From the NCBI GenBank assembly GCA_947477565.1, contig CANJUR010000006.1:70668-134667 (forward strand): a stretch of 64,000 bases of DNA. Direction: 5' to 3'. The translations under genes were made by a program, and so were the position numbers. The notes below the pieces were generated by a model. The model made no database searches. It saw nothing but the letters and a program-made list of their open reading frames with translations, and was not told where the DNA came from. Of the stretch, positions 1 through 64,000 are shown one piece after another (the stretch's first letter is position 1; every line of letters begins with the position of its first letter). Source of the stretch: Deltaproteobacteria bacterium (GTDB lineage: Bacteria; Myxococcota_A; Polyangia; Polyangiales; Ga0077539).

Positions 1-744
1 GGCGACGGCACCTTCCATGACGCGATGAATGCGCTGCTTCGCGCGGACGGTACGGTGATGCCGACCCCGGAGACTGCCTTTGCTTTGGTTCCGGCAGGGA
101 CCGGAAGCGACCTCGCGGTGCGCGGGCTCGGCATCCCGCCGGGGGCGCCGGAACTAGCTCGTTGGCTCGCTGCCGCAACGCCGAAACCTTTCGACCTCGG
201 ACTCCTTGAATTCCTCGACCGACGCGGGGTTCGCGCGAAGATGTTGTTCACCAACATCGCCAGTTGCGGCATCTCCGGGCGCGTTGACGAACTCGTGGGC
301 GCTGGTCCGCGGTGGCTCACGGGCAAAGCGAGCTACCTCGTTGCGACGGGCCGCGCGATCGCGGGGTGGCGTCATCGTCCGATGCGGGTGCGGGTCGATG
401 GCGAGGTCGTCTACGAAGGAAAGGCGATGACCATTGCGGTCTGCAACGGGCGGGCGTTTGGGGGCGGGATGATCATGGCGCCGCACGCCGACTCGTCCGA
501 TGGGCTTTTCGAGGTGATCGGCCTCGGCGACATGGGCCTCGGCGATGTCCTGCAGAACTTCCCAAAGATCTACAAGGGCACGCACCTCGGCGCGCCGAAG
601 GTGATCTCCGCGCAGGGCAAGGTGATCGAGATTGAGAGCACCGACGACGATGTCCCGCTCGACATCGACGGAGAGCCGCCCGGGACGCTGCCTGCGCGTT
701 TTACTGCGCTGCCGGGCGCAGTGCGCGTCCTTCGAGCGCCCTGA
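1..744 (+). CDS. Diacylglycerol/lipid kinase family protein (YegS/BmrU-like), 5' end cut by window edge
   Basis: Frame 1 from nt 1 reads GDGTFHDAMNALL (GDGT motif of the DAGK catalytic domain) and continues into ORF 25..744. C-terminal part reads ...CNGRAFGGGMIMAPHADSSDGLFEV...DIDGEP. Stop TGA at 742-744. Confidence 0.8.
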   Translation, partial: GDGTFHDAMNALLRADGTVMPTPETAFALVPAGTGSDLAVRGLGIPPGAPELARWLAAATPKPFDLGLLEFLDRRGVRAKMLFTNIASCGISGRVDELVGAGPRWLTGKASYLVATGRAIAGWRHRPMRVRVDGEVVYEGKAMTIAVCNGRAFGGGMIMAPHADSSDGLFEVIGLGDMGLGDVLQNFPKIYKGTHLGAPKVISAQGKVIEIESTDDDVPLDIDGEPPGTLPARFTALPGAVRVLRAP

Positions 745-747
745 TCG

Positions 748-1995
748 ATGGCGACCGGTCGGCCCGGCCGTCGGCACCTGAAGATTGGCGAACTAGAGCG
801 GGCGCTCGGGGTGACTCGTGACCAGGTGCACCACTACGTCGAGCTTGGGTTGGTTCTTCCGCCGGAGAAGAGCAGCGCGACGCTCGCCTGGTACGGACCA
901 GAACATCAGGCCGCCATCGTCAGGGTGCGGGCGATTCGTGACGCTGGCGGATCGCTGGCGCAAGCCCAGCGCTGGCTGGTTGGATCGCTCCAACAAGCCG
1001 GGCCGGAGGACTGTGCAACGCTGACCCGCTGGGTGCTCGGTGATCGCTCGGCTTTGTCCACGGATGTCTCGGCTGCGCGTTCTCGCGTTCCCGTCGATGC
1101 GGTGATTGCGATGATCGACGCGGGCCTCGAGGGAGTCCCGCCAGACGCACTGGTCGCCGGGGCGATGGGCGATTCGTCGGCGTGGTTGGACGAGCTTGCT
1201 GTGCGCTGGTGCGAACGCGAGGAGCACGCCCGGTTGGTCATCGCGCGAGAGGCACTTGAAGCGTCTGCGCGCGCTCGGTTGGTAGGGTGGCTGCCGATTG
1301 CTGCGTCTCGGGTGGAGGGCGGCGTGATGCGCGCGTCGGTTCTCGAGGGTGCAGTGCCTAAGGACGATCTGAAGGCGCTCGATGAGCGGGCGCGACTTCG
1401 GGTGATGCTCTCGACAAAGGCGTTGGGACCGCTCGATGGAGGCGGCGGCTGGGCCAGGGTCGCCCGGGCGACGGAATCAATGCGCGCCCGGCGCTGGAAC
1501 GACGCGCACGTCGCCCTGTCAGCAGTGAATGCCGGGGACGTGGGTTCGACTTTGGCGAGGGCGCTCGGCTGGTGTAACGAAGCTCTCTCTGCGGCTCGCG
1601 CTGGGGATGGTGTGTTGCCCATCGTGTCGCGTCTGGGGGCGTTACGGGCGATTGAGGCCGACGCGGTCACAGACCTCCTCGAACGCCTTCGCTTGCGTTG
1701 GACACTCGCCGTCACATGGCTTGCGCTTCCATTGCGTTGGGACGGCGGGCGTCCGCTGTTGGAGTTGACGGCGCTCCTCGCCGAGATCGCGGCGGTACCG
1801 TTGGGAGACCCTCGGCGGGCGACGGGGGAGATCGATGTCCTGGAGGCAAACGCCGGCCTGGCGATGGCAATCGCGCGACTGCGGGTCGGCGATCGCACGG
1901 GCTCCGCGGCGGCAGCGGGTGCGGTCAGTATCTTCGGTGGCGCGGCGGCGCTGGAGGCTGCGCGGTGGGTTCGTCGGGCCTCCCGGGCGATGTGA
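748..1995 (+). CDS. MerR-type HTH domain protein with long Ala/Leu-rich C-terminal region
   Basis: N-terminus LKIGELERALGVTRDQVHHYVELGLV resembles a MerR-family helix-turn-helix. ATG lies 4 nt after the upstream stop. Coding-like composition. No motif recognised in the rest. Confidence 0.6.
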   Translation: MATGRPGRRHLKIGELERALGVTRDQVHHYVELGLVLPPEKSSATLAWYGPEHQAAIVRVRAIRDAGGSLAQAQRWLVGSLQQAGPEDCATLTRWVLGDRSALSTDVSAARSRVPVDAVIAMIDAGLEGVPPDALVAGAMGDSSAWLDELAVRWCEREEHARLVIAREALEASARARLVGWLPIAASRVEGGVMRASVLEGAVPKDDLKALDERARLRVMLSTKALGPLDGGGGWARVARATESMRARRWNDAHVALSAVNAGDVGSTLARALGWCNEALSAARAGDGVLPIVSRLGALRAIEADAVTDLLERLRLRWTLAVTWLALPLRWDGGRPLLELTALLAEIAAVPLGDPRRATGEIDVLEANAGLAMAIARLRVGDRTGSAAAAGAVSIFGGAAALEAARWVRRASRAM

Positions 1996-2008
1996 TATCA
2001 ACCCCACA

Positions 2009-2860
2009 ATGAGCGAATTGACGAAGGTTGCGGTGCTCGGCGCGGGCACCATGGGTCACGGCATCGCACAGGTCTGTGCCGCGGCGGGCTTTACGGTTCA
2101 CGTAAGCGACCCCTCGGACGGGGCGCGGGAAAAGGGCCTCAAGGGCGTGCGTGACTCGCTCGAGCGGATGGTGGCAAAAGCGAAGGTCACGGCAGAGCAC
2201 CGCGACGCCGTGCTGGGGCGAATCGCCTGGAGCGGTGACCTCGGCGCCGCCGTCGAAGGGGCCGATATCGTGATCGAGGCGGTGCCCGAGCGCATCGAGC
2301 TCAAGCGAGAACTCCTCCAGCGTGTCGATGCCCTGGCGCCCACTGAGGCGCTCCTCGGCTCCAACACGTCGTCGCTCTCGATCACTGAGCTAGGCGCTAC
2401 GCTGCGCGACCCGTCTCGGCTGGTCGGGTTGCACTTTTTCAACCCGGTTCCTGTGATGGAACTGCTTGAAATCGTTCGAGGAATCCGGACTTCTGAGGCG
2501 ACCATCGACCGCGCGTTGGCCTTCGCTGCAAAGGTGACGAAGACCCCCATTGTGGTTCGTGACATGCCCGGCTTCGCGACCAGTCGGCTGGGCGTCGCGC
2601 TCGGCGCAGAGGCGATCCGCATGCTGGAGCAGGGGGTGGCAAGCGCCGAGGACATCGATCGCGCGATGGAGCTCGGCTACCGGCACCCGATGGGTCCGCT
2701 GAAGCTCACCGACCTCGTCGGGCTCGATGTGCGGCTGGCGATTCTCGACCACCTGCATCGCGAGGTCGGGGAGCAGTTTCGCGCGCCGCCGCTGCTCCGG
2801 CAGATGGTGCGTGCGGGCAAGCTCGGGAAGAAATCCGGCGAAGGGTTCTACAAGTGGTGA
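2009..2860 (+). CDS. hbd: 3-hydroxybutyryl-CoA / 3-hydroxyacyl-CoA dehydrogenase
   Basis: MSELTKVAVLGAGTMGHGIAQ (Rossmann GxGxxG), SNTSSL, HFFNPVPVMELLEIV, MGPLKLTDLVGLDV, GKKSGEGFYKW. ATG at 2009 chosen; the track ORF from 1835 carries an Arg-rich non-coding-looking extension that overlaps the upstream gene. Confidence 0.9.
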   Translation: MSELTKVAVLGAGTMGHGIAQVCAAAGFTVHVSDPSDGAREKGLKGVRDSLERMVAKAKVTAEHRDAVLGRIAWSGDLGAAVEGADIVIEAVPERIELKRELLQRVDALAPTEALLGSNTSSLSITELGATLRDPSRLVGLHFFNPVPVMELLEIVRGIRTSEATIDRALAFAAKVTKTPIVVRDMPGFATSRLGVALGAEAIRMLEQGVASAEDIDRAMELGYRHPMGPLKLTDLVGLDVRLAILDHLHREVGEQFRAPPLLRQMVRAGKLGKKSGEGFYKW

Positions 2861-2867
2861 GCGTGTC

Positions 2868-4097
2868 TCACGTCGTGTACTCCGCGTTGACCTCGACGTA
2901 GCGGTATCCGAGGTCGCTCGTCATCAGCATCGCCTCTCCATCGCCCTCCGTGAGGCCGATCTCCATCACCAGGTTCTCTGCGCGCATTGCCGCAGATAGG
3001 GCTGCGCGATCGAAGCTCGTCGGGGCTTCGTTCTCGAACACGGTCACGCCCTGCAGCGTGCACCGCAGACCCGCAACGCTGCGCACCGCCTTCGAGTTGC
3101 CCACTTGAGAGACAAATCTGCCCCAGTTTGGGTCGTTGCCGAAGAGGGCCGTGCGCACCAGGGCGCTGTGCGCGATGGTGTCTGCGACGTTGCGAGCCGC
3201 GGCGTGGTCGCGGGCTCCGGTGACCTGGATGGTCGTGACCTTGGTGGCCCCTTCACCATCGCGTGCAATCAGCCATGCGAGGTGACCGGCGACGTCCGTG
3301 ACTTCGCGCTGAAGCCGCTCGAAGGGCACCTCGACACCCGCAGTCGCGAGGAGGAGAAAGGTGTCGTTGGTGCTCGGGTGCGTATCGACATGCACTGCGT
3401 TGAAGCTGCGCGCGGCGATGTGACGGATGGCATCCCGTAGTTGTGCGGGCGTCGCACGGGCGTCCGTGGCCACGAAAGCCAGCATCGTGGCCATGTCCGG
3501 GTGGATCATCCCCGCGCCCTTGCAGACCCCGGCGATCCGAGCACCCGGAAGAGAGAGTCCGTGCTCCTTGGGAAATGCGTCGGTGGTCATGATGGCGCGG
3601 AGAAGGCGTCGGCCGGCTTCCCGCTCGGAAGACAGCGCAAGAAACGCCTCGTCGATGCCTGTGCGCACGCGGTCCATCGGAAGGGCGTGGCCGATGACGC
3701 CGGTGCTGCAGACGAGCACTTCGTCGGCGCGACAGCCCACCGCGGCGGCGACTCGGTCACACATCTCCCGCGCGTTCGCGAGTCCCTGCTCGCCGGTGCA
3801 GGCGTTGGCGTTGCCGCTGTTGACGACCACCGCGCGAACCATTCCGCCATTGGCCTGCAGGTGCTCGCGACTCACGATCACCGGCGCTGCGGGGAAGAGG
3901 TTTTGCGTGAAGATGCCCGCGCAGGCGACCGGTGCGTCGGCGACAAGCAGCGCGACGTCGGGTCGACCGCTGGCCTTGATGCCCGCCGCGACGCCGGCGG
4001 CGCGCAGTGACGAAATCTCCGAGAGGGTCACCGCGGGATCGCGGATCTCAGGGAGTGGGTGATGCAATCGGGCGTCGAGAGAGCGTGCTTCAGTCAT
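2868..4097 (-). CDS. argJ: Bifunctional ornithine acetyltransferase / N-acetylglutamate synthase
   Basis: 409 aa. Has GMIHPDMATMLAFVATDA (ArgJ autoprocessing A|TML site), SGNANACTG, DGEGATK, NDPNWGR. Full-length ArgJ-like sequence. Confidence 0.93.
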   Translation of the reverse strand: MTEARSLDARLHHPLPEIRDPAVTLSEISSLRAAGVAAGIKASGRPDVALLVADAPVACAGIFTQNLFPAAPVIVSREHLQANGGMVRAVVVNSGNANACTGEQGLANAREMCDRVAAAVGCRADEVLVCSTGVIGHALPMDRVRTGIDEAFLALSSEREAGRRLLRAIMTTDAFPKEHGLSLPGARIAGVCKGAGMIHPDMATMLAFVATDARATPAQLRDAIRHIAARSFNAVHVDTHPSTNDTFLLLATAGVEVPFERLQREVTDVAGHLAWLIARDGEGATKVTTIQVTGARDHAAARNVADTIAHSALVRTALFGNDPNWGRFVSQVGNSKAVRSVAGLRCTLQGVTVFENEAPTSFDRAALSAAMRAENLVMEIGLTEGDGEAMLMTSDLGYRYVEVNAEYTT

Positions 4098-4416
4098 CGT
4101 GGGTTACCTCGCGGCGCGGGAGACTCTCACCGCGTGCGCCTCGGTCAAGGAGTGTCGCGCTTCGCCTCGCAGGGGGATCGGAATTGCGGGGAGTGGTTGC
4201 ACCGACATCGGCGCCGCAAATTTGACCTGGGGGTTGTCTGGAGGCCCGGCGGCGTGTACAAACTCGCCTTTCTCTTGAACTGGGCTGTTCGTGTTCCACT
4301 CTGGAATGCGGTTGGTTCGTGAGGCCAGAAGACGGTCTCGCACACTGATTTCGAACGCGAATCCAGCGGTGTAGGCGCTCCAGCGTCGCACCGCTAGAAG
4401 CCGCGCGGAGGAACTG

Positions 4417-5175
4417 ATGCAGCGAACGTCTGGCCTGCCCAAGAGCGTGTTGACTGGCTCCGTGTTCGCGCTCGTTGGGGCGTTGATTTTTGGCGCTTCC
4501 GTCGCGAGTTCCAACGCGCCGTGCCCGGATGGGATGGCCTTTGTCGCCGGCAGCGGATTCTGCGTCGATCGGTACGAGGCCTCCCTGGTGGAGATCCAAC
4601 CGGACGGTCGGGAGGTCCCGCATTCGCCCTACATGAGCCCGGGGCGGGCCGATGTGCGGGCGGTCACGCGCCGCGGGGTTGTTCCGCAAGGGTACATCTC
4701 GCAAGTGGAGGCCACCCGCGCTTGCGCCCGATCTGGAAAGCGGTTGTGCTCGGAGCGTGAGTGGTTCCGCTCGTGTCGCGGACCCAACGGTCGAACCCAG
4801 GGTTACAGCAACCAGCGCGAAGAGGGTCGCTGCAACGAAAACCACCGATGGCATCCCGTGGTCCGACTGTTCCGCGCCACCACCCCGTACCTCTGGGGCA
4901 TGGCGCTTATGAACGACCCGCAGATCAACCAACTCCCAGGCACCGTGTCGCTCACCGGTGCGCATGCGGGCTGCACCAACGAGCATGGCGTCTATGACAT
5001 GGTGGGCAACCTCCATGAGTGGACGGCCACCTCGACGGGCACGTTTCGTGGCGGTTATTTCATGGATACGACGATCAACGGCGAGGGCTGCTGGTATCGC
5101 ACCCTCGGCCACAACACCGCGTATCACGACTACTCCATCGGCTTCCGCTGCTGCGCAACGGCCGGAGAAGAATAG
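4417..5175 (+). CDS. Formylglycine-generating-enzyme (FGE-sulfatase/SUMF1) domain protein with N-terminal signal/anchor
   Basis: Hydrophobic N-terminus VLTGSVFALVGALIFGASVA. Then FCVDRYEAS, VYDMVGNLHEWT, FRGGYF and IGFRCC, typical of FGE-sulfatase domains. Confidence 0.8.
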   Translation: MQRTSGLPKSVLTGSVFALVGALIFGASVASSNAPCPDGMAFVAGSGFCVDRYEASLVEIQPDGREVPHSPYMSPGRADVRAVTRRGVVPQGYISQVEATRACARSGKRLCSEREWFRSCRGPNGRTQGYSNQREEGRCNENHRWHPVVRLFRATTPYLWGMALMNDPQINQLPGTVSLTGAHAGCTNEHGVYDMVGNLHEWTATSTGTFRGGYFMDTTINGEGCWYRTLGHNTAYHDYSIGFRCCATAGEE

Positions 5176-5234
5176 TCCCTCATCGTGTCGTGATCGAGCG
5201 TGAGCCCTGCGCTTGAAGTAGCGTCTCCGCACTC

Positions 5235-7001
5235 ATGATTCGAATGCCCTCCCCTGGATCCCCGCTGCCAGGAGGATTCATCCTCGGCATGTTGAGCCAT
5301 GCCGATCGCATCGGACTGCTCTACGAGGCTTTCCCTTCCGAGCGACAGGGACAGAAGTCGCGCGCGCTGGTTCTCCATCCCCTCCATGTCGATGAACTTC
5401 GGGATTGGTTCGAGCGCTCAGCCGTACTCGGGCGGAGCCTGAAGCACCCCAGTCTCGTAGAGGTGCACGCGCTCGGGTACACCGCCAACCAGCTTCCGGT
5501 CGTGGTCACCGAGTGGACGGACGGACAGACGTTGCGCAGCCGCATAGGGGGCGGCGAGGTGATTCCTGTGATGGAGATCCGTCGCGTGATCGACCAGGTC
5601 GCGGCGGCGCTCGATTACCTCCACGGACGCGGCACGCCGGTGCTGCACCGCGTGATCATGCCCGAGACGGTGCTCATCTCACCGAGGCCCCTACCGGTGA
5701 AGCTCCTCTCGGTGGGACACGCCGACCGGCCGCTGCACCCGGCCTCGAAGCCGAGTTACCTCTCTCCCGAAGAGTTGGACGGACACTCCGAACTCACGCC
5801 TGCAGCGGACATCTTCTCTCTCGCGACGCTGGCCTTCGAGGCCATCACCGGGCGCATCGCGTTTCCAGGCCCCACGGCGGCGGCGGTGTTGAGCGCGATG
5901 CAGCGGCGGCAACTGCCGTACATCGCGCTCGCGCCCCAGGAGGGCCTGCAGCCGCTCGATGACTTTTTACACCGAGCCTGGGCAATGGATCCGTCAAGGC
6001 GAGCCGCGACGGCGGGCGAGTTCGCAATGGAGTTGACCGAGGCGATCAAGCAAGTGCCCGGAGCGCTGCTGGCCTCGCGACGCACCGTGCGCGACGGGGT
6101 GCTCCGCGCCCGCACAATGCCCCCGATTGCGGGAGCGATGGGCCGCCAGGGAGCGATGCGCTCGCAGACTCCCGTTCCGCACACCCCGTGGGCCTCGACG
6201 CGACCGCCACCGATGGTGGTACGGCTGCCTTCCTCGCGGCCGCTTTCATCGCTGCCCGGGCCGGCCGGCAACCCTCCACGAATGAATTCCGGCCCTCCCT
6301 CACAGCAACGTGCAGCGGGGGTGGACTTCCCGGTCGGCAATCGGCGCGCCGATGAGGATGTCCACGACCGGCTGAGCCTAAACAAGCCCGATCGCGATGC
6401 CCGCCCCTGGGCCGACATGCAAGAGATCCTGCCGCTGACCTCGCGGAAGCCGTTGATTTCCGTGTTGGGAACTTCGGATGAGGACGACGCGGAGATCACC
6501 CTTGTGCCAGTCGATATCGACGACCCGGAGGTGCTTGCGCTGCTCTCCGAGGACTTCACCAGCCCAGTGATTCCGCCGCTCGTCCCACGCGTGCCCGTCG
6601 ACCGCAAGGTGCCGCAGTTCGAGGGCGATTTCGCCGATCATCCAGTGCCCATCGCGCCAACCCGGCCGCCGAACCGACTGCCGTCAGCGGCGGGCTCGCC
6701 GGCTCACTCGGGCCTCCCGTCGCCGATGCGCGCACAGACCCAGCCCTCGGGTTTTCCCAGCGCGATGCAGCAACGGGTGCTTACCTCCCTACGTAACGAT
6801 CGACCCCCAGAGTTCGACCCGTCGCCGGTTTCACGGTTCGATCGCCCCGATCTGCGTGTCCGCGACGCGCCCACCGCTTCGGTGCTTCCGTGGCACTCCC
6901 GGGAGCTCAAGGTCACCCCGTGGATCATCGCCGTGGTGCTCTCGTTGAACCTCGTGCTCACGGGTGCGCTCGGGGTCGTGCTGCGACACTTCCTCCTCTG
7001 A
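5235..7001 (+). CDS. Hanks-type Ser/Thr kinase-like pseudokinase, Pro-rich linker, C-terminal TM anchor
   Basis: Kinase-fold markers LKHPSLVEV, LDYLH, YLSPEEL, DIFSLATLAFE. Catalytic motifs substituted: ALVLH (VAIK Lys to His48), HRV for HRD (138-140), IMPET for LKPEN, SVG for DFG (159-161). About 330 aa of P/S/R-rich sequence follows, then WIIAVVLSLNLVLTGALGVVL at the C-terminus. Confidence 0.75.
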   Translation: MIRMPSPGSPLPGGFILGMLSHADRIGLLYEAFPSERQGQKSRALVLHPLHVDELRDWFERSAVLGRSLKHPSLVEVHALGYTANQLPVVVTEWTDGQTLRSRIGGGEVIPVMEIRRVIDQVAAALDYLHGRGTPVLHRVIMPETVLISPRPLPVKLLSVGHADRPLHPASKPSYLSPEELDGHSELTPAADIFSLATLAFEAITGRIAFPGPTAAAVLSAMQRRQLPYIALAPQEGLQPLDDFLHRAWAMDPSRRAATAGEFAMELTEAIKQVPGALLASRRTVRDGVLRARTMPPIAGAMGRQGAMRSQTPVPHTPWASTRPPPMVVRLPSSRPLSSLPGPAGNPPRMNSGPPSQQRAAGVDFPVGNRRADEDVHDRLSLNKPDRDARPWADMQEILPLTSRKPLISVLGTSDEDDAEITLVPVDIDDPEVLALLSEDFTSPVIPPLVPRVPVDRKVPQFEGDFADHPVPIAPTRPPNRLPSAAGSPAHSGLPSPMRAQTQPSGFPSAMQQRVLTSLRNDRPPEFDPSPVSRFDRPDLRVRDAPTASVLPWHSRELKVTPWIIAVVLSLNLVLTGALGVVLRHFLL

Positions 7002-7029
7002 TCGGGGCGATGATAACGTTCCGGGCCTC

Positions 7030-8244
7030 ATGAGCGCTTCTTCTGCCCCCAGAGTCTACATCGTCGATGCCGTCCGCACGCCCATCGGCCGTTACCGTGG
7101 GGGACTCGCCACGGTTCGCTCGGATGACCTCGCCGCCCGGACCATCGCCGCACTGTTGCACCGTGTTCCGGCGGCGCGAGAGGTGATCGACGAGGTGGTT
7201 TTCGGCGCCACAAATCAGGCCGGCGAGGACAACCGCAACGTCGCCCGTATGGCCCTGCTCCTCGCCGGTTTGCCCTACGAAGTGACCGGCGTGACGGTCA
7301 ATCGGCTCTGTGGTTCCGGCCTCGAGGCGATTCAGTACGCGTACCGCGCCATCGCGATGGGCGAACGCTCGGTGATGATCGCCGGCGGAGTCGAGAGCAT
7401 GACCCGCGCGCCGTTCGTGATGGCCAAGGCGACCGAGGCCTTCGACCGGGCCGTACCCGCGATGTTCGACACCTCCCTGGGTTGGCGCTTTACCAACCCG
7501 AAGATGGCCGCTCGATTCCCCCTCGAGTCGATGGGCGAGACCGCCGAAAACGTCGCCGCGCTGCACTCGATCTCCCGTGAAGACCAGGATCGATTCGCCC
7601 TTGGAAGCCATCAGCGGGCCGCTCGCGCCGCGGCCGACGGGGCGTTCGGCGACGAACTGGTGCCCATCGAGATCCCGCAACGGAAGGGACCGCTCGTGAT
7701 CGTCGGCGCAGACGAGTCGGTTCGCTCGGATGCGTCGCTCGAACAACTCGCGAAGCTCTCGCCGGTGTTTCGCAAGGACGGAACCGTCACCGCAGGCAAC
7801 TCGTCGCCGATCAATGACGGCGCATCGGCCGTGCTGGTGGCCTCCGAGGAATTCGTGCAAAAGCATGGACTTACGCCCCTTGGGAGGGTGATCTCCAACG
7901 CCGTCGCGGGCGTCGAACCGGGGCTGATGGGCCTCGGTCCGATCCCTGCGATGACTCAGGCGCTCACCCGCGCGCACCTCTCCGTCGGCGCCCTCGATAC
8001 CGTAGAACTCAACGAGGCCTTCGCGGCACAGGCGCTCGCTTGCATCGCAAGGCTCAACCTCGACCCCGCCATCGTGAACCCCGACGGCGGTGCCATCGCA
8101 CTGGGTCACCCCATTGGCTCTTCCGGGGCGCGGCTCGCGACGACGCTTCTCCATCGAATGCGCCGACAGAGCCTGCGGTATGGCGCAGCCTCCCTCTGCA
8201 TCGGCGTGGGGCAGGGGATCGCCACGATCTTTACCCGCGACTAA
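7030..8244 (+). CDS. Acetyl-CoA C-acetyl/acyltransferase (thiolase II family)
   Basis: VYIVDAVRTPIGRYRG, NRLCGSGLEAI (nucleophilic Cys), NEAFAAQ, GGAIALGHPIGSSGARL, LCIGVGQG. ATG at 7030 preferred over the track start at 6964, which overlaps the end of the upstream gene. Confidence 0.92.
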   Translation: MSASSAPRVYIVDAVRTPIGRYRGGLATVRSDDLAARTIAALLHRVPAAREVIDEVVFGATNQAGEDNRNVARMALLLAGLPYEVTGVTVNRLCGSGLEAIQYAYRAIAMGERSVMIAGGVESMTRAPFVMAKATEAFDRAVPAMFDTSLGWRFTNPKMAARFPLESMGETAENVAALHSISREDQDRFALGSHQRAARAAADGAFGDELVPIEIPQRKGPLVIVGADESVRSDASLEQLAKLSPVFRKDGTVTAGNSSPINDGASAVLVASEEFVQKHGLTPLGRVISNAVAGVEPGLMGLGPIPAMTQALTRAHLSVGALDTVELNEAFAAQALACIARLNLDPAIVNPDGGAIALGHPIGSSGARLATTLLHRMRRQSLRYGAASLCIGVGQGIATIFTRD

Positions 8245-10652
8245 TGGGCGGTTGCCGCGACGGGCAACGTGATCTCGAACGTCGTGCCCCGCTCAAGTTC
8301 GCTCTGAACGGTAATCTCGCCGGAGTGGCCGCGAACGATCTTCTGCGCGATGGCGAGTCCTAGCCCTGTCCCATCCGGGCGCGTCGTGAAGAAGGGCTCG
8401 AAGATTCGCTTGAGATCCTGGGGAGCGATGCCGCGGCCGCGATCGGCGACCCGGAGTAGCAGGCGCGTCGGATCGAGGTCGGCGAGAACCGTCACGGTGC
8501 TGCCGCGCGTGGAGGCGTTGGCGGCGTTGTCGATCAGGTTGATCAGGAGCTGCCGGAGACTGCGCTCGTCCGCGAGAGGCGAGGGTGCGTCGAGGGATTC
8601 CGCGAGTTGCACGTCGAGGTTTACACCGCGATCGGCCAACACCGGGGCCAACGTACGAACCACGTCATCCAGGAGCTCCCGCGGTGCGACGGGCAATCGT
8701 CGCAGCTGAAGCGGCCGCGCAAAGTCGAGGATCTCCGCGACAGAGCCATTGAGTCGCGTGATCTCCTCGCTCGCGATGTCGAGGTACTCCCGGTCGCTCT
8801 CCGAGAGGTTGGAGCGCGCCCGGAGGATCTGGACGTTCATCGCGATGGAGGTGAGCGGCGTGCGGATGTCATGCGCGATCGCTGCCGCGAACGACCCGAG
8901 GGCCGCGAGGCGTCGTGACTCCTCCAACTCGCGTCCGAGGCGTAGCTGATCGGTCACGTCCTGGGTGATCACGACTACCCCGGTGGGCAGTCCGCGACGG
9001 TCGCGGAAGGGCGCGATGGTGACGTCCTGGAAGCGCTCCCCGTTTGGGGTCGGCACCGGCATCGCTGCGTGGTGCAGTACGCGAGTGGGGTCTGCCCGGA
9101 GGGCCTCGATGGTGGCCGTAGCCTCGGGTGTCCTCGCGTGGGGCTGGACGTCGTCGAAGTAGTGTTTTCCTATCGCGTCGGAGGCGGCGATGCCCGTCGC
9201 TCGCTCGAGAACGCTGTTCCAGGTCTTGACGTGGAGGTCGGTGTCCACGACGGCGACCCCGACAGGCAGGCTGTCCACCAGGTTCTCCAGGAACACCCGA
9301 TAGTCTGCAAGTTCGCTCTTCGCCAGTGCCGCGCGCGTGTACAGCGAGAAGTTTTCGAACTTGAGCGCCACGTGCTCGGCGAGCGTCGCGCAGAGCAGCG
9401 TGCCGTCACGGGTGAGCGCATCGGCCCACACCAGCAGCACCCCGTGCAGCGCGTGGTCGCGGCGAACGGGCACCACCAGATGCACGCCCTCGCGCTGCAT
9501 CCATGCGAGTAGCAGTTCGGGCAGTTCGGGAGCGTGGTCGAGGGAGTGAAACCGTCGCGGGTGCTCCTCGATCATCGCGACCAGCGCGGCGGTCATGTCC
9601 TCGCGTTCCCCCGGTGGGGTGCGCCCGTTCCGCAGGAAGCGCACTTCCCCTTCGGTCACCTCGTGCAGCGCGCCGAGCGCCATCGCCAGCACGGCGTCTG
9701 GATCGACCATCGTCGATGTCACCGAGAGCACCCGCTCGAGGACTCCTCGGGGCGACGGTCCAGATGCGATCATCGAAACTGTTCTACCCATGAAACGGTC
9801 GAGGGCGTCGAGGGTGCCCTTGAGCAAGAACGTCGGCAGTCCTGCGACGACGACGGTCGCGAGCGCCGCGGTTGACGCCGCCGTGATGGCCGAGTGCAGC
9901 GCCGGGGCGACCACGCCCAGGTACGCCGCGAGAAGGGCGGCGGCGCCCGTCGCGATGATCGCTTCGGCGAGCAGCACGCTCACCTCGAACAGGTGGTATC
10001 GGAGAATCGCAACGCCGACGCCGCCCACCACGATCACGGCCATGGCCATGCACTGTGCGAGGTCTGTCCACGGCGGGAGTCGGGCGTTGCCGACCAGGTG
10101 CAGGGTTCCGTAAGCGAGCAGGCTCAGCACCAATGGCGTCAGGATCGCGACCTGTACGACCGAGACGGGCGCGCTCGGGCCGCGCTCGCCGGGGTTGGTC
10201 GCCAGTCGCCAATTGCGGGTGACGTACACCACCGTGAGGGTGAAATACGGGAGCATGTAAAGCAGGGTCCAGGCGGGCTCGCGGGCGCTGGCCAGGCTCA
10301 TGCGAACCGTCGATGCGATGAACAGCGCGGTGACGATGAGCAGGGGCAGGCGGAGCGCGATGGGCGCGGGTCGGTTGCGGGGAAAGCTATACGCGAAGAG
10401 CGTGAGAAAATAGGCTGAACCGTAGATCGCTAGCGCGCTCGGGATCACCACGAACGGGTGCCCCGCGGGGATGCCGCCGAGGTGTGCCAGTGTCAGTCCG
10501 AGCACCCCGGCAGCGAAGGACCAGCCGACCTGTTGAAAGTACCCGGTGTCCACACGGCCGCCGGCGTCGCGCCGGATCCGTCGCAGCAGTATTGCGATGA
10601 TGGCGACGGAGAAGATCGCGGCAGGGGTGAGCCATCGGGCCATCGGACTCAC
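8241..10652 (-). CDS. Membrane sensor histidine kinase (multi-TM N-terminal domain, PAS, HisKA, HATPase_c)
   Basis: Several hydrophobic helices in the first ~270 aa. PAS-like LPVGVAVVD...WN. H-box FAAAIAHDIRTPLTSI. N/G boxes LINLIDNA, DRGRGI, GTGLGLAIA. GTG start overlaps the upstream regulator stop (GTGA). Confidence 0.88.
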   Translation of the reverse strand: MSPMARWLTPAAIFSVAIIAILLRRIRRDAGGRVDTGYFQQVGWSFAAGVLGLTLAHLGGIPAGHPFVVIPSALAIYGSAYFLTLFAYSFPRNRPAPIALRLPLLIVTALFIASTVRMSLASAREPAWTLLYMLPYFTLTVVYVTRNWRLATNPGERGPSAPVSVVQVAILTPLVLSLLAYGTLHLVGNARLPPWTDLAQCMAMAVIVVGGVGVAILRYHLFEVSVLLAEAIIATGAAALLAAYLGVVAPALHSAITAASTAALATVVVAGLPTFLLKGTLDALDRFMGRTVSMIASGPSPRGVLERVLSVTSTMVDPDAVLAMALGALHEVTEGEVRFLRNGRTPPGEREDMTAALVAMIEEHPRRFHSLDHAPELPELLLAWMQREGVHLVVPVRRDHALHGVLLVWADALTRDGTLLCATLAEHVALKFENFSLYTRAALAKSELADYRVFLENLVDSLPVGVAVVDTDLHVKTWNSVLERATGIAASDAIGKHYFDDVQPHARTPEATATIEALRADPTRVLHHAAMPVPTPNGERFQDVTIAPFRDRRGLPTGVVVITQDVTDQLRLGRELEESRRLAALGSFAAAIAHDIRTPLTSIAMNVQILRARSNLSESDREYLDIASEEITRLNGSVAEILDFARPLQLRRLPVAPRELLDDVVRTLAPVLADRGVNLDVQLAESLDAPSPLADERSLRQLLINLIDNAANASTRGSTVTVLADLDPTRLLLRVADRGRGIAPQDLKRIFEPFFTTRPDGTGLGLAIAQKIVRGHSGEITVQSELERGTTFEITLPVAATAH

Positions 10653-12124
10653 GCTCCGGTGCTGCCGAGTCGCGTCGGACCGAGCGAGGGACGCTCGAGT
10701 CCATACTCCTTGATTTTGCGGTCAAGGGTGGGTCTCGTGATGCCCAGGACGGTGCAACTCCGACGCTTGTTCCACCCGCTCGCGGCGAGCACGGCGGCAA
10801 TGTGCCGATGCTCGACCTCCCGCAGTGTCATGAAGCTCGCGATGTCCACTGCTGCGTTGGAGAGACCTTCCGGGCCTTCGGGTGCATCTATCGCCGTGCC
10901 GGCGTGCTCTTCCTCGGTTCCATCGTCCGTCGCTTCGTCGAGGTGGATGGGCAGGGCGGGTACGTCCAGCACTTCGCCCTCGGTCACGACCACTGCACGG
11001 GTGAGGGCGTTTTCAAGCTCACGCACGTTGCCCGGCCAGGGGTAGCGCACGAGCAGGTCGAGAGCCTCGCGGGAGACGTACCGGATCTTCTTGTGCAACT
11101 CGCGGGTGACTTTCGCGAGGAGGTGATCGATGAGCGCGGGGATGTCTTCTTTGCGCTCGCGCAGCGGCGGGAGGTTCAGTTCGACGACGCGAAGGCGGTA
11201 GTAGAAATCCTCACGAAACAGGCCATCTCGCACCATCTGTGGCAGGTCACGGTGGGTGGCCGTGATGATGCGCGCCCGCAGCGGGATGGGCCGCGCGTCG
11301 CCTACGCGCTCGAAGGTGCGCTCTTGCACTACGCGGAGAAGCTTCACCTGTAAGTCGAGCGGTAGCTCGCCGATCTCGTCGAGGAAGAGGGTTCCTGCGC
11401 CGGCGATTTGAAAGCGACCCAGCTTGTCGTGGGTGGCGCCGGTGAACGCGCCGCGGACGTGGCCGAAGAGTTCGCTCTCGAGCAACTCCCGCGCGAACGC
11501 AGTGCAGTTGACGGCGACGAAGGGCTGATCGCGGCTCTCGCCGGAGAAGTGGATCGCTCGGGCGACAAGCTCCTTGCCCGTGCCGCTCTCGCCGGTGATA
11601 AGCACCGTGGCTCGGGAGGTCGAAACCCGGCCGATGGTCTTGAATACCTCGCGCATCCCCGCGGAACGACCCACGATATTGTCGATCTGGAAATCCGCGG
11701 CCAGGGTCTCAACGAGTCCATCGAGGCGGCGTGAGAGGTCCCTGGATTCCACCGCGCGCAGCACGGCGATCTTGAGTCGCTCGATGTCCACAGGCTTGAC
11801 GAGATAGTCCCAGGCACCGCGTTGCATCGCGGTAATGGTGCTGCGCATGTCGTCCCTGGCGGTGACCACGAGTACCGGCGGCATCCCCTCGCGGCCGCGC
11901 AGACGTTCGAGAAACTCCAGGCCATCGATGCCTGGGAGGCCGAGGTCGAGCAGCACCACGTCGGGACTCACCGAGTCCAGTGCCGCGAGGCCCTCCTGGC
12001 CGTCGGCGGCAGTCGTGACCGCGTACCCGAGATCCCCGAGGAACTTCTCCAGCGATCGACGGATGGAGCGATCGTCGTCGATGACGAGGACGCGGGATTT
12101 TGGTGCGGGTGCTTCGATCACCAT
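10649..12124 (-). CDS. Sigma-54-dependent response regulator (NtrC family: REC, AAA+, Fis-type HTH)
   Basis: RVLVIDDD...DVVLLDLGLPGIDG (REC), GESGTGKE (Walker A), GAFTGA (sigma-54 contact loop), LFLDEIGE, C-terminal HTH RRSCTVLGITRPTLDRKIKEYG. ATG at 12124 preferred; GTG at 12172 is an alternative start. Confidence 0.9.
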   Translation of the reverse strand: MVIEAPAPKSRVLVIDDDRSIRRSLEKFLGDLGYAVTTAADGQEGLAALDSVSPDVVLLDLGLPGIDGLEFLERLRGREGMPPVLVVTARDDMRSTITAMQRGAWDYLVKPVDIERLKIAVLRAVESRDLSRRLDGLVETLAADFQIDNIVGRSAGMREVFKTIGRVSTSRATVLITGESGTGKELVARAIHFSGESRDQPFVAVNCTAFARELLESELFGHVRGAFTGATHDKLGRFQIAGAGTLFLDEIGELPLDLQVKLLRVVQERTFERVGDARPIPLRARIITATHRDLPQMVRDGLFREDFYYRLRVVELNLPPLRERKEDIPALIDHLLAKVTRELHKKIRYVSREALDLLVRYPWPGNVRELENALTRAVVVTEGEVLDVPALPIHLDEATDDGTEEEHAGTAIDAPEGPEGLSNAAVDIASFMTLREVEHRHIAAVLAASGWNKRRSCTVLGITRPTLDRKIKEYGLERPSLGPTRLGSTGA

Positions 12125-12252
12125 GAATGGCTCATCGAGGCGGATGATGGAGTGGCGTGGCGCTGACGTCACGGCAGGGCCGATGGGATGCTCCTTGTGC
12201 GCTCTGGCGTCGCAACGATAGTGTCGAAGGCGAAGATGCGAAGGGTGACGCG

Positions 12253-12657
12253 ATGACCGACGCTGTAGCCGCAGAGAAGATCGAGGCCCACCTCAAGACG
12301 CTTGGATGGCCTGTGATCGCGCTCTCCGAGCGAACCTGGCGTTCGAGCTTTCGGGCGCGCCGCGGATCGTTTCCTCTGGTGATTCAAGCCGAGGGTGCCT
12401 TCTGTCGGCTGATGGTGTTGCCGATCGTGCGACTACCCGCGGACCCTGACAAAGCCGAGAAACTCTACGCCCGGCTGCTCCGCCTCAACGGCGAGATGTT
12501 GCTTGCGCGGTTCTCCCTCGACGATGACGGCGACGTGGTGCTCTCGGTGGAGTTTCCGGTCGAACACATGGATGCGAGCGAGATGCGCGACGCCCTCGAT
12601 GTGCTGTCGGTCTACGCCGAAAAGTACCGAGCCGACCTGCGCCTGCTCGTCGCCTGA
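12253..12657 (+). CDS. YbjN-like / type III secretion chaperone-like small protein
   Basis: 134 aa. Pattern FRARRGSFPLVIQAEGAFCRLMV...LLRLNGEMLLARFSLDDDGDVVLSVEFPVEHMDASE resembles YbjN-family (sensory-transduction-regulator) proteins. Call is from memory of the family only. Confidence 0.55.
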   Translation: MTDAVAAEKIEAHLKTLGWPVIALSERTWRSSFRARRGSFPLVIQAEGAFCRLMVLPIVRLPADPDKAEKLYARLLRLNGEMLLARFSLDDDGDVVLSVEFPVEHMDASEMRDALDVLSVYAEKYRADLRLLVA

Positions 12658-12661
12658 GCGA

Positions 12662-13693
12662 TTACTCGAAGCAGTAAACTTCGGCCGCACCATGGATGCC
12701 CACGAGGGCATCGACATACTCCAGAAAGGTCGCGCGGCGCCGCATCATCGCGCGGAGTTGCACCTCGCTGAGCAGCGCCTCGTGGCCGTCGGCATCGTTG
12801 GCGATCGTCCGGCGAAGGGACGCGAGGGTCATCGCCCGCACGTGGTCAACAAACCTTCGCGAGAAGCGCTGCACTCGCTGAAGAAACGAGAAGATGATCT
12901 CCATCTTCCAGTGAGGCATAGGCTCGAGGAAGCCGCCGTTGTTGTCGCGGTATACGAGGCCGCCGTGAGCATCGACGAGGGTGTTGGTGCCGTGCCAGCG
13001 GTCCCAATTTCCGATGATGAAATCGTAAGAGATCAACGTGGAGATCTCCTCCGCGCGGCGGAGGGAAGTTGCGGGAATTTCGACCCCGACGACCAGTTGG
13101 TTGGTCCACTGGGTGAGCGCCTCGCCGGAGAAGATGCCGGCGCGGTGGAGCACCGGGACCCAGTAGATCATCGCGCCGCGGGCCCACCCGTCGCGGAACA
13201 GGAGTCGAGAGGCATCGATGCCAACAAGTTCTCCGCGCGCGACGCGACGGAAGACGGCCGGGGGAACGCGATCGAGACCCAGCATCTGCGCAACACGGAA
13301 GGCGCCGATTTCTGCCCGCCAGTGGTCCACGTGGCGGGTCTCTGCGGGCTTGAAGGCTCCATCGATCGCGCCGTCGAGGTCGCATCGGAGGTTGATCGAG
13401 GTGTTGCCGACTTCACGCGCAGACTGAATCGGGGACTCCTGCAGCGCCCGCACGATATCGTCCTCCACGACGTCACCGTAACGTCGGGCCTCGACATCGT
13501 AGGGATTGGGGGGCAGCACCACCGGCTCCCCTGCGCGGACGCCGACGCCCGATGGGGCCGCGACCTCACCGAAAGGATTCGGTGGCAGGGAGTCGGTGGA
13601 CAGAGCGGGTGGGGTCTGCGCTCGCGACCGTGCCGAGCGCATTGCGATAGCGCTGAGGCCGAAGACGATCATTTGGCGGCGGGAGACGGTCAT
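12662..13693 (-). CDS. Secreted Fam20C-like (Golgi casein kinase-like) protein kinase-fold protein
   Basis: N-terminus MTVSRRQMIVFGLSAIAMRSARSRAQ (signal-like, contains an RR pair). GAFKPAE...HWRAEIGAFRVAQMLGLDRVPPAVFRRV, DFIIGNWDRWHGTN and YRDNNGGF align by eye with Fam20C motifs FKP / [20 protein letters not shown] / DFLMGNMDRHH / LDNGRGF. Confidence 0.65.
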   Translation of the reverse strand: MTVSRRQMIVFGLSAIAMRSARSRAQTPPALSTDSLPPNPFGEVAAPSGVGVRAGEPVVLPPNPYDVEARRYGDVVEDDIVRALQESPIQSAREVGNTSINLRCDLDGAIDGAFKPAETRHVDHWRAEIGAFRVAQMLGLDRVPPAVFRRVARGELVGIDASRLLFRDGWARGAMIYWVPVLHRAGIFSGEALTQWTNQLVVGVEIPATSLRRAEEISTLISYDFIIGNWDRWHGTNTLVDAHGGLVYRDNNGGFLEPMPHWKMEIIFSFLQRVQRFSRRFVDHVRAMTLASLRRTIANDADGHEALLSEVQLRAMMRRRATFLEYVDALVGIHGAAEVYCFE

Positions 13694-13763
13694 CGCGGTG
13701 ATCTAGCGCGAGTGTACCTGCGTGATGCGCTCGCGGCGAGGAAGCATCGCGTGGGCGGACGGC

Positions 13764-14213
13764 TTACCCGATCGGTAAAGACAGGTGCGGGGTGAGAAGC
13801 GCGCGAAGGTCTTCCGGGATATCGACGGAGACGAGGTCGTCGAGGCGACAAAGGACCACCACCTGACGGACGGCCGCGCAACGCACGCCATCGGCGGCGC
13901 GGGTGAGGGAGTGGACAAAGGTGATCGAGCGCTGACCCAGACGCTCGACGCTTACGTCCATGAAGGCCGTGTCGCCGTAGCGGAGCGGCGCGAGGTAGTC
14001 CACTTCGACTCGCACCGAAGGGATGCCTAGCCCGCGAACCATCGTGAGGTGCGGATATCCGCCAGGAAGCAGGCCGAAAAAGGCCTCAAGCGCGTCGTGA
14101 CAGAAATCGAGGTAGCGAGCGAAATAGACGATGCGCGCGGCATCGACCTCGGCGAAGCGTACGGGGCGAACGTGGCGAAACATGCGGAAGAGGCTAAACG
14201 CTCCGAGGGTCAA
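13764..14213 (-). CDS. Hotdog-fold acyl-CoA thioesterase (4HBT/YbgC-like)
   Basis: FRHVRPVRFAEVDAARIVYFARYLDFCHDALEAFF and VEVDYLAPLRYGD are typical of 4HBT-family thioesterases. Alternative ATG at 14183. Confidence 0.75.
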   Translation of the reverse strand: MTLGAFSLFRMFRHVRPVRFAEVDAARIVYFARYLDFCHDALEAFFGLLPGGYPHLTMVRGLGIPSVRVEVDYLAPLRYGDTAFMDVSVERLGQRSITFVHSLTRAADGVRCAAVRQVVVLCRLDDLVSVDIPEDLRALLTPHLSLPIG

Positions 14214-14276
14214 GGGTTGGGGAATACCGATGAATCTCAGGAAGTTCGACGCCCGCCGGGAGACTGCTCTCCCTCG

Positions 14277-14304
14277 TTGACTTGCGAGACTCGCTGACTA
14301 GGAT
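14277..14304 (+). promoter_or_regulatory. Candidate sigma-70-type promoter for the ABC-2 operon
   Basis: TTGACT, 16 nt spacer, TAGGAT. Lies 55 nt upstream of ATG 14359 in a divergent intergenic region. Motif match only. Confidence 0.25.
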
Positions 14305-14358
14305 GCGCGCCCGCCGGGGCGACGGCGAAATGTTGGCTTCACCGAAGGCATAGATCGT

Positions 14359-15402
14359 ATGGCGACCAGTGACGTGATGATCGAGACCCGGGAGCTGTCG
14401 AAGGTCTACGGCGCGCAGCGCGCGGTCGACCGACTCAGCTTCGAGATCCGCCGGGGCGAGGTGGTCGGATTCCTCGGACCCAATGGGGCGGGGAAGTCCA
14501 CGACGATGAAGATCCTGACCTGCTTCCTCTCGCCGTCCGAGGGGACGGCAAAGGTGGGCGGGTTCGACGTGTTCGATGACCCGCTCTCGGTGCGCTCGGT
14601 GCTCGGGTACCTCCCGCAGCGCGCGTCGCTCTATCCGGAGATGGGGGTCGTAGAATATTTGGAGTTCGCAGCGGACCTGAGGGCCATCCCGAAGGACAAG
14701 CGTCGCGCGAAAATCAAAGAGGTGGTCGAGATCTGCGGGCTGAAAGAAGTGCTCGCAAAGACCATCAACGAGCTTTCGTACGGCTACCGGCAGCGCGTCG
14801 GTCTGGCACAGGCGCTGATTCACGACCCGCCCATCTTGATCCTCGATGAGCCCACCGCCGACCTCGATCCCAACGAGAGCGCGGAGGTCATCTCGTACAT
14901 CAAGGAGATCGGCAAAACCCGTACGATCATGCTGTCTACGCATGACCTCGTCGAGGTGAAGGAAGCCTGCGCGCGCGTGCTCATCGTCAACCGCGGAAAG
15001 ATCGTGGCGGACGGTGCGCCGGACGACCTCGCCGCAAAGAGCGGGAGCGTGAAGTACGTGCTCTCGATCGATGGTGGCAAGGACGACTCGGTGCGCAAGT
15101 CCGGGCCGGTGATCGCGGCGGTCAAGCGGGTGGTGGCGGACAGTGTTGTGCGCGAGATGCCCGGCGACGACCACGCGACGCTGCTCGAGGTGAGCGTGAA
15201 GGGATCTGGCGATCACCGTCGCGAGTTCTTCCGTATGGCGGTGGAAAACAAGTGGGACCTCCTCGAACTGCGCCGCGAGGCGGTTCAGCTCGAAGAGGTG
15301 TTCCGACAGTTGACGGTGGGAGACGGAGCTCCGCGGCGAAACGCGGGCTCGAAGGCTTCGGATACGAACCCCGCGGTGAAGGAGTCATCCAGCGATGTCT
15401 GA
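14359..15402 (+). CDS. ABC-2-type transporter ATP-binding protein (GldA/NatA-like)
   Basis: GFLGPNGAGKSTT (Walker A), LSYGYRQRVGLAQAL (signature), ILILDEPTADLD (Walker B), STH (H-loop). Confidence 0.9.
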   Translation: MATSDVMIETRELSKVYGAQRAVDRLSFEIRRGEVVGFLGPNGAGKSTTMKILTCFLSPSEGTAKVGGFDVFDDPLSVRSVLGYLPQRASLYPEMGVVEYLEFAADLRAIPKDKRRAKIKEVVEICGLKEVLAKTINELSYGYRQRVGLAQALIHDPPILILDEPTADLDPNESAEVISYIKEIGKTRTIMLSTHDLVEVKEACARVLIVNRGKIVADGAPDDLAAKSGSVKYVLSIDGGKDDSVRKSGPVIAAVKRVVADSVVREMPGDDHATLLEVSVKGSGDHRREFFRMAVENKWDLLELRREAVQLEEVFRQLTVGDGAPRRNAGSKASDTNPAVKESSSDV

Positions 15403-16177
15403 TACGGAAACGACGGCGACGAAGTCCGCGGGGGCACTGGCCCGGGGCTCCATCGGAACGCCGCTCAACAACACCCTGGCGATCGCGCGGCGGGAGTTCG
15501 TCTCGTACTTCTCCTCCCCCCTCGGCTACATCGTGATCGGGATGTTCCTGCTCCTGGTGGGCTTCCTGTTCTTCATTCCCTTTGCATTTCTCACGCTTGG
15601 GAAGGCCACGCTGCAGCCGATGTTCAACAGCATCTCCTGGCTGCTACCGCTCATCTGTCCGGCCATCGCGATGCGCACCTTCGCCGAGGAGTCCCGCACG
15701 GGCACTCTCGAGATGCTCATCACGCAGCCAGTGCGTGATTGGGAGGTCATCCTCGGGAAGTTCTTCGGCGCGCTCGGGCTGCTTGCGGTCTGCATCATTG
15801 CGACTTTCAGCTACCCCGTCGTCATCTCTCGCATGGGCGAGCTCGACTGGGGACCCGTCGCCGGTGGCTACCTCGGCCTGCTCCTCGGCGGAGCGGCGTA
15901 CATCTCCTTCGGAGTAATGGTCAGTTCCTTCACGAAGGATCAGATCACTGCGTTCTTCGTGAGCTTCATCGTCGGCGCGGTGTTTTTCCTCATGAACAAG
16001 GCGCTGATCTTCTTCGGTGGCGCGGCTTCGGTGATCGAATACCTCTGCCCCGACTATCACTTCGCGAGCATCGCTCGTGGGGTCATCGATGCCCGTAACC
16101 TCATCTATTTCTGCAGCGTGATCTTCATCTGCCTGCTGGCGACCGCGCGCTCCCTCGAGAGCCGACGGTGGAGCTGA
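15395..16177 (+). CDS. ABC-2-type transporter permease (GldF-like)
   Basis: About 6 hydrophobic segments. 8-nt overlap with the ATPase gene. Conserved-looking FAEESRTGTLEMLITQPV. Confidence 0.8.
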   Translation: MSDTETTATKSAGALARGSIGTPLNNTLAIARREFVSYFSSPLGYIVIGMFLLLVGFLFFIPFAFLTLGKATLQPMFNSISWLLPLICPAIAMRTFAEESRTGTLEMLITQPVRDWEVILGKFFGALGLLAVCIIATFSYPVVISRMGELDWGPVAGGYLGLLLGGAAYISFGVMVSSFTKDQITAFFVSFIVGAVFFLMNKALIFFGGAASVIEYLCPDYHFASIARGVIDARNLIYFCSVIFICLLATARSLESRRWS

Positions 16178-17820
16178 CCATGGAACGTCGTAGTCAAGCC
16201 CGCGCCGAAACCGGTGCCTTCGTCGCCATCGCCCTCGTGGCGGTGGTGCTTCTCAACGTGCTCGCGGTGAAGGTTCTGCACGCCCGCCTCGACCTCACGA
16301 AGCGGGGGCTGTACTCGCTCTCGCAGGGCACGCGCCGGACGCTCGGCCGCCTCACCGACAACCTCACCGTCACCATCTATTGGACCCCGGATCAGCCGGC
16401 GCCCGCCAACGACGACGAGCGACTGCTGCATGAGCAACTCGACGAGTACGTCGCCGCGAGCCACGGTCGGCTTGATGTCCGTTGGGTTCGCACAGACAAC
16501 GACGAGCGCAAGCACCAGGCCGAGGGTGCGAGCTGCACCAAGCGCGTACTGCAGACGGTGAACACGGCGTCCGACCAGGCGAACCTCGCCGAGGTCTTTC
16601 GCTGCATCACCTTCTCGTACCTGCGCTCGACAGAGCAGATCGCCTTCGTCAACCCCGGCGTCGAGGGCATGGAGTACCAGATCACCTCCATCGTGAAGAA
16701 AATGATCGACCCGGAGCGGGCGATCGGCTTCCTCACAGGCCACGAGGAGGGCTCGCCGGAGACAGCGCTGCCGTACCTCTCTCGCATCCTCCAGGAAGCG
16801 CACCTCGGATACACCACGCGCTCGGTCGATCTGCATGGTGGCGAAGAAGAGATTCCCACGGACATCAAGGGACTCGTGATCATGGGTCCGTCGCGCCGCA
16901 TCGAGGAGCGCGAACTCCGTCGTATCAACTCGTATCTGATGCGCGGCGGCTCCGTCGCCGTCTTCGCAGGAGGTACGAACATCACCGGTGCCGACACCCG
17001 CCCGACCGCCGCGCGCGCGGAGCACAACCTCAACGGACTCCTCGAGGGCTACGGCGTCACGGTCAACCCCGACGTGGTGCTCGACTTTCAGGCGAGCGAC
17101 TCGATCCAGGAGATCGAGCAAGGCCGAGCGCGCATTCCGATGTTCACCTACCCCGCCCTCGCGGCGCGGCGTGATCCGGGCGGCCCGGGCATCGACACTT
17201 CGCACCCCGCGGTCTTCCGCCTGCCGGGTGTGATTCTGCCGTTTGTCTCTTCCATCACGGTCAACAATGGCCGCGCGAGAGAGAACGGCACTGTGTTCAC
17301 CGAGGTCGGTCGCACCAGCGAGCGCTCGGTGCTGCAGCGGGAGAACTTCGAACTCGACGCGCTAGAGCTTTTGCAACGTCGGCAGCAAATCTTCGGAAAC
17401 GCGCGCGCTTCTTACGTGGTGGGCGTCGCGCTCGAAGGCCAGCTGCGGAGCGCCTTCGCGGCAAACGATACCGATCATCCGGCGACGCACGCTGCGCGCG
17501 AGCATCCGGCGCGGCTGCTCGTGGTGGGTTCGGGCAAGGTGTTTCACATCGACCAGCTGCGATCGATCGCGCCGCTGCAGAACGGAATGCCCACCAACGT
17601 GCAGATGTTGCTCAACGTCTTCGATTGGCTGAGCCAGGATCCGGACCTCCTCGCGGTGCGCGCGAAGGACGTCTCCGAGCCGAGCCTTCAGGCGGTGACC
17701 GACACCCGCAAGCAGCTCTTCAAGTGGGGCAGCATCATCGGCCTGCCGCTCCTCGTGGGCTTGCTGGGCGTCGTGCTGATGAATCTGCGCGCCCGCAAGC
17801 GCGCCGAGATCACCCTCTAG
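16168..17820 (+). CDS. GldG-like ABC transporter auxiliary component
   Basis: N-terminal TM, then RLDLTKRGLYSLSQGTRRTLGRLTDNLTVTIYW (GldG-family N-terminal pattern) and a C-terminal TM IIGLPLLVGLLGVVLM. Start is GTG 16168 or ATG 16180. Confidence 0.75.
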   Translation: MELTMERRSQARAETGAFVAIALVAVVLLNVLAVKVLHARLDLTKRGLYSLSQGTRRTLGRLTDNLTVTIYWTPDQPAPANDDERLLHEQLDEYVAASHGRLDVRWVRTDNDERKHQAEGASCTKRVLQTVNTASDQANLAEVFRCITFSYLRSTEQIAFVNPGVEGMEYQITSIVKKMIDPERAIGFLTGHEEGSPETALPYLSRILQEAHLGYTTRSVDLHGGEEEIPTDIKGLVIMGPSRRIEERELRRINSYLMRGGSVAVFAGGTNITGADTRPTAARAEHNLNGLLEGYGVTVNPDVVLDFQASDSIQEIEQGRARIPMFTYPALAARRDPGGPGIDTSHPAVFRLPGVILPFVSSITVNNGRARENGTVFTEVGRTSERSVLQRENFELDALELLQRRQQIFGNARASYVVGVALEGQLRSAFAANDTDHPATHAAREHPARLLVVGSGKVFHIDQLRSIAPLQNGMPTNVQMLLNVFDWLSQDPDLLAVRAKDVSEPSLQAVTDTRKQLFKWGSIIGLPLLVGLLGVVLMNLRARKRAEITL

Positions 17821-17848
17821 AACCCTTACGGCAGGAACGAAATAGCCA

Positions 17849-18985
17849 ATGAATTCCAAGGGTATCGGGATCGGTCTGGGCGTGCTGGTGGTGTTGGGCG
17901 CGGCGACCGCGTACGTGTACCGCCCGCAGGCGCCGGACTCGGCCAGCGCGGCGGCAGCGAGTAACCCGTGGTCGCGGGTAGACGGAGCGCGAATCGACCA
18001 CGTTACGATTCATCGAGCCACTGGGCCCGAGGGACAGCGCACCCTCGAACTGGAGAAGCGCGGCGGCGCGTGGGTGATGACCTCACCGGGGCGCGGGCCC
18101 ACCGAGGCTCGCGCTGTGGAAGACCTCGTAGACCGCTTCGTCAGCATGAAGGTCACGATGATTCGCGGGCGCAACCCGAGCAGTCACGCGGCCTTCGAGG
18201 TCGACGACGGCCACGCCGTTCGAGTGACGCTGAAGAACGGCGCGAGCACCGTGGTGGACATGTTTGTCGGAACAGCGGTCGGGTCGGGCACCGCGGTGCG
18301 CATCCCGAGTCGGCCGGAGACCTTCGAGGTCGATCAGTCGATCACCTCGATGGTGCAGCGCGAGGCGCGCGATTGGCGCAATCGGGAGATCACCCACGCG
18401 AGCCGCGAGAGCGTGCAATCGGTGGAGTGGGTCAACCGCAACGGGACATTCCACTTCGTCCGTAATGGCGAAACCTGGACGGCGGCGCCGGGCACCACGG
18501 TCGAGCGCCTCGACACGGCTCGAGTGGGGTCGCTGGTGGACTCCATCGCCAACCTGCGCGCGACCGATTTCGCCGCCGAAGGTGCGGCGAGCGGCGTGGC
18601 GCCAGACAGTCCTCGGGTCACGCTGACGACCGGCGGCGGTGACGCAGCGGCGCAGACCATGACTGTGCGCCTGGGCAACAATAGCGGCGAAAACGAGTCG
18701 TTTGCATCCCGTGAGGGTCTCGACACCGTGTTCGTCGTGACTCGCGCGATGAGCGAGTCGATCAACCCCGCCGCGACGGCCTTCCAGACCCCGTTGCCGA
18801 TCGACGGCGGCGTCGGTGCGGCGGACGCGTCGGCGGCTCCCGCGGCCCCTCCGAGCGGCATGCCGATGGGAATGCCCGGTGGTCCTGGCGGTCCCGGCGG
18901 CGGGTCTCCGCAGATTCCGCCGGAGGTGATGGAGCAGCTTCGACGCCAGCTTCAGCAGCAGGGTGCCGGCGGCGCTCCTCACTGA
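17849..18985 (+). CDS. DUF4340-like membrane-anchored protein (usual partner of GldG-type genes), Pro/Gly-rich tail
   Basis: N-terminal TM GIGLGVLVVLGAA, beta-rich repeats, C-terminal PSGMPMGMPGGPGGPGGGSPQIPPE. Position directly after the gldG-like gene. Family call rests on context and memory. Confidence 0.55.
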   Translation: MNSKGIGIGLGVLVVLGAATAYVYRPQAPDSASAAAASNPWSRVDGARIDHVTIHRATGPEGQRTLELEKRGGAWVMTSPGRGPTEARAVEDLVDRFVSMKVTMIRGRNPSSHAAFEVDDGHAVRVTLKNGASTVVDMFVGTAVGSGTAVRIPSRPETFEVDQSITSMVQREARDWRNREITHASRESVQSVEWVNRNGTFHFVRNGETWTAAPGTTVERLDTARVGSLVDSIANLRATDFAAEGAASGVAPDSPRVTLTTGGGDAAAQTMTVRLGNNSGENESFASREGLDTVFVVTRAMSESINPAATAFQTPLPIDGGVGAADASAAPAAPPSGMPMGMPGGPGGPGGGSPQIPPEVMEQLRRQLQQQGAGGAPH

Positions 18986-19070
18986 GCTTTTCCCCTCCGG
19001 GCGGCCCTGATCTCTGGGACGCCTCTCCCGCCCCCCTCTTTTTGCTTTCCCCCCCGATCGAAAACCCTGC

Positions 19071-19778
19071 TCAGCCAGACGAGACCTTCAACGGGTTGAA
19101 GTCAGTGTCGGTGTCGAAGACATCTTCCCGCTCGGCGCGCTTCAGGTAGTTCACGACGACGTACGTGAGCGGGGTGAAGAACGTCTCCACCGCGACCTTG
19201 ATTAGGTAGTTGTGCCAGGCGACTTCGAAGACCATCGCGCTGTCCCACAATCCATAAAAAGCGAGCGGATAGAACACCGCGCTGTCGATCCCCTGTCCGA
19301 CCAGGGTTGAGCCGATGGTGCGCATCCAGAGGTGTCTACCGCCGGTCATCACCTTCAGCTTTGCCAACACGAAACTGTTGAAGAACTCCCCGATCACATA
19401 GGCCACGAGGCTCGCCGCGACAACGCGCGGAAGCTGCCCCAGGATGGTGTGAAACGCAGCCTGATGCGGCCATTCCGGGGCCGGCGGCATCACGTCCGCC
19501 ACCACGAAGACGATGGAGGTGAGCACCCCGCAGGCGAAGCCGATCCATATGACGCGGCGGCTGCGGGCGTAGCCGTACACCTCGGTCAGGACGTCGCCGA
19601 AGATGTACGAAATCGGGAAGACGAAGATGCCGCAGCCCAACTTGTACGGGCCGATCTGCGCCACCTTCGCAGCGACAAGGTTGCTGGTGATCAGTGCCGT
19701 CACGAAGACCCCGACGATGAGGTCGAAGTACCGAAAACGAGGGGCGACCGGGCGAGTCGGACTGTCAGCGATCATCAT
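19071..19778 (-). CDS. yhhQ: Queuosine-precursor transporter (YhhQ/DUF165, VUT family)
   Basis: FRYFDLIVGVFVTALITSNLVAAK...FVFPISYIFGDVLTEVYGYARSRRVIW, with multiple TM helices. ATG-ATG at 19778/19775. The 445-aa track ORF upstream of this is low-complexity A/S/T/R sequence. Confidence 0.85.
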   Translation of the reverse strand: MMIADSPTRPVAPRFRYFDLIVGVFVTALITSNLVAAKVAQIGPYKLGCGIFVFPISYIFGDVLTEVYGYARSRRVIWIGFACGVLTSIVFVVADVMPPAPEWPHQAAFHTILGQLPRVVAASLVAYVIGEFFNSFVLAKLKVMTGGRHLWMRTIGSTLVGQGIDSAVFYPLAFYGLWDSAMVFEVAWHNYLIKVAVETFFTPLTYVVVNYLKRAEREDVFDTDTDFNPLKVSSG

Positions 19779-19860
19779 GTGATTTCTACCTTGAGAGATG
19801 CTGCCCATGCCATCGAGGGTGCGGCCTGATCGTGCGCGTGGTAGCGCCCGGAGAAGCGCG

Positions 19861-20466
19861 ATGACCTGTGGAATGTTGCTCGATCTGGAATGGGAGGCGC
19901 TCGGACGCCCGGTGCGTACGCGGGAGGTCGAGGCCGCCGTGCACGTCGAGGACGAGGTGCTCATCGCCGTACGGATGCTGCCAGTGCTCGCAGGGGAGTC
20001 GATGGGCACAGTGCTCCGGGAGGTGCTCGCGGCACAGGGGTGGGCCGCCCAGGCCGATGGGACGATGACGCGGTCGTTCGGGGCCGTGTCGGCGATCCTG
20101 GATGCCGGGGCGACGACGGTGACGGTGCGCCATGCAGGGGAGGTGACGGTCAGGGCGACGGGATCAGACCTGGTCGTGGAGGGTGACGCGGAGGACGAGG
20201 CGCGCGCGGAGGTGGTCGCTGCGCAGAGGGCCGAGGCGGCGCTGACGCGGAGGCGCGAGCAGGCGGCGGTGGCGCTGGCGGCCGCGAACGCTGCGGTGCT
20301 GACCCGGGAGGAGCCGACGGTGCGCGCGGCGCTGCAGGAGGCGCTCAACCGGGTGTACCGAAGGGCGCTGGAAGAGCGGGCGCGGCAGCTGGGCGAGGTG
20401 GAGAGCATCGACGAGCGAGGGGACGTGCGCGGCGGCTACGAGGTTACGGTGGTGGTGAAAGCATGA
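19861..20466 (+). CDS. Hypothetical protein (~201 aa), beta-rich N-half and Ala/Arg/Glu-rich helical C-half
   Basis: Coding-like composition. ATG at 19861. 4-nt ATGA overlap with the next ORF. No motif recognised. Confidence 0.5.
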   Translation: MTCGMLLDLEWEALGRPVRTREVEAAVHVEDEVLIAVRMLPVLAGESMGTVLREVLAAQGWAAQADGTMTRSFGAVSAILDAGATTVTVRHAGEVTVRATGSDLVVEGDAEDEARAEVVAAQRAEAALTRRREQAAVALAAANAAVLTREEPTVRAALQEALNRVYRRALEERARQLGEVESIDERGDVRGGYEVTVVVKA

Positions 20467-20792
20467 AGGAGGGACGGCAGAACCAGCGGCGGGTGACGCT
20501 CCGCTACCGACAGGATGCAGTGACGGGGAAGGTGTCGCTGATCATCGACGTGGAGGTTCCGGAGGACGAGATGCCCCACGAGCATCGGCATGACCTGCGT
20601 GAAATGGCCGAAGAACTCCTGGGGATGCCGCTCGGTTCGCTCCCCGAGGGGACGGCGGTGAACCTCAAGCCGCAGGGCGCGAAACCGATTGTTGCGACGC
20701 CGCTCGACGACCACGACCACGACCACGCGGACGGGCGTGGGCACGAACACCCTCCCGGGGCAGAGCGCACGACGGCGAAGCAGGTCTCTTGA
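20463..20792 (+). CDS. Hypothetical small protein with His/Asp-rich C-terminal tail
   Basis: 109 aa, translationally coupled to the upstream ORF. Contains MPHEHRHDLREMAEELL and a DDHDHDHADGRGHEH tail. Confidence 0.5.
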   Translation: MKEGRQNQRRVTLRYRQDAVTGKVSLIIDVEVPEDEMPHEHRHDLREMAEELLGMPLGSLPEGTAVNLKPQGAKPIVATPLDDHDHDHADGRGHEHPPGAERTTAKQVS

Positions 20793-20827
20793 CCAGACCC
20801 GCGGGCGCTGATGACAGTGCCGCCGTC

Positions 20828-22144
20828 ATGGGCGAACTACTCGACGCGATCGGTATTCTGAGAGAGACCAAGAACAAGTGGGAGCGGCGCGTTCCGCTCG
20901 TCCCGGCGGAGGTGCGGGGGCTCATCGCAGCCGGCATCGCAGTGCGCATCGAGCGCTCCGCCACGCGGGCCATCGTGGATGCGGAGTTTGCCGCCGCGGG
21001 CGCGACGCTGGTCGATGACGCGACGGACTGCCGCTTCATCATCGGCGTGAAGGAGGTGAAGACCTCGCAGGTTCGGCCCGGGCAGACCGTGATGTGCTTC
21101 TCCCACACCATCAAGGGGCAGGCGCACAACATGCCGCTGCTTGCCCATTTCATGAAGGAGCGCGCCACGCTCATCGACTACGAGGTGATCGTGGATGACG
21201 CGGGCGTGCGGCAGGTGGCCTTCGGTCGCTACGCCGGCCTCGCCGGGGCGCACGAGACGCTCTGGACCCTCGCGCACCGGCTCGCTGCGCTCGGGCAGCC
21301 CTCTGTGCTCACGGGCATCAAGCACGCGGTCGAGTATCACGACCTCGCGGAGATGGTCGGGCACACCCGACAGCTTCTTACCGATCTACGTAAAGAAGGC
21401 CCCGCCGCGCTCACGCCGTTTGTGGTGGCGGTGACGGGCGAAGGGCGCGTGTCGCACGGGGCGCTGGAGTACTTCGACCTCGTGGGCGCGATTCCGTGCA
21501 CCGTGAGCGAGGCCATCGCGTTGCCGACGGACTCCCCCGACGACCGCACTCTGCGGGTGCTCCACGTCAAGGACGCCGAACTCTTCGTGACCGCCGGCAC
21601 CCGACGCTTCGATTTCGGCGCGTACCTCGCGCACCCCGAGCGCTACCTCAACGTCGGGGCGATGTACCTGCCGTACTGCCGCACGCTGGTGAACGGGCTC
21701 TACTGGGACGCGCGTTTTCCGCGCCTGCTCGACGACTCGACGCTGCGCCGGATGCTTCGCGACCACACGCTCCCGGTGGTGCTCGGCGACGTCGCCTGCG
21801 ACATCGACGGCGGCATCGAGTGGACCGTGATGGCCACGCAAAACGACGAGCCTGCGTTCGTGTACGACCCGGCTACCGGACGAGCGACGGTGGGAGTGAG
21901 CGGGGAGGGCGCTGCGATCATGGCGGTGGACAACCTGCCCTGTGCCCTGCCACGGGATGCGAGCTTCGATTTCAGCCGCGCGCTGATTCCGTTTGTGAGG
22001 GAGTTTTACGAAGCCACGTATGAAAACGGCGTTGCCGGGCTGGCCCCGGCGCTTCAGAACGCCGTCGTGGTGGCGGCGGGCAAGCTCACCCCGCGGCACC
22101 AGGGGCTCGCCCGATTTCTCCCCGACGGTGGCTCAAGTGTCTGA
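20828..22144 (+). CDS. Lysine-ketoglutarate reductase-like enzyme (saccharopine dehydrogenase, L-lysine-forming; LKR domain only)
   Basis: LRETKNKWERRVPLVPAEV, FSHTIKGQAHNMPLL, LIDYEVIVDDAGVRQVAFGRYAG, LVNGLYWDARFPRLL, DVACDIDGGIEW, MAVDNLPCALP. These align along the whole length with the LKR half of eukaryotic AASS as I remember it. Confidence 0.8.
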   Translation: MGELLDAIGILRETKNKWERRVPLVPAEVRGLIAAGIAVRIERSATRAIVDAEFAAAGATLVDDATDCRFIIGVKEVKTSQVRPGQTVMCFSHTIKGQAHNMPLLAHFMKERATLIDYEVIVDDAGVRQVAFGRYAGLAGAHETLWTLAHRLAALGQPSVLTGIKHAVEYHDLAEMVGHTRQLLTDLRKEGPAALTPFVVAVTGEGRVSHGALEYFDLVGAIPCTVSEAIALPTDSPDDRTLRVLHVKDAELFVTAGTRRFDFGAYLAHPERYLNVGAMYLPYCRTLVNGLYWDARFPRLLDDSTLRRMLRDHTLPVVLGDVACDIDGGIEWTVMATQNDEPAFVYDPATGRATVGVSGEGAAIMAVDNLPCALPRDASFDFSRALIPFVREFYEATYENGVAGLAPALQNAVVVAAGKLTPRHQGLARFLPDGGSSV

Positions 22145-22272
22145 TGCTCTCGCTGATATCAGCAGTGTTTCCTTCCTCACGCAGATGGCCCGTGTGGCGG
22201 CCAAACGAACGGGAACGTTTACCGTGACACTTCGTTCGACCTGGACCGGTCCTCAGTCCGCTCGGTGACCCG

Positions 22273-24684
22273 GTGAAAAAAGAGACCGACGCCCCGGAGA
22301 GAACCCTGGAAGAAGAGACGTCAGCGCGAATGCTCGCCGAGGGCCTGCTCGCCGACGCCCAGCGGGAAATTGCTGAACTGAGGGCTGGCGCAGACCGGGC
22401 GCGCTCGACGCAATTCTCCCTCGAGCGGGCGCTGTCGGACACGCTCACCGCGGTGAATGCGGGCTACTGGGAGGTCGACCTTCGCACCGGGGAAGTGCAG
22501 TGGTCCGATGGGGCGTACCGGCTGATGGGGTACGTGCCGGGCGAGGTCACGCCGTCGAACGACCTTTGGCGCGAACGTACGCACCCCGACGACTACGCCC
22601 GGATGATGGACCCAAACAACGTCTTGCCCGAGAACGTGACGGACGAGCACCGCCTGCTCATGCCGGACGGGACGACGCGTTGGGTTCGGTCGTTTATGAA
22701 CACCGTATTCGGCGAGGACCGCGCGCCCAGCAGACTCCGGGGAATTCTTACGGATATCACCGCTGAGCGGGCCGCTTCGAGGCAGCTTGCGCGCATGGCG
22801 GACGTCGCGAGCCGCACCGGCAACGGGGTCGTGATCACCGATCTCCAGGGGCGCATCGAGTGGGTCAACGATGCCTTCCTCGGGAAGTACGGATGGACCC
22901 TGGACGAGGTGCGCGGGCGAGTCCCGAGCGATTTTCTTCTCGGGGAGCAGAGCGATGCGGAAACCCTGGCGCGCTTCGGCGCGGCCCGTGCCGCGCTCCA
23001 GCAATCGACCCAGGAAGTGCTCACGTATGCGCGGGACGGGAGGCAGTTCTGGACGCTGGTGGAGAACCGCGTCGCCTACGACGAGGCAGGCCTCCCGCAG
23101 GGGTTCATCGCCATCGAGACGGATGTCACCGAGCGGCGCATTGCCGAGAGCCGCGAGCACGTTGCGCAGCGCGTGGCGGCCGTCCTGCTGGCGAGTGGAT
23201 CGCTCGAAGAGGCGAGCACCGGGCTTCTGTCCGAACTCGTCACGCAGCGAGACATTCTCGTCGCACAGCTCTGGATCGTCGATCCAGCCCGAGCGACGCT
23301 CGTGCATGTCGCCGGGGCGTCTGCCGATCACTGCGGGCGCGCTGGGCGGGACTTCATCGCGGTGTCTGCTTCGCTGGAGTTTCAGATGGGGGAGGAGCGC
23401 GCGGTCGGTGTGGGGCTGCCGGGCCTCGCGTGGGGCATGCGACGCGCGTGTCGGGTCGACGACTTCTCCCAACCTGGGAGCGACCAGAAGGCCCCGCGAC
23501 GCAGCGCCTGGGCGGCGGCGGCCGGGTTTCATTCGTTCTGCGCGACTCCGATCCTGGGGCCGACGGGGGTGCTCGGGGTGATCGAGATCGGCGGCACCCG
23601 CTTGTATCCAGGGTACGAACTTCTGCCGGCGCTGCTCGAACGGGTGGCCGAGCAGATCGCGGCGTTCATGCGCCACGACGCGAGCCGCCGGGCATTTCAG
23701 TTGGTCTTCGAGCAGAGCCCGGATGCGCTACTTCTGGTGAATGCCGACGGACAGGTGCAGGACCTCAACGCCCGGGCGACGGAACTCTTCGAGGACCCTC
23801 GGGGCGTGGGCCTCGAGTCCATCATCGAGGGTGCCGGCGAACTCCTGCGCGTTCAGCTTGAGCAGGTGACCGCTTCGAGTCGGGCGCTTTACAACTGCTC
23901 GGCCACCGGCAAGCACGGTCCTTTCTCCGCGGAGGTGAGCCTCGCAATGACTCCCTCTTCAACCACGCAAGCTGCGATTCTCTCCGTGCGTGACCTGACC
24001 GAGCGGCATCGGCTCGAGGCCGAGTTGATGGGCTCACTCCGCGAGAAAGAGACGCTGCTCAGCGAGGTGCACCACCGGGTGAAAAACAATCTGCAGATCG
24101 TCTCGAGCCTGCTCACGATCCAGGCTCAATCGATCGAGGATGTCACCGCCCGTGGGGCGCTCGAGGAGATGGTCAACCGCGTGCGCTCGATGTCGTTTGT
24201 CCACGAACAGCTCTACGGCACCGAGAAAATGTCGTGCATCGACCTCGGTGACTACGCCCGCACGCTCGGGACCTATCTCCGTGGCTCCGTGGCCCACGAT
24301 GCGAGAATCTCCTTTGCGGTGGATCGGGTCGACCTCGCCATCGATACCGCGGTGCCCTGCGGGCTCATCATCAACGAGCTTGTGACCAACTCGCTCAAGC
24401 ACGGGCACTCCGCCGATGGGGTCTGCGTCATCGCAGTCGAGGTACGCGCTCACGATGGCGGCTTTACGCTCATGGTATCGGACCGCGGGCGAGGCTTTCC
24501 CGCGACGCCGCCGTCGGCTTCTTCGCTTGGTGTACGGCTCGTTCGTTCGCTCGTTCGGCAGATTCGTGGACAGCTCACGATGACCTCCGATGAGGGTGCG
24601 CGTGTCTCGATCTGGGTGCCCCTCGAGGGCACCTCGCATTCGTCGAGCCCGCCGCGCCGACCGCCCGCTCCTGCGACGGATTGA
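22273..24684 (+). CDS. Cytoplasmic multi-PAS/GAF sensor histidine kinase (HisKA_2 type)
   Basis: PAS/PAC segments (GYWEVDL...WSDG; VVITDLQGRIEWVN), GAF (GVGLPGLAWG...GVLGVIEIGG), H-box EKETLLSEVHHRVKNNLQIVSSLL, ATPase box INELVTNSLKHG. GTG start. Confidence 0.85.
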   Translation: MKKETDAPERTLEEETSARMLAEGLLADAQREIAELRAGADRARSTQFSLERALSDTLTAVNAGYWEVDLRTGEVQWSDGAYRLMGYVPGEVTPSNDLWRERTHPDDYARMMDPNNVLPENVTDEHRLLMPDGTTRWVRSFMNTVFGEDRAPSRLRGILTDITAERAASRQLARMADVASRTGNGVVITDLQGRIEWVNDAFLGKYGWTLDEVRGRVPSDFLLGEQSDAETLARFGAARAALQQSTQEVLTYARDGRQFWTLVENRVAYDEAGLPQGFIAIETDVTERRIAESREHVAQRVAAVLLASGSLEEASTGLLSELVTQRDILVAQLWIVDPARATLVHVAGASADHCGRAGRDFIAVSASLEFQMGEERAVGVGLPGLAWGMRRACRVDDFSQPGSDQKAPRRSAWAAAAGFHSFCATPILGPTGVLGVIEIGGTRLYPGYELLPALLERVAEQIAAFMRHDASRRAFQLVFEQSPDALLLVNADGQVQDLNARATELFEDPRGVGLESIIEGAGELLRVQLEQVTASSRALYNCSATGKHGPFSAEVSLAMTPSSTTQAAILSVRDLTERHRLEAELMGSLREKETLLSEVHHRVKNNLQIVSSLLTIQAQSIEDVTARGALEEMVNRVRSMSFVHEQLYGTEKMSCIDLGDYARTLGTYLRGSVAHDARISFAVDRVDLAIDTAVPCGLIINELVTNSLKHGHSADGVCVIAVEVRAHDGGFTLMVSDRGRGFPATPPSASSLGVRLVRSLVRQIRGQLTMTSDEGARVSIWVPLEGTSHSSSPPRRPPAPATD

Positions 24685-24768
24685 GGGCCGGTCCGCGCGT
24701 CCTCCGTGCGCCGCAGCGCGACGGTCCGTTGACGAGCCCTGTAGGTGGACGCTAGACACCGGGCCGCC

Positions 24769-27489
<2,721 letters not shown>

Positions 27490-27497
27490 TTCGCCTT

Positions 27498-27521
27498 CCC
27501 TCGCGGGCTGATTCGCGAGGG
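27498..27521 (+). terminator. Candidate intrinsic terminator hairpin after acnA (convergent gene junction)
   Basis: CCCTCGCG-ggctgatt-CGCGAGGG, a perfect 8-bp stem starting 9 nt after the acnA stop. Followed by GATTGGTTCGTTT, a weak T tract. Confidence 0.35.
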
Positions 27522-27573
27522 GATTGGTTCGTTTCAGACGTGATCCCTGCCGCTGCGGCGGTGGGGATCGGCG

Positions 27574-29016
27574 TCAGGTCGGTACGGGTATCGGCGGCAT
27601 CGACTCACTGAAATGTCGATGATCCACCGGCGCGACCTTCTCGTAGTCCGCGACCAGTGCGTGGCCGTTCCAGCGGTGCAGACCGCCGGAGAGGCGGCCG
27701 TTTTCCGCGCGCAGCCAGATCACGGGCTTGCCCCGCGGATCTACTGGAATGCTGCACTCCAGGTCGCGGTATGCGGCCGACCACGTCCCCGAATTACCGA
27801 AGAAGATCCCGTCGTTCCAGCGGCCGTAGGGGACGTGCGTATGTCCGAAGATCACCGCCTTCAGGCGGTAGATTTTCTGGATGGTCTCTGCGCGCGTCGC
27901 GATGAGTCGGTAGTTGTCGTCGAGGGTGATCTTCGGCGTGGCTAGTTCGTAGGCCGCGAAGAGGAGTGGGAGTCCGATGGCGATGCCGACGGCGGTGCGG
28001 TTGCGAAACAGCGCGGGCGTGAGAATCGCCAATGCGGACAGTCCGCCGAGGGTCATGCGATCGACCCAGAACTCACGCAGCACACGGTGAAACGACTCCT
28101 CTGCGGGGGCCGCGAAGAGGGCGTGGTGTTGGGCGATCTCATCGACGTCGGCGCCGGTCTCGTGCGAGGCGGCCTGAACGTCCTGGTCGGCGCGATCGGG
28201 CGATCCTTTGTCGCGGCCGAGGGCAACGCGTGTCGCGATGGTGAAGGCGCCCTTCAGCCAGGTCACCGCCAGCGAGTGGTCGGTGAACAGATAGTGCTTG
28301 AACCAGTGCTTCAGGTACTCGTCGAGGTCCATGAGGAAGGACGTGTCCACGTGCGGGTTTATAAACCCCAGGCGCGCACCCAGCAGGCGAAAGGCCATCG
28401 AGCCGACGGTGGCGTGAATCTCCCGGTCGCGCCCGCGTTCTGGCGGGAGAAACGGGGCCATCGGGTACCGAAACGAGCAGTACGTGTCGTACTGGTTGCC
28501 GTGCTCGACGTGGATGCCGTCGGGGCCCTGCCAGAACCACGCGCGAAACAGCACCTGGTCGCCGAAGCGCACGTGACCCGCGGCGGCGGCGATGCGCTCT
28601 CGCAGGCGGATGCGCACACCGGGAAAGCCCAACTGGGGATCGTGGTTGCCGGAGACGAAGATCACCCGGTGCCCCGAGCGCAGCAGGCGGGCGAGGGCGG
28701 CGACGTATCCCTCATGGTCGGCGAGGATGCGATCTAGCAACTCGATGGCGATCGGCTCGGTGCGCGGGAGGTCCTCGAACTGGGCCTTGCCGTCGATCAC
28801 GCGGCCGGCGTCGAAGTCGAAGAGGTCTCCGTTGAAGACGAGGTCGAGACGATCGTCGGCGTCGAGGGCGTCGCTGAGCAGGTGATCGACAACGGCTGCG
28901 AACTCAGTGTCGGGAAAATAGGGATTTTGTCGCCAGCGCATCCAGAGATCGTCGCCGGGGACGCCCTCGCACAGATGCACGTCAGAGATGACCAGAGTGT
29001 GACGCAACGTTTCCAA
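27574..29016 (-). CDS. Calcineurin-like metallophosphoesterase with internal membrane-spanning insert
   Basis: LVISDVHL (DxH), FNGDLFD (GD), VSGNHD (GNHD), HVEHGNQYD, IFGHTHVP (GHxH). Two hydrophobic helices (LGGLSALAILTPALF, VGIAIGLPLLFAAY) lie between GNHD and GHTH. Start uncertain: TTG 29016 or 29007, or GTG 29100. Confidence 0.75.
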   Translation of the reverse strand: METLRHTLVISDVHLCEGVPGDDLWMRWRQNPYFPDTEFAAVVDHLLSDALDADDRLDLVFNGDLFDFDAGRVIDGKAQFEDLPRTEPIAIELLDRILADHEGYVAALARLLRSGHRVIFVSGNHDPQLGFPGVRIRLRERIAAAAGHVRFGDQVLFRAWFWQGPDGIHVEHGNQYDTYCSFRYPMAPFLPPERGRDREIHATVGSMAFRLLGARLGFINPHVDTSFLMDLDEYLKHWFKHYLFTDHSLAVTWLKGAFTIATRVALGRDKGSPDRADQDVQAASHETGADVDEIAQHHALFAAPAEESFHRVLREFWVDRMTLGGLSALAILTPALFRNRTAVGIAIGLPLLFAAYELATPKITLDDNYRLIATRAETIQKIYRLKAVIFGHTHVPYGRWNDGIFFGNSGTWSAAYRDLECSIPVDPRGKPVIWLRAENGRLSGGLHRWNGHALVADYEKVAPVDHRHFSESMPPIPVPT

Positions 29017-29221
29017 GTTCTCCTTCGGGATTATGACCGGGAGAGTGACCCATTTCCTGCCCCGGTGGGCGATCGGAGATGAGCTGCGCAGGGACTTCAC
29101 TCGCGGTGCGCGTGGAGGTTGTTGTGGCTCGACGACCGTATGGGGACTCGTGCTAGGAAAACGGGTCCACCGGGGCGGACGCGAAACCACGTCTGCCGCA
29201 CCGGACCAGCGAAGGCGAGCG

Positions 29222-30895
<1,674 letters not shown>

Positions 30896-30898
30896 TCG

Positions 30899-32509
30899 AT
30901 GGACACCGCAGAACGACAGGACAGGGCGCTTCTCGCAGCCGTCAAGGACAAGGGCTTTACACCGCGACGTAAAGATGTGGACGCGTTGGTGGCGCTCCTC
31001 GGCACGGACGATGACGACGCGGTCGATGACATCGTGCGCGCGGTGCTCGCACACCCGGATGAGGCGCTAGACCGGGGGTTGGAGCGCTTTCCCGCGGCGC
31101 GTCCGCCGATGCGCGGGCGGCTGGTGAAGCTGGTCGGAAAATGGCTGGCGCAGCCGTCGCCCGGGCCGCAAGCGGAGGCCGCCTGGCAGTGGGTGCTCGC
31201 CCGGTTGGAGGACGAAGATCCGAAGACCCGGCGCAACGCGATTCTGGTGATGGGTCGAGCGACGCTCCCGGAGGCTGAGGATGCTCTGCTCGTAGCGTGG
31301 GAGCGTGAAGAGAGGGTCGATCACCGGGTGTCCGTGGCGCAGTCCCTGGGGCGCGTCGGCGGCGCCGCCACGCGGGCGTTGATGCAGCGTGTGTCGAGCG
31401 GTGATCCGCGGCTGCAGAAGGCCATCGACCAGGCTTCGCTGATGGTCGAGCGCACCCTGCACCGTGGGAGCGGGTCGGCGGTCGAGCCTCGGGGTGTTGC
31501 GCGGGCTGCGGCAAACGTAGAGCTCACCTGCAAGCGGGGGCTGGAGCGGCTGCTGGCGGCGGAGTTCGACGGGTCATGGAGGCCGACCATCATGGGCCCC
31601 GGTCGCGTCCGGGTGACGCTTTCGGGCTCGCTGGATACGATCTTCCGATCGAGAATCTTCCAGACGATGGCCTTCGTGATGGTGCCGGTCATGAAGCCTG
31701 CCAACGGCGACATTGCGGAGGCGGTGGTGTCGGCGATCTTGTCTCCTGGTTCGCTGCGAATCCTGGAGAGCTTCACGCTCCGGACGATTCGCTACCGCAT
31801 CGAGTGGGCGGAGGGGGGACATCGGAGGGGGCTGACCTGGCAGGTGGTCTCGCGCATCGCGGCGAGCTGTCCGGCGTTGGTCAACGACCCCAGGGACAGC
31901 ACCTGGGAGGTGATCGTGCGGGAGATGCCCGACCGGGTGCAGGTGCTGCTGCGTCCGCGGAAGTTGACCGATCCGCGCTTCGGCTATCGGCGAGCGGAGG
32001 TCGCGGCGGCCTCGCATCCCACGGTGGCTGCGGCGCTTGCGCGCGTGGCGGGTGTCTCCGCGGAAGACGTGGTGTGGGACCCGTTTGTCGGCTCCGGGCT
32101 CGAACTGGTGGAGCGGGGGCGGCTCGGTCCGTACGCGCGCATGGAGGGGAGGGACCTCGAGGCGTCGGCGCTCGAGGCAGCGCGGCAGAACCTCACTGGG
32201 TTTACCCGATTGAGTTTGGTTCATGGCGACGCGCTCGACCCGGCTCCAGCGGGGGTCTCGCTGATCCTGACCAACCCGCCGATGGGTCACCGGGTTGGCT
32301 TCGGGCAGGATGTCGGTTCGATGCTCGAGCGCTTCGTCGCGCACGCCGCCCGCTCGCTCGTTCCGGGCGGACGGATGGTGTGGCTGTCTCCGTTGGATCC
32401 GCGGGTGCGGCAGGCCGGCGTGCGTGCGGGCTTGCACCTGGCGCAGTGGCAGCGCATCGATCTGGGCGGGCTCGAGGTCGAGTTGCAGCGCCTCGAGCGA
32501 CCCACGTAG
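30899..32509 (+). CDS. HEAT-repeat / THUMP-like / class I SAM-dependent (N6-adenine/N2-guanine type) methyltransferase fusion
   Basis: N-terminal HEAT-like repeats ([14 protein letters not shown]...). C-terminal [12 protein letters not shown] (SAM motif I) and [13 protein letters not shown] (NPPY-type motif IV), as in UPF0020/RlmL-like methylases. Confidence 0.7.
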
Positions 32510-32524
32510 AGGATCGCGCAGCCC

Positions 32525-33076
32525 ATGTCTCAATTCACCGTACGCAGAGTGTCGGTGGGCTTCGGCCCCGGGGCGCGTCCAGCGCTGCAGCGGGACCTCG
32601 ACGCGCTCGCCGCATCGGTCGATCTGACCACTGATGAGGGGCTTCGCGAAGCGCTCCATCGGGTCGGGGCTCGTCTCGGCGAGGCCGCCCGATCGGCCAC
32701 TCACGCACTCGTTGTGGACACGACGAAGTCCGTTTTGGAAGCGCCACCGTTCTTCGCTGCGATGGCCGAAGAGTTGCGTGGGCGCTACCCCCACGAGACA
32801 CGTCGCAACGAGACCCAACACCCCGCTACGGTCGAAGGCGACCTCACCATTCCGGGCCACCTCGTGGTGAGCGTGGTGATCGGCGCCTTCGGATCGCTCG
32901 CCCCTTGCCGCGCCGACGGCCGGGCGGGGCTGCTCGACGCACTTGCGGCGATGCAGGCGATCGACGTGCCCGTCGTGGCGCTAGAGGTAATCTGGTCCCC
33001 CTCGGTCGAGTCTGACCGCATGTCCGCGGAAGCCATGATGTCTCGCTACCCGGAGCTCTCAGCGCTTGATGCGTGA
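32525..33076 (+). CDS. DUF1517-like protein (C-terminal domain only)
   Basis: FTVRRVSVGF...LQRDLDALAASVDLTTDEGLREAL and the ending VVALEVIWSPSVESDRMSAEAMMSRYPELSAL resemble the conserved core and tail of cyanobacterial/plant DUF1517 proteins as I remember them. Confidence 0.5.
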   Translation: MSQFTVRRVSVGFGPGARPALQRDLDALAASVDLTTDEGLREALHRVGARLGEAARSATHALVVDTTKSVLEAPPFFAAMAEELRGRYPHETRRNETQHPATVEGDLTIPGHLVVSVVIGAFGSLAPCRADGRAGLLDALAAMQAIDVPVVALEVIWSPSVESDRMSAEAMMSRYPELSALDA

Positions 33077-34406
33077 TCCTCTTCGCGGCGTTGTGCTCGC
33101 GCTTTCCCTCGTGGCGGGCTGCGCGGCGGCGCTCCCGTCACTTCCGCCGTCACTTCCGGTGAGTGCGCCTGGCGCTCCCGTATCGACTTCGGTGCAGCGC
33201 GATGCAGTCCCTGAACTGGCCGAGCGTGTAGCGCGGGTTCGTGCCGCGTTTCGTGCCCGTGGCGCGCACCCCTTCGAGGAGTCGTCGTTGATGTTCCTGC
33301 GGCAGGGAGGGGCGCAGGGGGCAACGGTGCATGTCGATCGGCCGCAATGCCTCGGTTTTACCGCGGTTGGTATGCCGGAGATGGGCAACGCAGACCTGCG
33401 CGTGCTCAACAGCGAAGGCGTCGAACTGGGCCACGACCTGCGCGACGACGCGCACCCGTTTGTGCGGGTCTGCGTGACCGCGCCGACGACCCTCTTCGTG
33501 ATGACCAGCGCGGTCGTCGGCACCGGGGAGATTGTGCTCCTTGCGATGGCTGACCCTCCCGCGCTGGCGCCGCCGCTCGGTGATGTGCTCCGCGATCGGC
33601 CGCGGGGCGTCTCCAATGGGGTGCGCACTCCGCGAGGTGCTCTGGGCCGTGATCCTTCGGTGAGGCCCCCGGCGCAGGCGATTGAGACGGCGCTCGCGTT
33701 GTTGAGGGCTCGCGGCTACCGGCGCGAGGGCGACATCGTCAATGGCAACATGCCCCGCGGGCGCAGCGAGCAGCACCCGTGGGAGCTACGCGCGGGGCAT
33801 TGCTACACGGCGGTGGCGTTTGGCGGCGAGCGCGTCGAGGACATCGACGTCGTTGTCCGTGCGCCGTCTGGAGAGATCATCGCGCAGGACGTCGGGCTCG
33901 ACGCGCGGCCCGAGGTGACTTTCTGTGCGAGCGACGGCGGACCGCACATGATCGAGTTGCGACTGTTCTCGGGCTCTGGCGAGTGGTCCCTCGCGCTGGC
34001 CGAGGCGCCGACGCCTGATCGGCTCCTGGCCCCCGGGGCGCTGCCCGATCGGCTGCGGGCCGCTGCGGTTGCCATCGACGCCTCGGCGCGTGCCGAAGGA
34101 TGGGAGATCTCCATGCCACCGGTGCTCGGATCAGCGTGGATCGGCTCGGAACACCGTGTGCCGGTGATTCTCCACGGCGGCGAGTGCTATCGGTACGCGG
34201 CGGTGACCGCGGCGTCTCCGGGCGCGGTGGACCTCTGGCTCACTCGGGCGGACGGGGCCCTCATCTCGGCGTACAGCGGCGCACGTTCGCCGGCGGAGAT
34301 ATGGGCCTGTCCAACACGGGCCACGCGAGCGTACTTGCACGCGCGAACGCCTTCTGGACGAGGAGAATTCGCGCTGTGGGGATATGGACAGGAGGCGCAC
34401 CGATGA
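33069..34406 (+). CDS. Lipoprotein with three copies of a two-cysteine module of ~110 aa
   Basis: Lipobox LSLVAGC. Repeated pattern G.C(Y/L)...A.G...D(L/I)D...G...D...D..P...C......G.G. 8-nt overlap with the upstream gene. Confidence 0.65.
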   Translation: MRDPLRGVVLALSLVAGCAAALPSLPPSLPVSAPGAPVSTSVQRDAVPELAERVARVRAAFRARGAHPFEESSLMFLRQGGAQGATVHVDRPQCLGFTAVGMPEMGNADLRVLNSEGVELGHDLRDDAHPFVRVCVTAPTTLFVMTSAVVGTGEIVLLAMADPPALAPPLGDVLRDRPRGVSNGVRTPRGALGRDPSVRPPAQAIETALALLRARGYRREGDIVNGNMPRGRSEQHPWELRAGHCYTAVAFGGERVEDIDVVVRAPSGEIIAQDVGLDARPEVTFCASDGGPHMIELRLFSGSGEWSLALAEAPTPDRLLAPGALPDRLRAAAVAIDASARAEGWEISMPPVLGSAWIGSEHRVPVILHGGECYRYAAVTAASPGAVDLWLTRADGALISAYSGARSPAEIWACPTRATRAYLHARTPSGRGEFALWGYGQEAHR

Positions 34407-36112
34407 CGGCGCGCGCGGCGATTTTTCTGTCTCTGGCTTCGGTGCTCGGGTGCCGATCTCAGGGGAGCGTTTCGACCCTCCCGTTCGCGGTCGCGGCGTC
34501 GGCGTCGGACTCGCGGGACGAAGTGCTTCGGGCTCGCGTGGACGAACTGCGCGCGACCGTGGCGACCGGTGGGGTACGTCTCGATCGGGTGCTTTCCCGC
34601 GGTTTTCTCGCGCCGCACGGGCAGGTTACGAGCGTGGTCGATCTTGCCGCGGGCGAGTGCGTCTCGCTGGTTGCGGTCGGGTCCGCGGCCATTCGCGACC
34701 TGGACGCGCATCTTTACGACCCGAGCGGCGATCTCGTGGTCGAAGACGTCGAGGTCGATGCGCATCCGACGGTGCAACTCTGCGCCACCGCCCCGCGCAG
34801 GATTTATCACACGCTTGAGGCCTTCGATGGCCAGGGAGCGTACGCGGTTCTGCTGTTCAAGAGCGATCGCGCGGGGCTCGACGCGGTGGCGCACTCGATG
34901 GGCGGACACCCCGGTTCGGCCACTGGTGCGGCGGGCGGCGACGCGGCGCTCGAGCGTCGAGTGGGCAGCTTCCGGGATGGCATCGCGAGACGGGGATTTC
35001 AGGGTTACGGCGACCCGCGCCCGGTAGACCTGGGGGACGTCGGTGGCATGGTCTTGCCGCTGCTGGTGAACCCCGATCGTTGCTACACGGTGGCGGCGTT
35101 CGCGGACGACGAGGCCTCGACGTTGTCGCTGCGAGTGCTTGACGGCGATCTCGACGAGGTCGCGAGTGATCTTCTGGGCGGACGCGATGCGGCGTTGCAG
35201 TTCTGCCCGGGCGCCGAGGGCCCGGTGGCCGTTCGGGTGGAGCGTCGATCGGGGCGCGGTGCGGTGGTTCTGCACGCGTTTAGTGCGGATGCGGCCGGCG
35301 TCGGAGGCGAAGGGGCGCTCTGGCTCGGCGTGCGTCGGGGCATGGGCGATCAGCAGACGGTGCGAGAGATGTCCGCTGCGATGAGCGGGCGGTTGAGCGC
35401 TGCGCAGGTCGTCGCCCCGCAGATGGGGGCGGTCGCAACGCCTCTCCCGTTGCAGCCGGGGGAGGTGCGTGCGCAGGCGATGGCGGTGCCCGCGGGCCAT
35501 TGCGCGCTCGCGCTTGCGGGTGGTGCTCCGCGGGTAGCGCGAGTGCACCTCGAGGCCGTAGAGGAGGGTCCTGCTCGGGTCTCCACGGGGCTGCAGCGCG
35601 GAACGATTTCGGCGGTCGCGCGCTGCGCTGCGGCAGTGACGTTGAACGCATCCCTCCGGGTCATGGCCGAGCGTGGCTCGGGTCCGGTGGAGATGCAGAG
35701 CATGGTCTTCGCGACGCCCGTGTGGTCGAGCCCGACCGCGCTCGAGGCGACCTCCGCGGCGCTCGCGATGATCGGTCTCGCGGATGTAGGACTTCGCCTG
35801 GTCGTGCCTCCGCAAGCAGTCGCCTGGTCCACCGGAGGCTTCGCGACTCTCACGGTCGATCGTGCGGCGGGACGGTGCGCGCGCGTCGGACTCGCGGTGG
35901 GCGGCGACGACGCGATCACTCTCACCCTGCGCGATGGCAACGGCGCCGTGTTGGCCGTCGACGAGGGCTTCGGCGCCGCTGCCGTGCGCCGCTGTGGGAC
36001 GTCGGCCGAGAGGCTCAGCGTGGAGGCGCGGCGGACGACACCGGGCGCGGCCGCGGCGGCTTTGTGGCTCCGCTGGGAATTGGACGGCGGTGCGTCTGGC
36101 GCATCGCACTGA
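34403..36112 (+). CDS. Paralogous lipoprotein with four copies of the same two-cysteine module
   Basis: ATG at 34403 overlaps the upstream stop (ATGA). Lipobox LASVLGC. Modules are centred on GECVSLVAVG, DRCYTVAAFA, GHCALALAGG and GRCARVGLAV. Confidence 0.65.
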   Translation: MTARAAIFLSLASVLGCRSQGSVSTLPFAVAASASDSRDEVLRARVDELRATVATGGVRLDRVLSRGFLAPHGQVTSVVDLAAGECVSLVAVGSAAIRDLDAHLYDPSGDLVVEDVEVDAHPTVQLCATAPRRIYHTLEAFDGQGAYAVLLFKSDRAGLDAVAHSMGGHPGSATGAAGGDAALERRVGSFRDGIARRGFQGYGDPRPVDLGDVGGMVLPLLVNPDRCYTVAAFADDEASTLSLRVLDGDLDEVASDLLGGRDAALQFCPGAEGPVAVRVERRSGRGAVVLHAFSADAAGVGGEGALWLGVRRGMGDQQTVREMSAAMSGRLSAAQVVAPQMGAVATPLPLQPGEVRAQAMAVPAGHCALALAGGAPRVARVHLEAVEEGPARVSTGLQRGTISAVARCAAAVTLNASLRVMAERGSGPVEMQSMVFATPVWSSPTALEATSAALAMIGLADVGLRLVVPPQAVAWSTGGFATLTVDRAAGRCARVGLAVGGDDAITLTLRDGNGAVLAVDEGFGAAAVRRCGTSAERLSVEARRTTPGAAAAALWLRWELDGGASGASH

Positions 36113-36161
36113 GGCGACTGTTTTTTTGGTGCTCGCGCACGGGTGCGCGGCGGCGCCGTCC

Positions 36162-36722
36162 ATGGGGCTGCGTCCGATGGTGGTCCCCGCAACGGAGCAC
36201 ACGGAGGCGTTTGTTTCGGCTGCGCTCGACCGGGGCTTGCCGACGATGATTCGCGTGCTCGCCGAACGAGGACGGGAGGGCTATCGCGCGTTGCGGTTGG
36301 GCGAGGCGCAGATGGACGGATGGCTGAACGAAGCAGCCATCACACGCGATCGATCGACCTTCCTCGGGATGGTCCCTGGTATCAACGACCGGAGGTGGTT
36401 CGCCTGGCGACGATGGCGCGGGAGCGTGCTGCTGGGGTGGTGCGCGCGGGGCGTTCGGTTGCAGGAGGCCAACGGGCCCGAAGGTTTCCTGCAGCGAACC
36501 GTTCTGGTCGAGCGGATCCTGGTCGTCGGTGGTCACGCCGAGCATCGCTGGGCGGCGTGGCTCGAAGGGGTAGTGCTGTCACAGGAAGGCTTGCGGTTTG
36601 CGCCGTGGATTCCCCATGCGCAGTCCGTCGAGGCACCGCGGCGATCGCACTCCGACGTCGATCTCTGGGACTGCGACCTCGCGCGTACGCCGCCTACTTC
36701 AGCTCCGCAGCCTGGCGAATGA
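36162..36722 (+). CDS. Hypothetical protein (Trp/Arg-rich, ~186 aa)
   Basis: Best-looking frame in this region by amino-acid composition. The two alternative frames are Arg/Gly-rich junk. No motif recognised. Confidence 0.45.
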   Translation: MGLRPMVVPATEHTEAFVSAALDRGLPTMIRVLAERGREGYRALRLGEAQMDGWLNEAAITRDRSTFLGMVPGINDRRWFAWRRWRGSVLLGWCARGVRLQEANGPEGFLQRTVLVERILVVGGHAEHRWAAWLEGVVLSQEGLRFAPWIPHAQSVEAPRRSHSDVDLWDCDLARTPPTSAPQPGE

Positions 36723-37047
36723 AATCGTCGATGGCGATCGCCGGGTCGCTCGGGGCGTCGCTGTCGGAAGTCGGGGCCATCGTGGCCCGGCGCGAGCGTC
36801 CCATCGGTCCGGCGCTGTTCTCGCGCGTGAGCAACGCCAGGACGTGCAGCCGAACCTCGTGACCCTCGCGGAGCGCACGTCCTCGACGGCCGTCGGACAT
36901 TCCGAGGGCGAGCGCGCGGAGAAGAGCCTTTGCCTGGGTAGCGTCCTCGCAACTGGCCTGCATGATCGAAGCAGCGGCGCGCGGGTCCATCGCACGGGCA
37001 CCCGCCAGATAGCCGAGGAGATATTCCGAATGGAGGCTCAGGGGCAC
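36694..37047 (-). CDS. Hypothetical small protein (start uncertain)
   Basis: High GC3 and protein-like sequence. The track ORF start at 37128 would run into the tRNA, so GTG 37047 is proposed instead. Its 3' end overlaps the convergent ORF by 29 nt. Confidence 0.3.
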   Translation of the reverse strand: MPLSLHSEYLLGYLAGARAMDPRAAASIMQASCEDATQAKALLRALALGMSDGRRGRALREGHEVRLHVLALLTRENSAGPMGRSRRATMAPTSDSDAPSDPAIAIDDFIRQAAELK

Positions 37048-37089
37048 GGCGGGTCTTCTTCCGTTCCGATGAAACGCTCGTTGTTGCGG

Positions 37090-37171
37090 TGCGAGGAGCG
37101 GGACTTGAACCCGCACGTCGTAAGACACCGGATCCTAAGTCCGGCGCGTCTGCCAATTCCGCCATCCTCGC
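37090..37171 (-). tRNA. tRNA-Leu (anticodon UAG), class II with long variable arm; CCA not encoded
   Basis: Reverse complement is GCGAGGATGGCGGAATTGGCAGACGCGCCGGACTTAGGATCCGGTGTCTTACGACGTGCGGGTTCAAGTCCCGCTCCTCGCA. Acceptor GCGAGGA/TCCTCGC, anticodon stem CCGGA/TCCGG with loop CTTAGGA, variable arm GTC-TTAC-GAC, T arm GCGGG-TTCAAGT-CCCGC. Confidence 0.9.
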
Positions 37172-37277
37172 GTACTGAGTGAACGACGCACCCTATCACG
37201 GACCTTCGGTGCCCTGTCGCACAGAGATCCCTCGTGACGTCCCCGCGCTGGCGGGTTTCTGGTAATACCTGCGCCCC

Positions 37278-40148
37278 ATGTCGGCGGAGACGGAAGAAGC
37301 AGGGCTGAATGTTCCACCTGAGGCTGCAGCGGAGCAGGAGGCGACGGTGACGGAAACTACCGTAGTTCCTTCGGAAAATGAGGCGGCACCGGCCCCGCGG
37401 ACGACGCCTCGGCGGCCTCGCCCCATCGACTGGGCGCTCAGCCTCCTGGGGCTCGCGGGCCTGGCGATCCTGATGACCCGGCAGGGACACCTGCGCGTCG
37501 GCGTTCCTCTCGGGATGCTGCTCGCGGGGGTCGCCGTGGTGGGACTTCTCGGCCTCCTCGGCGACTCGCCGTTGCTGCTGCGGGGCGACGAGCGCGCGAC
37601 CATCGACGAGTCCCCACGCGGACCCTGGTGGAAGCGCGAAGGCTTCTGGGTTCTGCTCTTCGCGGGCGCGCTCTACCTCCCGATGGCCGGCGCCTACGGC
37701 CTCTGGGATCCGTGGGAGACGCACTACTCCGAAGTGGCACGGGAGATTCTCTCTCGCGACGACTGGATCACCACCTGGTGGGGCCAGGAGGGTTGGTTCA
37801 TGTCGAAGCCGGTGCTCATCTTCTGGATGAGCGCTCTCGGTATGGGCGTGGGCTCGCTCTTCGGCTTGCGCACTGCGCCAGACGGAGGCCCGCAATTCCA
37901 GGAGTGGTGCATCCGCATCCCGATCTCGCTGCTCGCAATGGTTGCGTTGTGGGCTCTCTACCGGGCCGTGGCGAGCGCCTTCGGGCGTCGCGCCGGAATG
38001 CTCGTCGCGTTCGTGCTGGCGACGATGCCGCACTGGTTCTTCCTCGCTCACCAGGCGATGACCGACATGCCCTTCGTGGGGCCGCTGGTGCTCGCGGTCG
38101 CGATGTTGATGCTGGCGATCACCTCTGGCGACAAGCTCGCCGACCCGTACCGCGTGACGGTTTTTGGGTTCAGTTTCCGCTGGTCGCTCTGGCACACCAC
38201 GATCGGAATCTTCCTCCTGCTCGCGGTGCCGCAGGTGATGTACCTGCTGACCCGCACGATGGTGATGTCCTGCCCGGAGGACGCTCGCATGTCGCAGTGC
38301 GAGGAGATGCTCCGGATGAACCGCATCGGCGGTCGGCAGTTCCCTGTCGAGACGTACTTCTACGGCTCCGCCGGCAACAGCGCCGACTCGCTCGAGCACA
38401 GCGTCCCGGGCTCGCCCAAGTGGGAGCGTCTGCTCAACGTGATCCCGTTTTTTCCCTCAGTCTTGCAGGGAATTGTCTGGGTCATCCTTGGCGGACTCGC
38501 ACTCAGAGTTCTCCGCCGTGAGCGCCGCGCGAAGGACCTTTACTTCGTTCTCTTCTATGTCTGGTGTGCGATCAGTACGATGGGCAAGGGCCCTGCTGGG
38601 CTTGTGATTCCTGCCGCCATCGGGGGTGCTTACCTCGTGACCTCGCGCGACTGGGCTCTGCTTCGTCGCGCCCGGCCGTTCACCGGACTGCTGGTGTTCC
38701 TCGTAGTTGCGATGCCCTGGTACGTCGCCATTCTCGGGCGGCTCGGCAACGAGTTCTTCGACCGCTTCGTCGTCCACGACATCATCAATCGCACCATCGT
38801 CGGCGTGCACGGCGACACCGGCTCGGTGCGCTACTTCGTCTGGCAACTCGGGTACGCGATGTTCCCGTGGTCGGGCCTGGTGCCGGTCGCGCTCGTCGGT
38901 TGGCGACAGATCGTGCCGCCGGACGCGACCGCCGCGCAGCGCGCCGTCGCCCGCATCGCGGTGCTCTGGTTCCTGCTCTCTTTCGTGCTCTTCAGCGCGA
39001 TGATCACGAAGTTTCACCACTACATTTTCCCGGCTGTGCCGGGCGCTGCGGTGATGGTCGGTCTCCTCGTAGACCGCCTCCTCGGCACCTCCTCGCTGAC
39101 CCGCTCGAAGCACGCTGGGTTCTCCCTGGCGGCGCTCGGCGTCGGCGTCACGGCGCTCGTCGTCGGGGTCGCGTCCTTCGTGGGATCAGCCCGTGGCATC
39201 GTCCCGCGCGCCTCTGAAGGAACCCCCCTCCCTGGCTCGCCGGTGCTCGGTAGCGTGCTCTGCGCACTCGGCGCGGCCGCGCTCTTCGTGTCGTGGTGGT
39301 TCGCTCGCGTGGATGGCGAAGAGTCGTCACGCGAGGGATTGCTCGCGGCGCTCAAGGCAGAGGACACCCCCGAGCGGGCCGACCGGGCGCGTGCCCTGGG
39401 CACCGACGTCAACGCATACCGTGCGATCAGCCTTGGAGCGATGGCCGTCGCGGGCGCTGCGGTGCTCGCGTTCGTGGCGCGCGATCTTGCCTACGACGGA
39501 AGCACCCGCCCGCCGGGGTATCAGCGGCTCTTGCAGCTTTTCACATACCAGTACGAGCGCATCTGGCCGTCGCGGTCGTTCAACTACCACGCGATTCTTG
39601 TGGGCTTCGGAGTGGTCGCGGTGCTCGCCTGCGCGGGTCTCGTGGTGCATCGGCTTCGGCCGATGGCGGCGCGCTCGCTCGTCGCCGTGGCGTTCGTCTT
39701 CGCGGCCTGGGGCTTGGACTTCTACATGGTCGATGTCTCTCGGCACTGGTCGCAGCGCTCGCTCTTCGAGCGCTACTACGCCACCCGCCACGCGCGATCG
39801 GTGGAGGGTCGCGACGGCGAAGACGCCCGCTACGACCACGATCCCATCGGCGCCTACCAGATGAACTGGAAGGGCGAGAACTTCTACACCGGCGGGCGCT
39901 GCGCGATGCTCGACTGCGGCGACCTGCCGTTCTGCTCGAACCACATCCGGCAGTGGCTGGAGCACCACCAGGGACAGCGGCTCTACTTCGTCACCGAGCG
40001 CTCGCACGGATCGAACATCGTGTCGCAGGTGACCAGCGGCGGCGGAACCGCCCGCGAGGTCACCGACGAGTGGGATCAGAACAAGTTTGTCCTGGTCGAG
40101 GCCACCGCGGGCGCGGGTCGCCCCGGCGCCACGACCCCCGTGCAGTGA
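37278..40148 (+). CDS. ArnT/PMT-like GT-C glycosyltransferase (polyprenyl-phosphate-sugar dependent), 956 aa
   Basis: More than 12 TM helices. First-loop motif GLWDPWETHYSEVAREILSRDDWITTWW parallels E. coli ArnT LWLPDETRYAEISREML..GDWI. C-terminal soluble domain has a CAMLDCGDLPFC cysteine cluster. Confidence 0.85.
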   Translation: MSAETEEAGLNVPPEAAAEQEATVTETTVVPSENEAAPAPRTTPRRPRPIDWALSLLGLAGLAILMTRQGHLRVGVPLGMLLAGVAVVGLLGLLGDSPLLLRGDERATIDESPRGPWWKREGFWVLLFAGALYLPMAGAYGLWDPWETHYSEVAREILSRDDWITTWWGQEGWFMSKPVLIFWMSALGMGVGSLFGLRTAPDGGPQFQEWCIRIPISLLAMVALWALYRAVASAFGRRAGMLVAFVLATMPHWFFLAHQAMTDMPFVGPLVLAVAMLMLAITSGDKLADPYRVTVFGFSFRWSLWHTTIGIFLLLAVPQVMYLLTRTMVMSCPEDARMSQCEEMLRMNRIGGRQFPVETYFYGSAGNSADSLEHSVPGSPKWERLLNVIPFFPSVLQGIVWVILGGLALRVLRRERRAKDLYFVLFYVWCAISTMGKGPAGLVIPAAIGGAYLVTSRDWALLRRARPFTGLLVFLVVAMPWYVAILGRLGNEFFDRFVVHDIINRTIVGVHGDTGSVRYFVWQLGYAMFPWSGLVPVALVGWRQIVPPDATAAQRAVARIAVLWFLLSFVLFSAMITKFHHYIFPAVPGAAVMVGLLVDRLLGTSSLTRSKHAGFSLAALGVGVTALVVGVASFVGSARGIVPRASEGTPLPGSPVLGSVLCALGAAALFVSWWFARVDGEESSREGLLAALKAEDTPERADRARALGTDVNAYRAISLGAMAVAGAAVLAFVARDLAYDGSTRPPGYQRLLQLFTYQYERIWPSRSFNYHAILVGFGVVAVLACAGLVVHRLRPMAARSLVAVAFVFAAWGLDFYMVDVSRHWSQRSLFERYYATRHARSVEGRDGEDARYDHDPIGAYQMNWKGENFYTGGRCAMLDCGDLPFCSNHIRQWLEHHQGQRLYFVTERSHGSNIVSQVTSGGGTAREVTDEWDQNKFVLVEATAGAGRPGATTPVQ

Positions 40149-40157
40149 GTTACGACG

Positions 40158-42812
40158 ATGTCCCACAGCGAAGCGGAGATCGATTCTTCCCGTGTTCCGC
40201 CGCCTCGCCGCGGCCGTGACCTTCCGCTAACCGTCCTCCCGCTCGTCCTCCTGGCGGGTCTGATGCGCTGGCCGGGGCACTTCCCCGCGGGAGCGTGGAT
40301 CGGCCTCGCGCTGGTCCTCGCCGCGACCCTAGGGATTCTCGGGTTGCTGGGTGATTCACCGCTCGACCTGCGCGGCGACGAGGCCATCGCGCCGACCGTC
40401 GAAGCGCGTCCCTGGTGGCGTCGCGAGGGCTGGATCGTCGTGCTGGTTGCCGGGGGACTTTACCTCCCGATGGCGGGCGCATTCGGGCTCTGGGACCCGT
40501 GGGAGACGCACTACTCCGAAGTGGCACGGGAGATTCTCTCGCGCGACGACTGGATCACCACCTGGTGGGCGCAGGAAGGTTGGTTCATGTCCAAGCCGGT
40601 GCTCATCTTCTGGATGAGCGCCCTCGGGATGTCCTTCGGTGTCCCCTTCGGCGTGCGCTTTGGCGCCGACGCTGGGCCCAACCTGCAGGAGTGGTTCATC
40701 CGTCTCCCGATTTGCGCGCTGGCGATCGGTGCGCTCTGGGCCCTCTACCGCGCGGTCTCGCGTGCCTGGGGGCCGCGCGCTGGAATGCTCGTGGCGCTCG
40801 TGCTCGCGACGATGCCACAGTGGTTCTTCCTCGCGCACCAGGCCATGACGGACATGCCCTTCGTGGCGGCGCTCACCCTCGCGTTGAGCATGTTCACCCT
40901 CGGGGTGGTGAGCGATCCGGCAGCCCTCGCGGAGCCCCGGGTGCTTCGCCTCGGCCGGCTGACACTGCGGTACTCACTCTGGCACCTGACCCTCGGTGCG
41001 GTGCTCGTCCTGGTGCTTCCGCAGGTGGTGTACCTGCTCACCCGATCGCTCTCGCTGGGCTGCGCTGTCGATGCCAACGTCGAGCAGTGCACGCGGATGA
41101 TGCGGGCCAATCGGCTCGGTTCGATTCAGGTGCCCTTCGAGACGTTCTACTCGGGCTCCGCGGGCAACTCCGGCGTCCACGGTGCGCCCAACGCGCCGGG
41201 CTCGCCGGCCTGGGAGCGCATCGTCAGCGCGGTGCCATTTCTTCCTTCGGTACTGCAAGGGCTGATCTGGTCGGGGCTCCTTGTCTGGGCGCTCCGCGGA
41301 CTCCGTCACGAACGCACCGCGCGCGGTCTCTACTTCGTTCTCTTCTACGTGTGGTGCGCGGTGGCGACGATGGGCAAGGGGCCTGCCGGGCTCGCGATCC
41401 CTGGCGCGGTGGCGCTGCTTCATTACGTCGCCTCGACGCGTTGGCGTGAACTGAAAGAGATCCGTCTCGGCCTCGGCGTCCTGGTCTTCCTGCTCGTCGG
41501 GATGCCCTGGTACGTGGCCATCACCGCGCGCCTCGGCGGCGAGTTCATTCAGCGATTCATCGTTCACGACATCATCAATCGCACGATGGTCGGCGTGCAC
41601 GGAGACACCGGATCCGTGCGCTATTTCCTGTGGCAACTCGGGTATGCGATGTTCCCGTGGTCGGGCCTGGTGCCGGTCGCGCTGATGGCCGGTCGGGTGG
41701 TCGTCCCCGCGGATGCCACGCAGGCGCAGCGAGACGTCGCGCGCATCGGGCTCCTCTGGTTTTTCGTCGCGTTCGCGCTCTTCAGCGCCATGATGACGAA
41801 GTTTCATCACTACATTTTCCCCGCGATTCCGGGCGCTGCGGTGATGGTCGGGTTGCTCGTCGATCGCTTCCTCCCGAAGCCCTCCGACGCCGCACCGCCG
41901 CAGTGGGATCTCTGGCTCTCCCGAGCGCTCGGCGTGCTTCTCCTGGTGCTCGGCGTGGCCCGCATCTTCGGAACCTGGAACGGTCGCCTCGACACCCACG
42001 GCGCTCCGTTTCCGGGCAACCCTGGCCTGGGCGGGTCACTGGTCGCGCTAGGCATCGCGGCGCTCGCGTTCTCGCGGTGGAGGGAGGCTCGCCCCGCGGC
42101 CGCGCCGTCCCGGTGGGACTCGATGCTGGGCGGACTCGGCGTGGTCGCAGCGTGCGTGACCGGCCTCGTCGGGCGCGACCTCGCCACCCGCCGCAGCGTG
42201 CCCCCGGGCAGCGAGCGACTGATCCATCTGTTCGTCTACAACTACGAACGTCAGTGGCCTCTCCGGCACCTCGATTTCTCGCCGGTTCTGCTCGCCTTCA
42301 CGGTGGTCGCGGTAGCGCTGCTAGCGCTGCTCGGCGTGGCGCGTATCCGTGGCGCGATGACCGGCGCGCTGCTCTGCCTCGCGGTGCTCTTCGCGGGCTG
42401 GTCGCTCGACGTCTACATGATCGCGCTGACACCCCATTGGTCTCAACGAGGTCTCTTCGCGCGATACTATGCGCGGCGACACGCAAGGCCGCCGCCCAAC
42501 CCTGATCCCCGATTCGCCTTCGACCCCATCGTCGCCCATCAGATGAACTGGAAGGGCGAAAACTTCTACACCGGCAACCACGTGGTCGCGATGGAGTGCG
42601 GCCTCAAGTACTGCACGGGTAACACCACCGAGTGGATGCGCGAGCACCCCGGACAGCGCGCTTTCTTCGTGACGGAGCACTCGCGGGTACAGGGACTGTT
42701 GACGCAGATTCGGCAGGGGGGCGGGCGCGCGGCGACGATCAGCACCGAGGCGGAGGACAACAAGTTTGTCCTCGTCGAGGCGACCCTCGGGGCTGGCGCT
42801 CCGAGGCCCTGA
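40158..42812 (+). CDS. Paralogous ArnT/PMT-like GT-C glycosyltransferase, 884 aa
   Basis: Collinear with the upstream paralogue. Shares GLWDPWETHYSEVAREILSRDDWITTWW, MPWYVAI..RLG.EF..RF.VHDIINRT.VGVHGDTGSVRYF, KFHHYIFPA.PGAAVMVGLLVDR and QMNWKGENFYTG. Gap of 9 nt. Confidence 0.85.
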   Translation: MSHSEAEIDSSRVPPPRRGRDLPLTVLPLVLLAGLMRWPGHFPAGAWIGLALVLAATLGILGLLGDSPLDLRGDEAIAPTVEARPWWRREGWIVVLVAGGLYLPMAGAFGLWDPWETHYSEVAREILSRDDWITTWWAQEGWFMSKPVLIFWMSALGMSFGVPFGVRFGADAGPNLQEWFIRLPICALAIGALWALYRAVSRAWGPRAGMLVALVLATMPQWFFLAHQAMTDMPFVAALTLALSMFTLGVVSDPAALAEPRVLRLGRLTLRYSLWHLTLGAVLVLVLPQVVYLLTRSLSLGCAVDANVEQCTRMMRANRLGSIQVPFETFYSGSAGNSGVHGAPNAPGSPAWERIVSAVPFLPSVLQGLIWSGLLVWALRGLRHERTARGLYFVLFYVWCAVATMGKGPAGLAIPGAVALLHYVASTRWRELKEIRLGLGVLVFLLVGMPWYVAITARLGGEFIQRFIVHDIINRTMVGVHGDTGSVRYFLWQLGYAMFPWSGLVPVALMAGRVVVPADATQAQRDVARIGLLWFFVAFALFSAMMTKFHHYIFPAIPGAAVMVGLLVDRFLPKPSDAAPPQWDLWLSRALGVLLLVLGVARIFGTWNGRLDTHGAPFPGNPGLGGSLVALGIAALAFSRWREARPAAAPSRWDSMLGGLGVVAACVTGLVGRDLATRRSVPPGSERLIHLFVYNYERQWPLRHLDFSPVLLAFTVVAVALLALLGVARIRGAMTGALLCLAVLFAGWSLDVYMIALTPHWSQRGLFARYYARRHARPPPNPDPRFAFDPIVAHQMNWKGENFYTGNHVVAMECGLKYCTGNTTEWMREHPGQRAFFVTEHSRVQGLLTQIRQGGGRAATISTEAEDNKFVLVEATLGAGAPRP

Positions 42813-42815
42813 GCC

Positions 42816-43601
42816 ATGCACGCGGCGCTCGACGCGACCCTCGCGCAGGTGCGCACAGCGTTGGCGCGCTCGGCCCTCCTCGCAGGGGAATCCCCCGCGC
42901 GCATCGAGACTCTCGGGGATGAACTCCGTCCCTTCATCGAGGCCGCGCTGCGCTGCACGGGCCTCGAATCCGTCGATCTCCGATGGAGCGAGGTGCGCTC
43001 GCTGGCGCTCCTCTTCGCGTACCGGATGGGCGATCAGGGCTACGTGCCGGGCATCGTTTCCGGGGCGATACTTGCGTGGCGCGAGACCGCGGGGGCCGAC
43101 GGGGGGACGGTGCTCGACGGACTCTGGGCGCTGCTTCTCGACGGCTACGCGCGCGGCCGCGCAGACCGCGAGCGGGCGACGATCTTGCGCGCCGTAGCGG
43201 CCGCGACGGCGGTCATCGAGGTCGCGCCGAAGCGCTGGCTGGTGGCTGGCGTCGGCGCGCTCGACCTCGACGGGGCGCGGGAGGTATCTGCGCGGGCTGC
43301 TGCTCGGCTGCTGCGCGGAGACGCGGAGGCCGTGCTGCTCGACCTCGCGACCGGGCCCGCGGGCGAGTCGGCGGCGCTGCTCGAACTCGTCGGCCTCGAG
43401 AGGGACGCAGGCTCGCTCGGCGTGCGTGTCATCGTTGCGATGTCGAACGAATCGCGCGCTGCGCTCGCTGCGGGAGGGTGGTGCGCCGCGCCGACGACGG
43501 AGGTGCTTCCAACCGTGGAGGCAGCGATGCGCTCGTTGCTCTGGACGGGTGATCGGTGGCGATCGGCGTTCGGTTGGGTCGTGCAGCGCGCAGGTTGGTA
43601 G
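42816..43601 (+). CDS. STAS-domain protein (RsbR-like sensor-plus-STAS layout)
   Basis: C-terminal VAGVGALDLDGAREVSARAAARLLRGDAEAVLLDLATGP...LGVRVIVAMSNESRAALAAGG looks like an anti-sigma-antagonist/STAS fold. Starts 3 nt after the GT-C stop. Confidence 0.55.
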   Translation: MHAALDATLAQVRTALARSALLAGESPARIETLGDELRPFIEAALRCTGLESVDLRWSEVRSLALLFAYRMGDQGYVPGIVSGAILAWRETAGADGGTVLDGLWALLLDGYARGRADRERATILRAVAAATAVIEVAPKRWLVAGVGALDLDGAREVSARAAARLLRGDAEAVLLDLATGPAGESAALLELVGLERDAGSLGVRVIVAMSNESRAALAAGGWCAAPTTEVLPTVEAAMRSLLWTGDRWRSAFGWVVQRAGW

Positions 43602-43605
43602 CAGC

Positions 43606-45642
43606 TCACGGGTGATCGGTGGCGAGGGCCTCGCGCCAGAGTCCACGGAGGCTCGCGCGCTCGATGGTTCCGTCGGCGTCCGCGGTGTAGAGCCAGTCGC
43701 CGTCGAGCGCGAAGGCCACCGCGAGGTGACTGCAGACCCCCGGGACAGCCGCGAGCGCTCCGGTGGTTGATACGGCCATGAGCAGCGGTTCGCCGTCGCG
43801 CCCGCACTCACTCACTCGGGTCGTCGAGGCGTTGGTCGCGATCACCGCGCCGCCCTCCACCGCCGCCCCAAACACCACCCCGCGGGATGACCCCAGTACT
43901 GTCCCGTGACCCTCCCCCTCGAAGCGAAACAATTGCTGGCCAATGCTCGCCAGCAGCGCATCGCCGCCGTCCCAGTGCAGCCAGTCGGAGGTCCGTTGCT
44001 GCTGCCCATACAGCGACGGATGGCGGTCTTGCCTCCCGCCCTCGGCATGACCTCTCGTGAGCGCGACGAACTGATCGCCCGCGTCGTCTGATCGCCAGAG
44101 ACCACCGTCGCTGTCGAGCGCGTAGGCGGTGCGTCCGGCGGCGGTGCTCAGCGCGACGACGCCCCAGCCGTCGCCGTTGCCGGTGGGCGAGCTGAGAGTG
44201 ATGCGCCAGTGCGCACCCTGATCGTCGGACACAAACACGTCCCCGGCGGTGAGAAGCCAGCGCTCGCCGATTGCGTGCAACGACACCCCGCCCTCGAGGA
44301 CGCGCGCTCCGCGGGGAAGCTCCACCCGATGGAGGCTTCCGGCGACGAGCCAGATCGCGCCGCGCGGGCCGTTGCCAGTGGCAGTGTCGGACGGGCCTCC
44401 GGTGATCACCGCCACCACGCCGTCGGGCAACACCCCAAGGCTGCGCGCGCTCCCCGCCTCCGTCGGAACTGCTGTCGTCATCCAGGTCGCACCTTCATCG
44501 CGGCTCATGGAGAGGCGGTCGCGCCCGGACAGCGCTGCGATCACCGGCCCCGCCGCCGCGAGGCGCGTCGGACGCCCGCCTTCGAGCGGCGATCTCAGCA
44601 GGGCCGACGGCGCGACGCCTGCGCGAATCCGCCAGAGTTCGTGGCCATCAGAGACGACCAGTGAGCCATCCGGGGCAGCATCGAGAGACGTCGCGAGGCG
44701 CTCATCGGGCAACACCGGAAGCGGTCGCCATCCCGCAAGCCGGTACTCGAACAGCATCCCCGCGGTCAGCCCCACCGCCGCGTCGGGAGCGGCCGGTAGC
44801 AGCAGTCGTGGGCGATCCTGTGCGAAGTGCGGCCCGGCCGATCGACCAATCCTTCCGGTGCCTTGCGCGGTCAGTTCGAAGCCTCCGAGCACGTCGATGC
44901 CGACCACGCCGCCCCCCTCTCTCGGAAGCAGCGCCACGGGTTCGGCCCGATCGCCAGGCACCGCCGCGAGAGTCCAGCGGGTCTCCCCCTCGTGCAGCGC
45001 AAATACCTCGTATCCGTGCCGGTCGAACGGGGTGCGCGAGTCCGGTCCACCGAGCAGCGCGGCGGCGTAGAGGGTCGCTCCGCTGACGGTGACGGCAACC
45101 ACCTCGGGCAGCGAAGGAATACGCTGCCAGGTATGCGTTCCCTCCCGCGAGCGGGCCATCGCCCCGGCGCTAGACCACACGAGGTCGTCGTTGCCCACCC
45201 GCGTCGAGCGCAGTTGTCCCGGCGGCGCATCCCTCGCCACCAGCGCGGGGAGCGCCTCCCGCACACACCCCATCGAGCGATCGTCGCCGCGGTACACCAC
45301 CGGCGCAAACACCTCCCCCGCGAGCACCCACCAGCACGTCCCGGCGGCGTGTAGTTCGCTCACGACGAGGTCCGGGTCCATCGCGCACACCGGGGTCACC
45401 GCACCTCCCGCTGTCACCCGCGACACCTCGCTCCCCGCCAGGACCACGAAGCTCCCATCCGCGAGCGCGGCCACGTTTTCGAGGCGCGTCGGACGGTGGC
45501 GCGGCGCGATGCGCGTCCAGTCTTCGCGCACGACGGCGGCCCGCTCGACCGGGTGTGTCACGGGTGCTTTCGCGGTCTTGGGTGGGCGTCCGGCCCCGGC
45601 GCATCCGACCAACAGCAGGAGCAGCCACCATGGAGTTTTCAC
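43606..45642 (-). CDS. BNR/Asp-box repeat beta-propeller lipoprotein (sialidase/Ycf48-like)
   Basis: GTG at 45642 gives VKTPWWLLLLLVGCAG (lipobox). Asp-box-like repeats: SREGTHTW, SRDEGATW, SDDQGAHW, RSDDAGDQF. GTGA overlap with the upstream gene. Confidence 0.75.
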   Translation of the reverse strand: MKTPWWLLLLLVGCAGAGRPPKTAKAPVTHPVERAAVVREDWTRIAPRHRPTRLENVAALADGSFVVLAGSEVSRVTAGGAVTPVCAMDPDLVVSELHAAGTCWWVLAGEVFAPVVYRGDDRSMGCVREALPALVARDAPPGQLRSTRVGNDDLVWSSAGAMARSREGTHTWQRIPSLPEVVAVTVSGATLYAAALLGGPDSRTPFDRHGYEVFALHEGETRWTLAAVPGDRAEPVALLPREGGGVVGIDVLGGFELTAQGTGRIGRSAGPHFAQDRPRLLLPAAPDAAVGLTAGMLFEYRLAGWRPLPVLPDERLATSLDAAPDGSLVVSDGHELWRIRAGVAPSALLRSPLEGGRPTRLAAAGPVIAALSGRDRLSMSRDEGATWMTTAVPTEAGSARSLGVLPDGVVAVITGGPSDTATGNGPRGAIWLVAGSLHRVELPRGARVLEGGVSLHAIGERWLLTAGDVFVSDDQGAHWRITLSSPTGNGDGWGVVALSTAAGRTAYALDSDGGLWRSDDAGDQFVALTRGHAEGGRQDRHPSLYGQQQRTSDWLHWDGGDALLASIGQQLFRFEGEGHGTVLGSSRGVVFGAAVEGGAVIATNASTTRVSECGRDGEPLLMAVSTTGALAAVPGVCSHLAVAFALDGDWLYTADADGTIERASLRGLWREALATDHP

Positions 45643-47162
45643 GGTCGCCGGGCCTCGAGGGTGCAACCTGCCACGAGGCGTTCGCGCCACGGGTCGAGCC
45701 AGCTGGTGGCCCGCGCGCGTCCAATGATCGCGGGGCGCACCGTCGCGAGGCCGCGCAGCGCGGGCGGGCACGTCGGGGGGCGGGTGAGCATCACCGCGGC
45801 GAGCGCCGACGGGGATGTCACGACGCCGTCGCTGGTGACGAAGTCTTCGCCCGCGGTCACCACCCGTCTCACGATCACCCGCGCCAGACTCTCCAGCGTC
45901 GGGGAAAGCATCACCGTGCGCGCGGCGAGCGGATCCGTCGCCGTCTCCAGGGTCGCGGCGCAGTCGTCGCCCCGGCAGGGCCGCGCGTCGTTGATGGCGT
46001 CGCGCCAACGACCGATCTCCCTCGGCGACACACTCTCGATCGCCCACGGCCGCAGCCGCGAGCGCAGGAGTTCGAGCGCCTCGATGGCCTCCGCGCGGGC
46101 GCTGGGTTCGAGCGGCGTGACGAGACCGACGACGCGCAGCGCCTCGGCGAGAGTGGTTGGGTTGATGGCAGGGGACGAGAGAGCCGCCAGGGCGTCGCCG
46201 AAGAGCGCGGCGTCGCCGAGGTTGTGCCTGAGCGGCCACAGTCGGATGGCCTCCGTGCCCAGGGCGCGGACAAACGCCAGCACCGGTGCGCGGCGTGCTG
46301 CACTTGTGTCGGGCCACGCTGGGGACTGGCGCTCCAGCGCGATGACCATCTCCCGGCGCGCGGGGACGTCCGCCGTCGCACGGAAGTATTCGCTCCAGCG
46401 CGCAAGCAGTGCGCCTAGCCGCGCATCCACCGGACCCGACGCCGTGAGCAGCACCGCCGCGAGCGGAGCCCACCGCTCGTGCGCGCTGGCGTCGGGCGCG
46501 TTGCGCGGATCGACCACGGCGGACTGCAACCAACGGCGACCGAGTGGGTGTTCGAGAGCCAGCCGGAGGCACGCCGGGCAGTTGTCCAGCGGCGCTTGCG
46601 CGACGATCGTGGGCATCGCGCCCTCGACGAAGGTGCGGCGCTCCGTCGCGGGGAGCAGCAGCGCGGAGCGACAGGTGCTGTCGCGGTCGAAGGCTGGGTC
46701 CGAGTCCCGCAGCACCGGGAGCAGCGCCGCCCCGACGCGTTCGGGACGGTACACGGCAAGCACGCGAAGGAGCGGTCCGCGCTCGGTCACAGGGAGCTCG
46801 GCGAGCAGCGCGGCGGCGTCGTGCCAGCGCAGCCACGGGCGGGCGAGCGCGAAGAGCATCCCCGGGGTCGCATCGAGAAACGGACGGAGGCCGTCCCCTG
46901 CGGTGGCTCGCATCAACTCGACAGCCTGGCTGCGAAGCGTCGGGTGCCGTTGCCACGCATCGACGAGCAGCGGCGTCACGGTCTCCGCGAGCGCGCGCAT
47001 GGCCGGGGCGTCCTCGCGATAATCGCTGCGATCGAGGGTCTCTGCGTAGGTGGTGCGGGCCTCTGCGAGGGCGAGCGTGGTGGCGGGCAGGTCGCGCGGC
47101 TCGACGCCCTCCAGGGAGGTCGCCAGAAGCTGCGCGACGACGATCATGGCGACACCCGGCAC
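45639..47162 (-). CDS. Hypothetical protein (507 aa, Ala/Leu/Arg-rich helical)
   Basis: Protein-like composition, in contrast to the overlapping 1219-aa frame. Translationally coupled to the BNR lipoprotein. No motif recognised. Confidence 0.6.
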   Translation of the reverse strand: MPGVAMIVVAQLLATSLEGVEPRDLPATTLALAEARTTYAETLDRSDYREDAPAMRALAETVTPLLVDAWQRHPTLRSQAVELMRATAGDGLRPFLDATPGMLFALARPWLRWHDAAALLAELPVTERGPLLRVLAVYRPERVGAALLPVLRDSDPAFDRDSTCRSALLLPATERRTFVEGAMPTIVAQAPLDNCPACLRLALEHPLGRRWLQSAVVDPRNAPDASAHERWAPLAAVLLTASGPVDARLGALLARWSEYFRATADVPARREMVIALERQSPAWPDTSAARRAPVLAFVRALGTEAIRLWPLRHNLGDAALFGDALAALSSPAINPTTLAEALRVVGLVTPLEPSARAEAIEALELLRSRLRPWAIESVSPREIGRWRDAINDARPCRGDDCAATLETATDPLAARTVMLSPTLESLARVIVRRVVTAGEDFVTSDGVVTSPSALAAVMLTRPPTCPPALRGLATVRPAIIGRARATSWLDPWRERLVAGCTLEARRP

Positions 47163-47209
47163 CCCACAAGTTTACGCGCGGCGACGCCCCGCGGTAACGA
47201 ACACCGACC

Positions 47210-48415
47210 ATGAGCGTGATCGTCCAGAAGTACGGAGGCTCTTCGGTGGCCGACCTCACCCGCATCGGGCGCGTCGCCGATCGTGTGGTTGCTGCGCGCG
47301 CCGAGGGTCACCAGGTGGTCGTGGTGGTGAGCGCGATGGGCAAGACGACCGATGAGCTTCTCGCGATGGCGCGCGACGTGAGCGCCACGCCGCCGCGCAG
47401 GGAGCTCGACATGCTTCTCTCCGTGGGCGAGCGCATCACCATGGCGCTGCTCGCCATCGCGCTCCAGCAGCGGGGCGAGGACGCCATCTCGTTTACGGGT
47501 TCGCAGAGCGGCATTCTCACCAACGATCGGCACTTCGACGCCCGCATCATCGAGGTGCGCCCGTACCGCATCGAGGACGAACTCGCGCGCGGCCGGGTGG
47601 TCATCGTGGCGGGCTACCAGGGCATGTCGTACCGGCGCGAGATCACCACCCTCGGGCGCGGCGGCAGCGACACGACGGCGGTGGCCCTCGCGGCCGCCCT
47701 GCACGCCGATCGCTGCGAGATCTACTCCGACGTCGATGGGGTCTACACGGCCGATCCGCGGGTGGTCCCGGAGGCGCGCCATCTCTCGGCGCTGGGGTAC
47801 ACCGAGCTTCAGGAGATGGCGGAGTCCGGGGCGAAGGTGCTCAACGCCGAGGCCGTCGCGTTCGCCAGGCGCGAGCGCATCCAGATTCACGCGCGGCGCA
47901 CGGACGACGCGCCCGGCGACGCTGCGGCGCGGGAGACCGTCGTGCGTGCGGAGGTGTCCCCGGCGCCGCGGCGGGTGCGCGCGGTGGTCGGTGACGCGCA
48001 CGTGGCGTGGCTGCGCGGGCCGGCCGACCTCCCGACTGCCTTCGACTCGATGCTCGCGGTGGCCGATCGCGAGGGCGTTCCGCTGCGCGCAGCCGAATGG
48101 ACGAGCGCCGGCGTCTCCGCGTGGGTGTCGCTGCCGCGCGTTCCGGACTGGGAGCGCGTGGCGGCGGCGCTCTCCGCGGCCGGGCTCACGGTGCTCGATC
48201 CGCGCTCCGCGGACGCCGTCGCGTGTGTCTCCGTGGTAGGCGACGGGCTCACTGAGGAGGGTTCGGTCTTGCGGGACGTTCTGGCCGTCGCGGGCGTCGA
48301 GGGGTGCACGCCTCGCGCGGTGTCGAGCAGCGCCTTCCGCATCACCCTGGCAGTGTCCCGCGGCGCAGCGGACGGCCTGACGCGCGCGCTGCATCGGCGG
48401 TTCTGCGAGAGCTGA
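47210..48415 (+). CDS. lysC: Aspartate kinase
   Basis: [61 protein letters not shown], and a C-terminal ACT-like region. Confidence 0.93.
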
Positions 48416-48436
48416 GCGATGGTAGGGTGCCGGGCT

Positions 48437-48907
48437 ATGCAAACGTGGTTGCGAGCAGGGCTCCTGGCGGGCGTTGGGGTGATGTCCACCGCGCAGGCGC
48501 AGCCCTCTGGGTATCTGGAGCTTTCGGTGACGGCGCTCGGCGCGGGGGCGGCGGCGCTTGGGGCATCCGGGGACTCCCGGCTGCCGGTGCGTCCGAGTGA
48601 TTTCGGCGACCACCTCGGCACGCTGTCGTTGCATGCGCGGGGCAACCGCGGGAGCGTGCGCGACGTGGTGTTGGAGGTGTCTGCGACGCCGGTTGGGCAG
48701 CGCACGGCGACGGGGGACGGGGCCGCGATGCGGTTCACGTTTGCGTTGGGGAAGACCATGGAGCCGCGGCCCGGGGCGGGGTGGGTCACGCTGACGGCCT
48801 GGGACGGGAGGAGCGCGGAGGGTGAGTACGAAGCGACGCTGGTGCAGGGGCGGATGACGCTGCATCTCAACGGCCGTTTCGTGGCGACCGCCGGGGGGCC
48901 GCGCTGA
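48437..48907 (+). CDS. Secreted hypothetical protein
   Basis: MQTWLRAGLLAGVGVMSTAQAQP (Sec-type signal ending AQA). Lies between lysC and the regulator gene. Stop overlaps the next start (TGATG). Confidence 0.55.
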   Translation: MQTWLRAGLLAGVGVMSTAQAQPSGYLELSVTALGAGAAALGASGDSRLPVRPSDFGDHLGTLSLHARGNRGSVRDVVLEVSATPVGQRTATGDGAAMRFTFALGKTMEPRPGAGWVTLTAWDGRSAEGEYEATLVQGRMTLHLNGRFVATAGGPR

Positions 48908-50337
48908 TGGGCGGCACGGTGCTGGTGGTCGATGACGAGAAGAACATCCGTCGCACGCTGCGGATGGTGCTGGAGGGCGACGACCTGGAGGTGCGCGACG
49001 TCGAGCGCGCGGAGGACGCGCTGCGGGTGCTCGCGGAGGAGCCGATCGACGCGGTGGTCACGGATATCCGGCTGCCGGGGATGTCGGGCATCGACTTGCT
49101 GCAGCGCATCCGGGGTACGGCGAACTGGGCGGCGATCCCGGTGCTGGTGATCTCCGGGCACGCGACCGTGGGCGTGGCGGTGGACGCCATCAAGCTGGGC
49201 GCGACGGACTTCTTCGAGAAGCCGCTCGACCGCGATCGCGTGCTGGTCAGCGTGCGCAACGCGCTGCGGGCGTCGCGGCTTGAGCGCGAGGTGATCGCGC
49301 TGCGCTCGGCGGCCGGGGCGCGCGAGGAGATGGTCGGGGAGAGCGCGGTGATGCGGCGGCTTTACACGGAGGTGGAGAAGGTCGCGCCGACCCGGGGGAG
49401 GGTGCTCATCACCGGCGAGAGCGGAACCGGCAAGGAGCTTATTGCGAAGGCGATTCATCGGATGTCGCCGCGGCGCGAGGGGCCCTTCGTGAAGGTCAAC
49501 TGCGCGGCCATCCCTGCGGAGTTGGTGGAGAGCGAACTGTTTGGGCATGAGAAGGGCGCGTTCACCGGCGCGGTGGCGCGCAAGCGGGGGCACTTCGAGG
49601 CGGCGCACGGCGGCACGCTCTTCCTCGACGAGATCGGCGACATGCCGCTGGCGGCGCAGGCCAAGGTGCTGCGGGTACTTCAGAGCGGTGAGGTAAACCG
49701 CGTCGGGAGCGACCAGGTGTTTACCGTCGATGTGCGGGTGCTGGCGGCGACGCACCGCGACCTCGAGCGCGAGTCCCGCGAAGGGCGCTTCCGCGAGGAC
49801 CTGTATTTTCGGCTCAACGTGGTGCCCATCCGGTCGCCTGCGCTGCGCGAGCACCCGGAGGACATCTCGTTGCTGGTTCGGTCGTTCTTGCGGGAGTTCT
49901 GCAAGGAGAACGGGCTGAAGGCGAAGTCCATTGCTCCGGGGGTGCTCGACGCGCTGCGGGGCCGTGGGTTTCCCGGCAACGTGCGTGAGTTGAAAAACCT
50001 CGTCGAGCGGTTGGTGATCTTGTCCGGCGACGAGATCACGTTGGAAGACCTTCCCGAGGAGTCGCGGCACTCCCGCGAGGCGCGCGAGCGCACCGCTGCG
50101 GCGACCGTTTCTGTGGCCGTTCGGGACGATGACGACGACGACGATGTGGGTCCGCCGCGGGCACCGGGCGAGCGTGCCACGCTGCGGCAGCACCGCGACG
50201 ACGCCGAGCGCGCCTACATCCTCGACACCCTCAAGGAGGTGGACTGGAACATCTCCCGCGCCTCGACCCTCCTCGGCCTGGAGCGCACCAACCTGCACAA
50301 GAAGATTCGCGCTCTGGGCCTCAAGCGCGAGGGGTGA
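48907..50337 (+). CDS. Sigma-54-dependent response regulator (NtrC family)
   Basis: VLVVDDE...[14 protein letters not shown] (REC), [23 protein letters not shown]-terminal [27 protein letters not shown]. Confidence 0.92.
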
Positions 50338-50377
50338 CTTGCGTGCCCCGGGGGGACGCACTACTCGCTCAAACGCC

Positions 50378-50860
50378 ATGCAACTCCGCACGTTTCGGTT
50401 TGTTCTCCCGTTTCTGCTCACCCTGTCGGCGGGCTGCAATCGCGCGCCCGATGAGCCCGCCGGGCGCACCGCGACGACCGCGCTCCCGGCGTCTCCCGCG
50501 TCTCCCTCGTCTCCCGCGTCGGCGCACGGAGCGCCGGCCACCGTGGGGGCGTCGCACGTGCTGGTGATGCACCGCGGGTCTGAGCGGGTTCCGCCGAACG
50601 TCACGCGCACCCGCGAAGAGGCCCGGACGCGCATCGAGGACGTACTGCGGCGCGCTCGCGCAAGTCAGGATTTCGCTGCGCTAGCAAGGGAGTTCAGCGA
50701 CGAGCCGGGCGCGAGCAGCAGCGGCGGAAGTCTCGGGATGTTCGGGCACGGGGCGATGGTTCCGGCCTTCGATCAGGCGGCGTTTGCGCTCAGCGTCGGG
50801 CAAATCAGCGAGATCGTGGAGACCCCGTTCGGGTTCCACGTGATCAAGCGAACGCAGTAA
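50378..50860 (+). CDS. Parvulin-type peptidyl-prolyl cis-trans isomerase lipoprotein (PpiC/PrsA-like)
   Basis: MQLRTFRFVLPFLLTLSAGC (lipobox). ASHVLV, FAALAREFSDEPGASSSGGSLGMFGHGAMVPAFDQAAF, ETPFGFHVIKR. Confidence 0.85.
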   Translation: MQLRTFRFVLPFLLTLSAGCNRAPDEPAGRTATTALPASPASPSSPASAHGAPATVGASHVLVMHRGSERVPPNVTRTREEARTRIEDVLRRARASQDFAALAREFSDEPGASSSGGSLGMFGHGAMVPAFDQAAFALSVGQISEIVETPFGFHVIKRTQ

Positions 50861-50879
50861 CGGGGCGTCGGGGAGGGGC

Positions 50880-51302
50880 CATAGGCGTTACCCGTCGATT
50901 GAAAGGCGGGCGGAGCTTGCCCCGCCCGCGGTGAATCAGGTGGTGAATGCTACAGCCGCACTTCGGGGAATCCGTTCGGCAACGGCTGCAAGCGGCTGGC
51001 GGATCGGGGTTGGTCGCGTCCCGCGCCTGCACCCGCAGGCTAACGAAAGCAGGCTCCCACTCCGCGGGCTAACGGAAGGGATGAACGACTCGATCTCGTT
51101 TGTTGGGAGCTCGATGACGGCTGCCAAAGCGTCGGGGAGTTCAGCTCCGCGGGCGAGTCGACGTCCTTCCGAAAGCCCCGTCAGGGGCGCCTGCTTTCGT
51201 TAGCCTGGGGTGCAGGCGCGGGACGCGACCAACCCCAGCAGCGCCGCTCGCGCCCCGTATGAACGGCCTCCCCGAAGTGCGGCGGTAGCATCAACGCCTA
51301 TG
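50880..51302. repeat. Roughly 420-bp imperfect palindrome (nested inverted repeats) in the ppiC-ileS intergenic region
   Basis: Arm pairs: 50880-50889 with 51293-51302 (10/10); 50947-50977 with 51261-51291 (28/31); 51006-51054 with 51189-51236 (48 of 49, one bulged C). Central 134 nt is unpaired. Confidence 0.85.
50906..50929 (+). terminator. GC-only hairpin downstream of ppiC (possible terminator; no U tract)
   Basis: GCGGGCGG-agcttgcc-CCGCCCGC, a perfect 8-bp stem, 46 nt after the stop at 50860. Confidence 0.25.
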
Positions 51303-51504
51303 CCTCCGGGGGTCCCCCTTCCTATGCCGAGCTGCCGCGCCTGGCGTCCAGTTTGGAAAAAAAGTTGATTAGCCCTTCAGGCGGCTTTGCGGGAGTCCCT
51401 GTCCAAGGTCTCGAGTCGCGTTTTCCGGCGCGAGCCCGAGAGCGCTGCGCTCGCGCGGTTTCTGTCGGCGCTGTACGCAGCGATGGCGGACGACCTAGCG
51501 AGCA

Positions 51505-51672
51505 ACGCTCGCGAGCGTCTCCGACATCCCGATCACGGAGCAAAAGACGCTCGCGAGCGTCTCCGACATCCCGATCACGGAGCAAAAGACGCTCGCGAGC
51601 CTCTCCGACATCCCGACGAGGCACCGATATACGTTCGCGAACGTCTCCGACACCCTCGATGAGGGTGTGGGC
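51505..51672 (+). repeat. Four tandem, exactly phased 42-bp repeats, each starting with a 14-bp palindrome
   Basis: Units start at 51505, 51547, 51589 and 51631. Units 1 and 2 are identical (ACGCTCGCGAGCGTCTCCGACATCCCGATCACGGAGCAAAAG). Unit 3 matches 27/28 at its 5' end. Unit 4 carries the palindrome variant ACGTTCGCGAACGT. Confidence 0.9.
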
Positions 51673-51819
51673 GCCCTCCTCCGCTTCGCCGTGGGTGAGG
51701 CGTCGTCCGTGGGCGAGGCGCGACTCCCCCGAAGGTCACCTCGCTCGCGGCGCTCGTCCGCCGCGTCCGCCCTGCTGCTCTTCTGGAACGCCCCGCCCGG
51801 GTGTGATAGGCGATCGCCC

Positions 51820-54800
51820 GTGCCGAGGGATTACAAAGCGACGTGCCTGCTGCCGAAGACTGCCTTCCCGATGAAGGGCGACCTCTTCAAGCGTGAGCCT
51901 CAGTGGCTTGCCCGCTGGGAGTCCACGGGGCTCTACGAGCGCATCCTGGCGCGTCCGGTCGATGGGCGCTTCGTCTTCCACGACGGCCCGCCGTACGCCA
52001 ACGGGCACATGCACTACGGGCACATCCTCAACAATGCGTTGAAGGACTTCGTGACCCGCTCGCGCAACCTTCTGGGCGAGCGCACGCGCTTCATCCCCGG
52101 CTGGGACTGCCACGGGCTTCCCATCGAACTCAACGTGGACCGCGAAGTGAAGCGCAAGAAGGAGAACGTCTCCCCGACGGAGATGCGCGTGCGCTGCCGC
52201 GACGAGGCCGCGAAGTGGGTCGAGGTGCAGCGAACCGAGCGCAAGCGACTCGGGGTGCTGGGCACCTGGGAGACCCCTTACCTCACGATGAACAAGGCCT
52301 TCGAGGCGCAGGTGATCCGCGCGCTGCGGGCCTTCGTGGCGAACGAGATCGTCTACCGCGGCAAGAAGCCGGTGCAGTGGTGCTGGCACTGCCGCACGGC
52401 GCTCGCGGAGGCCGAGGTGGAGTACGCCGACGCCCACGTGTCGCCGTCGATCTATGTGAAGTTCGCGCTCGACGCGCAGAGCCTGGAGACGCTGCGGGCG
52501 AAGCTCCCCGCGGGCGTCACCCGCGTAGCCGCCCTCATCTGGACCACCACCCCGTGGACCATCCCCGCCAACCTTGCGATCGCGGTGCACCCGGCGCTCG
52601 ACTACGTGGTGCTTCAGGGCGTCGATGGAGAAGGTCTCCTCGTGGCGACGAGCCTCGCCGCGGCGGTGGCGAAGGCGGCCGGCCTGACCGACCTCGTGGT
52701 GGGACCGGCGTTCAAGGGAGAGTTGCTTCTTGGGGTGAAGGCGAAGCATCCCTTCGAGGAGCGCTGGGCGGAGGTGTTTGGCGCCGATTACGTCGAGAGC
52801 GGCGCGGGTACCGGGCTTGTGCACACGGCGCCGGGCCACGGACGCGACGACTACAAGCTCGGGAGCGCGCACGGCCTCGAGGCGTACGCACCGGTCGGCG
52901 ACGACGGCCGCTACACCGGTGAGCTTGGCGACGGCGCAAAGGCGATGGGCCTCGAAGGGAAGTTCATCTTCGACGCTAACCCCGTGGTCGAGCAGCACCT
53001 GCGCTCCCTCGGGGCGCTGCTGCAGCCGCCGGGGCAGACCCTCACGCACAAGTATCCGATCTGCTGGCGCTGCAAAAACCCGCTCATTACCCGCGCGACC
53101 ACGCAGTGGTTCATCGCGATGGACGAGCCGATGCGGGCGCCTGGCTCGGACGGCCACACGCTGCGTGCGCGGGCCCTCTCGGAGATCGATCGCCTCGCCG
53201 CGGACGGAGCGCGGGCTGCGAGCGAGGGCACCGCGCGGGGGTGGGTTCCGTCCTGGGGGCGCGAGCGCATCCGCGGAATGATCGAGGCCCGGCCGGACTG
53301 GTGCATCTCGCGGCAGCGCATCTGGGGCGTTCCGATTCCTGCGGTGCAGCACAAGGCGACCGGCGAGGTGGTGCTCACCACCGAACTCCTCGACCACGTG
53401 GCCAACGTCTTCGCCGAGCGCGGCGCAGATGCCTGGTACAGCGACGATCCGACGGTGCTGCCGGCGGAGATTCGCTGCGCCGACGGGGTGTTGCGACCGC
53501 GCGAGGAGTTCACCCGCGACGGCAGCATCATCGACGTGTGGTTTGAGTCTGGGAGTTCGTTCTTCGCGGTGTGCGAGCCGGAGCCCGACCTCGGGGCGAA
53601 GGTAGATCTCTACCTTGAGGGCAGCGACCAGCACCGCGGGTGGTTTCACTCGTCGCTGCTGGTGGGCTGCGCGGTGTTGGGCGAGGCGCCGTACCGGGCG
53701 GTGCTCACGCACGGCTTCGTCTGCGACGACCAGGGGCGTCCGTACTCCAAGAGCGACATCCGCCGCCGGCAGGAGGCGCGACGAGACGAGATCACCGCGC
53801 GCATCACGAAGGGCGAAGCGCTCGAAGGGGTGCTCGCGGCGATGAAGAGCACCTGGGCGACGCCGGAGAAGATCGCCGACGCGAAGAAGCGTCTGGCGAA
53901 GAAGACCTCCCTCGACGACGTTGCGCTCGCGATCGCCCAGGACGACATCGAGTTCATTCCCCCGGAGAAGATCATCGCCGAGCAGGGGGCCGAGCTGTTT
54001 CGCGCGTGGGCGGTCTTCGTAGATTACGAAAACGACATGCCCTACTCGCGTGCCGTATTGAACCAGGCCATCGACGCCTATCGGCGGGTGCGCAACACGA
54101 TGCGGTTCATGCTGGGTGCGCTACGCGACGAGCCTGCACCGCTGCTCTCGGAGGTGGTTCTCGAGCCTCTCGATCGCTGGGCGATGGTTCGCCTCGGCGA
54201 GGTGCTCGCGAAGTGCGAGCGGGCCTATCGGCAGTACTCGTTTCGCGAGGTGTTCGCGACGGTGGTGGACTTCTGCCAGGAGCTGTCGGGCCTCTACCTC
54301 GATGCCTCCAAGGACTGGCTCTACAACGACGCCGCGGACGTCCCGCGCCGCCGCTCGGCGCTCGCCACGATGCAGCACCTCGTGCGGTCGCTGGCCGCGG
54401 TGGTTGCGCCCATTCTCCCGTTCTCCTCCGAAGACGTCTGGGATCACCTCCCGGCCTTCGAGGCGAAGGGTGACAGCGTGCATCTGGAGCTGTGGCCGAC
54501 GGTGACTCCCCTCGCTGATGGCGAGGCGTTGATTGTGGCGATGCGTCGGCTGCGCACGCTTCGCGACGGGGTGTTTGCGGTGCTCGAGCCGGTGGTTCAG
54601 GGCTGGGGCGTGGAGAAGCAGGCTGCGAAGAAGGCGGGCCGCGAGCCAGGGGCGGGTGAAGTCAGCTTCTCCGACGACGCCCGCATCGACCATGCCCGCG
54701 ATGCCGCGGTGTCTCTCGAAGTCTCCGAGGCCGACCGCGCCGAACTCGGACCGCTCGCCCCGCAGGTCGCCGAGCTACTCGGGCTGGGCTCCATCGAACT

Positions 54801-54960
54801 GGTCGCCGGTCCGATCGCGGGCGAGCGCGTGCGACGGGCGTTGGGTCCGTCCTGTGAGCGTTGCTGGCGTCGCCGTGGCGATGTGGGCGGTGACGGGCTA
54901 TGTCCCCGCTGTCGTCACGCCGTCGAAGTCTTTGACCGCGCCGCTGGCGCTCCCGCGTAG
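51820..54960 (+). CDS. ileS: Isoleucine--tRNA ligase
   Basis: DYKATCLLPKTAFPMKGDL, PPYANGHMHYGH (HIGH), WCISRQRIWGVPIP, PYSKS at the KMSKS position, C-terminal zinc knuckles CERCW...CPRC. GTG at 51820 preferred; the track start at 51667 adds a junk-like extension. Confidence 0.93.
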   Translation: MPRDYKATCLLPKTAFPMKGDLFKREPQWLARWESTGLYERILARPVDGRFVFHDGPPYANGHMHYGHILNNALKDFVTRSRNLLGERTRFIPGWDCHGLPIELNVDREVKRKKENVSPTEMRVRCRDEAAKWVEVQRTERKRLGVLGTWETPYLTMNKAFEAQVIRALRAFVANEIVYRGKKPVQWCWHCRTALAEAEVEYADAHVSPSIYVKFALDAQSLETLRAKLPAGVTRVAALIWTTTPWTIPANLAIAVHPALDYVVLQGVDGEGLLVATSLAAAVAKAAGLTDLVVGPAFKGELLLGVKAKHPFEERWAEVFGADYVESGAGTGLVHTAPGHGRDDYKLGSAHGLEAYAPVGDDGRYTGELGDGAKAMGLEGKFIFDANPVVEQHLRSLGALLQPPGQTLTHKYPICWRCKNPLITRATTQWFIAMDEPMRAPGSDGHTLRARALSEIDRLAADGARAASEGTARGWVPSWGRERIRGMIEARPDWCISRQRIWGVPIPAVQHKATGEVVLTTELLDHVANVFAERGADAWYSDDPTVLPAEIRCADGVLRPREEFTRDGSIIDVWFESGSSFFAVCEPEPDLGAKVDLYLEGSDQHRGWFHSSLLVGCAVLGEAPYRAVLTHGFVCDDQGRPYSKSDIRRRQEARRDEITARITKGEALEGVLAAMKSTWATPEKIADAKKRLAKKTSLDDVALAIAQDDIEFIPPEKIIAEQGAELFRAWAVFVDYENDMPYSRAVLNQAIDAYRRVRNTMRFMLGALRDEPAPLLSEVVLEPLDRWAMVRLGEVLAKCERAYRQYSFREVFATVVDFCQELSGLYLDASKDWLYNDAADVPRRRSALATMQHLVRSLAAVVAPILPFSSEDVWDHLPAFEAKGDSVHLELWPTVTPLADGEALIVAMRRLRTLRDGVFAVLEPVVQGWGVEKQAAKKAGREPGAGEVSFSDDARIDHARDAAVSLEVSEADRAELGPLAPQVAELLGLGSIELVAGPIAGERVRRALGPSCERCWRRRGDVGGDGLCPRCRHAVEVFDRAAGAPA

Positions 54961-54967
54961 AGGATCC

Positions 54968-55645
54968 ATGAGCGAAGAGAACCCCGTCCCCGAGACCCCA
55001 GCGACCCCAGAGACACCTGCGGATGCTTCTCCTGCGAAGGCGAAGCCCGCGATCGAGCCTGTGACTGCGCGCGACTGGATCTTCCTTGCGGTGATCTCTC
55101 TTGGCAGCGCCGCGGCCGACCTCTGGAGCAAGGCCTGGGCGCTCGGTCGCCTGTCGCGCTCGGTGCCCAACCCGCCGCCGCTCTGCACGCCTCCGCCAGG
55201 GCTCCAGCACTACCTGCCGCAGCGCGTAGCCAACCGCGAGATCGTCTACATCAAGGACTACCTCGACCTGCAGTACGCCGAGAATTGCGGCGGCGCCTGG
55301 GGTCTTCTGCACGGTGCGAGCGAGGCTGTGCGACGCCCGTTCTTCCTGCTCGTCACCATCGGTGCCATTGCCTTCATCGTTCACCTCTACCGCACGATGG
55401 AACCCGGGCAGCGCTTGATGAAGTGGGCTCTGCCGCTGGTTCTTGGCGGCGCCATCGGCAACCTCGTGGACCGGGTGCGTCTGGGCTACGTGGTGGACTT
55501 CATCCACGCGCACCTGAAGATGCGTTTCCACTGGCCGACCTTCAACGTCGCAGACATCGCGATCACCGTCGGCATCGGGCTGATGGTGCTCGAGTACATC
55601 ATCGGGCCGAAGAAGCCCGCGCGCCCGGTGGCGACGCGCGCTTGA
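54968..55645 (+). CDS. lspA: Lipoprotein signal peptidase (signal peptidase II)
   Basis: NCGGAWGLL, LVLGGAIGNLVDR, FNVADIAITVG. ATG lies 8 nt after the ileS stop. Pro/Glu/Thr-rich N-terminal extension. Confidence 0.9.
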   Translation: MSEENPVPETPATPETPADASPAKAKPAIEPVTARDWIFLAVISLGSAAADLWSKAWALGRLSRSVPNPPPLCTPPPGLQHYLPQRVANREIVYIKDYLDLQYAENCGGAWGLLHGASEAVRRPFFLLVTIGAIAFIVHLYRTMEPGQRLMKWALPLVLGGAIGNLVDRVRLGYVVDFIHAHLKMRFHWPTFNVADIAITVGIGLMVLEYIIGPKKPARPVATRA

Positions 55646-56568
55646 GACCGATCCTCGTCGCGCTGTTCGGGGTTGATCTCCCCGCGTACTTTGCGATGTT
55701 GGCGACCGGTTTCGCGCTTGCGACCTTCATCGGCGCGCGCTGGCTCGGCCGGCTCGGTCAAGACCGCGAGGTGGTCATCGACCTCGGCCTCGCGATGGTG
55801 GTCGCCGGGGTGATCGGCTCGCGCCTCCTGCACGTTCTCGCCGACGGGTACTTCTGGGACTACGTGCACCTCTGCACTGATCCCGCGAAGGTCTCCTGGC
55901 ACATCACCCGCGAGCACTGCCTCCACAGTTCGGTCAACGGTCTCTGGGATCAACCCCACGGCGTATGCCACCCGAAAGAGGCCAACTGCTTCGCGTGGGC
56001 GGCCTTCTGGGCCGGCGGGCTGACGTACTACGGCGGCCTCATCGGCGCGGTGGGCTACGCCGTGTATTTCCTGCGGCGCGAGGGTTTTCCGTTCTGGAAG
56101 GCCGCGGACATGGCGGGCTTCGGGGTTGCGCTCGGGCTCGCCTGGGGGCGCATGGGCTGCTTCCTGGCGGGCTGCTGCTTCGGAGTCCCCTGCGAGCATT
56201 CATGGAGCGCGTGGTTTCCCCGGTACTCGCCCGCGAGCGAGGCGCAGTTTCGCGCGCACCGACTGGCCAGCGAGGCGCTTCCCGCGCTTCCCGTACACCC
56301 GACGCAGCTCTACGAGGCGGCCGGATCGCTAGCGATCGCCGCGGTGGGCTACTACCTCATCGCCCCGCGCAAGCGCTTTGACGGGCAGGTCTTCGTCTTC
56401 TTCCTCGCGAGTTACTCGGTGCTGCGCATCTCGGTGGAGATCTTGCGCAACGACGACCGCGGGGCGCTGCTCGGATTGAGCACTTCGCAGCTCATCTCGG
56501 TGCTGATCACGCTGGGGTTGATACCCGTGTACCGCTGGCTGCGCGTCCGCTCACTGCCAGCGGCGTAG
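55642..56568 (+). CDS. lgt: Prolipoprotein diacylglyceryl transferase
   Basis: TTG start overlapping the lspA stop (TTGA). YFAMLATGFALA, GRMGCFLAGCCFG, HPTQLYEA. Multi-TM. Confidence 0.88.
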   Translation: MRPILVALFGVDLPAYFAMLATGFALATFIGARWLGRLGQDREVVIDLGLAMVVAGVIGSRLLHVLADGYFWDYVHLCTDPAKVSWHITREHCLHSSVNGLWDQPHGVCHPKEANCFAWAAFWAGGLTYYGGLIGAVGYAVYFLRREGFPFWKAADMAGFGVALGLAWGRMGCFLAGCCFGVPCEHSWSAWFPRYSPASEAQFRAHRLASEALPALPVHPTQLYEAAGSLAIAAVGYYLIAPRKRFDGQVFVFFLASYSVLRISVEILRNDDRGALLGLSTSQLISVLITLGLIPVYRWLRVRSLPAA

Positions 56569-57816
56569 CGCTCCGGCGGTCACTGTCGCGAGGGCCCGCG
56601 GGCTCCCCAGCACGTACGGCAGCGCTTCCCAGCTCGGGAGATCGAGCACCGCGAGGTCTGCGCGTGCCCCGACCACGATTCGTCCGCGATTGCTCAGCTC
56701 CAGGCAATCCGCTGCCGTCGCGGTGATTCCGAACCACGCCTCCACGGTCGAGAGCCCCATCTGTCGAACGCCAAACGCGGCCATCCAGGGCAGTGCGTCG
56801 CAGTGGCTCGTGCCGGGGTTGCAGTCCGTCGCCAGCGCTACGGACACGCCCAGCGCGCGCATCCGCCGCGCATCCGGCATCGGCTGCCCCAGAGAGAAAG
56901 CGGCCCCGGGCAGCAGCACCGCCGTCACCCCTGCGGCGGCCATCGCGCGCAGTCCGTCGTCGCTGACGTGCTCCAGATGGTCGGCGCTCGCCGCGCCCAA
57001 CGCCGCCGCAAACTGCGCCCCGCCCACGTCCTCGAACTGTCCGACGTGCAGGCGCGCACGCAGTCCAAGCGCCTTCGCGCGCTCGAGCGTCGGGGCGCAC
57101 TCCGCCACGCTGAACCCCGGCCCATCGATGTACGCGTCGATGAAGCGCGCGTGCCCCTGCTGCGCCACTGCGTCCAGCATTCGCCCCGCCACCGTCGCGA
57201 GGTAGCGCGCGCGGCCATCGGCTTCGCCCCGCAGCTCTGGCGCAACCGCGTGCAGCCCCAGAAAGGTCGGCACGATCCGGTCGCCCACGGAGCGCAGCAC
57301 GGCGAGCGATCGCAGCTCGTGGGCGGTCTCCAGCGCGTAGCCGGTCTTCACTTCGACGGTGGTCGTCCCGAAGCGCGCCATCGCGTCGAGACGCTTCGTA
57401 AGCAGCGCGCGAAGGACATCGTCCGAGGCCGCCCGCAGCGCACGCACGCTCGCCGCGATGCCGCCCCCGCGCGCCGCGATTTCTGCATAGCTCGCTCCCT
57501 GTAGCCGCAGCGAGAACTCCCCTGCGCGGTGTCCCGCGAAGAGGGAGTGCGAGTGCGCATCGACGAGCCCCGGCGTGAGAAGCGCGTCGCCGACGTCGAG
57601 CACCGTCGCGTCGGCGGTCAGCGTGACCGCGCGCTCGACGTCCGCGGTGCGGCCCACCGCGACGATGCGGTCGTCCGCGATCGCCACCGCGCCGTCTTCG
57701 ATGATCCCGAGCGGCGTCGGATCGAAGTCCGCCAGCGGCGCGCGCGGAGCCAATTTCCCTCCGCAGGTGAGCACTTCGCGCGCATGTCGGAGCAGGAGGT
57801 TGGCGGCGACCTTCAC
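56551..57816 (-). CDS. hutI: Imidazolonepropionase
   Basis: TPGLVDAHSHSLF, GGGI, FIDAY, ASADHLEH, TAVLLPGAAFSL, ALATDCNPG. GTG start. Lies 4 nt downstream of hutU. Confidence 0.92.
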   Translation of the reverse strand: MKVAANLLLRHAREVLTCGGKLAPRAPLADFDPTPLGIIEDGAVAIADDRIVAVGRTADVERAVTLTADATVLDVGDALLTPGLVDAHSHSLFAGHRAGEFSLRLQGASYAEIAARGGGIAASVRALRAASDDVLRALLTKRLDAMARFGTTTVEVKTGYALETAHELRSLAVLRSVGDRIVPTFLGLHAVAPELRGEADGRARYLATVAGRMLDAVAQQGHARFIDAYIDGPGFSVAECAPTLERAKALGLRARLHVGQFEDVGGAQFAAALGAASADHLEHVSDDGLRAMAAAGVTAVLLPGAAFSLGQPMPDARRMRALGVSVALATDCNPGTSHCDALPWMAAFGVRQMGLSTVEAWFGITATAADCLELSNRGRIVVGARADLAVLDLPSWEALPYVLGSPRALATVTAGALRRWQ

Positions 57817-57820
57817 TGCG

Positions 57821-59488
57821 TCATCCGACCCGGTGAGGCACCCGCACGTCGTGCGTTTGGGCGAATTCGATCGCGCCCTCGTAGCCGGCGTCGGCGTGCC
57901 GAATCACTCCCATACCGGGATCGCTCGTGAGGACGCGTTCGAGTCGGCGCGCGGCTTCGTCGGTGCCATCGGCCACGACCACCATGCCAGAGTGGATGCT
58001 GTTTCCGATGCCGACGCCGCCGCCGTGGTGAACGCTCACCCACGACGCTCCCGCCGCGCAGTTGACCAGCGCGTTGAGAATGGGCCAGTCGGCGATCGCA
58101 TCAGACCCATCGAGCATCGCCTCGGTCTCGCGGTGCGGTGAAGCGACGGAGCCGCAATCGAGGTGGTCGCGTCCGATGACGATGGGGGCCTTCACTTTGC
58201 CTGTGCGCACCAGTTCGTTGAAGGCGAGGCCGACCTTCGCGCGTTGGCCGTAGCCCAGCCAGCAGATGCGCGCCGGGAGCCCCTGAAACGCCACGCGCTC
58301 CGCTGCGAGTTGTAGCCAGCGCCGCAGCGACGGGTCATCGGGCACGGCTTCGAGCACGGCGCGGTCGGTCACCGCGATGTCCTCGGCATCGCCCGAGAGC
58401 GCCACCCACCGGAACGGCCCGCGACCCACGCAAAACTGCGGGCGGATGTACGCCGGGATGAACCCGGGAATCTCGAACGCGTCGTGCGCACCCGCGATCT
58501 GAGCCTCCGCGCGGATGTTGTTGCCGTAATCGCAGGCGATCACCCCCGCCCGTTTCATGTCGAGCATCGCGCGAATCTCCATCGCCATCCCTTCGCGCGC
58601 CCGCCGGACGTAGGCCTCTGGATCGCTCGTCCGCAGCGCTGCCGCGTCGGCGAGCGTGATCCCCGGGGGGACATACCCATGGAGCGGATCGTGCGCGGAC
58701 GTCTGCTCGGTCACGAAGGCAGGCAGGGCGTTGCGCCGCACGAGTTCGGGGTAGACGTCGGCGGCGTTGCCGACGAGCCCGACGGAGACGACCTCGCCTT
58801 TGGCGCACGCCTCGTTGATCCAGCGGAGCGCCTCGTCGAGCGAACCCGTGGCGCGGTCCACGTAGCGGGTTTCCAGGCGTCGCTGCACGCGCGCGGCATC
58901 AACCTCCACCGCGAGGCAGCAGGCGTTGTTCATGGTGGCTGCGAGGGGCTGAGCGCCGCCCATTCCGCCGAGGCCCGCGGTGAGAATCCAGCGCCCGCGC
59001 CAGGAGTCTCCGAAGTGCTGTCGCCCGGCTTCTGCGAAGGTCTCGTAGGTGCCCTGCAAGATCCCCTGGGTACCGATGTAGATCCAGCTGCCCGCGGTCA
59101 TCTGGCCGTACATGATGAGGCCCTGTGCCTCCAGCCGGCGGAAGTGCTCCCACGTCGCCCACTTCGGAACGAGCAGGGAGTTGGCGAGCAGCACCCGCGG
59201 CGCGTCTACATGTGTGCGGAAGCGGCCGACGGCCTTACCCGATTGGATAAGCAGCGTTTCGTCGTCGTGGAGGTCGCGTAGCTCGCGCACGATCACGTCA
59301 AAAGCCGCCCAGTTGCGCGCGGCCTTCCCGGTGCCGCCGTACACGACGAGATCGGCCGGGCGCTCCGCGACCTCGGGATCGAGGTTGTTCATCAACATGC
59401 GAAGCGCGGCTTCCTGAGCCCAACCCCTGCAGCTGAGCGACGAACCCCGAGCGGCGCGGACGGTGCGAGAACCAATGGATGCATCCAT
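57821..59488 (-). CDS. hutU: Urocanate hydratase
   Basis: [76 protein letters not shown]. Confidence 0.95.
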
Positions 59489-59537
59489 GTCGGGGAGCCT
59501 AGGGGAGGGGCCCCGCGGGCGGCAACCGACGAACGCG

Positions 59538-59565
59538 TTGACCTGCACGGCGCGGCGCGTATCTT
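59538..59565 (+). promoter_or_regulatory. Candidate sigma-70-type promoter for the KOW-domain gene
   Basis: TTGACC, 16 nt spacer, TATCTT. A GAGGAG Shine-Dalgarno (59573-59578) lies 7 nt before GTG 59586. Divergent from hutU. Motif match only. Confidence 0.3.
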
Positions 59566-59585
59566 CCCGGCCGAGGAGATACCGA

Positions 59586-60782
59586 GTGAGTTTCCAGGGT
59601 TTCAGCGCGTCGGAGTTCGACGCCTACGCGCCCCCAAGGGCCAGCTCCAATGCTTTCAACCGGCCGCGCCTGGAAGCGAGGGAGAAGGCCATGGCGCTTG
59701 GTCGCGTGATGCAGGCCGATGCCACGGCGCTTGCCCTTCCGCTTGAGCTTCGCGCCAGCGACGAGCACCCGTCTTTGTGGAACAAGCGCTCGGTCACTGC
59801 CCAGTGGCTCTTCCTGTGGCGGGACGCCGCAGCGCGGCGGGCGCTCGAGGCGCTGCTCGACGACGGGCGCTCGTTGCAGGCCACGCTCACGGACCCAACG
59901 CCGTTCTTTCGACACGCGTTTCTCGCGCTGCACATCGACCACGATGGGGTCGAGGTCTCGCTCCGGGTCCACGGCGACGCCTGGGTCGACGCTCGCAACC
60001 TGCGCGCCCGCTGCGCCTCCGTGGAAGGTCGCGCCGAGCTTGTCGCGGCGATTCGACAACTACCCGAAGACTTCGTCCTCGGGGTGAGCGACGCCGCCCG
60101 CGTGCCGGTGCGTGACGTCACCGACGCCACGCTCGACGGGGCCATCGCTGCGTGGTTGCAACCCAACCAGTGGTGGTCTGTCGGATGGCCGCTCTCCCGC
60201 TCCGTGGTGCTCGACCAGGCGGGAGCGTTGGAAGAGCCCATCCTTGCGGCATTTCGCGCGCTGGTGCCGATCTACCGTCTGGTCGCCTGGTCGCGCGACA
60301 ACGACCTCATCGCCGTCGATAGTGCTCTCGCTCAGGCCCAGGTCGAGCGGGCCGCGCAAGCACTCGAAGCCGCAGCGCGCGACTCCGCGTGGCAGACCCA
60401 GCACGACGCTGAGATCGTCCGCCGTCGCGACCTCGCCGCGACCGAGACCCGCGAGCGTCTCGCTTCGATGGACCGTCCGCGCCCGGCCTTCACCCGCCCC
60501 GCGCCTACCCCGATGGTCGATCCCCGTCCTGCGCCTCGGGCTGCTCCGGCTCCCGTCGTCGTGGCTCGCCCGACTCCTCCCGCCCCTCCCAAAATAGTCT
60601 TACCGGTGCAGGTAAACCCGGAGGCGGCTCTCCTGGCGGGCGTGCGCGTTCAGGTGAAGTCGGGTCCCTTCGCGGGGAAGGTGGGTGCCATCGTCGAGCG
60701 CGACGTGCGGGGGGCCAAGGTCTCCTTCGGGTTACTCTCCGCGCGGGTGAACCTCAGCGACCTCGAAGCACTGCCGATCTGA
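59586..60782 (+). CDS. Hypothetical protein with Pro/Ala-rich linker and C-terminal KOW motif
   Basis: C-terminus [45 protein letters not shown] has the NusG/RfaH-type KOW pattern (G.F.G..G.V). The GTG start is supported by the SD. Confidence 0.6.
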
Positions 60783-60793
60783 ACCGCCGCGGC

Positions 60794-61234
60794 CTAGGCC
60801 GCTCCCCCGCCGTCGTCGGAGCCCGCCGAGGGCTTCTTCGTGCTTTTGATCCGCGTGCGCGCTTGCACGTCAGGTCGCACGCCGCCTTCACCGTTCTCAT
60901 CCTCGACGCTCTTGAAGCGCACTTCCATCTTCACTTCGAAGGCGAGGCCGGTGAGCACCTTTTTCATGTCGGAAGCGAAGCTTGTGCTCGTCAGGAAGTC
61001 GCGAATCTCCTTTGCGACGACCGAGTAGAGTCCCTTCTTGGTCTCGTCGACCTGGTCGAGGAGAGCGTGTGCGACCTCCTTCGGCAGGCGCGTCTTTTCG
61101 ACGAACGAACGGACCGTGTCTTCGCTTCGGCTAATGGCACCGATGCCCGACTCGATGCCCTTCTTGACGAAGCGCTCGAGTAGCCCTGAGCGCTCCGATT
61201 CGACCCCTTCGCCCTCTGATTTCTTCTCGTCCAT
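60794..61234 (-). CDS. Hypothetical Lys/Glu-rich helical small protein
   Basis: 146 aa starting MDEKKSEGEG. Visibly less GC-rich than its neighbours. The rest of the 895-aa track ORF upstream is antisense junk. Confidence 0.55.
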   Translation of the reverse strand: MDEKKSEGEGVESERSGLLERFVKKGIESGIGAISRSEDTVRSFVEKTRLPKEVAHALLDQVDETKKGLYSVVAKEIRDFLTSTSFASDMKKVLTGLAFEVKMEVRFKSVEDENGEGGVRPDVQARTRIKSTKKPSAGSDDGGGAA

Positions 61235-61312
61235 GAATCTCCGCGGGGACGCTACGGGCGCGCCGTCCCGCCCGTCAACGGGCGTGCGATGTGTGCTAGC
61301 GACCGTGGGGAA

Positions 61313-62398
61313 ATGCGCGACGTGCTCCTCGTCTCCAAGCCCATCGCCCCTCCGTGGACGGACTCCAACAAGAACCTCGTGCGCGACCTCGCGGGCGCGC
61401 TGCGCCGGTATCGGCCGCGGGTGATGGTGCCCGTGGGCGTCTCGCTCCCCGGGGTGGTGAGCGAGACTGTTTACACCGCAGCGGGAGCCTACGCGCCGAG
61501 TCGCGTTGCCAACGCACGGGTGTTCGCCCGGTTGCTCGCCGGTCCGTCCGTCGATGTCTGGCATTTCTTTTTTGCGCCCAACCCACTGACGCTCCGTGCG
61601 GGCGCCGTCGCTCGTGTTGTCAGGCGGGTGCCGACGGTTCACACGATTGCGAGCGCACCTGACGACCTTGAGCGCGTCGCCCCGATGATGTTCGCCGACG
61701 CGGTCGTCGCCTTGAGCGAGCACTCGGCGCGGCGTCTCGCGGCGGTGGGCGTCCGCGCCCGGGTGATCCCTCCCGCGCTCGCGCCCGTTCACGTGGCCGC
61801 CGCCGAGGTCGCTGCGGCCCGTCGCCGTCACGACCTGCCTGGCCCGTACGTGCTCTACCCGGGCGACCTTGAGCACTCTGATGGCGCGCGCACTTTCATC
61901 GAAGCTTCGGCTCGCGACGACGGCGCGCTCACCTGGGTCATCGCGGCCCGCCCGAAAACTGCACGGGCCCACGAGGCGCTCGCCGGGCTGACGACCCTCG
62001 CGACCGAGCGCCGTGCCAACGTTCGGTTTCTCGGCGAGATCGGCGACATCCACGCGGTGCTCGCGGGGGCCGAACTCACCACCCTCGTCGTCGACACTCT
62101 GCACGCCAAGATGGACCTCCCTCTGGTACTGCTTGAGTCTCTCGGGTTGCGGATTCCGGTTGTGGTTTCGTCGACCACCGCCGCCGCGGAAATCCTTCCG
62201 TCCGGGGGTGCTTCTGCGATCGGTCCGAGCGATCCCGCGGCTCTCTTCGCGGAGGTCCGGTCGCTCGTAGACGCTCCGGCCCGCCGCGCTGCGATGGGTC
62301 TCGCCGGAGAGCGCTGGGTGGCAGCGACCTGTGCTCCTTCCGTCGTGGCCGCCGCGCACGAGATCCTCTACGACGAGGTGTTGGCGATGAGAGGGTGA
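61313..62398 (+). CDS. GT-B glycosyltransferase, group 1 (GT4-like)
   Basis: VLLVSKPIAPPW... N-domain. C-domain YVLYPGDLEHSDG and DLPLVLLESLGLRIPVVVS (E-x7-E region). Confidence 0.8.
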   Translation: MRDVLLVSKPIAPPWTDSNKNLVRDLAGALRRYRPRVMVPVGVSLPGVVSETVYTAAGAYAPSRVANARVFARLLAGPSVDVWHFFFAPNPLTLRAGAVARVVRRVPTVHTIASAPDDLERVAPMMFADAVVALSEHSARRLAAVGVRARVIPPALAPVHVAAAEVAAARRRHDLPGPYVLYPGDLEHSDGARTFIEASARDDGALTWVIAARPKTARAHEALAGLTTLATERRANVRFLGEIGDIHAVLAGAELTTLVVDTLHAKMDLPLVLLESLGLRIPVVVSSTTAAAEILPSGGASAIGPSDPAALFAEVRSLVDAPARRAAMGLAGERWVAATCAPSVVAAAHEILYDEVLAMRG

Positions 62399-62440
62399 GC
62401 GAAGTTCCGGGTAGGGCCTCGTCCGTGATAAGGGCGGCGG

Positions 62441-63160
62441 ATGAGCCGTGACGACGCCACCCGCGCCTATTACGATGACTTCAGCAAGTGGTACGAACGC
62501 GAGCGCGGTCGCGGCTACCACGGGATGATCGACGACCTCGAGTTTGAGATCACCTCGCCGTACGCGCGGGGCAAGCGCTGCCTTGAGGTCGGCTGCGGCA
62601 CCGGACTCATCCTGGAGCGGGTCGCCGGCGTGGCGAGCGAAGCCGTGGGCATCGATTTGTCGCCTGGAATGCTTGAGAAGGCCCGCGAGCGCGGCTTGAC
62701 CGTGCACGAGGCGCCCGCGACGAAACTGCCCTTCGACGACGGCTGTTTCGACGTCGTCTACTCGTTCAAAGTGCTCGCGCACGTGCCGGAGATCGAGACG
62801 GCTCTCGCCGAGATGGTGCGCGTCTGCGTGCCTGGCGGAACCATCCTCGCAGAGTTCTACAACCCCTACAGTCTGCGCTACCTCGCGAAGACGCTGGGGC
62901 CTGCGCAGAAGGTCTCCGAGACCCGCACCGAAGCTGCTGTGTATACGCGTTTCGACCCGCCTTCCCGCATTCGCGCGATGGTTCCGCGGGGCGCCAGGCT
63001 GGTCGATTTTCACGGAGTGCGGGTCTTTACGCCGACCGCTCGTGCGGTGACGCTGCCGGTGCTGGGAACGCTCCTGCAGCGGGCTGAGCACCTCGCGCTG
63101 CGGTCCCCCCTCGCACGCCTCGGGGGCTTCCTCGTGGCGGTGATTCGTCGCGATGCGTAG
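62441..63160 (+). CDS. Class I SAM-dependent methyltransferase (Methyltransf_11-like)
   Basis: CLEVGCGTGLILERV (motif I), GIDLSPGML, FDVVYSFKVLAHV, PGGTILAEF. Confidence 0.85.
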   Translation: MSRDDATRAYYDDFSKWYERERGRGYHGMIDDLEFEITSPYARGKRCLEVGCGTGLILERVAGVASEAVGIDLSPGMLEKARERGLTVHEAPATKLPFDDGCFDVVYSFKVLAHVPEIETALAEMVRVCVPGGTILAEFYNPYSLRYLAKTLGPAQKVSETRTEAAVYTRFDPPSRIRAMVPRGARLVDFHGVRVFTPTARAVTLPVLGTLLQRAEHLALRSPLARLGGFLVAVIRRDA

Positions 63161-63219
63161 GTGCCCGGCACGGTCCGATCGCTTCGCGGCCCGCGGGTCC
63201 CTCGGGTACAGTTTGCCGC

Positions 63220-64000
63220 GATGAGTGCACCCGCGCGGATCCTGGTCGTCGATGACGAAGCCTCGCTGCGTCAGATGATGGACGTGCTGCTCCGTCGCAT
63301 GGGGCACGTGGTCGAGCAGGCATCGGGGCTTCGCGAGGCCAGGGAGCGCCTTGACGCTGCGACGACCCCGTTCGACCTGGTGGTCACCGACCTGATGATG
63401 GCCGACGGCACGGGCCTCGAACTTCTCGACCATGCCCGCGCGATCTCCACGGAGACGCAACTCTTGGTGGTGACGGCCCATGGCTCCGTGGAAACGGCCG
63501 TCGATGCGATGCGACGTGGCGCCTACTGCTACCTTGAGAAGCCGTTGAGCGTGAGCGAGGCGCGCGCGCAGATCGAGAAAGCCCTGGAGAAGCGCTCACT
63601 GCTCAAGGACAACGTTTCGCTGCGCATCATCACCCGCGGTCTCACCCCAGAGGGTGGGAACGGCTCGCTCATCGGCCGCAGCACCGCGTTTCAGACGGCG
63701 ATGGAGTTCGTTCGGCGGGCGGCACCCAACCGCGCAAGCGTGCTCATCACCGGCGAGAGCGGTACCGGCAAGGAACTCTTCGCCCGTGCAATCCACAACA
63801 GCAGCGACCGGAGCGCCGGTCCCTTCGTGGTCGTCAACTGTGGCGCGATCCCGGCTGACCTGGTCGAGAGCGAGCTTTTCGGTCATGAAAAGGGCTCTTA
63901 TACGGGCGCGTCGAGCCGCACGTTGGGGATGTTCCGTCAGGCCGACGGCGGCACACTCTTCCTCGACGAGATCGGCGAGGTCCCCTTACATCTCCAGGTA
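63220..64000 (+). CDS. Sigma-54-dependent response regulator (NtrC family), 3' end cut by window edge
   Basis: Not in the ORF track because it has no stop in the window. ATG at 63220 gives MSAPARILVVDDEASLRQMM...DLVVTDLMMADGTG (REC), [22 protein letters not shown]. Confidence 0.9.

Follow-up and report, generated by a model that had tools for sequence, protein, structure and literature searches.

The standard example of intragenomic replicators that are long-lived and inherited vertically is the REPIN–RAYT system, most descriptions of which concern class 2 Y1 enzymes with short GTAG REPs, in Proteobacteria and a small number of further groups. The REPIN/RAYT model was set out in two papers (Bertels and Rainey 2011, PMC3116915; Bertels et al. 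2017, PMC5581495). Di Nocera et al. (2013, PMC3733652) described TIRtrons, in which Y1 genes (TIRYTs) are flanked by long TIRs, some of which make up moderately abundant repeat families arranged as dimers. Most published TIRYTs fall within subclass 2.1, where the protein has a Y---NP motif and an HTH domain at its C-terminus (Quentin et al. 2018, PMC6006769). In the same classification, TnpA-Y1 subclass 1.2 is marked by Y---Q--HH and DH[IV]H motifs, a length of ~148 aa, low copy number and divergent paralogues (Table 1 of PMC6006769), and was published as lacking REPs. REPs have also been recorded as targets of other mobile elements (PMC1525189).

The window analysed here, by which we mean the whole 64,000-nt stretch of DNA, contains a large hairpin between ppiC and ileS. 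In our best explanation, to which we give a probability of roughly 0.78, positions 50949–51290 are a copy of a non-autonomous palindromic repeat of the REPIN/TIR type, the arms of which, in related genomes, directly flank a small Y1 (HUH) gene in a REPtron/TIRtron layout.

The palindrome in the ppiC–ileS spacer

The hairpin lies between a ppiC-type peptidyl-prolyl isomerase gene (50129–50860, + strand; Pfam Rotamase_3, 96.6 bits, and Rotamase, 86.6 bits), which is orthologous in congeners, and ileS (51820–54960, + strand, with a GTG start at 51820; Pfam tRNA-synt_1, 185 bits). An earlier reading of the window from its sequence alone had singled out this gap as unusually long at ~960 bp, and with both genes confirmed by Pfam the spacer measures 959 bp. 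It also holds 42-bp tandem repeats (51505–51672, + strand, direct-repeat search) that are separate from the palindromic element.

The inverted pairs listed in the sequence-only reading are all present. The innermost arm pair, given there as 48 of 49 positions with one bulged C, comprises 51006–51034 with 51208–51236 (29/29) and continues through 51033–51058 with 51185–51210 at 92%. Positions 50947–50977 match 51261–51291 at 28 of 31, and 50880–50889 match 51293–51302 at all 10, within a 15-nt pair at 87%. Also confirmed are a local GC hairpin (50906–50929) and the apical inverted CGGAAGG..CGACTCG motifs (51066–51079 with 51165–51178, 86%). These features had been joined into one nested unit of ~420 bp; the pairs are real, but the repeated DNA covers only 50949–51290, and the outer 10-bp pair and the 57-nt bulge belong to single-copy flank. 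Per-base repeat depth in the host assembly is 0 up to ~50948, 15–25 over 50949–51290, and then 0 again. The left flank (50861–50948), with the left half of the outer 10/15-nt inverted pair (50875–50889) and the GC hairpin, thus has depth 0 and lies outside the repeat family, and the right half of the outer pair (AACGCCTATG..., 51293–51307, inverted-pair search) also has depth 0. By our own estimate, a 10/10 match within ~1.2 kb is roughly at chance level.

The hairpin is stable far above chance. For 50870–51312 the + strand folds at −304.2 kcal/mol and the − strand at −302.7, against −208 and −193 kcal/mol, respectively, for shuffled controls (z = −17 and −18.7, with 0 of 100 shuffles folding as well). 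Single arms folded as ssDNA gave no better fold than their shuffles (z = −1.2 and +0.2), and it is sequence comparison, not folding energy, that backs a conserved structure of the arms.

The repeated element itself, a REPIN-like doublet, is 342 bp long (50949–51290, bounded by per-base repeat depth) and has TA directly outside each end. Its left arm (type 1; 50951–51058, + strand), delimited by inverted-pair search and copy ends, begins with an outer hairpin module, CAGCCGC..CCCGTT-CGGC-AACGGG..GCGGCTG, followed by a conserved inner unit, GGGGTTGGTCGCGTCCCGCGCCTGCACCC..GGCTAA.., that is 80–100% conserved in congeners. The apical core (51059–51184, 126 nt) is ~85% common to the long copies in the host genome and different or absent in relatives. 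The right arm (type 2; 51185–51288, + strand), delimited in the same way, is inverted with respect to the left, and the two types differ in their outer halves. Read on the + strand, the right arm is a REP-like unit with a hairpin GCCCC-GTCA-GGGGC (51175–51188), TTAGCC (51200–51205) and a second hairpin CTGGGGT...ACCCCAG (51205–51238). The proposal that the core is the remnant of a Y1 gene, as in an internal-deletion MITE, was unsupported, the local alignment score falling inside the shuffle range.

A BLAST search of the host assembly (6.65 Mb in 252 contigs, 68% GC) with one arm, the check proposed in the sequence-only reading, placed the family at 27 loci, several of them at contig ends. Four of the 27 loci span both arms, namely the window copy, two copies on contig C2 ~550 bp apart and one on C168, and the rest are partial; one of the C2 copies is missing the tip of one arm, and the C168 copy is a longer, nested variant of up to ~450 bp. 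The copies occupy unrelated contexts and are often truncated. Nearly every mapped terminus consists of TA followed by CAGCCGCAC or CGACAGCCGCAC. A CATAGGCG-like motif was seen again near the ends of a few other copies.

This copy number refutes a neutral local inverted duplication, the fallback offered by the sequence-only reading. Two of its other suggestions, a MITE-like non-autonomous element and two diverged inverted copies of one element, were essentially right given the 27 loci with their sharp boundaries. Among 13 doublets, arm identity is 0.95 within a copy and 0.89 between copies, and changes specific to a lineage are seen on both arms, a pattern consistent with replication of the element as a doublet.

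Relatives, the variable junction and the Y1 genes between the arms

The family was found in 11 of 41 related genomes, comprising six of the eight congeners and members of the genera g5 and g8; no member outside its taxonomic family was found among the 41 relatives searched, nor elsewhere in the order. The conserved portion is the inner ~75 nt of each arm, GGGGTTGGTCGCGTCCCGCGCCTGCACCC..GGC(T/A)A..GCAGGCGCCCC, which occurs mostly as an inverted doublet round a variable apical segment and has dozens of matches in congeners. The outer arm segment, with its tip of CAG next to TA, is specific to the host genome, and it is the conserved inner unit that flanks the Y1 genes described below.

Both junctions of the window copy are present in contigs of four lake metagenomes, a diverged strain included, and diverged strains also share a short copy on C197 as a fixed insertion. 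Contigs of four metagenome runs over the window copy, and of four runs over the C197 copy, two of which were the same runs, contained filled sites only. For the copies on C197, C9 and C21, no congener has the two flanks next to each other. No new insertion was caught, so mobility of the element is an inference and not an observation.

At the ppiC–ileS junction itself, two congeners (G007 and G008) have only 26–70 bp between the genes and no counterpart of window positions 50861–51748, and homology with congeners on the ileS side starts at 51749–51808. The ~890-bp block that carries the element is thus extra DNA at a hypervariable junction, which measures 3.2 kb in G003, 6.5 kb in G002 and 7.5 kb in G001. 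On this comparison of genomes, the palindrome is one component of the extra DNA at a ppiC–ileS junction that is hypervariable in the genus, and we flag the junction as a hotspot of variable DNA there. The junction DNA of G002 includes an AAA_21/AbiEii-like ATPase and an OPT transporter. In G005, a related palindromic element and a sequence like the 3′ end of the G003 group II intron lie just upstream of ileS.

A search with Pfam Y1_Tnp located Y1 genes exactly between inverted arms of the family in two congeners (G001:C223:84610-84951 and G008:C794:1053-1394). The two loci are orthologous, with a common outer-membrane-like neighbour gene and proteins that are 92% identical. At the G001 locus, one arm stops ~60 nt before the ATG and the other begins ~5 nt past the stop codon, leaving no space for separate transposon ends. 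In a different genus (G019:C26), a Y1 gene with 55–60% identity is bracketed by arms of the family and split by an IS630-like insertion.

The associated protein is 143–161 aa long and has Y1_Tnp as its only domain (Pfam, 73 bits). It scores 64.6 bits against the NCBIfam IS200/IS605 equivalog (cutoff 55) and fails NCBIfam REP_Tyr_transpos (NF047646) with 21.9 bits (cutoff 80). An HUH motif (DHAH) and a Y motif are both present, the G001 protein having YVDNQPRHH with DHAH, and the nearest solved structures are IS200/IS605-family transposases, including ISHp608 TnpA.

No cognate Y1 gene was found in the host assembly, where the best tblastn match is a 36% identical paralogue with different arms. 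Four metagenomes containing the organism likewise yielded none at ≥80% nucleotide identity, and only the arms of the G001 locus were covered. G003 has at least 40 arm matches, yet no close cognate gene was found there. Since the host assembly is without a cognate transposase and many of its copies are truncated, the repeat population in this genome is probably old and orphaned, with the window copy a part of it.

The same arrangement recurs in other Y1 lineages. All five other paralogue lineages tested have inverted arms of 81–151 nt with 93–97% complementarity. One of the five is the sole Y1 gene of the host assembly, on C176, with the motif YIRDQPRHH and DHVH; its arm is itself a repeat family at ~10 loci in the host genome, often as doublets. 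Genomes contain 1–5 Y1 matches each, mostly mutually divergent paralogues, the exceptions being G002 (three identically scoring) and G011 (two).

Distant homologues come from Verrucomicrobiota, Acidobacteriota, Planctomycetota and Bacteroidota, among other phyla; inverted arms of at least 30 nt flank 43 of 65 of them, and the Y---Q--HH motif is present in 76 of 79. In a 9.3-Mb Blastocatellia (Acidobacteriota) MAG, the arm of one Y1 gene has 62 genome-wide matches, many of them inverted doublets ~10 nt apart. In these arms a TAGCC pentamer adjoins a hairpin; both sides have it at 29 of 69 loci, compared with 5 of 69 for the opposite orientation. Polyangiales arms have T(T/A)GCC or CTTGCC at the equivalent place, but reading outward from the gene instead of towards it. 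The host genome has TTAGCC as its tag and G001 has CTTGCC, and GTAGCC was seen in one paralogous lineage (G019:C9) and some distant homologues but nowhere else.

The arms are also entered by other mobile elements. At least five copies in G003 have arms 2.1–2.5 kb apart, with a group II intron in one arm at the three loci examined. The intron encodes a protein with RVT_1 and GIIM domains and without an endonuclease domain, and its RNA matches Rfam RF02001 (105.7 bits). At the locus read base by base (L033), the intron starts with GTGCG directly after GCCCC-N4-GGGGC GCCTGCTTT, and the interrupted G003 arms all break at the same position, arm nt 44–48. A second and more abundant palindromic repeat, Z, with 75 hits, is inserted at A/T-rich spots and interrupts many copies; being a separate palindromic repeat, it was ruled out as an intron end. 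An intron-like 3′ sequence beside an arm on C184 is a short remnant at most, as there is no intron RNA or RT there.

Mobilisation and alternative readings

The element is made up of two inverted REP-like arms of ~105 nt each round the 126-nt core. In the mechanism that we consider most likely, by analogy with IS200/IS605 TnpA (IS608/ISDra2) and E. coli TnpA-REP, a Y1 enzyme would recognise the folded arm on single-stranded DNA, for example at a replication fork, and would cleave and rejoin beside the hairpin, and the doublet may then be copied as a unit. The link between the Y1 gene and the arms is associative, and in principle the gene may have entered a pre-existing palindrome, as the group II intron and the IS630-like element did.

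In a different account, the element is a classical DDE-type MITE of the IS630/Tc1-mariner kind, moved by cut-and-paste with duplication of TA and with long TIRs starting with CAG. TA abuts nearly all mapped ends, but it is itself palindromic and may be just the tip of the inverted repeat. IS630 elements prefer CTAG as their target, a tetramer contained in the sequence that excision of the window copy would leave, ATGC-TA-GCAT, and an IS630-like element is present in the family, at the G019 locus. We nevertheless consider this account unlikely, given that DDE_3 (PF13358) has no match in the host genome while control genomes do match, and that neither metagenome contigs nor congeners yielded an empty site to show the duplication. 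Moreover, the outer segment tipped with TA and CAG is genome-specific, and the unit flanking the Y1 genes is the conserved inner one. We take a Y1/HUH transposase, which the sequence-only reading had no means of seeing, and not a DDE enzyme of the classical type, to be the likely agent of mobilisation.

It could also be argued that the hairpin is a host-functional RNA or DNA structure (blocking or insulating transcription between ppiC and ileS, stabilising an mRNA as a 3′ hairpin, or serving as a substrate of RNase III) and its repeat nature secondary. Its extreme stability on both strands is consistent with such a role, as are the arm GC hairpins followed by T-rich tracts (GCCCC-N4-GGGGC, then GCCTGCTTTCG), directly after which a group II intron enters in congeners, as terminator-seeking introns do. 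REPs and MITEs can, moreover, affect neighbouring transcripts (PMC3733652). The element is, however, absent from the G007 and G008 junction and hence not needed there, its copies sit in unrelated contexts and are often truncated, and a scan found no consensus terminator or promoter. Nor did it match any Rfam family: a large structured ncRNA, as the sequence-only reading had considered, found no backing in an Rfam 15 search of the spacer under permissive filters, which returned only MIR918 at 66.4 bits against a gathering threshold of 268, a spurious hit to a generic long hairpin, and a search of further repeat, intron and Y1 loci in the host genome and relatives gave no match to the element. 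A primary host function is on this evidence very improbable, and the element may influence ppiC or ileS as a by-product.

An invertible switch, with the 134-nt apical segment turning over inside its frame of 49-bp inverted repeats, had also been raised, and can in effect be dismissed: its geometry of long inverted repeats round a short segment upstream of a gene is all that speaks for it, against which the neighbours are ppiC and ileS with no recombinase gene adjacent, 27 copies sit in unrelated contexts, no sigma-70-type promoter was found in the region including the apical segment, and contigs of four metagenomes contain no locus-specific inversion joint, the lone joint of opposite strands (51005/51236) falling inside the repeated arms as an assembler product at a palindrome.

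Relation to described repeat families

As a palindromic repeat with a Y1 partner, the element shares much with REPIN–RAYT systems. It has many dispersed, mostly intergenic copies (27 loci here), arranged as hairpin-forming inverted doublets, the two halves of which evolve together. Its arms flank a Y1/HUH gene in inverted orientation in G001, G008 and G019, though not in the host assembly; each paralogous Y1 gene has its own repeat family; two congeners have a low-copy Y1 gene at orthologous positions; and repeats persist in genomes without the enzyme. In contrast to REPs of 20–40 nt, the arms here are 75–110-nt mosaics of two or three hairpins, and the whole element is 340 bp. The GTAG at the foot of the REP hairpin is replaced by T(T/A)GCC or CTTGCC, and the protein falls outside the RAYT clade, scoring as IS200-like with Y---Q--HH instead of the class 2 Y---NP. 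The host also differs, being a freshwater Polyangiales (Myxococcota) MAG.

The likeness to TIRtrons lies in a Y1 gene between long inverted repeats that also form repeat families. The GGGGWSAS motif of most published TIRs was not matched, however, the arms here having GGGGTTGG or GGGGTTCA, and unlike most published TIRYTs the proteins are 143–161 aa long, with no extra domain and with Y---Q--HH. They agree instead with subclass 1.2 in the Y motif, DH[VIA]H, length (~148 aa), low copy number and divergent paralogues, but differ in that the genes lie inside long arms of genome-wide palindromic repeat families, in Myxococcota and Acidobacteriota. A link between subclass 1.2 and repeats is not described in PMC3116915, PMC5581495, PMC3733652 or PMC6006769, with later literature covered in part.

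Bacterial MITEs and BIMEs (Correia/NEMIS, ERIC, RUP; the BIMEs of E. coli) are similar in being 100–350 bp, non-coding, hairpin-forming, intergenic mosaics of modules, and the element here is also targeted by other mobile elements. It departs from them in its Y1/HUH partner; neither a DDE partner nor a demonstrated target-site duplication was found. It is also not an IS200/IS605 element or a PATE, as its ends are long inverted repeats and not different subterminal hairpins on the same strand, and its Y1 gene is single-copy per lineage (except in G002 and G011), unlike the high-copy, near-identical tnpA genes of IS200/IS605.

A wider reading, which we offer tentatively and hold as less than even, is that Y1 enzymes with Y---Q--HH (subclass 1.2) might form a second, phylum-spanning RAYT-like clade in Myxococcota and Acidobacteriota and probably also in Verrucomicrobiota, Planctomycetota and Bacteroidota. 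Its members would have long arms with a (G/T)TAGCC tag and giant doublets of up to ~450 bp, into which group II introns and other elements would habitually insert, and the window copy would have survived as a relic after its enzyme was lost.

At this locus, the hairpin is an ordinary copy of a selfish repeat, and it was not made to regulate ppiC or ileS. Because contigs break at the arms, the repeats also account for the poor assembly of these genomes. What goes beyond the ordinary is a REPIN-like layout round a Y1 subclass reported as REP-free, with unusually long mosaic arms, in understudied phyla known mostly from MAGs. The family provides a second, independent system in which to ask how Y1 enzymes read folded single-stranded DNA, and one in which to study how repeat populations survive the loss of their enzyme.

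Two further palindromic families and the Y1 gene of the genome

The genome from which the window derives holds a second palindromic repeat family, Z, which is more abundant than the REPIN-like element between ppiC and ileS and gave 75 BLAST hits. An 80-nt arm (CAACGACCCGTTGGAGGGCTAAGG...CTCACCCCCAACCCCCTCTCC) on either side of a core of ~70 nt gives an element of ~230 bp, and in other copies the arm extends into GGGTTCACCTCGGGACACATCTCACGATTCGGCTGTAAT... and reaches contig ends. Copies lie at locus L012 on contig C65 (76-155), at C52:34363-34560, C68:1-174, and C87:7097-7327, and at about 40 further places, their insertion points following A/T-rich spots and often falling within the REPIN-like element.

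The sole clear Y1 transposase gene of this genome (locus L089 on contig C176, 162-847) encodes the motifs YIRDQPRHH and DHVH and is bracketed by its own 81-nt inverted arms, which are complementary at 93%. These arms belong to a third repeat family present at about 10 loci, with doublets frequent (contigs C156, C192, C244, and C87). In most of the distant Y1 homologues from other phyla (loci L094-L173), the REP-like unit, consisting of a hairpin, TAGCC, and a second hairpin, points towards the Y1 gene, whereas in the Polyangiales lineages (L077 and L084) it has the opposite orientation and points away from the gene.

Outer ends of the REPIN-like element

A CATAGGCG-like motif occurs 5-10 nt beyond the ends of several copies of the REPIN-like element, including the copies at C47:7589 and C4:110780 of the same genome. 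It is also present around the window copy (50875-50889 and 51293-51307), where it makes up the outer 10-bp inverted pair. The motif may represent either a target preference or the decayed outermost tip of the element. On contig C168 (locus L005, 8190-8640), a variant of the element is nested within an extra palindromic module (TA|CAGCATAAGCCGGGGCAC...CGCTTCG), the two together forming a nearly perfect ~450-bp palindrome (482 nt fold at -432 kcal/mol) with AAACTCCCCTGCG on either side.

Group II introns within the arms and an IS630-like element between them

All three loci examined in the congener G003 carry a group II intron inside one arm of the palindromic element (L033 on contig C34, about 5138-7614; L035, 4889-6906; L037, 1485-3501). 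The intron encodes a 456-aa protein comprising RT and maturase without an endonuclease domain. Rfam scans of L033 and L037 matched its RNA to RF02001, at 105.7 bits in both. At L033 the intron directly follows a terminator-like hairpin. Two more arm pairs of G003 (on contig C14 and at C34:217-219 kb) share with the intron loci both the 2.1-2.2 kb spacing and the point at which the arm is truncated.

The window's own genome also has a stretch similar to the 3' end of this intron, at 7190-7232 of locus L091 on contig C184. There the intron-like end (..GCTGATGCGCAT|CGCGTGGGCTTTCG) adjoins an arm, the intron body is absent nearby, and the sequence may be what is left of an intron truncated at its 5' end. 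About 500 nt from it, on the minus strand, is a SAM-I/IV riboswitch (6639-6750, 52 bits).

In G019, which represents another genus of the family, a Y1 transposase gene between arms of the REPIN-like family is split by an IS630-like element composed of an HTH ORF and a DDE ORF (locus L093 on contig C26, 1258-2424).

Variable DNA at the ppiC-ileS junction

In the window, the 3' part of ppiC (50556-50860) is matched by paralogous DNA at one other place in the genome (repeat-profile depth 1). In the spacer upstream of ileS, a 42-bp unit with an internal palindrome (ACGCTCGCGAGCGT) is repeated in tandem three to four times in exact phase (51505-51672); self-matches aside, these repeats are found at this position alone. 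Within the genus, the ppiC-ileS junction varies in length from 26-70 bp up to 7.5 kb and is a hotspot of variable DNA, with long versions in the congeners G001 (L054, 4466-12001), G002 (L055 on contig C3, 5614-12136), and G003 (L056, 646-3897). The G002 junction includes a gene for an AAA_21/AbiEii-like ATPase, ORFs of unknown function, and an OPT oligopeptide transporter that is seen as two separate ORFs.
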